A stretch of DNA of 13,820 nt from a virus. Taxonomy: Duplodnaviria > Heunggongvirae > Uroviricota > Caudoviricetes. The notes under the pieces were generated by a model that had not been told where the DNA came from, ran no database searches, and saw only the letters and a program-made list of their open reading frames with translations. A program made the translations under genes and the position numbers. Positions 1 through 13,820 of this stretch are shown here, one piece after another. Location of the stretch: IMG/VR virus record IMGVR_UViG_3300034105_001678, positions 69,543 through 83,362 of that record, one strand, 5' to 3'. How positions within the stretch are numbered: the first letter of the stretch is position 1; every line of letters starts with the position of its first letter.

Positions 1-1634
1 AAAAATTGTCGAACATCATTATTATCGGCCGAAGATGGTGTTTTATCTATTGGTTGGTAATTACCTTCTACCCAAAGTTTTTTGTAATTAAACTTAACAT
101 ATCCTAAATAAGGTATTGTTTTGTCAACAGGTTCCGTGATTGTTGTTAAATTTTTGACTCCATACATATATTCAAGTTTGGTGTTTATACCAATATTAGT
201 CCCTAAAATATTATCATTCATATATACTAACGTTCCACCACTTACCGAAATACCTCCAATATTATCAGTTCTAAAGACATTAGTCGATACCGTTGTTATA
301 TTGAATGCGTCGTTCAATTCTTTAAAATAAAAATCAAAATATAAATTGTTACGTTTATATCCAAATCTATATGTTTGTGCATTTTCTTGTTTTAAATTGG
401 GGTTTGGTAATTGTGTACCTCGACCATTTGTCATTGCTTGTTTAATCATCGGATAACTTGGTGCGTTTAGAGAATTATCATAACTTACAAATAATCCCTT
501 ATATCCGATAATTGTAGAATATTCTACACCATTGAATGGGTCTACATCGGTTATTTGTACATTTTTAAACCCAAAACTTGTATAGAGTTTTAATTTCCCA
601 AAATCATTTTTCCAACGGATACCTTGTTTTGTTGTTTTATAATCATCATTAAAAATACCGTTAACCAAACCATTTTCGTATCTAATTTTTTCGATGGTAT
701 TAGTTGAATATAAAGTAAATGAATATGGTAGATGATATTCTAAATTTGCGGTATACACATCTAAACGAGTGATTACTTTTTTAGTTCCATCCAAAATATT
801 TTCCGCATTATTTTGATAACCGAGATTTACATATAATCTATTAAAATACATTTTGTGATTAAGAAACAGATATCTTTGTAATTCCCACGTATAGACTGTC
901 GGTTTTTGATATCCAGCACTTCTTAAACCTCCATTCCATTTGTCGGTTCTTTCTAAATCATTTGATTGTGAAAATATAATAGTTGTTTTTTGTGATGGTG
1001 ACCAGATTGCTTCCGAAACTAATGCTTTTTGATTGTACCTACTGTGTTGAAACGTACTATCGGGTGATTTAACGTTACCATAATCGATATTGTTAAATCC
1101 AACACCAAATTTTTTACCTTTGTACGATACAGATTGACTAAACCCATCAACCCCACCTATATAATTTAGTCCAATATGTGATGATTGTACACCGACACTT
1201 CTTTCAATTGTACCTCCGATATTACCACCATCGGTAATTGAAATTAGTTTTGTAAATTCTAACGGAACCCACCCAAAATATTGATTTGGGCCGGTTCTAA
1301 ATAAACCATTATTAACTCTAATACCGTTAATGGATTGATCAACTTGGTTACCGGTAAACACACCGATATATGGACTTAATTGTCCAGGACTTGTTTCTTG
1401 TATACGTGCGGAATTTACGTATATTTTTGGATCTTTTATTACTTGTTGTATTTGATAATTGGTACCACTTACAACAACAACTTCTTTTAATTCTTTAGCA
1501 GTTGTGTCCCTTTGAACTTTTTTAGGTTGTTCTGAACCTTTCTGAACTGTACTACTACTATATTGACCATATGACAACGTTGTAGTAAACAATGATGCTA
1601 ACATTAGCGATAGCATTGTGATTGTTTTTCTCAT
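1..1634 (-). CDS. TonB-dependent outer-membrane receptor, compact, 3'-truncated by the window edge (>=544 aa); not in the supplied ORF track
   Basis: Manually translated from ATG at 1634 with no in-frame stop to the edge. Signal peptide MRKTITMLSLMLASLFTTTLSYG-Q; TonB-box-like DTTAKELKEVVVVSG (aa 43-57); plug QETSPGQLSPYIGVFTGNQVDQSINGIRVNNGLFRTGPNQY...IGG (to about aa 145); aromatic-rich amphipathic beta strands; barrel loop LNAPS...PNPNLKQE (aa 389-417), corresponding to the FRAP/NPNL motifs. Confidence 0.88.
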   Translation of the reverse strand, partial: MRKTITMLSLMLASLFTTTLSYGQYSSSTVQKGSEQPKKVQRDTTAKELKEVVVVSGTNYQIQQVIKDPKIYVNSARIQETSPGQLSPYIGVFTGNQVDQSINGIRVNNGLFRTGPNQYFGWVPLEFTKLISITDGGNIGGTIERSVGVQSSHIGLNYIGGVDGFSQSVSYKGKKFGVGFNNIDYGNVKSPDSTFQHSRYNQKALVSEAIWSPSQKTTIIFSQSNDLERTDKWNGGLRSAGYQKPTVYTWELQRYLFLNHKMYFNRLYVNLGYQNNAENILDGTKKVITRLDVYTANLEYHLPYSFTLYSTNTIEKIRYENGLVNGIFNDDYKTTKQGIRWKNDFGKLKLYTSFGFKNVQITDVDPFNGVEYSTIIGYKGLFVSYDNSLNAPSYPMIKQAMTNGRGTQLPNPNLKQENAQTYRFGYKRNNLYFDFYFKELNDAFNITTVSTNVFRTDNIGGISVSGGTLVYMNDNILGTNIGINTKLEYMYGVKNLTTITEPVDKTIPYLGYVKFNYKKLWVEGNYQPIDKTPSSADNNDVRQF

Positions 1635-1657
1635 TTGTTTTTTGTTTAAGAAAAGTT

Positions 1658-1674
1658 TATTATTGATAATAATA
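1658..1674. promoter_or_regulatory. 7-3-7 inverted repeat TATTATT-GAT-AATAATA upstream of the TBDR, abutting or overlapping a TATATT -10-like hexamer (minus strand, 1671-1676); possible metal-responsive (Fur-like) operator
   Basis: Perfect 7-bp arms containing the Fur half-site TGATAAT (1664-1670), in the 70-nt gap before the TBDR. The AT-rich context makes a chance match plausible. Confidence 0.3.
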
Positions 1675-1704
1675 TAAACAAAAATGACGATAAAACAAAG
1701 GAAT

Positions 1705-1914
1705 TTACTTTTTAAATCCTAGTTTTTCCCAAACAATTTTGAATGGACAAACACCTGTAAGTGCTGCTAAAGGTAATAAAATTGGGGGAGCCCAATGTAA
1801 CCAACTAACATTATCAAATCCCGCTAAACAATTAGCGATAAACACCACAACTCCTACTGATAGGAATGTCATTCTTGCTGATGGTGAGGCGTCACCTAAA
1901 TTAAAAATTCTCAT
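1705..1914 (-). CDS. Small membrane protein, DUF2892/YgaP-like (69 aa)
   Basis: MRIFNLGDASPSARMTFLSVGVVVFIANCLAGFDNVSWLHWAPPILLPLAALTGVCPFKIVWEKLGFKK: two hydrophobic segments ending in the TGxCP...LG signature. The start at 1914 is preferred over 1956 because it forms an ATGA overlap with the upstream stop. Confidence 0.65.
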   Translation of the reverse strand: MRIFNLGDASPSARMTFLSVGVVVFIANCLAGFDNVSWLHWAPPILLPLAALTGVCPFKIVWEKLGFKK

Positions 1915-2243
1915 ATTATATGTTTTAAAATAATCGTTAATGAAATCATTATCCACATTGTGTTAAAAACAATAAGGGTTGGGAGTGATTTCCTCATACT
2001 AGCCCAAATTAAAAGAGATGATGTTAAAAGAGTTAAAAAATGTAACCACCAAATTTCTTTACCAAACACCAAACCTGGTACAATGATTGCAGCTTTAGCC
2101 ATCCAAGCCGAACATTCAATTGTGTTGTAGTTTGTCCAATATTCTTTATCGGTGTACATTAAAATTTTATTCCAAATCTTTTTGTATCCAATTAGTCCAA
2201 ACAATAGACTAATAAATGTGAAATATGTTAAGATGTATATCAT
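1911..2243 (-). CDS. Hypothetical multi-pass membrane protein (110 aa; N-terminal TM plus about 3 TM)
   Basis: Hydrophobic segments separated by short charged loops (YWTNYNTIE, RKSLPTL). ATGA overlaps at both ends (2240-2243 and 1911-1914). Confidence 0.8.
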   Translation of the reverse strand: MIYILTYFTFISLLFGLIGYKKIWNKILMYTDKEYWTNYNTIECSAWMAKAAIIVPGLVFGKEIWWLHFLTLLTSSLLIWASMRKSLPTLIVFNTMWIMISLTIILKHII

Positions 2244-2410
2244 TTTATTTTATTTAAAAGTTCTTCTTTAAATTCTTTCTCAGGTTTTTGAAAGTGCATC
2301 CACATTGGTTTTTTACATTGGCAAGTGGATTCAGTTATTCTATTAACCAAATCATTATATTTCTCTTCTAAAAATTGAATACGTTCTTTTAATTCTTTAA
2401 TCTCGTCCAT
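2240..2410 (-). CDS. Small hypothetical protein (56 aa): N-terminal coiled coil, then CQCKKPMWMH
   Basis: ATG at 2410 overlaps the halogenase end by 14 nt, and its TGA overlaps the next ATG. The track start at 2452 is a TTG deep inside the halogenase. Confidence 0.65.
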   Translation of the reverse strand: MDEIKELKERIQFLEEKYNDLVNRITESTCQCKKPMWMHFQKPEKEFKEELLNKIK

Positions 2411-3914
2411 AGAATTTTTTAAGGTATTCATAGTGGTTAGGTAATTGGTCAACTAACAGTTCTGCTTCCTTGCGGATAATCTCCATTTTCATATCACAAA
2501 ACTTATCGTATTTTGGATTTAATTTAAATCTACTATTTTTATAGAACCCCATAGCCCATAACCATTGGAACCAATTAACTCCACCAAATATACGACCTCT
2601 AAACAATTGTTCAGGTGGTTGTATTGACATAATATGTAACTTTTGTTTTAATGTGTCAGGTACAAATGATTTCTCTTTTACGTCTTTCCAAAATTGAGTA
2701 TCGTTCCTATTACATAATAAATAATGTGCCTGAATGAAATCTCTAATATCAATCATCATATCGATGTTATCTTTATTGATTGCATCAATTGTTGATGATG
2801 TGTAGTTAAGATTATTTTTTTCTAATTCCGTTGCTAATGTTGCCATTATACCTTGAAACGTTGAAATACCTGTCGACTCCATTGGTTCCGCAAAACCACC
2901 AGCTAATCCACAAGCAACTACATTTTTAACTGCTACTTTTTCACGAGTACCAATTCTCATATTAATTTTTATAACCTTACCATCGTATCCTCCGTGAAAT
3001 TCTCTATATTCTTTTTCCGCATCCTCATCACTAATATGTTTTGATGAGTACACATACCCAGAACCTATTCTATCGAAGATGGGTGTTTTCCATAACCAAC
3101 CACTATTCATTGTGTAAAGTCTCGAATATGGTTCCATTTCTGATTTCTTATCTTTATATGGGATTGGTGCTGCAATGGCTTTATCACAAAATAATGAATC
3201 ACTAAATGAAATGAATGGTTCATTCATAACTGATTCAATTAATGCACCTTTGAACCCAGAACAATCAATAAACAAATCAGCCGCAAATTTTTGTTGATCC
3301 CATAATTTAATGTCTTGAATATAACCAAAGTCATTTAGTTTAACTTGTTTTAATTGACCCTCAACAAATTTAACACCATTAGGTATACATACTTTATTTT
3401 TAATAACTTCAGCAAATTTAATTGCGTCGAAATTATAACTGTAAACACTCTCAATGTCTTCGTAAGTTGGTAGATAAGTTAAATCATCATCAATTTTTGG
3501 ACAAAGATTATTATCACATAATTTAGAAGATATAAATAACTCATCTAATTTTTTTGAGTCGTCTTTATATTTCGATACAAGGTGTTGTAGTAAGTTTGTG
3601 TTTTTATTAACAAATAATTTAGATTCATTCTCAACACGAACCATATGTTCACCTGTACTAGACCAATTCATAAACTTACCTCCGTACTTATATGTTGCAG
3701 ACGATTCATTCATCCAATCTTCTTCTTTAAGTCCTATAAATTTCATATAAGAATGAAGACTAGCCGTTGAACTTTCACCAACACCAATTGCACCAATTTT
3801 ATTTGAGTGAATTACTGTGATGTCTAATTTTTCTTTAAATACTTTAGACAATAATGCTGCTGTCATTATGCCAGCTGTACCGCCACCAACGATTACAATT
3901 TTTTTAATTTCCAT
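2397..3914 (-). CDS. Flavin-dependent halogenase, tryptophan-halogenase (PrnA/RebH/VirX1-like) family (505 aa)
   Basis: GGGTAG (aa 10-15), IGVGES, catalytic-Lys motif ATYK76xGxKFxNW, FIDCSGF, WxWxIP-type GWLWKTP (aa 272-278), and FxxPxxSxG-type FAEPME346STG. Confidence 0.92.
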   Translation of the reverse strand: MEIKKIVIVGGGTAGIMTAALLSKVFKEKLDITVIHSNKIGAIGVGESSTASLHSYMKFIGLKEEDWMNESSATYKYGGKFMNWSSTGEHMVRVENESKLFVNKNTNLLQHLVSKYKDDSKKLDELFISSKLCDNNLCPKIDDDLTYLPTYEDIESVYSYNFDAIKFAEVIKNKVCIPNGVKFVEGQLKQVKLNDFGYIQDIKLWDQQKFAADLFIDCSGFKGALIESVMNEPFISFSDSLFCDKAIAAPIPYKDKKSEMEPYSRLYTMNSGWLWKTPIFDRIGSGYVYSSKHISDEDAEKEYREFHGGYDGKVIKINMRIGTREKVAVKNVVACGLAGGFAEPMESTGISTFQGIMATLATELEKNNLNYTSSTIDAINKDNIDMMIDIRDFIQAHYLLCNRNDTQFWKDVKEKSFVPDTLKQKLHIMSIQPPEQLFRGRIFGGVNWFQWLWAMGFYKNSRFKLNPKYDKFCDMKMEIIRKEAELLVDQLPNHYEYLKKFYGRD

Positions 3915-3926
3915 AAAATGTTTTTT

Positions 3927-4658
3927 TTAAGCTTCAGGTGCAGGTACTGCGTCGAATCTTGAGTCTCCAGGTATAATTGTTCTTTCCACAGGTAAAACGA
4001 CATTTAAAATATCATCACCTTCCGTATTTTTTAATTGGGTAACATATGATTCCTCTTCAGAAAACATTTGAGCAATTTGTAATTTATAATTCTCATAAGC
4101 CACCAATACTGACGGAACTAATTCCGAAACCGAAACACCTCTTGCATCCGCAATTAAACTTAATGTTGGTGTTGGTGATGTTGGGTCTTCGGTATAATCT
4201 TTAGCTTCACTAACTTGTGAATCCCAAGTTGCTCTTTCTTGTGGGGTCTTATTGATTGATAAAGTTTCAAACTTTTGTTTGTAGTAATCTTTAACCATTC
4301 TTATTCTAACCCAACGAATTGCTTCATATCTATCAGTAACTTCACTATCGACCATTGGTCTCTTGATACGAATACCTTTGTTTGCATCAAAATCTTCATC
4401 GAAGAATTCAGCAGATTGACCTCCTGAATAATTCTTATAAAGTTTGGCACTTTCTTTAGTTGCAATAAAATAAAGAAGTCCATTTATTACTTGTTCATTA
4501 CATAAAACGATACCATATTTTTGAATTAGTCCAGTTGATACTTTTGCTATATCAGGTACTGTGCAGAAATAATAGTTCTCTGCGTATCTTAATTGTTCCA
4601 ACCCACTTATCATTGGATGACCTTCACCCTGTGGTATTCTGTATGCTATGTAGTCCAT
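3927..4658 (-). CDS. Phage tail-fibre-assembly-like protein with a C-terminal DUF4376-like domain (243 aa)
   Basis: The C-terminal ERATWDSQVSEAKDYTEDPTSPTPTLSLIADARGVSVSELV matches the E-x2-TW-x2-Q-x2-EA...TP-x-L-x2-IA-x2-RG pattern of fibre-associated phage proteins. The N-terminal domain was not recognised. Confidence 0.65.
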   Translation of the reverse strand: MDYIAYRIPQGEGHPMISGLEQLRYAENYYFCTVPDIAKVSTGLIQKYGIVLCNEQVINGLLYFIATKESAKLYKNYSGGQSAEFFDEDFDANKGIRIKRPMVDSEVTDRYEAIRWVRIRMVKDYYKQKFETLSINKTPQERATWDSQVSEAKDYTEDPTSPTPTLSLIADARGVSVSELVPSVLVAYENYKLQIAQMFSEEESYVTQLKNTEGDDILNVVLPVERTIIPGDSRFDAVPAPEA

Positions 4659-4659
4659 T

Positions 4660-5313
4660 TTACTCTTGTTTAAAATCTATTTCTTTTCTTTGGTTATTTT
4701 CTAGGAGTTCTTGATCCCCTATCATATCTAAATATTTTACTTGTCCTTTTACTTCGTTTGTAATTTTAGTTGCCTCAACTAACGCTTTCCTAAAATTGGT
4801 ATCACCCATTTGCATTAACGCCTCTAAATTACCAACACCAATACGACCAACTGTTAGTAATTCTAACGCCGCTTGGTTTGCCAACCTTTTAATCCAATAA
4901 TCAGTTTCATATACTTCTTGATTTTCCATCAACTCCTTTACATCAATTTTAGATCTAAACTCTTCTAAAATTTGTTCAAGATACGAAAGTTCCCCTTTGG
5001 TTCTTTCCATACTTCTGTTTCCATTTTCATATCCGATATCTAATTTCTTAATTTCGTGTTGATACAACGCCTTTTGAGCCTCTGAAGTTTCTGATAAAAA
5101 TTTTTCCATCACTAAATTCCTTTCTAAACGATTTTTCTCCATATCCAAACCAATTTGCTCAAGGTTAGTAATTCTAACCTCCATTTCTAATAAAATCTGT
5201 TTGAATTGTCTAAAATTATTGTGTTGAGACCCAACAACGAAATGTTTAATTTGGAATTGACTCATTGAAAAGTTTAAGTCTTTATATTCCAACGGTAATT
5301 TATCTTCTGTCAT
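4660..5313 (-). CDS. Hypothetical coiled-coil protein (217 aa)
   Basis: Long E/K/L-rich heptad segments (aa about 40-130), then YWIKRLANQAALELLTVGRIGVGNLEAL. Its stop lies 1 nt from the next start. Confidence 0.85.
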   Translation of the reverse strand: MTEDKLPLEYKDLNFSMSQFQIKHFVVGSQHNNFRQFKQILLEMEVRITNLEQIGLDMEKNRLERNLVMEKFLSETSEAQKALYQHEIKKLDIGYENGNRSMERTKGELSYLEQILEEFRSKIDVKELMENQEVYETDYWIKRLANQAALELLTVGRIGVGNLEALMQMGDTNFRKALVEATKITNEVKGQVKYLDMIGDQELLENNQRKEIDFKQE

Positions 5314-5330
5314 ATTTCTTTGTTTTTTAT

Positions 5331-5359
5331 AATATAAGTAAATAATTTGACATTGTCAA
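5331..5359 (-). promoter_or_regulatory. sigma70-type promoter TTGACA-N17-TATATT
   Basis: Minus strand: TTGACA at 5359-5354, an exact 17-nt spacer, and TATATT at 5336-5331, 17 nt before the ATG at 5313. It sits in a 53-nt intergenic gap. Confidence 0.65.
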
Positions 5360-5361
5360 AT
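5345..5361. repeat. Perfect 8-1-8 palindrome ATTTGACA-T-TGTCAAAT covering the -35 element
   Basis: Read directly from the sequence. It begins 5 nt after the stop of 5367..6953 and places TTGACA on both strands. Confidence 0.85.
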
Positions 5362-5366
5362 GAATA

Positions 5367-6953
5367 TTAAAATGATGCCCACATTCCTGAACCAGATGAT
5401 GCTGAGCGAGGTGCATCGGTAATTTGAACTATAGTGTCAATATTATAGTTAATTTTATCTGAGTGTGCGTTTTGACCATCGGTACAACTGTAACCACCCG
5501 CAAAATAACCCCAGTTCATTCCCATAAGTCCCGCGTGTTCGTTATTCCATCTTGTTTGTGAACCACTATTGATAGTCCAAGTTGATGTAGTGTTTACGAA
5601 TTTAAATATTCTATTTCCATCAGAAGTGGTACAATAAGTACCACCCCAATTACCCGCTAAATAAAATTTATCTTGTTTTGAATTAACACCCTTTTCCGCT
5701 CCGCTTCCTGGCATACCTAACGCTCCTGGATTACTATTTGTTGATACAGTTGTCCAAACTTCAGTTGAGTGTGGCATTTTATTGGTTACGGTTGTTGAAC
5801 CTCCATACGCTGAAGCAAATTGAAAACTATAGTCTTTATCAAACCAGCCAACAGCGTATTGTCCAACAGGTGCACCTGTTGTAGATGTCCAAGTTTCAGA
5901 TGCAAACAATAATATGTCCATATAAGTGGTACCCTTACCAACTTCAAATCCTTTAGTTCCATAAGATGCTAAAGTATTATATGTTCCACCTTGAGCTGAA
6001 GGTAATGCGGATGGTAAGTAACCAATACCGTGTTGACAAGATGATGGAGAACCTCCAGCACCGTTGGGTCTAGCGGCAATTGCTTGTACTGTATCGGTAG
6101 CAAAGTTTACTCTATCATTTGTTGTGTCACCATTTTGTACATTATGGTAAGTGTATCCATTTGACATTGCACTTGCCCATCCAGCATATTTAATTGCTTT
6201 GTTTAATGAAGATGCCATATATGACCAACTATCTGTTGCATATAATAATCTAAGAATGTTACTATATAAAGTACTGCCAATATAACCACCCCCAACGTAT
6301 CCCCTTACTAAATTTAAATCAAATCTGTATGTGTTTGTTAGAAAGGCAAAAACTGGTCTATCGTTATGTTTAAGAGTTGCTGCCTGTGATTCAATTCTAA
6401 GTGGTTGAACTTCGGTATCTCCAGCCTCACCCACAACAATACAAACAGCATCTGTTGATGCGATTGTTGTTGAAGATGAATTAGTGAAATTTGTCCAAGG
6501 TCCACCAGGTCCATCTGTAGCATACTGTAATGTTAAAGTGTTTCCACTTCTTTGCCATTTAAACCAATAACCTGTTGTAGCAGCACCACCACTACCGATA
6601 GGTGCGTGATATTGTCCAAAGAACGTTGCACTATATCCATTCGGAAATCCAGATGTGTTTAACGCTCCCGCGTAAGGTCCATTACCATCAGCTGAATATC
6701 CATTAAAATCTGTATGATTAACGGTTGGTCCATAAACAAATCCAGTACCTCTATAGTTGTGAGCCCAATATGCAATAATAATAAAATCTTCACCAGCTGC
6801 AAAGGTATAATCATATACAACTGTTGTATATCCACTACCAGAACTAAAAATTGTACTATTAGTGCCTGACAACGTTCCACGTATGTGATAAGTTGATGGT
6901 TGTCTCCAACCTCGTCCTTTGTCAAATAATTCTATATTACCTGTTACTTGCAT
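5367..6953 (-). CDS. Putative virion adhesin: ConA-like beta-sandwich (aa about 17-192) plus a six-bladed Kelch-like beta-propeller (aa about 218-528)
   Basis: YWFKWQRSGNTLTLQYATDGPGGPW resembles the LxRxGxxxxxxxSxDGxxW strand pair of ConA-like domains. The propeller has GYxGGGY...Y/FATD/ETW repeats. Paralogous to the next two genes. Confidence 0.7.
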   Translation of the reverse strand: MQVTGNIELFDKGRGWRQPSTYHIRGTLSGTNSTIFSSGSGYTTVVYDYTFAAGEDFIIIAYWAHNYRGTGFVYGPTVNHTDFNGYSADGNGPYAGALNTSGFPNGYSATFFGQYHAPIGSGGAATTGYWFKWQRSGNTLTLQYATDGPGGPWTNFTNSSSTTIASTDAVCIVVGEAGDTEVQPLRIESQAATLKHNDRPVFAFLTNTYRFDLNLVRGYVGGGYIGSTLYSNILRLLYATDSWSYMASSLNKAIKYAGWASAMSNGYTYHNVQNGDTTNDRVNFATDTVQAIAARPNGAGGSPSSCQHGIGYLPSALPSAQGGTYNTLASYGTKGFEVGKGTTYMDILLFASETWTSTTGAPVGQYAVGWFDKDYSFQFASAYGGSTTVTNKMPHSTEVWTTVSTNSNPGALGMPGSGAEKGVNSKQDKFYLAGNWGGTYCTTSDGNRIFKFVNTTSTWTINSGSQTRWNNEHAGLMGMNWGYFAGGYSCTDGQNAHSDKINYNIDTIVQITDAPRSASSGSGMWASF

Positions 6954-6962
6954 ATTCTATAA

Positions 6963-7928
6963 TTAATAACCACTCCACATTGGTGATCCTGAACTTAATG
7001 ACCTTGGTGCGTCTGGTATTTGTATAACCGTATCTGTTGGGTATTCCACCCTATCTGTGTGTGCATTTTGTGCTCCATTATATCCTCCCGCCCAATATCC
7101 GTGATTCTGACCCATAACTGGTGATTGTTCACCATTAGCTAAAGTTTGGTTATATGGATTTGTTTGATATGAATATGTTATGTGCATAAATTTCATAAAT
7201 GGATAGGTTACATTATCCCCAATAACATATGATTTAGCATCTTTTGTTGGTAGTCCTTTACCCCAAGCACCTAAAGATGTTGTATAGTTAGGTGAACAAG
7301 ATATAGATCCCCAAGTTTCAGTTGCGTATGGATATCTTCTAGTCACACCATCATTACCCAAACTAAATCCCGCTAATTTATCAAACCAAGCTTGTGTATA
7401 TGCGGTTCCAGTTGCAATACTACCATCACTAGCTGCCACCCAAGTATCTGCCGCGAAGTTTAATTTATCGTAGTTAGTACTATTTGCGTTTGCTAAGGTA
7501 TATGCTCTAGTCCCAAAAAAAGAACCGTCGGTGTTGTAACCAATACCGTGTTGTATTTGTGATGAACTATTAGCACTTGCGTAGTTTCTATTATTGATGT
7601 TAGTACATACTTCAGTACTAAATGCCATTTTTTGATTTATTACATCTCCACCGCACCAAAACATATATCCGTTTGTGTGTGAACTTGCCCAACCTCCATA
7701 ATATAAACTTGATCGTAACGATGCGTTTGCAGATGTTCCCCAAGCATCTGTTGCATTTTGTATTGTTGTTACAACTGACCAAACTGAAGAACCAATATAA
7801 CCACCACCGATATATCCTTTAGTTAAGGATAAACCATTCTTATAATCATCGGCAATGTATTCAAGGTTCAAAGCTGAACCATTGTATTTCATTGTTCCCG
7901 TATAATTTATTTGTCCGTATACTTTCAT
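6963..7928 (-). CDS. Six-bladed Kelch-like beta-propeller protein, paralog 2 (321 aa)
   Basis: About 43-50-aa repeats: GYIGGGY..NATDAW, GYMF..FSTEV, RAYTL..FAADTW, GFSL..YATETW, KSYVIG..ITYSY, GYWAGGY..YPTDT. The C-terminal PRSLSSGSPMW is a candidate velcro strand. Confidence 0.75.
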   Translation of the reverse strand: MKVYGQINYTGTMKYNGSALNLEYIADDYKNGLSLTKGYIGGGYIGSSVWSVVTTIQNATDAWGTSANASLRSSLYYGGWASSHTNGYMFWCGGDVINQKMAFSTEVCTNINNRNYASANSSSQIQHGIGYNTDGSFFGTRAYTLANANSTNYDKLNFAADTWVAASDGSIATGTAYTQAWFDKLAGFSLGNDGVTRRYPYATETWGSISCSPNYTTSLGAWGKGLPTKDAKSYVIGDNVTYPFMKFMHITYSYQTNPYNQTLANGEQSPVMGQNHGYWAGGYNGAQNAHTDRVEYPTDTVIQIPDAPRSLSSGSPMWSGY

Positions 7929-7932
7929 ATTA

Positions 7933-8904
7933 TTAAATTGGACTCCACATTGGAGATGCTGAACTTAATGATCTTGGCGCGTCCGCAATTTGAACGACCG
8001 TATCTGTATTGTGAAACACTTTGTCACTATGCGCATTTTGACTATAGGTACCTTGATATCCACCAGCTAAATAACCGTGATTCTGTCCCATAGTTCCTGC
8101 GTGTTCACAGTTGGGTTGTGTTTGACTTCCAAAATTTACAGTCCACGTTGATATACTATTTCTAAATTGGAATATTGTATTATTATACCAACCACTATTA
8201 CCCGCAACATACGCCTTACCTTTTTTAGTATTAAGACCTTTCTCTAATTGTCCTTGTGGCATACCCATAGTAATTGGTCCACTAACTGTTGAAAGTGTTG
8301 ACCAAGTTTCGGATGCAAATGGAAATATTTTAGTGTAATTATTTAACGATGCAAAGTTCCAACCATACTCTTTATCAAACCAACCGTAAGCGTGAGATGC
8401 TTGACCTATGTTACCATCCGACCTTGCGGTCATTGAATCTGTTGTAAAATCTAATTTATCATAACTAGTTGATGAGTTTCCACAAGTGTATGCATATCTT
8501 CCATATGGTACTCCCGTTGTTTCAAATCCAACACCTTGTTGAATCAATGATGGTGAATAACTACCATTTGTTCTTGCTGCGGTTGTTGTAACTGTCTCAT
8601 TGGCAAACATTACTTTATTAACTGTGGATGCATTTCCTTGAAAAACATAACCGAATGTATGTGCTGAAGCCCATCCTCCGTAATTGGTTGTGAATGTTAA
8701 TATATTAGATGAAGTTGCCCAAGCATCTGTCGCATAACTTAATAATGTTATGGTATTCCATACTGAAGCACCAACATAACCACCACCAATCAAACCACGA
8801 ATAAGAACTAATCCTAATTCGTAGTGACTATCTAAAACACTTTTAATATCTCTACCTTGTACTGTTAGATTTCCCGTAAAATTTACATCTCCGTTTACTT
8901 TCAT
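7933..8904 (-). CDS. Six-bladed Kelch-like beta-propeller protein, paralog 1 (323 aa)
   Basis: Same repeat architecture: GLIGGGY..YATDAW, FANETV, FTTDSM, FASETW, ISTW, GYLAGGY..HNTDT, ending in PRSLSSASPMW. Starts 1 nt after the fibre stop. Confidence 0.75.
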   Translation of the reverse strand: MKVNGDVNFTGNLTVQGRDIKSVLDSHYELGLVLIRGLIGGGYVGASVWNTITLLSYATDAWATSSNILTFTTNYGGWASAHTFGYVFQGNASTVNKVMFANETVTTTAARTNGSYSPSLIQQGVGFETTGVPYGRYAYTCGNSSTSYDKLDFTTDSMTARSDGNIGQASHAYGWFDKEYGWNFASLNNYTKIFPFASETWSTLSTVSGPITMGMPQGQLEKGLNTKKGKAYVAGNSGWYNNTIFQFRNSISTWTVNFGSQTQPNCEHAGTMGQNHGYLAGGYQGTYSQNAHSDKVFHNTDTVVQIADAPRSLSSASPMWSPI

Positions 8905-8905
8905 A

Positions 8906-11900
8906 TTACAGTCCTAATTTACCTTTTAATTCTGTTATAATCAAGTTCTGTTCGTTTATTTCTTGCTTTAATTCTTTAACTGCCTCAATAAGATATGCAT
9001 TTATTCTACCGTAAGAAACTGAATCAACTTCACCATCTTTATTTTTAAGAACAACTAATGGTGTTACATCATACATTTCTTCCGCAATCACACCCGCCTC
9101 AATATTACCACTATCTTTTCTTGTGTATGTTACACCTCTCATTTGAAGTATCTTATCTAAACCGTATTTAATTGTTTCAATATTTGTTTTATATCGAATG
9201 GATGAATTTTCAGTAAAAATACCACCAACCGTTATACTACCTTTGGTATAGAAGTTACCAGTTGCTGAACTCATTTCAGCAACAATGGATGGTTGACCTG
9301 TTGATGTTCCCGCTTCCCAAGTCCAACCATAACCGCTAGAGTTTTCAATGAAACTACGAAGTGCCCACGATGTTACAAAATTACCAGCTGCAGGTGAGGT
9401 AATATTACCCGTTGGTCCAGTACTGGCAACGTTTACTGCTGCCATATATTGACACCACGCCGTATAACCACTTGAATACCAATTAATACCGTGAGTTGTA
9501 TTGGCACTTCTTTGTATAAAATGACTTCTAGCATATAAATCAACAAATGTTGGTGAGTTACCCGTACCAACACTTTGGTTAATCGTATATGCTGTTATGT
9601 TACCTGCAGTACCTGCAGTTGAAGCATATGACACAGATTGTGAACCAATGTTACCCGTGGTAATTGCATCTGTTATTCCATAACCACTTATTGTTGTTGG
9701 TTTTGATGAAACGTTTGCGAAAGATATACCTGTGATGTATCCGTTTGGATTCGTTGCGTTATATGGTGTATAACCTAACGCTGTTGTAACGTTACCACTG
9801 GTTATACTCGAAATATATCCCGATGGGTTAGTTGCATTGTATGGGGTAAATCCAAGTGCCGTTGTTACATTACCACTCGTTATACTTGAAATGTAACCAG
9901 ATGGGTTCGTTGCGTTGTATGGAGTGTAACCTAATGCGGTTGTAACGTTGCCGCTAGTTATACCTGTTAAATAAGCACTATTATTTGTGAACTGTGAAAT
10001 GTTCATTGAACTTAATGCTCCCGCTGTCGCTACCGTTTGTGAACCAATATTACCACTATGTATAAACTCTCTCCAAGTTTGCCATCCACTATCATTTCTT
10101 CTTCTAAAATACGCAACGTCCGAAGCGTAATCAAACGCTAATTGTGTTCTTCTATCAAAGTTATTACCAATATTAACAGTTCTTATATTTGGTGATGATA
10201 ACGGTGGTGTACCTGAAGGTACTGGGTCAAATGTTGTAAAACTTTCTCCCCAATCAGAATCTATATTACCAGTTATTGTACCATTAGATTTTACAGAATC
10301 AGTAATTCCATATCCACTAAGTGTTGTTGGTTTTGATGAAACGTTAGCAAATGATATACCTGTAATATAACCCGATGGGTTAGTTGCATTATACGGAGTA
10401 AATCCTAAAGCTGTTGTTACATTACCACTGGTTATACTTGAGATATACCCTGATGGATTGGTTGCGTTGTATGGAGTGTAACCTAATGCGGTTGTAACGT
10501 TACCACTAGTTATACTTGAAATGTAACCAGATGGGTTAGTTGCGTTGTATGGTGTAAATCCTAAAGCCGTTGTTACGTTACCGCTCGTTATACCTGTTAA
10601 ATAAGCACTGTTATTTGTGAACTGTGAAATGTTCATTGATGTCAACGCGCCCGCCGTAGTTGCTGTTGTTGCATTACCACTTAATGCGCCTGTGAACGTT
10701 GTTGCACTTACTGTTGAGAATGTTGGTGTACTAGTTGTTAATACTGCTTGGTTTATAACTGAACCATATCCTATTGTTGAACTTAAGGTAATTTGTGCAC
10801 TACCCGATACCAAACCAGACGGTATACTACCAATTGATCCGAATGTTATTTGAGACGAGCCCGATACTATTGTTGTTCCTGTTGAAACAATTGTACCATT
10901 AATAACGGTGTTAGATAAAACAGTAACGGTTGTACCGTCATCTGTTATGTTTGAATCATTTAAGTGATCTCCTCCGGCAGATTTTGCAATTCTACCACTT
11001 GTTAATGTTAATTCACTTCCTAATGAACCAGAGCTACGAGGTCCAGATAATATAACACCACCACCATACGAAGCCTCACTTGAGTTTTGATAAACCCACC
11101 TATTATTAACTGAGTCCCATAATAAAGATCCTGTCGCGATTCCAACCGAACCCGAATCGTGAACTTCTAATCCACCAAATCTAGAACCTGGACTCGCTGT
11201 GTTTACTGTAATAATATTATCCTCAACTCTTAATTGAGATGATGTCACATATGTTATAGATGAGGAACCAAAAACTGTTAAGTTTTCAGTAATTATTACC
11301 GAACCACTAATTGTTTGTAAGCCTTTGAATGTGTTAGAACCGGTGGTTGCGTAACTACCACTTTTACCTTCAATCGAATCTAACCTATTGCTTTGATTTA
11401 ATGTTGTGGTAGCAATTGAAGAACTTAATGATCCAATACTAGAACTTAATCCGCTTGTTGTTGTTGCAACTGATGATGATAAACTCCCAATACTAGAACT
11501 TAATCCACTTGTTGTTGTTGCAACACTTGAAGATAAACTTCCAATACTACTTGTTAAAGAAGAACTTAATCCTAATGTTGTAGTTGCAACTGAAGAAGAT
11601 AAACTTCCGATTGAACTAGACAATGAGGAACTTAATCCTGATGTAGTTGTTGCAACGCTTGAACTTAAACTTCCAATGGAGGAACTTAATCCACTAGTTG
11701 TTGTTTCGACACTAGAACTTAACGAACCAATACTAGAACTCAACCCACTTGTTGTGGTTGCAACAGAGCTAGATAATGAACCTATACTTGTGGATACACT
11801 TGAGCTGAATGTTGAATATCCTGTGGTACCTGTTATTAAAACTTGATCACTTCCAGATATAACTGTTTCCGTGTTAAGTTTATTTTTAATTGTGGTATCA

Positions 11901-12742
11901 ATAGAACTAGTAAATGTATTTAAACTACTTGTTGATGTTTGTAGTGTTCCAATTATCGTGTTATTAGAACCTGTGTAGGTATTCAATGAACCAATAGACC
12001 CCGTCACTCCTTCGATAGAAGTCAACCTACCATTCTGAGTTGTTTCTACTGTATTGTTTGAACTTGTAAAAGAATTAAAATCTGTTCTTATTGAAGAACT
12101 ATCCGATTCAAGTGATGTCAATCTACCTGAAGCACTCGATGTGAATGTATTTAAAGAACCTGTCGATGTTTGTAAAGTTCCGATTACCGTATTATTACTA
12201 CTAGTGTAGGTGTTTAACAAACTAACAGAACCTGTAACTCCCTCAATAGATGTTAATCTACTATTTTGTGTGGTGTTAGTTGAATCATTTGAACTTGTAT
12301 ATGATTGAAATGTTGTTTCATCCAACTTTCCTGTACCAACAGGGACACCATTTAAAGTTATTGATCCCGAAATGGTAAGTGCTCCCGTAATTTCTGTATT
12401 TGAATTAACCCTTAATCCATTCGAATTTGAAATGGATGCTGTGGCAACCCCATCAGCAATTTGAGTTAAATTAAGACCCGTAACCCCACTTGCTGGAATA
12501 TTATATAGATTTGTACCGTCACCCTTAAAGGAACCAGTGAAGGATCCTGTAGTGTACGATGAGGTGAATTGGTGAAAACTTGAGGTTAAGGTGTATTTTG
12601 GGGCTTCGGATGCGGTTAACGCATTAGTGGTTGTTCCACTAACCGTAGCATTTATCGTTCCTAGTACGGTTAAGTTTCCTGAAATCTCAGCTGAACTCGA
12701 TACCGATAGCGATCCAGATATGTGTGCGTCAAATATATTCAT
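8906..12742 (-). CDS. Long tail fibre / receptor-binding protein with a C-terminal Peptidase_S74 intramolecular chaperone (1278 aa)
   Basis: C-terminal SSIRYKTNI...GVTY...GVIAEE...P..V...SVSY...LIEAVKEL is the S74 pattern (Ser1180/Lys1185). Also two KPTTxSGYGITD fibre motifs, a knob-like RTQLAFDYASDVAYFRRRNDSGWQTW segment, a VEDNIITVN...LLWDSVNNRW shaft motif, and an S/T/G-rich stalk. Confidence 0.92.
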   Translation of the reverse strand: MNIFDAHISGSLSVSSSAEISGNLTVLGTINATVSGTTTNALTASEAPKYTLTSSFHQFTSSYTTGSFTGSFKGDGTNLYNIPASGVTGLNLTQIADGVATASISNSNGLRVNSNTEITGALTISGSITLNGVPVGTGKLDETTFQSYTSSNDSTNTTQNSRLTSIEGVTGSVSLLNTYTSSNNTVIGTLQTSTGSLNTFTSSASGRLTSLESDSSSIRTDFNSFTSSNNTVETTQNGRLTSIEGVTGSIGSLNTYTGSNNTIIGTLQTSTSSLNTFTSSIDTTIKNKLNTETVISGSDQVLITGTTGYSTFSSSVSTSIGSLSSSVATTTSGLSSSIGSLSSSVETTTSGLSSSIGSLSSSVATTTSGLSSSLSSSIGSLSSSVATTTLGLSSSLTSSIGSLSSSVATTTSGLSSSIGSLSSSVATTTSGLSSSIGSLSSSIATTTLNQSNRLDSIEGKSGSYATTGSNTFKGLQTISGSVIITENLTVFGSSSITYVTSSQLRVEDNIITVNTASPGSRFGGLEVHDSGSVGIATGSLLWDSVNNRWVYQNSSEASYGGGVILSGPRSSGSLGSELTLTSGRIAKSAGGDHLNDSNITDDGTTVTVLSNTVINGTIVSTGTTIVSGSSQITFGSIGSIPSGLVSGSAQITLSSTIGYGSVINQAVLTTSTPTFSTVSATTFTGALSGNATTATTAGALTSMNISQFTNNSAYLTGITSGNVTTALGFTPYNATNPSGYISSITSGNVTTALGYTPYNATNPSGYISSITSGNVTTALGFTPYNATNPSGYITGISFANVSSKPTTLSGYGITDSVKSNGTITGNIDSDWGESFTTFDPVPSGTPPLSSPNIRTVNIGNNFDRRTQLAFDYASDVAYFRRRNDSGWQTWREFIHSGNIGSQTVATAGALSSMNISQFTNNSAYLTGITSGNVTTALGYTPYNATNPSGYISSITSGNVTTALGFTPYNATNPSGYISSITSGNVTTALGYTPYNATNPNGYITGISFANVSSKPTTISGYGITDAITTGNIGSQSVSYASTAGTAGNITAYTINQSVGTGNSPTFVDLYARSHFIQRSANTTHGINWYSSGYTAWCQYMAAVNVASTGPTGNITSPAAGNFVTSWALRSFIENSSGYGWTWEAGTSTGQPSIVAEMSSATGNFYTKGSITVGGIFTENSSIRYKTNIETIKYGLDKILQMRGVTYTRKDSGNIEAGVIAEEMYDVTPLVVLKNKDGEVDSVSYGRINAYLIEAVKELKQEINEQNLIITELKGKLGL
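9668..10654 (-). repeat. Two 357-nt (119-aa) direct copies (10298-10654 and 9668-10024), each with 3 x 26-aa GNVTTALG[F/Y]TPYNATNPxGYI units
   Basis: Translation and DNA alignment by eye. The copies are offset by 630 nt and separated by a unique 91-aa knob-like domain (10025-10297). Confidence 0.92.
11402..11791 (-). repeat. Seven 18-aa (two are 22-aa) SIGSLSSSVATTTSGLSS repeats in the fibre stalk
   Basis: Seen directly in the translation. The DNA copies differ heavily at synonymous sites. Confidence 0.92.
11903..12310 (-). repeat. Two degenerate copies with a 77-aa (231-nt) period (FxSxTSSNxxxxTTQNxRLTSIEGVTGS...LNTFTSS)
   Basis: Units start at 12310 and 12079; RLTSIEGVTGS is identical in both. 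Confidence 0.85.
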
Positions 12743-12764
12743 CTAAATGTGTGTTATACAATAG

Positions 12765-12774
12765 ATAAATACTT
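12765..12774 (-). promoter_or_regulatory. AAGTATTTAT motif upstream of the fibre gene; possible phage late-promoter element
   Basis: Lies in the 54-nt gap before the structural genes, where no sigma70 -35 was found. It resembles the reverse complement of T4-type TATAAATA. Single occurrence, so weak support. Confidence 0.25.
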
Positions 12775-12796
12775 TATATTTTATATTGTGACTTAA

Positions 12797-13600
12797 TTAA
12801 ATTAACGCCTTTTTGGGTTGTGTTAATCCCAATGGTAGGTATTCTCTGAAATTTTTATATATATAATCGAATAATACTCTACCATAGTGTTTATGATGTT
12901 CAATACCAGGATGTAAATTATCTGAACCTAAGTCCATTTTAAACTTATCTAATGCTGTAAATCTATTAAACTCCTTATAATCCGTTAGTAAATGTTTACC
13001 ATCCCATAACCAATTACATTTTTTTGACTCTAAAAATAACTTTATTAACATATGATTTTTATACCAATTTACAAAATCGGCATTTTTATTTTGTAATGCG
13101 TCCATACTACTTTGAATTATTTTACCGTCTTCCGTTTCCGATAATTTTCCCCAGGATTTGGTTGGTATATATGGTTCGATACTATTATCTTCAGTATAAA
13201 TTTCTCTCCTATGTGGGAATGTATACATTATTAAAACTAAATCTGGTTTAATTAAATCATAATAACTCATTAAACACCTACTTATAAAATCATTACTCCT
13301 TCCTCCTGTTCCAAAATTAAAATTTACACTATTTTCAATATGACTACAAAATTGAGCGGGCCAAGTTTCATCATCATTTACACCAACACCTTCAGTGATT
13401 GAACAACCTAATGACATTACCTTAAACCCTTCTTTTTTTATACTGTCACCTCTAAACCCCAATTCATTATATGTGTATACACATTTACCAGTGCTATCAC
13501 CACCAGAAGTTGTGTAAGTTTGATTTACTCTTTCTTTTAATGAATATCTATAAGATGATATTTCAAATCCTTCTGGATTCCAATATTGTAAAGATTTCAT
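12797..13600 (-). CDS. SGNH/GDSL hydrolase-like protein (267 aa)
   Basis: Block I-like LGCSITEG, block II-like NFGTGGRSND, DLVLIM strand, and block V DxxH as DNLHPG. Preceded by YNELGFRG, which is common in this type. Confidence 0.8.
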   Translation of the reverse strand: MKSLQYWNPEGFEISSYRYSLKERVNQTYTTSGGDSTGKCVYTYNELGFRGDSIKKEGFKVMSLGCSITEGVGVNDDETWPAQFCSHIENSVNFNFGTGGRSNDFISRCLMSYYDLIKPDLVLIMYTFPHRREIYTEDNSIEPYIPTKSWGKLSETEDGKIIQSSMDALQNKNADFVNWYKNHMLIKLFLESKKCNWLWDGKHLLTDYKEFNRFTALDKFKMDLGSDNLHPGIEHHKHYGRVLFDYIYKNFREYLPLGLTQPKKALI

Positions 13601-13820
13601 ATCAATTTATTTATTTCCAATGGATTTATGTGTTCGTTTTGTAAAAACCATAATAAAGAGTATCGTTCTCCTTTTAAAATTGGTGTTATTTCGTGGTCTA
13701 TTCTTGTATCAAATAAATATGTATTCCCCATCACTTTATTTAATACGATTTCATTTGGGTTATACAACTTAAAGTCTCCACCCTCAAAATCGTCACTTAA
13801 TAAGACTCCCACAGCATATA
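13597..13820 (-). CDS. 2OG-Fe(II) oxygenase (prolyl-4-hydroxylase-like), C-terminal part; 5'-truncated by the window edge
   Basis: YAVGVLLSDDFEGGDF...GNTYLFDTRIDHEITPILKGERYSL has the distal His and the 2OG-binding RxS. The frame is open to 13820, so the GTG at 13812 is internal. Its TGA overlaps the SGNH ATG (ATGA). Confidence 0.85.
   Translation of the reverse strand, partial: YAVGVLLSDDFEGGDFKLYNPNEIVLNKVMGNTYLFDTRIDHEITPILKGERYSLLWFLQNEHINPLEINKLI

Follow-up and report, generated by a model that had tools for sequence, protein, structure and literature searches.

A phage contig from the IMG/VR collection (IMGVR_UViG_3300034105_001678, 83,362 bp) carries a gene for what is probably a complete and functional TonB-dependent transporter, powered by the TonB of its host, which belongs to a mostly virus-borne family and would import a nutrient during infection. 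The DNA analyzed here (13,820 nt, hereafter the window) comprises bases 69543-83362 of this record. A 544-codon minus-strand open reading frame (ORF) noticed in a preliminary description of the sequence is present as described (3..1634, open at its 3' end) and represents the first part of a 600-codon gene (contig 69374-71176, minus strand, 600 aa). As the window is the end part of a longer record, the C-terminus could be read from the contig outside it (...SRSLNLIVKYNF, i.e., ...LNLIVKYNF); the last residue is Phe, in line with the C-terminal aromatic strand expected for such a receptor. The features considered are listed below.

3..1634, minus strand: TonB-dependent transporter gene, first 544 of 600 codons (ORF, AF2, Foldseek, ESM Atlas)
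Contig 69374-69544, minus strand, left of the window: last 56 codons and stop of the transporter gene
1566..1634, minus strand: signal peptide, residues 1-23, predicted cleavage between SYG and Q (sequence inspection)
1464..1493, minus strand: TonB box ELKEVVVVSG, residues 48-57 (family alignment)
1110..1463, minus strand: plug domain, approximately residues 58-175 (phmmer, DSSP of the model)
3..1109, minus strand: barrel strands 1 to about 19 of 22, residues 176-544 (model and profile)
393..404, minus strand: NPNL motif, residues 411-414 (PNPNL at 410-414; aligns with pNPNLkpE of PhuR)
1635..1704, minus strand: 70-nt A/T-rich spacer upstream of the transporter gene (sequence)
1705..1956, minus strand: small membrane protein, 83 aa (no relatives in the fetched loci)
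1911..2243, minus strand: protein of 110 aa with 3-4 transmembrane helices (homologue in L030/L032/L035)
2397..3914, minus strand: flavin-dependent tryptophan-halogenase family enzyme (PF04820, E 4e-105; phrog_2928)

Identity of the transporter

The Pfam models by which the preliminary description proposed to recognize the receptor (PF07715 and PF00593) matched neither the 544-aa nor the 600-aa protein even at E ≤ 10, and no match was obtained for the ORF in Pfam, NCBIfam, and PHROGs scans or in a single-sequence phmmer search against PDB. The identification draws on phmmer, profile searches, and the predicted structure. Some members of the family had sub-threshold Plug matches and one had a precomputed PF00593 match, phmmer aligned the protein plug to plug with receptors having Pfam-supported Plug and barrel domains (E 1e-10 to 1e-4), and a profile of the family retrieved PhuR (E 6e-17), ShuA, OprC, and Cir (approximately 2e-5) as well as HasR from PDB. 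The AF2 model (pLDDT 87, pTM 0.83) places a plug within a 22-strand barrel, with 22 strand segments between residues 176 and 599, of which strands 20-22 fall outside the window. Foldseek matched this model to PhuR, BtuB, and ChuA in PDB (E ~1e-19, TM 0.65-0.73), and matches to bacterial receptors in the ESM Atlas reached TM 0.81-0.86 over 540-569 residues (rmsd 2.5-3.3 Å).

The signal peptide, TonB-box-like segment, plug motif, and NPNL motif reported earlier are all present. The signal peptide (MRKTITMLSLMLASLFTTTLSYG, followed by Q) was judged by inspection, and a comparable hydrophobic leader stands at the start of all homologues. An equivalent of the TonB box, (D/E)-x-hydrophobic-V/I-V/I-T/S-G/A/S, occupies the same alignment position in 31 of 31 members, the plug holds most of the invariant residues of the family and contains the motif FRTGPNQYFGW (residues 112-122), and NPNL forms the end of a 26-residue predicted loop (L6). 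Profile, fold, TonB box, and C-terminal Phe support, on sequence and model grounds, the proposal of a phage-borne TonB-dependent receptor. The 70-nt spacer upstream lacks a Shine-Dalgarno sequence and possibly carries a promoter of its own.

Solved receptors, i.e., BtuB (1nqg), ShuA (3fhh), ChuA (9dhe), PhuR (8the), and ZnuD (4rvw), share their architecture with the phage protein (TonB box, plug, 22-strand barrel, and C-terminal aromatic residue); its size is BtuB-like and an F/NAP...NPNL...E motif is common to it and the haem receptors. Unlike these bacterial proteins, the transporter is virus-encoded, is only 10-14% identical to them, and is missed by the Pfam Plug and barrel models; its family has a plug signature of its own, FRSGPNQY(F/Y)(S/G)W(I/V)P, and 5 of its 11 predicted external loops are very short (2-6 residues). 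Two known subfamilies were considered and rejected. In haem receptors, the segment from the FRAP to the NPNL box contains a conserved His, whereas the corresponding segment here (LNAPSYPMIKQAMTNGRGTQLPNPNL) has none and no His is invariant in the family; since the stretch between the NAP and NPNL motifs is free of His, the signature of haem/haemoglobin receptors does not fit. SusC-like proteins of Bacteroidota have around 1000 aa, an N-terminal carboxypeptidase-regulatory-like domain, and an adjacent gene for a SusD-like lipoprotein, whereas the transporter has 600 aa, no match to PF13715 or PF13620, and a DUF401 protein and small membrane proteins as neighbours.

Viral setting, gene neighbourhood, and family distribution

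The transporter gene has the same orientation as the halogenase gene and the gene of a tail fibre (1278 aa) that includes an S74 chaperone domain, as the preliminary description had stated for the phage genes around it. It lies between the halogenase, which recurs as its neighbour in the phages L030/32/35 and L048, and an Asp/Arg beta-hydroxylase-family protein (PF05118, E 3e-12; contig 67805-68413). The 110-aa membrane protein has a 116-aa homologue (46-53% identical) directly before the DUF401 permease of L030/L032/L035, which represent another phage lineage. As a counterpoint to a role in uptake, a gene situated in a tail-fibre run is presumably late, which would leave little time for uptake to pay off.

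On its other side, the stop codon of the transporter (TAA) is separated by 1 nt from the ATG of the DUF401 gene, a junction that, judged from the sequence, resembles translational coupling. The two genes are adjacent in 22 fetched viral loci, in the source contig, and in L047/L048, and both gene orders occur. The model of the DUF401 protein (pLDDT 83) matches VcINDY (TM 0.73), TRAP SiaQM, Pho90, CitH/CitM, and DcuC, which suggests a VcINDY/CitM-like elevator-fold permease of the ion-transporter superfamily. Cultured cyanophages (where these permeases are unannotated too) and Ralstonia phages have DUF401 in the absence of the receptor, adjoining the same methyltransferase-bearing neighbour; the permease may therefore belong primarily to a methyltransferase module, beside which the receptor may have been inserted later. 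In a second subclade of the family, many of the phage-borne receptor genes lack any neighbouring transporter gene.

The viral nature of the contig was one of the points raised earlier. No terminase (PF17289) was found in the source fragment or in four sister fragments, and the Gp23 match in these fragments covers 46 residues only; the source fragment has no full major-capsid gene. As a terminase is missing, the viral origin rests on the IMG/VR record, on tail-fibre and other PHROG matches, and on conserved synteny. The place of the transporter is kept in at least 15 related IMG/VR contigs of up to 169 kb, well inside them; the gene is internal to conserved phage synteny and not at a prophage edge, a location that the preliminary description had named as speaking against its proposal. 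The record is ~25% complete, the genome is roughly 330 kb, and the same sequence was found again in at least 19 lake metagenome runs. Neither the window (megablast) nor the protein (tblastn) had a match among 50,697 phage records. Only 8% of the ORFs have a Shine-Dalgarno-like motif, the leaders are A-rich, and a glycosyltransferase of the contig shares 46% identity with its counterpart in Flavobacterium phage immuto, and for these reasons the host is most likely a member of Bacteroidota.

The family comprises members in 30 IMG/VR contigs of several phage lineages, across which the transporter is intact at 46-81% identity, and in four Sulfurimonas-type genomes. These four Campylobacterota were the sole matches of a motif scan over 185,579 species genomes, so the relatives sharing the plug motif that were expected in Bacteroidota or Planctomycetota did not appear, and the family was absent from 300 other Campylobacteria genomes searched. 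It is compact, divergent, rare in cells, and mostly viral. A strictly phage-only clade, which the preliminary description had raised as a question, was rejected, as the copy P0035 sits among two-component-system genes. The homologues in Sulfurimonas/Sulfuricurvum-type MAGs (L010-L013; 25-29% identity) have the same length, TonB box, plug signature, and invariant loop residues as the phage transporter, but are chromosomal, sporadic, and without a DUF401 neighbour. The copy P0016 lies on a 528-kb contig with 63% GC.

Phage-encoded TonB-dependent receptors are already in the literature and are uncommon but not unprecedented. A putative SusC-type receptor is known from the marine megaphage Mar_Mega_1 (UniProt A0A8D9FQQ5; PMC9723777), the sole match with this fold among the BFVD viral models, and TonB-dependent transporters were reported in phages of ammonia oxidisers (bioRxiv 10.64898/2026.05.02.722434). 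Like the present transporter, these are phage-encoded and proposed to be auxiliary uptake genes. They are, however, ordinary receptors recognized by standard models (that of Mar_Mega_1 has 805 aa and 12% identity), whereas the present one belongs to a separate, compact, and largely viral family and is accompanied by a DUF401 permease.

Function, substrate, and competing explanations

If expressed, the transporter would be exported by the host Sec system and then inserted into the outer membrane by BAM, as suggested by its signal peptide and C-terminal Phe. Neither TonB_C nor MotA_ExbB was found in the source contig and five related viral records, of which one is rated complete, so a TonB-ExbB-ExbD complex of the host would be needed to engage the TonB box. 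The plug would then admit a specific small ligand into the periplasm, from where the co-transcribed DUF401 anion permease probably carries this ligand, or a product made from it, through the inner membrane; in another phage branch, an ABC importer of the FutA/FbpA type takes the place of DUF401. The benefit would be the supply of a limiting nutrient for a genome of roughly 330 kb replicating in lake water. The nutrient-uptake role named in the preliminary description fits the permease junction, the ferric ABC importer, the ExbB-ExbD-TonB operons beside cellular homologues, and the conservation of the predicted loops. The cyanophage gene pstS, an auxiliary nutrient-uptake gene encoding a periplasmic binding protein, follows the same logic, in that the phage supplies a component of a nutrient-import route of the host; unlike pstS, the present phage supplies an outer-membrane gate and probably an inner-membrane permease.

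Clues to the substrate are split. Those for iron come from a single branch and those for phosphorus from relatives at only 25-29% identity. PhoX, PhoD, a purple-acid-type phosphatase, and a GlpQ-like gene lie beside three separate cellular branches, and in L010-L013 the homologue stands directly behind a TonB2-type DUF3450-ExbB-ExbB-ExbD-TonB-TPR operon. For iron, the 48%-identical phage copy L003 adjoins a FutA/FbpA-type ferric ABC importer, whose binding protein matches FutA1 (E 6e-48) and keeps three Fe-binding Tyr; in addition, an FbpA-like binding protein adjoins the P0016 copy, and a ferritin gene lies 2 kb from the L051 copy. Among solved structures, receptors for haem, iron, B12, and zinc are the closest relatives. 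A scan of the four Campylobacterota loci for Fur boxes and the C. jejuni pho box gave few, weak, and mostly intragenic matches, which did not discriminate between control by iron and by phosphate. A phosphorus compound is our tentative first candidate, a ferric chelate is almost equally likely, and another organic anion or a tailored metabolite makes up the remaining options.

The last of these options is part of a different and rather unlikely explanation, namely that the receptor is the uptake arm of a tailoring-enzyme island that makes or modifies a small siderophore-like metabolite, with DUF401 moving the metabolite or a precursor across the inner membrane. Proteobacterial neighbourhoods of a Trp halogenase, a JOR/2OG dioxygenase, and a TonB-class receptor (with or without SapC) have been described, with a halogenated siderophore-like product predicted (Iyer et al. 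2010, PMC2938197). In the source contig, a halogenase and a putative Fe/2OG hydroxylase likewise flank the receptor, the same gene set appears again in L030/32/35, L047, and L048, and sister lineages have radical SAM and Methyltransf_24 genes instead. However, the flanking ORFs had no SapC or JOR/JmjC Pfam match, and neither a peptide synthetase nor any other scaffold-forming enzyme was found in the scanned flanks; the receptor is of a different subfamily, and the island follows tail-fibre genes and includes DUF401. Furthermore, many phage copies of the receptor have no such enzymes nearby and the cellular relatives are found among phosphatases, not halogenases. An alternative role of the enzymes may be to modify the tail-fibre proteins encoded next to them, as has been proposed for tail-collar proteins in the same paper (Iyer et al. 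2010, PMC2938197). Dioxygenase-halogenase arrays are also described there from cyanophage Syn9.

We consider it still less likely that the receptor imports nothing and blocks rival phages or bacteriocins as a decoy, a replacement receptor, or a sink for host TonB, although it adjoins adsorption (tail-fibre) genes and its conserved TonB box would suffice for TonB titration. TonB-dependent receptors often serve as phage and colicin receptors, and phage outer-membrane proteins that alter receptor display are known (the Lc porin of phage PA-2 and Llp of T5), which gives this explanation general precedents. Nothing specific supported the superinfection exclusion or TonB competition that the preliminary description had also put forward, an extra receptor would leave the host's own in place, and both the tight permease junction and the ABC importer of L003 would be left unexplained. 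Conservation points the other way: compared to a 79%-identical relative, differences amount to 9% in the plug, 17% in the external loops, 24% in the strands, and 41% in the periplasmic turns, and charged residues in loops L2, L9, L10, and L11 do not vary even between members at 25% identity (loops as assigned in the predicted model). An arms-race surface decoy should show the reverse of this pattern, in which the loops are conserved above the barrel wall both among close relatives and in the whole family, cellular members included. It is hardly credible that the gene was recently captured from a host and has no role for the phage, or that it is host DNA from the edge of a prophage or from a misassembly: the fragment is incomplete and without terminase or a full major-capsid gene, as such an origin would allow, but phage-lineage genes lie on both sides in a conserved place, the gene stays intact among divergent phages, no close cellular donor exists among the species genomes scanned, and the sequence recurs in lake metagenome runs.

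Uptake by a host-powered transporter may also be put more boldly. Phages of many lineages could maintain a self-contained two-membrane import route, in which a minimal TonB-dependent gate works with the DUF401 elevator permease and perhaps with a small membrane protein as a further subunit. In that case, the receptor family would be essentially viral and its few cellular copies phage-derived, and the receptor, instead of being borrowed from a host, would have evolved in viruses as a device to take up one specific anionic ligand, be it a ferric chelate or a compound of phosphorus. We regard this extended form as doubtful.

Implications for phage biology

With an import channel joined to the gene of an inner-membrane permease, the virus probably enables the cell that it infects to acquire a nutrient in short supply, either iron or phosphorus. 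To our knowledge, most of the known auxiliary genes of phages for nutrient uptake encode components located in the periplasm or cytoplasm, such as pstS; if the proposed function is true, phages would also re-equip the cell surface for import by means of a virus-supplied, energy-coupled outer-membrane gate. The family is missed by standard annotation models, has been met in dozens of viral contigs from lakes and other aquatic sites, and is much more frequent among viruses than among cellular organisms, which makes it a concrete and testable case. Once known, the ligand of the receptor would give a first function for DUF401 permeases and would tell whether iron or phosphorus limits the production of giant phages in lakes.

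The receptor gene and its identity

The source record is a linear IMG/VR virus of 83,362 bp, rated about 25% complete, and the window covers its bases 69543-83362. The receptor reading frame (window 3..1634, minus strand, 544 codons) has an open 3' end, and as the window edge is internal to the contig, the gene leaves the window yet stays within the contig. Extending the sequence past the window, as the preliminary description had proposed, completed the gene at 600 codons (contig 69374-71176, C-terminal end ...SRSLNLIVKYNF). The leader, TonB-box-like segment, plug motif and NPNL it had reported were all found:

Receptor N-terminus: leader MRKTITMLSLMLASLFTTTLSYG, followed by Q
Residues 48-57: ELKEVVVVSG (TonB box)
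Residues 112-122: FRTGPNQYFGW
Residues 410-414: PNPNL

The plug and barrel models suggested as a test (PF07715/PF00593) gave nothing, Pfam being blank even at E ≤ 10, and neither NCBIfam nor PHROGs had a match. With phmmer against 1.84 billion representative proteins, approximately 25 clusters of relatives (565-605 aa) were retrieved, followed by ordinary receptors with Plug and barrel by Pfam, aligned over residues 62-142 (E 1e-10 to 1e-4), a region corresponding to their plug. A profile built from 31 family members matched solved transporters (PhuR at E 6e-17, then ShuA, OprC, Cir and HasR) with the NPNL..E motif aligned, and the TonB box occupied the same position in all 31. The AlphaFold2 model obtained on the same alignment (pLDDT 87, pTM 0.83) was closest by Foldseek to PhuR, BtuB, ChuA and ZnuD (E ~1e-19, TM 0.65-0.73), matched HxuC, BtuB and HemR among the Swiss-Prot models, and superimposed on bacterial Plug+barrel clusters of the ESM Atlas with TM 0.81-0.86 across 540-569 residues. 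DSSP placed the plug at approximately residues 58-175 and 22 strand segments within 176-599, and five of the 11 predicted external loops are just 2-6 residues long. Sequence search, profile and predicted structure thus agree, despite the blank curated models, on the identity first proposed: a predicted complete, BtuB-sized and unusually bare TonB-dependent transporter, of a lineage too divergent for those models. The haem-receptor type was rejected because no His lies between the NAP and NPNL motifs of the receptor and none is invariant in the family; the SusC type was also rejected, the receptor being without a SusC-type N-terminal domain.

Phage origin, host and distribution of the family

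Among the viral hallmarks named in the preliminary description, no terminase was found in the contig and the capsid was represented only by a 46-residue Gp23-like match; the phage side consists of tail fibres, thymidylate synthase, ATP-dependent DNA ligase, DNA methyltransferase and many PHROG families. The Gp23-like match (contig 60959-61096, plus strand, outside the window; T4 Gp23 major-capsid model, E 4.5e-10) is isolated in a 76-codon frame within a glycan gene block, and two sister contigs have comparably short ones. Host DNA beyond a prophage edge, the alternative raised earlier, is excluded, as the genes on both sides of the receptor are common to at least 15 related IMG/VR contigs, the longest 169 kb, in which the locus is internal. 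At least 19 runs of lake-water metagenomes contain the receptor stretch.

The translation starts of the contig follow a Bacteroidota-like pattern. A Shine-Dalgarno-like motif precedes only 8% of its 137 ORFs, and the leaders are rich in A and poor in G (50-59% A and 4-9% G at positions -15 to -6). A glycosyltransferase encoded nearby shares 46% identity with that of Flavobacterium phage immuto, and both features would fit a Bacteroidota host.

A motif-plus-tblastn scan located the family in 30 IMG/VR contigs and in only four of 185,579 species genomes, all Sulfurimonas/Sulfuricurvum-type Campylobacterota; a profile run against 300 more genomes of the class returned no member at E ≤ 1e-40. No member was present among the cultured phages in INPHARED, and the only TBDR-fold protein among the BFVD viral models was the SusC-like receptor of the marine megaphage Mar_Mega_1. 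The unlabelled metagenomic members examined (loci L003, L008, L009 and L047-L051) have mostly phage-type surroundings, including T4 gp13/gp14 neck proteins, DNA polymerase B, T4 RNA ligase, UvsX-like RecA, PIF1 and topoisomerase II; the exceptions are member P0035, amid two-component-system genes, and P0016, on a 528-kb contig. That ENA contig (L002, 528,804 bp, 63% GC), from a cell or a very large virus and with many ankyrin-repeat proteins, carries its 49%-identical receptor after an FbpA-like binding protein and before a chemoreceptor.

In the maximum-likelihood tree the family forms a single clade against ordinary receptors (SH-aLRT 100), with two subclades. That of the window comprises 25 rows, 15 from viral contigs, while in the second the Campylobacterota copies are interleaved with T4-like phages (gp45, gp32, RNase H) and other phages. 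The clade is therefore not strictly phage-only, as had been asked; from member surroundings and tree together, we infer a predominantly but not exclusively viral family with repeated phage-cell exchange.

Gene neighbourhoods

On the receptor strand, its 5' side holds three small ORFs, of which two encode predicted membrane proteins and one a 70-aa protein containing Cys. Further upstream come a gene of the tryptophan-halogenase family (PF04820, E 4e-105), several genes that PHROGs lists as 'unknown' and a tail fibre of 1278 aa that bears an S74 chaperone domain. Two regions of this run deserve separate description:

Window 1911-2243, minus strand: 110-aa protein with 3-4 membrane helices; it shares 46-53% identity with a 116-aa protein located directly before DUF401 in loci L030, L032 and L035
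Window 5367-8904, minus strand, between tail fibre and halogenase: two tandem phrog_1417 paralogues (321 and 323 aa; homologues in 17 related loci) and a 528-aa protein without a match in any library scanned

One base after the receptor stop begins a 334-aa DUF401/TIGR00529 membrane protein, and this adjacency, in both gene orders, is found in 22 of the viral loci compared, in this contig and in the metagenomic loci L047 and L048. Modelled at pLDDT 83, DUF401 shows the elevator fold known from the ion-transporter superfamily (VcINDY at TM 0.73; also TRAP SiaQM, yeast Pho90, NaCT, CitH/CitM and DcuC), so the protein is predicted to be an inner-membrane anion permease; by analogy with the Q subunit of TRAP transporters, the 110-aa protein might be a small subunit of this short permease. 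Cultured Synechococcus phages (S-H25, S-CAM4, ACG-2014j) and Ralstonia phages (RP12/RP31) carry DUF401 but not the receptor, with DUF401 adjoining the same Methyltransf_24-bearing neighbour, so the pairing is suggestive, not proof, of a dedicated two-membrane route. The homologues in S-H25, S-CAM4 and RP12 (35-39% identity) are annotated as hypothetical only; in S-H25 and RP12 they adjoin homologues of the Methyltransf_24-bearing protein that is also the DUF401 neighbour in uncultured phages.

In three separate branches, the cellular copies directly follow a DUF3450-ExbB-ExbB-ExbD-TonB-TPR energising operon of TonB2 type, with PhoX, PhoD, a purple-acid-type phosphatase, a GlpQ-like gene and other receptors nearby, a context that links the family with both TonB and phosphate scavenging. 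All three phosphatase types, PhoX, PhoD and purple acid, are ferric-iron enzymes. In L003, an 83-kb phage-like Logan contig with a 48%-identical copy, the receptor is preceded (6728-11767) by a 438-aa membrane protein, a TOBE-domain ABC ATPase and a FutA1/FbpA-like binding protein (FutA1 match E 6e-48) that keeps three of the iron-binding tyrosines; together they resemble a complete ABC importer of ferric type carried by a phage. The first complete phage ABC transporter has been claimed in a 2026 preprint, with a substrate differing from this ferric type. P0016, sister sequence of the L003 copy, sits after an FbpA-like protein, and the phage-like contig L051 has a ferritin-family gene (11499-11999) 2 kb downstream of its copy.

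Function and candidate substrates

Earlier reports of TonB-dependent receptors encoded by phages concern Mar_Mega_1 (PMC9723777) and phages of ammonia oxidisers (bioRxiv 10.64898/2026.05.02.722434). New against these reports are a receptor family that is distinct, compact, largely viral and invisible to annotation, the recurrent receptor-DUF401 junction, and the conservation of predicted surface loops. Against a 79%-identical sister protein, differences amount to 9% in the plug, 17% in the predicted external loops, 24% in strands, 41% in periplasmic turns and 43% in the leader, and seven charged loop residues (R229, D231, K505, D537, D540, R542, R579) are invariant across the whole family, down to 25% identity. 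On the model, these conserved loops argue for a ligand site common to phage and cellular members and against a decoy under an arms race.

A halogenase and an Fe/2-oxoglutarate hydroxylase flank the receptor-DUF401 pair in this contig, L030, L032, L035, L047 and L048, resembling neighbourhoods of halogenase, dioxygenase and TonB receptor that Iyer et al. 2010 (PMC2938197) described. That the receptor takes up a tailored metabolite produced by these flanking enzymes is improbable in our estimate. In sister lineages the enzymes give way to radical SAM and methyltransferase genes, and as the latter stand at the halogenase position in the closest sisters, the enzyme slot beside the receptor is swappable; in L014 (4136-6826) and sister loci L015-L028 the position is taken by a radical-SAM protein and a split methyltransferase-bearing protein. 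Surface remodelling or titration of TonB against competitors appears more improbable still, and a functionless passenger gene scarcely credible.

Import driven by host TonB is the reading we consider probable. Synthesised by the infected cell, the receptor would be exported, placed in the outer membrane and energised by the TonB of the host, since TonB/ExbB were not found in the contig or in five related viral records, one rated complete. A phosphorus compound is a tentative candidate for the substrate, given the cellular contexts, the anion-permease partner and the phosphorus limitation typical of lakes. A ferric chelate is nearly as likely, as suggested by the partner of FutA/FbpA type, by the ferritin gene, by nearest structures that are iron and haem receptors, and by the iron-dependent enzymes and phosphatases of the neighbourhood. 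The receptor would admit its specific ligand and then hand it over to an inner-membrane carrier, which may be DUF401 in this phage and the ABC system in L003.

Follow-up and report, generated by a model that had tools for sequence, protein, structure and literature searches.

A probable phage host-recognition module beside an accessory hotspot with a putative nutrient-import pair

The window analyzed here, a 13,820-nt stretch (positions 69,543 to 83,362) of IMG/VR record IMGVR_UViG_3300034105_001678, is probably a junction of three units, where a host-recognition module lies next to an accessory hotspot that carries a nutrient-import pair. The first unit would consist of a fiber with an S74 domain, three propeller heads and the G07/G08 pair. 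The second would be a variable enzyme slot, here occupied by a halogenase, and the third would serve envelope transport; its parts are the small membrane protein g11, an outer-membrane barrel that can be swapped (in this genome a TonB-dependent transporter, TBDR) and the DUF401 inner-membrane permease, whose gene is just outside the window. We read these as neighboring modules and not as one machine because the TBDR comes and goes among close relatives. A sequence-only reading had proposed a single system for adsorption; its adhesin block and halogenase slot are indeed conserved, but a bond between the TBDR and the adhesin genes is not supported. Our analysis separates a stable host-recognition unit from swappable cargo within a striking phage locus.

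The source is a large, uncultured T4-like aquatic phage, an assignment based on the neck protein, gp32, UvsW and RNase H genes in related loci. The record is ~25% complete (CheckV), and the window's upper end coincides with the contig end. All ORFs (13/13) are on the minus strand, and the only gaps longer than 12 nt are at 12743-12796 (54 nt), 5314-5366 (53 nt) and 1635-1704 (70 nt), in agreement with the earlier description of one co-oriented run. Most labels of the earlier gene inventory proved real, but 'DUF4376-like' and one 'mini membrane' label fail or remain weak. From the upper end downwards, the features are:

13597..13818, minus strand: 2OG-Fe(II) oxygenase, C-terminal part, cut by the contig end (phrog_61, E 2.6e-9)
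12797..13600, minus strand: putative SGNH/GDSL-type esterase, 267 aa (PF13472, E 0.059; motifs by eye)
8906..12742, minus strand: tail fiber, 1278 aa, with C-terminal Peptidase_S74 chaperone (PF13884, E 6.8e-11; tail-fiber PHROGs)
7933..8904, minus strand: propeller head 1, 323 aa (phrog_1417, E 1.4e-13; 44% identity to head 2)
6963..7928, minus strand: propeller head 2, 321 aa, six-bladed, Kelch-like (AF2 pLDDT 84.6; Foldseek)
5367..6953, minus strand: propeller head 3, 528 aa, extra N-terminal domain, then propeller (residues 199-526)
5314..5366, minus strand: 53-nt gap between heads and G07, with an inverted repeat, TTTGACAATGTCAAA, and the top sigma-70-like promoter match of the window
4660..5313, minus strand: G07, 217 aa, helical 'YWIKRL' protein (phrog_1409, E 1.4e-30)
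3927..4658, minus strand: G08, 243 aa (phrog_1604/2618)
2397..3914, minus strand: flavin-dependent halogenase, 505 aa, Trp-halogenase family (PF04820, E 4e-105)
2240..2452, minus strand: g10, 70 aa (or shorter), soluble, coiled-coil-like, with CxC; coding status unsure
1911..2243, minus strand: g11, small membrane protein, 110 aa, with hydrophobic segments
1705..1956, minus strand: g12, 83 aa (69 aa from an internal ATG), two hydrophobic segments, C-terminal GVCPF motif
1..1634, minus strand: TonB-dependent-transporter-fold outer-membrane protein (TBDR), first 544 of 600 codons (AF2, Foldseek)

The identification of the fiber holds, as residues 1180-1231 match PF13884 at 42.7 bits against a cut-off of 22, alongside the tail-fiber PHROGs. 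Its S74 domain carries SSIRYKTNI, which we take to be the Ser...Lys cleavage motif of S74 domains, and the fiber would fold by means of this chaperone of its own. Internally it contains repeat arrays of 78 nt and of 54/66 nt. Endosialidase-type fibers and spikes have the same C-terminal S74 domain with its cleavage motif, but the window fiber has no enzymatic head, and the propeller proteins are separately encoded downstream. The three propeller heads that had been proposed are well borne out: they are paralogs of 35-44% identity, and head 3, which has an extra N-terminal domain of ~190 aa, shares 43% identity with head 1 over residues 199-526. The model of head 2 matches Keap1, KLHL12 and SAKe (Foldseek E ~5e-14, TM 0.7-0.8), and its top 50 Foldseek matches are all Kelch or designed six-blade propellers, in keeping with six blades of four strands each. 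Kelch Pfam models find no match in the head 2 sequence, so this is a resemblance of fold and not membership of the Kelch sequence family. The three paralogs most likely serve as alternative heads for adhesion.

Across about 130 related loci, which formed our comparison set, the fiber, propellers, G07 and G08 make up a deeply conserved block that reaches the cyanophages. In support of the earlier reading, a head gene lies upstream in 31/31 G07-centered clusters, and G08 adjoins G07 in 28 of 30. The block is kept at 25-30% identity in freshwater relatives and in cyanophages S-CAM4 and S-H25, and G07 homologs occur in 126 phage records and 274 IMG/VR stretches. G07 and G08 perhaps act in assembly or attachment. 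G08 has a motif, ATW..Q..EA....TPTL, that to our eye resembles DUF4376, a tail-fiber-assembly-associated domain; PF14301 (DUF4376) matches neither G08 nor any other part of the contig at E <= 10, and the label is not supported by this search. In the T4-like Kyanoviridae, among the closest known counterparts, the region of Syn9 gp34-gp50, S-CAM4 and S-H25 comprises the fiber, then proteins of ~300-380 aa, G07/G08 homologs and an R355-methyltransferase, and some cyanophage fiber-adjacent regions also carry Trp-halogenase and 2OG-oxygenase genes upstream of the neck genes. In the window, G07 and G08 stand in the opposite order to that of S-CAM4 and S-H25, R355/methyltransferase is absent, and the locus also holds a TBDR and small membrane proteins.

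Directly downstream of G07/G08, and always in this position, is the enzyme slot, whose contents vary between halogenase, radical SAM, methyltransferase, 2OG oxygenase and cupin genes. L007-type loci carry radical SAM-R355-methyltransferase, L015-type loci R355-methyltransferase-2OG, and L025-type loci R355-methyltransferase-halogenase-2OG-cupin, while the window genome, L036 and L040 carry the halogenase alone. In line with the earlier reading, viral halogenases occupy one slot downstream of the adhesin block in 14/14 loci with enough upstream sequence (18 fetched). Syn9 likewise has two halogenases ~5 kb downstream of a fiber gene, with no detectable G07, G08 or head homolog beside them; some link between the enzymes and the fiber module is therefore possible. 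Counting against the modular reading, an order this stable between distant lineages could be owed to function as much as to shared ancestry.

The halogenase itself was correctly named, as besides PF04820 it matches solved Trp halogenases, with 5lv9 aligning over its full length at 1e-80 and VirX1 (6qgm) at 4e-69. GGGTAG, K76, W273xW275..P278 and E343/E346 are invariant in the alignment, and we assign the FAD motif (GxGxxG), the WxWxIP motif, catalytic Lys and Glu by correspondence with PrnA and RebH. Judged by these residues the enzyme looks active; no partner flavin reductase is recognized within the window. VirX1 of cyanophage Syn10 (PDB 6QGM) is of the same family and shares the FAD motif, catalytic Lys and Glu, at ~31% identity, but the window halogenase scores better against bacterial Trp halogenases such as 5lv9. 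Cyanophages are known to carry a halogenase gene, prnA, whose role is unknown (PMC2984593); in VirX1 the active site is open and can take bulky substrates, the natural one being unknown (PMC8407142). The fixed position of viral halogenases beside adhesin genes offers a place to seek their natural substrate.

The TBDR at the other end of the window is cut by it; the full ORF encodes 600 aa (genome 69374-71176). Its model (AF2 pLDDT 85.7) matches ChuA, PhuR, ShuA and BtuB (Foldseek E ~1e-20, TM 0.65-0.73), which sustains the earlier call, and whole-length structural alignment, with strands not individually counted, indicates a plug in a 22-strand barrel. This plug and barrel are shared with the heme receptors ChuA, ShuA and PhuR and the cobalamin receptor BtuB at sequence identities of 10-15%. 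No Pfam or NCBIfam model reaches threshold for the window protein (Plug matches weakly, at 13.6 bits against a cut-off of 23.9), PF00593 is found in one family member, and distant matches at 1e-4 carry Plug and barrel. The predicted protein has a signal peptide, a TonB-box-like KEVVVVSG and a C-terminal Phe, and in an alignment of 39 family sequences TonB-box-like EVVVV[ST]G and [DE]xVVVTA-type motifs recur, with a terminal F, L or W in most. The family seems almost confined to viral and metagenomic contigs, with four distant hits in species genomes in a scan limited to two family-specific motifs.

What speaks for separate modules is the behavior of this outer-membrane slot, which among near-identical relatives holds the TBDR, an unrelated 312-aa barrel with a shared leader, or nothing. 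In L040, whose G07 is 67% identical to that of the window, the slot holds the 312-aa signal-peptide protein ending ...WRF; its first ~69 residues share 68% identity with the leader of one member of the TBDR family, the remainder is unrelated, and the Atlas clusters closest to it are outer-membrane 'transporter'/Phenol_MetA_deg-like. On a tree of G07 from 39 dereplicated loci, the union of G07-, halogenase- and TBDR-centered samples and hence biased upward for halogenase and TBDR frequencies, we count at least 7 changes for the TBDR, 7 for the 312-aa barrel, 3 for DUF401, 2 for the halogenase and 1 for R355. Independent assortment of the components, named earlier as evidence against a single system, is thus seen in part: the TBDR is swapped and lost, while fiber, heads, G07 and G08 stay together. 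A conserved DUF401 permease lies just outside the window beside the slot; it is present in 30/39 loci and, in each lineage with an outer-membrane gene, stands directly beside that gene. The small membrane protein g11 travels with DUF401: g11 homologs (52-53% identity) are immediately upstream of DUF401 in L023, L024, L025 and L028, and g11 is also present in L040 and L101. L036 is a close relative (heads 84% and halogenase 80% identical) with no TBDR or DUF401 within 5.4 kb downstream of its halogenase.

We read the third unit as a phage-encoded auxiliary import route in the infected cell, and our best guess for its substrate, by analogy with homologs only 25-39% identical and with neighboring genes, would be a phosphorus compound or a metal. 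In Campylobacterota, PhoX and PhoD phosphatases flank homologs of the TBDR, a homolog on a 528-kb contig is beside a periplasmic binding protein, and in L025-type loci a ferritin follows the outer-membrane gene/DUF401 pair. Phage auxiliary uptake genes such as pstS are known; should the pair bring a scarce nutrient into the infected cell, an outer-membrane step would join that list. TBDRs have been reported as auxiliary genes in phages of ammonia-oxidizing bacteria, with proposed import of iron, heme and other compounds (bioRxiv 10.64898/2026.05.02.722434). Those are annotated as siderophore- or heme-type, whereas no curated model matches the family defined here, whose cassette slot, beside a conserved permease, is filled in other loci by a small barrel.

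Functional coupling between the first and third units is, we infer, absent. In the Ralstonia jumbo phage RP12, which is unrelated, G07, R355 and DUF401 are nevertheless three consecutive genes, which argues for a tie between G07 and DUF401 and against a full separation of the two units. It is conceivable, if unlikely, that G07, R355, DUF401, G08 and the swappable barrel make up a single, so far undescribed envelope system that would build a phage-encoded route through the two membranes of the host, with the tailoring enzymes acting on its cargo or on the adhesins. Such a system would span freshwater T4-like phages, marine cyanophages and Ralstonia jumbo phages.

We are more skeptical that the locus manages both sides of adsorption, with the oxygenase, esterase and halogenase tailoring the fiber and propellers while the TBDR and small membrane proteins remodel the cell surface. 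Examples would be a block to superinfection or keeping progeny from sticking to the lysing cell. The tight packing of co-oriented genes fits, as do the enzyme slot straight after the adhesin block out to the cyanophages, an SGNH-like gene directly before the fiber in six relatives, the accommodating active site of VirX1 (PMC8407142) and a near-invariant Trp (W318) near the C-terminus of the heads. However, head alignment rows show this Trp equally in phages without a halogenase (L007, L015), the TBDR undergoes the turnover described above, L036 and L040 retain heads and halogenase without it, and a phage TBDR clade at 27% identity sits among replication genes.

We give similarly little credence to a small-molecule pathway in which G07/G08 would work with R355, methyltransferase, radical SAM, halogenase, 2OG oxygenase and cupin to produce or modify a metabolite or a lipid/glycan head group. 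DUF401 and the outer-membrane barrel would then move the product across two membranes, and the fiber and heads would be mere syntenic neighbors. The RP12 trio has no detectable heads, and no gene of the cluster is better conserved than R355 (44% identity among freshwater, cyanophage and Ralstonia phages). In L036 a methyltransferase and glycosyltransferases come after the halogenase, a glycan island borders the cluster, and next after DUF401 is an AspH-like gene weakly similar to LpxO/OlsC. Yet the window genome and its two nearest relatives, L036 and L040, have no R355 at the slot while keeping G07, G08 and the halogenase; the window genome and L040 also have no methyltransferase, the one in L036 being downstream of its halogenase. 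Moreover, G07 and G08 have no recognizable enzyme fold or family, and genes for a carrier, a ligase or a core scaffold were not seen.

It is very unlikely that everything downstream of the heads is a pure accessory island of unrelated morons held together only by the site's tolerance of insertions: G+C is lower in g07, the halogenase, g10, g11 and the TBDR (0.26-0.31) than in the fiber and heads (0.37-0.38), cassette changes are frequent and g10 and g12 are unmatched in related loci, but the G07/G08 and R355/methyltransferase order is conserved over very large distances, DUF401 is as widespread as noted, and one leader is retained in the outer-membrane slot while the barrel changes, which argues for selection on a defined function there. 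The variable island offered earlier as an alternative does fit the distal half of the window. We prefer a host-recognition module beside an accessory hotspot.

Some smaller genes and flanking features deserve mention. Of the three mini membrane/thiol proteins claimed before, g11 and g12 do have hydrophobic segments, but g10 has none and is soluble, with its CxC. In the related loci fetched, tblastn (E <= 1e-5) matched neither g10 nor g12, including L040 for g12, which leaves the coding status of g10 unsure. A YgaP-like transmembrane (DUF2892) identity for g12 was rejected, as PF11127 does not match. At the upper end, the 'oxidative enzyme' agrees with phrog_61, but it is a 73-aa contig-end fragment whose PF13640 match (E 1e-3) is under the Pfam cut-off. 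The 'acyl enzyme' shows motifs reminiscent of SGNH blocks I, III and V with their GDS, GxND and DxxH signatures (GCSITEG, GRSND and DNLHPG, read by eye), but its only model match is the weak GDSL one, and a PDB search gave no relative; homologs are immediately 5' of the fiber in L065, L105, L107, L111, L113 and L116. Finally, the promoter-like match between the heads and G07, TTGACA-17-TATATT, agrees at 11/12 positions with the sigma-70 consensus, which may not be the host's, and is the best in the window, making this gap a possible start of a separate transcription unit.

The sequence-only reading described this region as one co-oriented run with only three gaps above 12 nt, and suggested a single locus that may manage both sides of adsorption or, alternatively, a variable island. 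As an observation this was largely right: all 13 open reading frames in the window lie on the minus strand, and the only intergenic gaps longer than 12 nt are of 54, 53 and 70 nt. The window is the final 13.8 kb of its parent IMG/VR record, which is 83,362 bp long and ~25% complete (CheckV); a megablast search of GenBank phages with the window sequence gave no match. In transcription order, the genes are:

Minus strand, first: 2OG-Fe(II) oxygenase fragment, truncated at the contig end (phrog_61, E 2.6e-9)
Minus strand, second: 267-aa protein with weak GDSL/SGNH signals (E 0.059; motifs by eye)
Minus strand, third: fibre, 1278 aa, repeat-rich, with a C-terminal Peptidase_S74 intramolecular chaperone (E 6.8e-11)
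Minus strand, after the fibre: three paralogous proteins (heads) of 323, 321 and 528 aa, 35-44% identical
Minus strand, after the paralogous trio: G07, 217 aa (phrog_1409)
Minus strand, after G07: G08, 243 aa (phrog_1604/2618)
Minus strand, after G08: Trp-halogenase-family protein, 505 aa (E 4e-105)
Minus strand, after the halogenase: small open reading frames g10, g11 and g12
Minus strand, last: signal-peptide protein (TBDR), 600 codons, of which the window ends at codon 544
Same strand, just past the window: DUF401 membrane protein, Asp/Asn-hydroxylase-family protein, 151-aa protein

After the 151-aa gene comes a glycan island in the opposite orientation, with UDP-galactopyranose mutase and glycosyltransferases. 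The Asp/Asn beta-hydroxylase-family gene that follows DUF401 (genome 67805-68371; 11805-12371 of locus L004) has weak similarity to the lipid hydroxylases LpxO/OlsC and is possibly a lipid-modifying enzyme; L040, which by G07 (67% identity) is the closest relative in IMG/VR, has one too.

The labels given to individual proteins fared unevenly. The 321-aa head was modelled as a six-bladed Kelch-like propeller (pLDDT 84.6), in agreement with its earlier designation. Scanning viral contigs with one head sequence gave nothing, and an alignment-free protein search then recovered the family. The description of G08 as DUF4376-like found no backing in Pfam, where the DUF4376 model gave no hit. Among the supposed three mini membrane proteins, g10 is a non-membrane protein, only g11 is conserved among the related loci, and tblastn placed g10 and g12 in none of the related loci fetched. 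The Pfam model YgaP_TM was tried on g12 and rejected. Searching NCBIfam with the TBDR, G07, G08, g11 and g12 added nothing, and an Atlas look-up of G07 returned its own viral cluster only (0.78).

To place these genes in context, we fetched 29 viral loci centered on the TBDR family, 80 centered on G07 and 18 centered on the halogenase, added contigs found through exact proteins as well as annotated cultured phages, and placed ~30 gene families on them by tblastn. A recurrent order emerges. Proximally, a fibre and one to three propellers are followed by G07, G08, in some cases a radical SAM gene, R355 and a methyltransferase; in the middle lies a variable set of halogenase, 2OG oxygenase, cupin, U257, U245 and g11; distally, an outer-membrane protein stands with DUF401 and is followed either by ferritin and neck genes or by the 151-aa gene and the inverted glycan island. 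After dereplication at 95%, 31/31 clusters of the G07-centered sample have a propeller upstream of G07; G08 adjoins G07 in 28/30, and R355 follows in 29/30. The block of propeller, G08, G07 and R355-methyltransferase is also found in cyanophages S-CAM4 and S-H25.

Over its whole length the halogenase can be aligned to solved Trp halogenases and to cyanophage VirX1, and it retains the FAD motif, the WxW..P motif, and the Lys and Glu. Where enough upstream sequence is available (14 of the 18 fetched loci), it occupies the same slot after R355-methyltransferase in 14/14; three of the other four are truncated upstream and keep the downstream order, and one is without any of these genes. Syn9 has two halogenases ~5 kb downstream of a fibre gene; behind them lie a U257 homologue and 2OG oxygenases. 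Halogenase genes are known from cyanomyoviruses, with no assigned role (PMC2984593), and VirX1 is a broad-scope iodinase in vitro whose natural substrate is unknown (PMC8407142). That the heads carry a near-invariant Trp at their C-terminus is no evidence for halogenation, because phages lacking a halogenase conserve it just as strongly. The idea that bacterial halogenase and TBDR genes come in pairs was dropped: it found no support in the literature search, and the two genes assort separately in phages.

No Pfam, PHROG or NCBIfam model hits the 600-aa TBDR protein. An alignment of 39 family members yields a confident model (pLDDT 85.7) that over its full length matches the TonB-dependent transporters ChuA, PhuR, ShuA and BtuB (E about 1e-20, TM 0.65-0.73), and the family has in common a signal peptide, a TonB-box-like [DE]xVVV[TS][AG] motif and a terminal aromatic residue. 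A Plug model hit falls at the expected place, below threshold. The TBDR designation thus stands at the level of predicted fold. Profiles of the TBDR family and G07 gave nothing significant against PDB sequences, and a tblastn search of cultured phages with the TBDR gave no match. A phage TBDR clade at 27% identity sits amid UvsW, gp32, RNase H and primase genes. Auxiliary TBDRs borne by phages of ammonia oxidizers have been reported (bioRxiv 10.64898/2026.05.02.722434).

How the components have been gained and lost differs markedly among them. On a G07 tree of 39 dereplicated loci, each with at least 7.7 kb downstream, the minimum number of changes is one for R355, two for the halogenase, three for DUF401, and seven each for the TBDR and OMP312, an alternative 312-aa outer-membrane protein, in a set that is the union of three samples and so enriched for halogenase and TBDR. 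R355 is absent from this tree solely in the clade of the window, L040 and L036. Among near-identical phages, some have the TBDR, some OMP312 and some neither (L006 and L007 versus L101; L023 and L134 versus L119 and L125 versus L121, L122 and L127). OMP312 (L040 9199-10137, and 24 other loci) is a signal-peptide protein ending in WRF that adjoins DUF401; in L040 it stands exactly at the window's TBDR position, and over its first ~69 residues it shares 68% identity with a TBDR family member's leader, the remainder being unrelated. The common position and leader mark the outer-membrane site as a cassette slot whose occupants share a 5' leader, an arrangement of which a limited literature search found no description. 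OMP312 also carries a TonB-box-like EVTVTA, and the Atlas clusters nearest to it are those of Phenol_MetA_deg-like outer-membrane transporters. In L036 and L037, whose heads are 84% and whose halogenase is 80% identical, a methyltransferase and glycosyltransferases come after the halogenase, and the TBDR and DUF401 are absent from the 5.4 kb fetched downstream of it.

Independent assortment, which would speak against a single system, is thus seen for the TBDR (seven changes) but not for the halogenase (two changes, one slot). The single-system reading finds partial support in the adhesin block and in where the halogenase sits, and none in the TBDR. Because of this difference, we lean towards a division into three units: a conserved module of fibre, propellers, G07 and G08, with a probable role in host recognition; a variable enzyme slot; and a candidate transport unit of g11, outer-membrane barrel and DUF401.

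The most economical reading of the transport unit, drawn in part from distant homologues, is that it would import a scarce nutrient. This fits the constant pairing of an outer-membrane channel with a polytopic inner-membrane protein, and the ferritin that comes after the pair in one lineage. It also fits the PhoX and PhoD phosphatases on either side of the family's sole species-genome homologues, which are from Campylobacterota (in a scan confined to two family-specific motifs), and the periplasmic binding protein next to a homologue on a 528-kb contig. The phosphatase flanks hint at a phosphate-starvation role for this TBDR subfamily. A paper on phosphate limitation found TBDRs depleted, not induced, and is therefore not used as support.

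The division into three units leaves one linkage unexplained. In the unrelated Ralstonia jumbo phage RP12 (NC_041911.1; locus L137, 7317-10038), homologues of G07 (E 2e-18), R355 (E 2e-88) and DUF401 (E 7e-58) are consecutive (ORF140, 139 and 138), which speaks for a functional link of G07 with DUF401. This arrangement, together with an enzyme-slot position that is stable across lineages sharing only 25-30% G07 identity, keeps the bolder reading of a linked system alive. The three homologues are linked in cyanophage S-H25 as well (locus L138, 6096-10017). The trio is conserved across very different phage groups; a limited literature search found no description of the G07/G08/R355/DUF401 cluster, and DUF401 itself matched only DUF4011/DUF4015 names. 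The value of the locus lies in this linkage, in a near-phage-specific TBDR family and in the leader-sharing cassette slot.

Several smaller observations concern the homologues and the window itself. The Campylobacterota TBDR homologues lie between PhoX and PhoD alkaline phosphatases in Sulfurimonas and Sulfuricurvum MAGs (L141 5095-8641, L143 3431-10795). The family member on the 528,804-bp ENA contig (L014, 10001-11734) is 49% identical and adjoins a chemoreceptor in addition to the binding protein, on a contig rich in ankyrin-repeat genes. The ferritin gene (L025 11190-11627, with equivalent positions in L119-L135) immediately follows the DUF401/outer-membrane pair and precedes the neck genes. 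On the coding strand, the T4-type late promoter TATAAATA is absent upstream of every gene. The gap that separates head 3 from G07 (window 5331-5359, minus strand) holds the window's best sigma-70-like promoter match, by consensus, and an inverted repeat, TTTGACAATGTCAAA; its TTGACA-2 nt-GTCAA core pattern occurs once in the contig. In the fibre, a 26-aa repeat (GNVTTALG[FY]TPYNATNPSGYISSITS) forms two arrays (window 9746-9963 and 10355-10593) separated by a ~130-aa segment, and a serine-rich region of 18-22-aa repeats lies further upstream in the protein.
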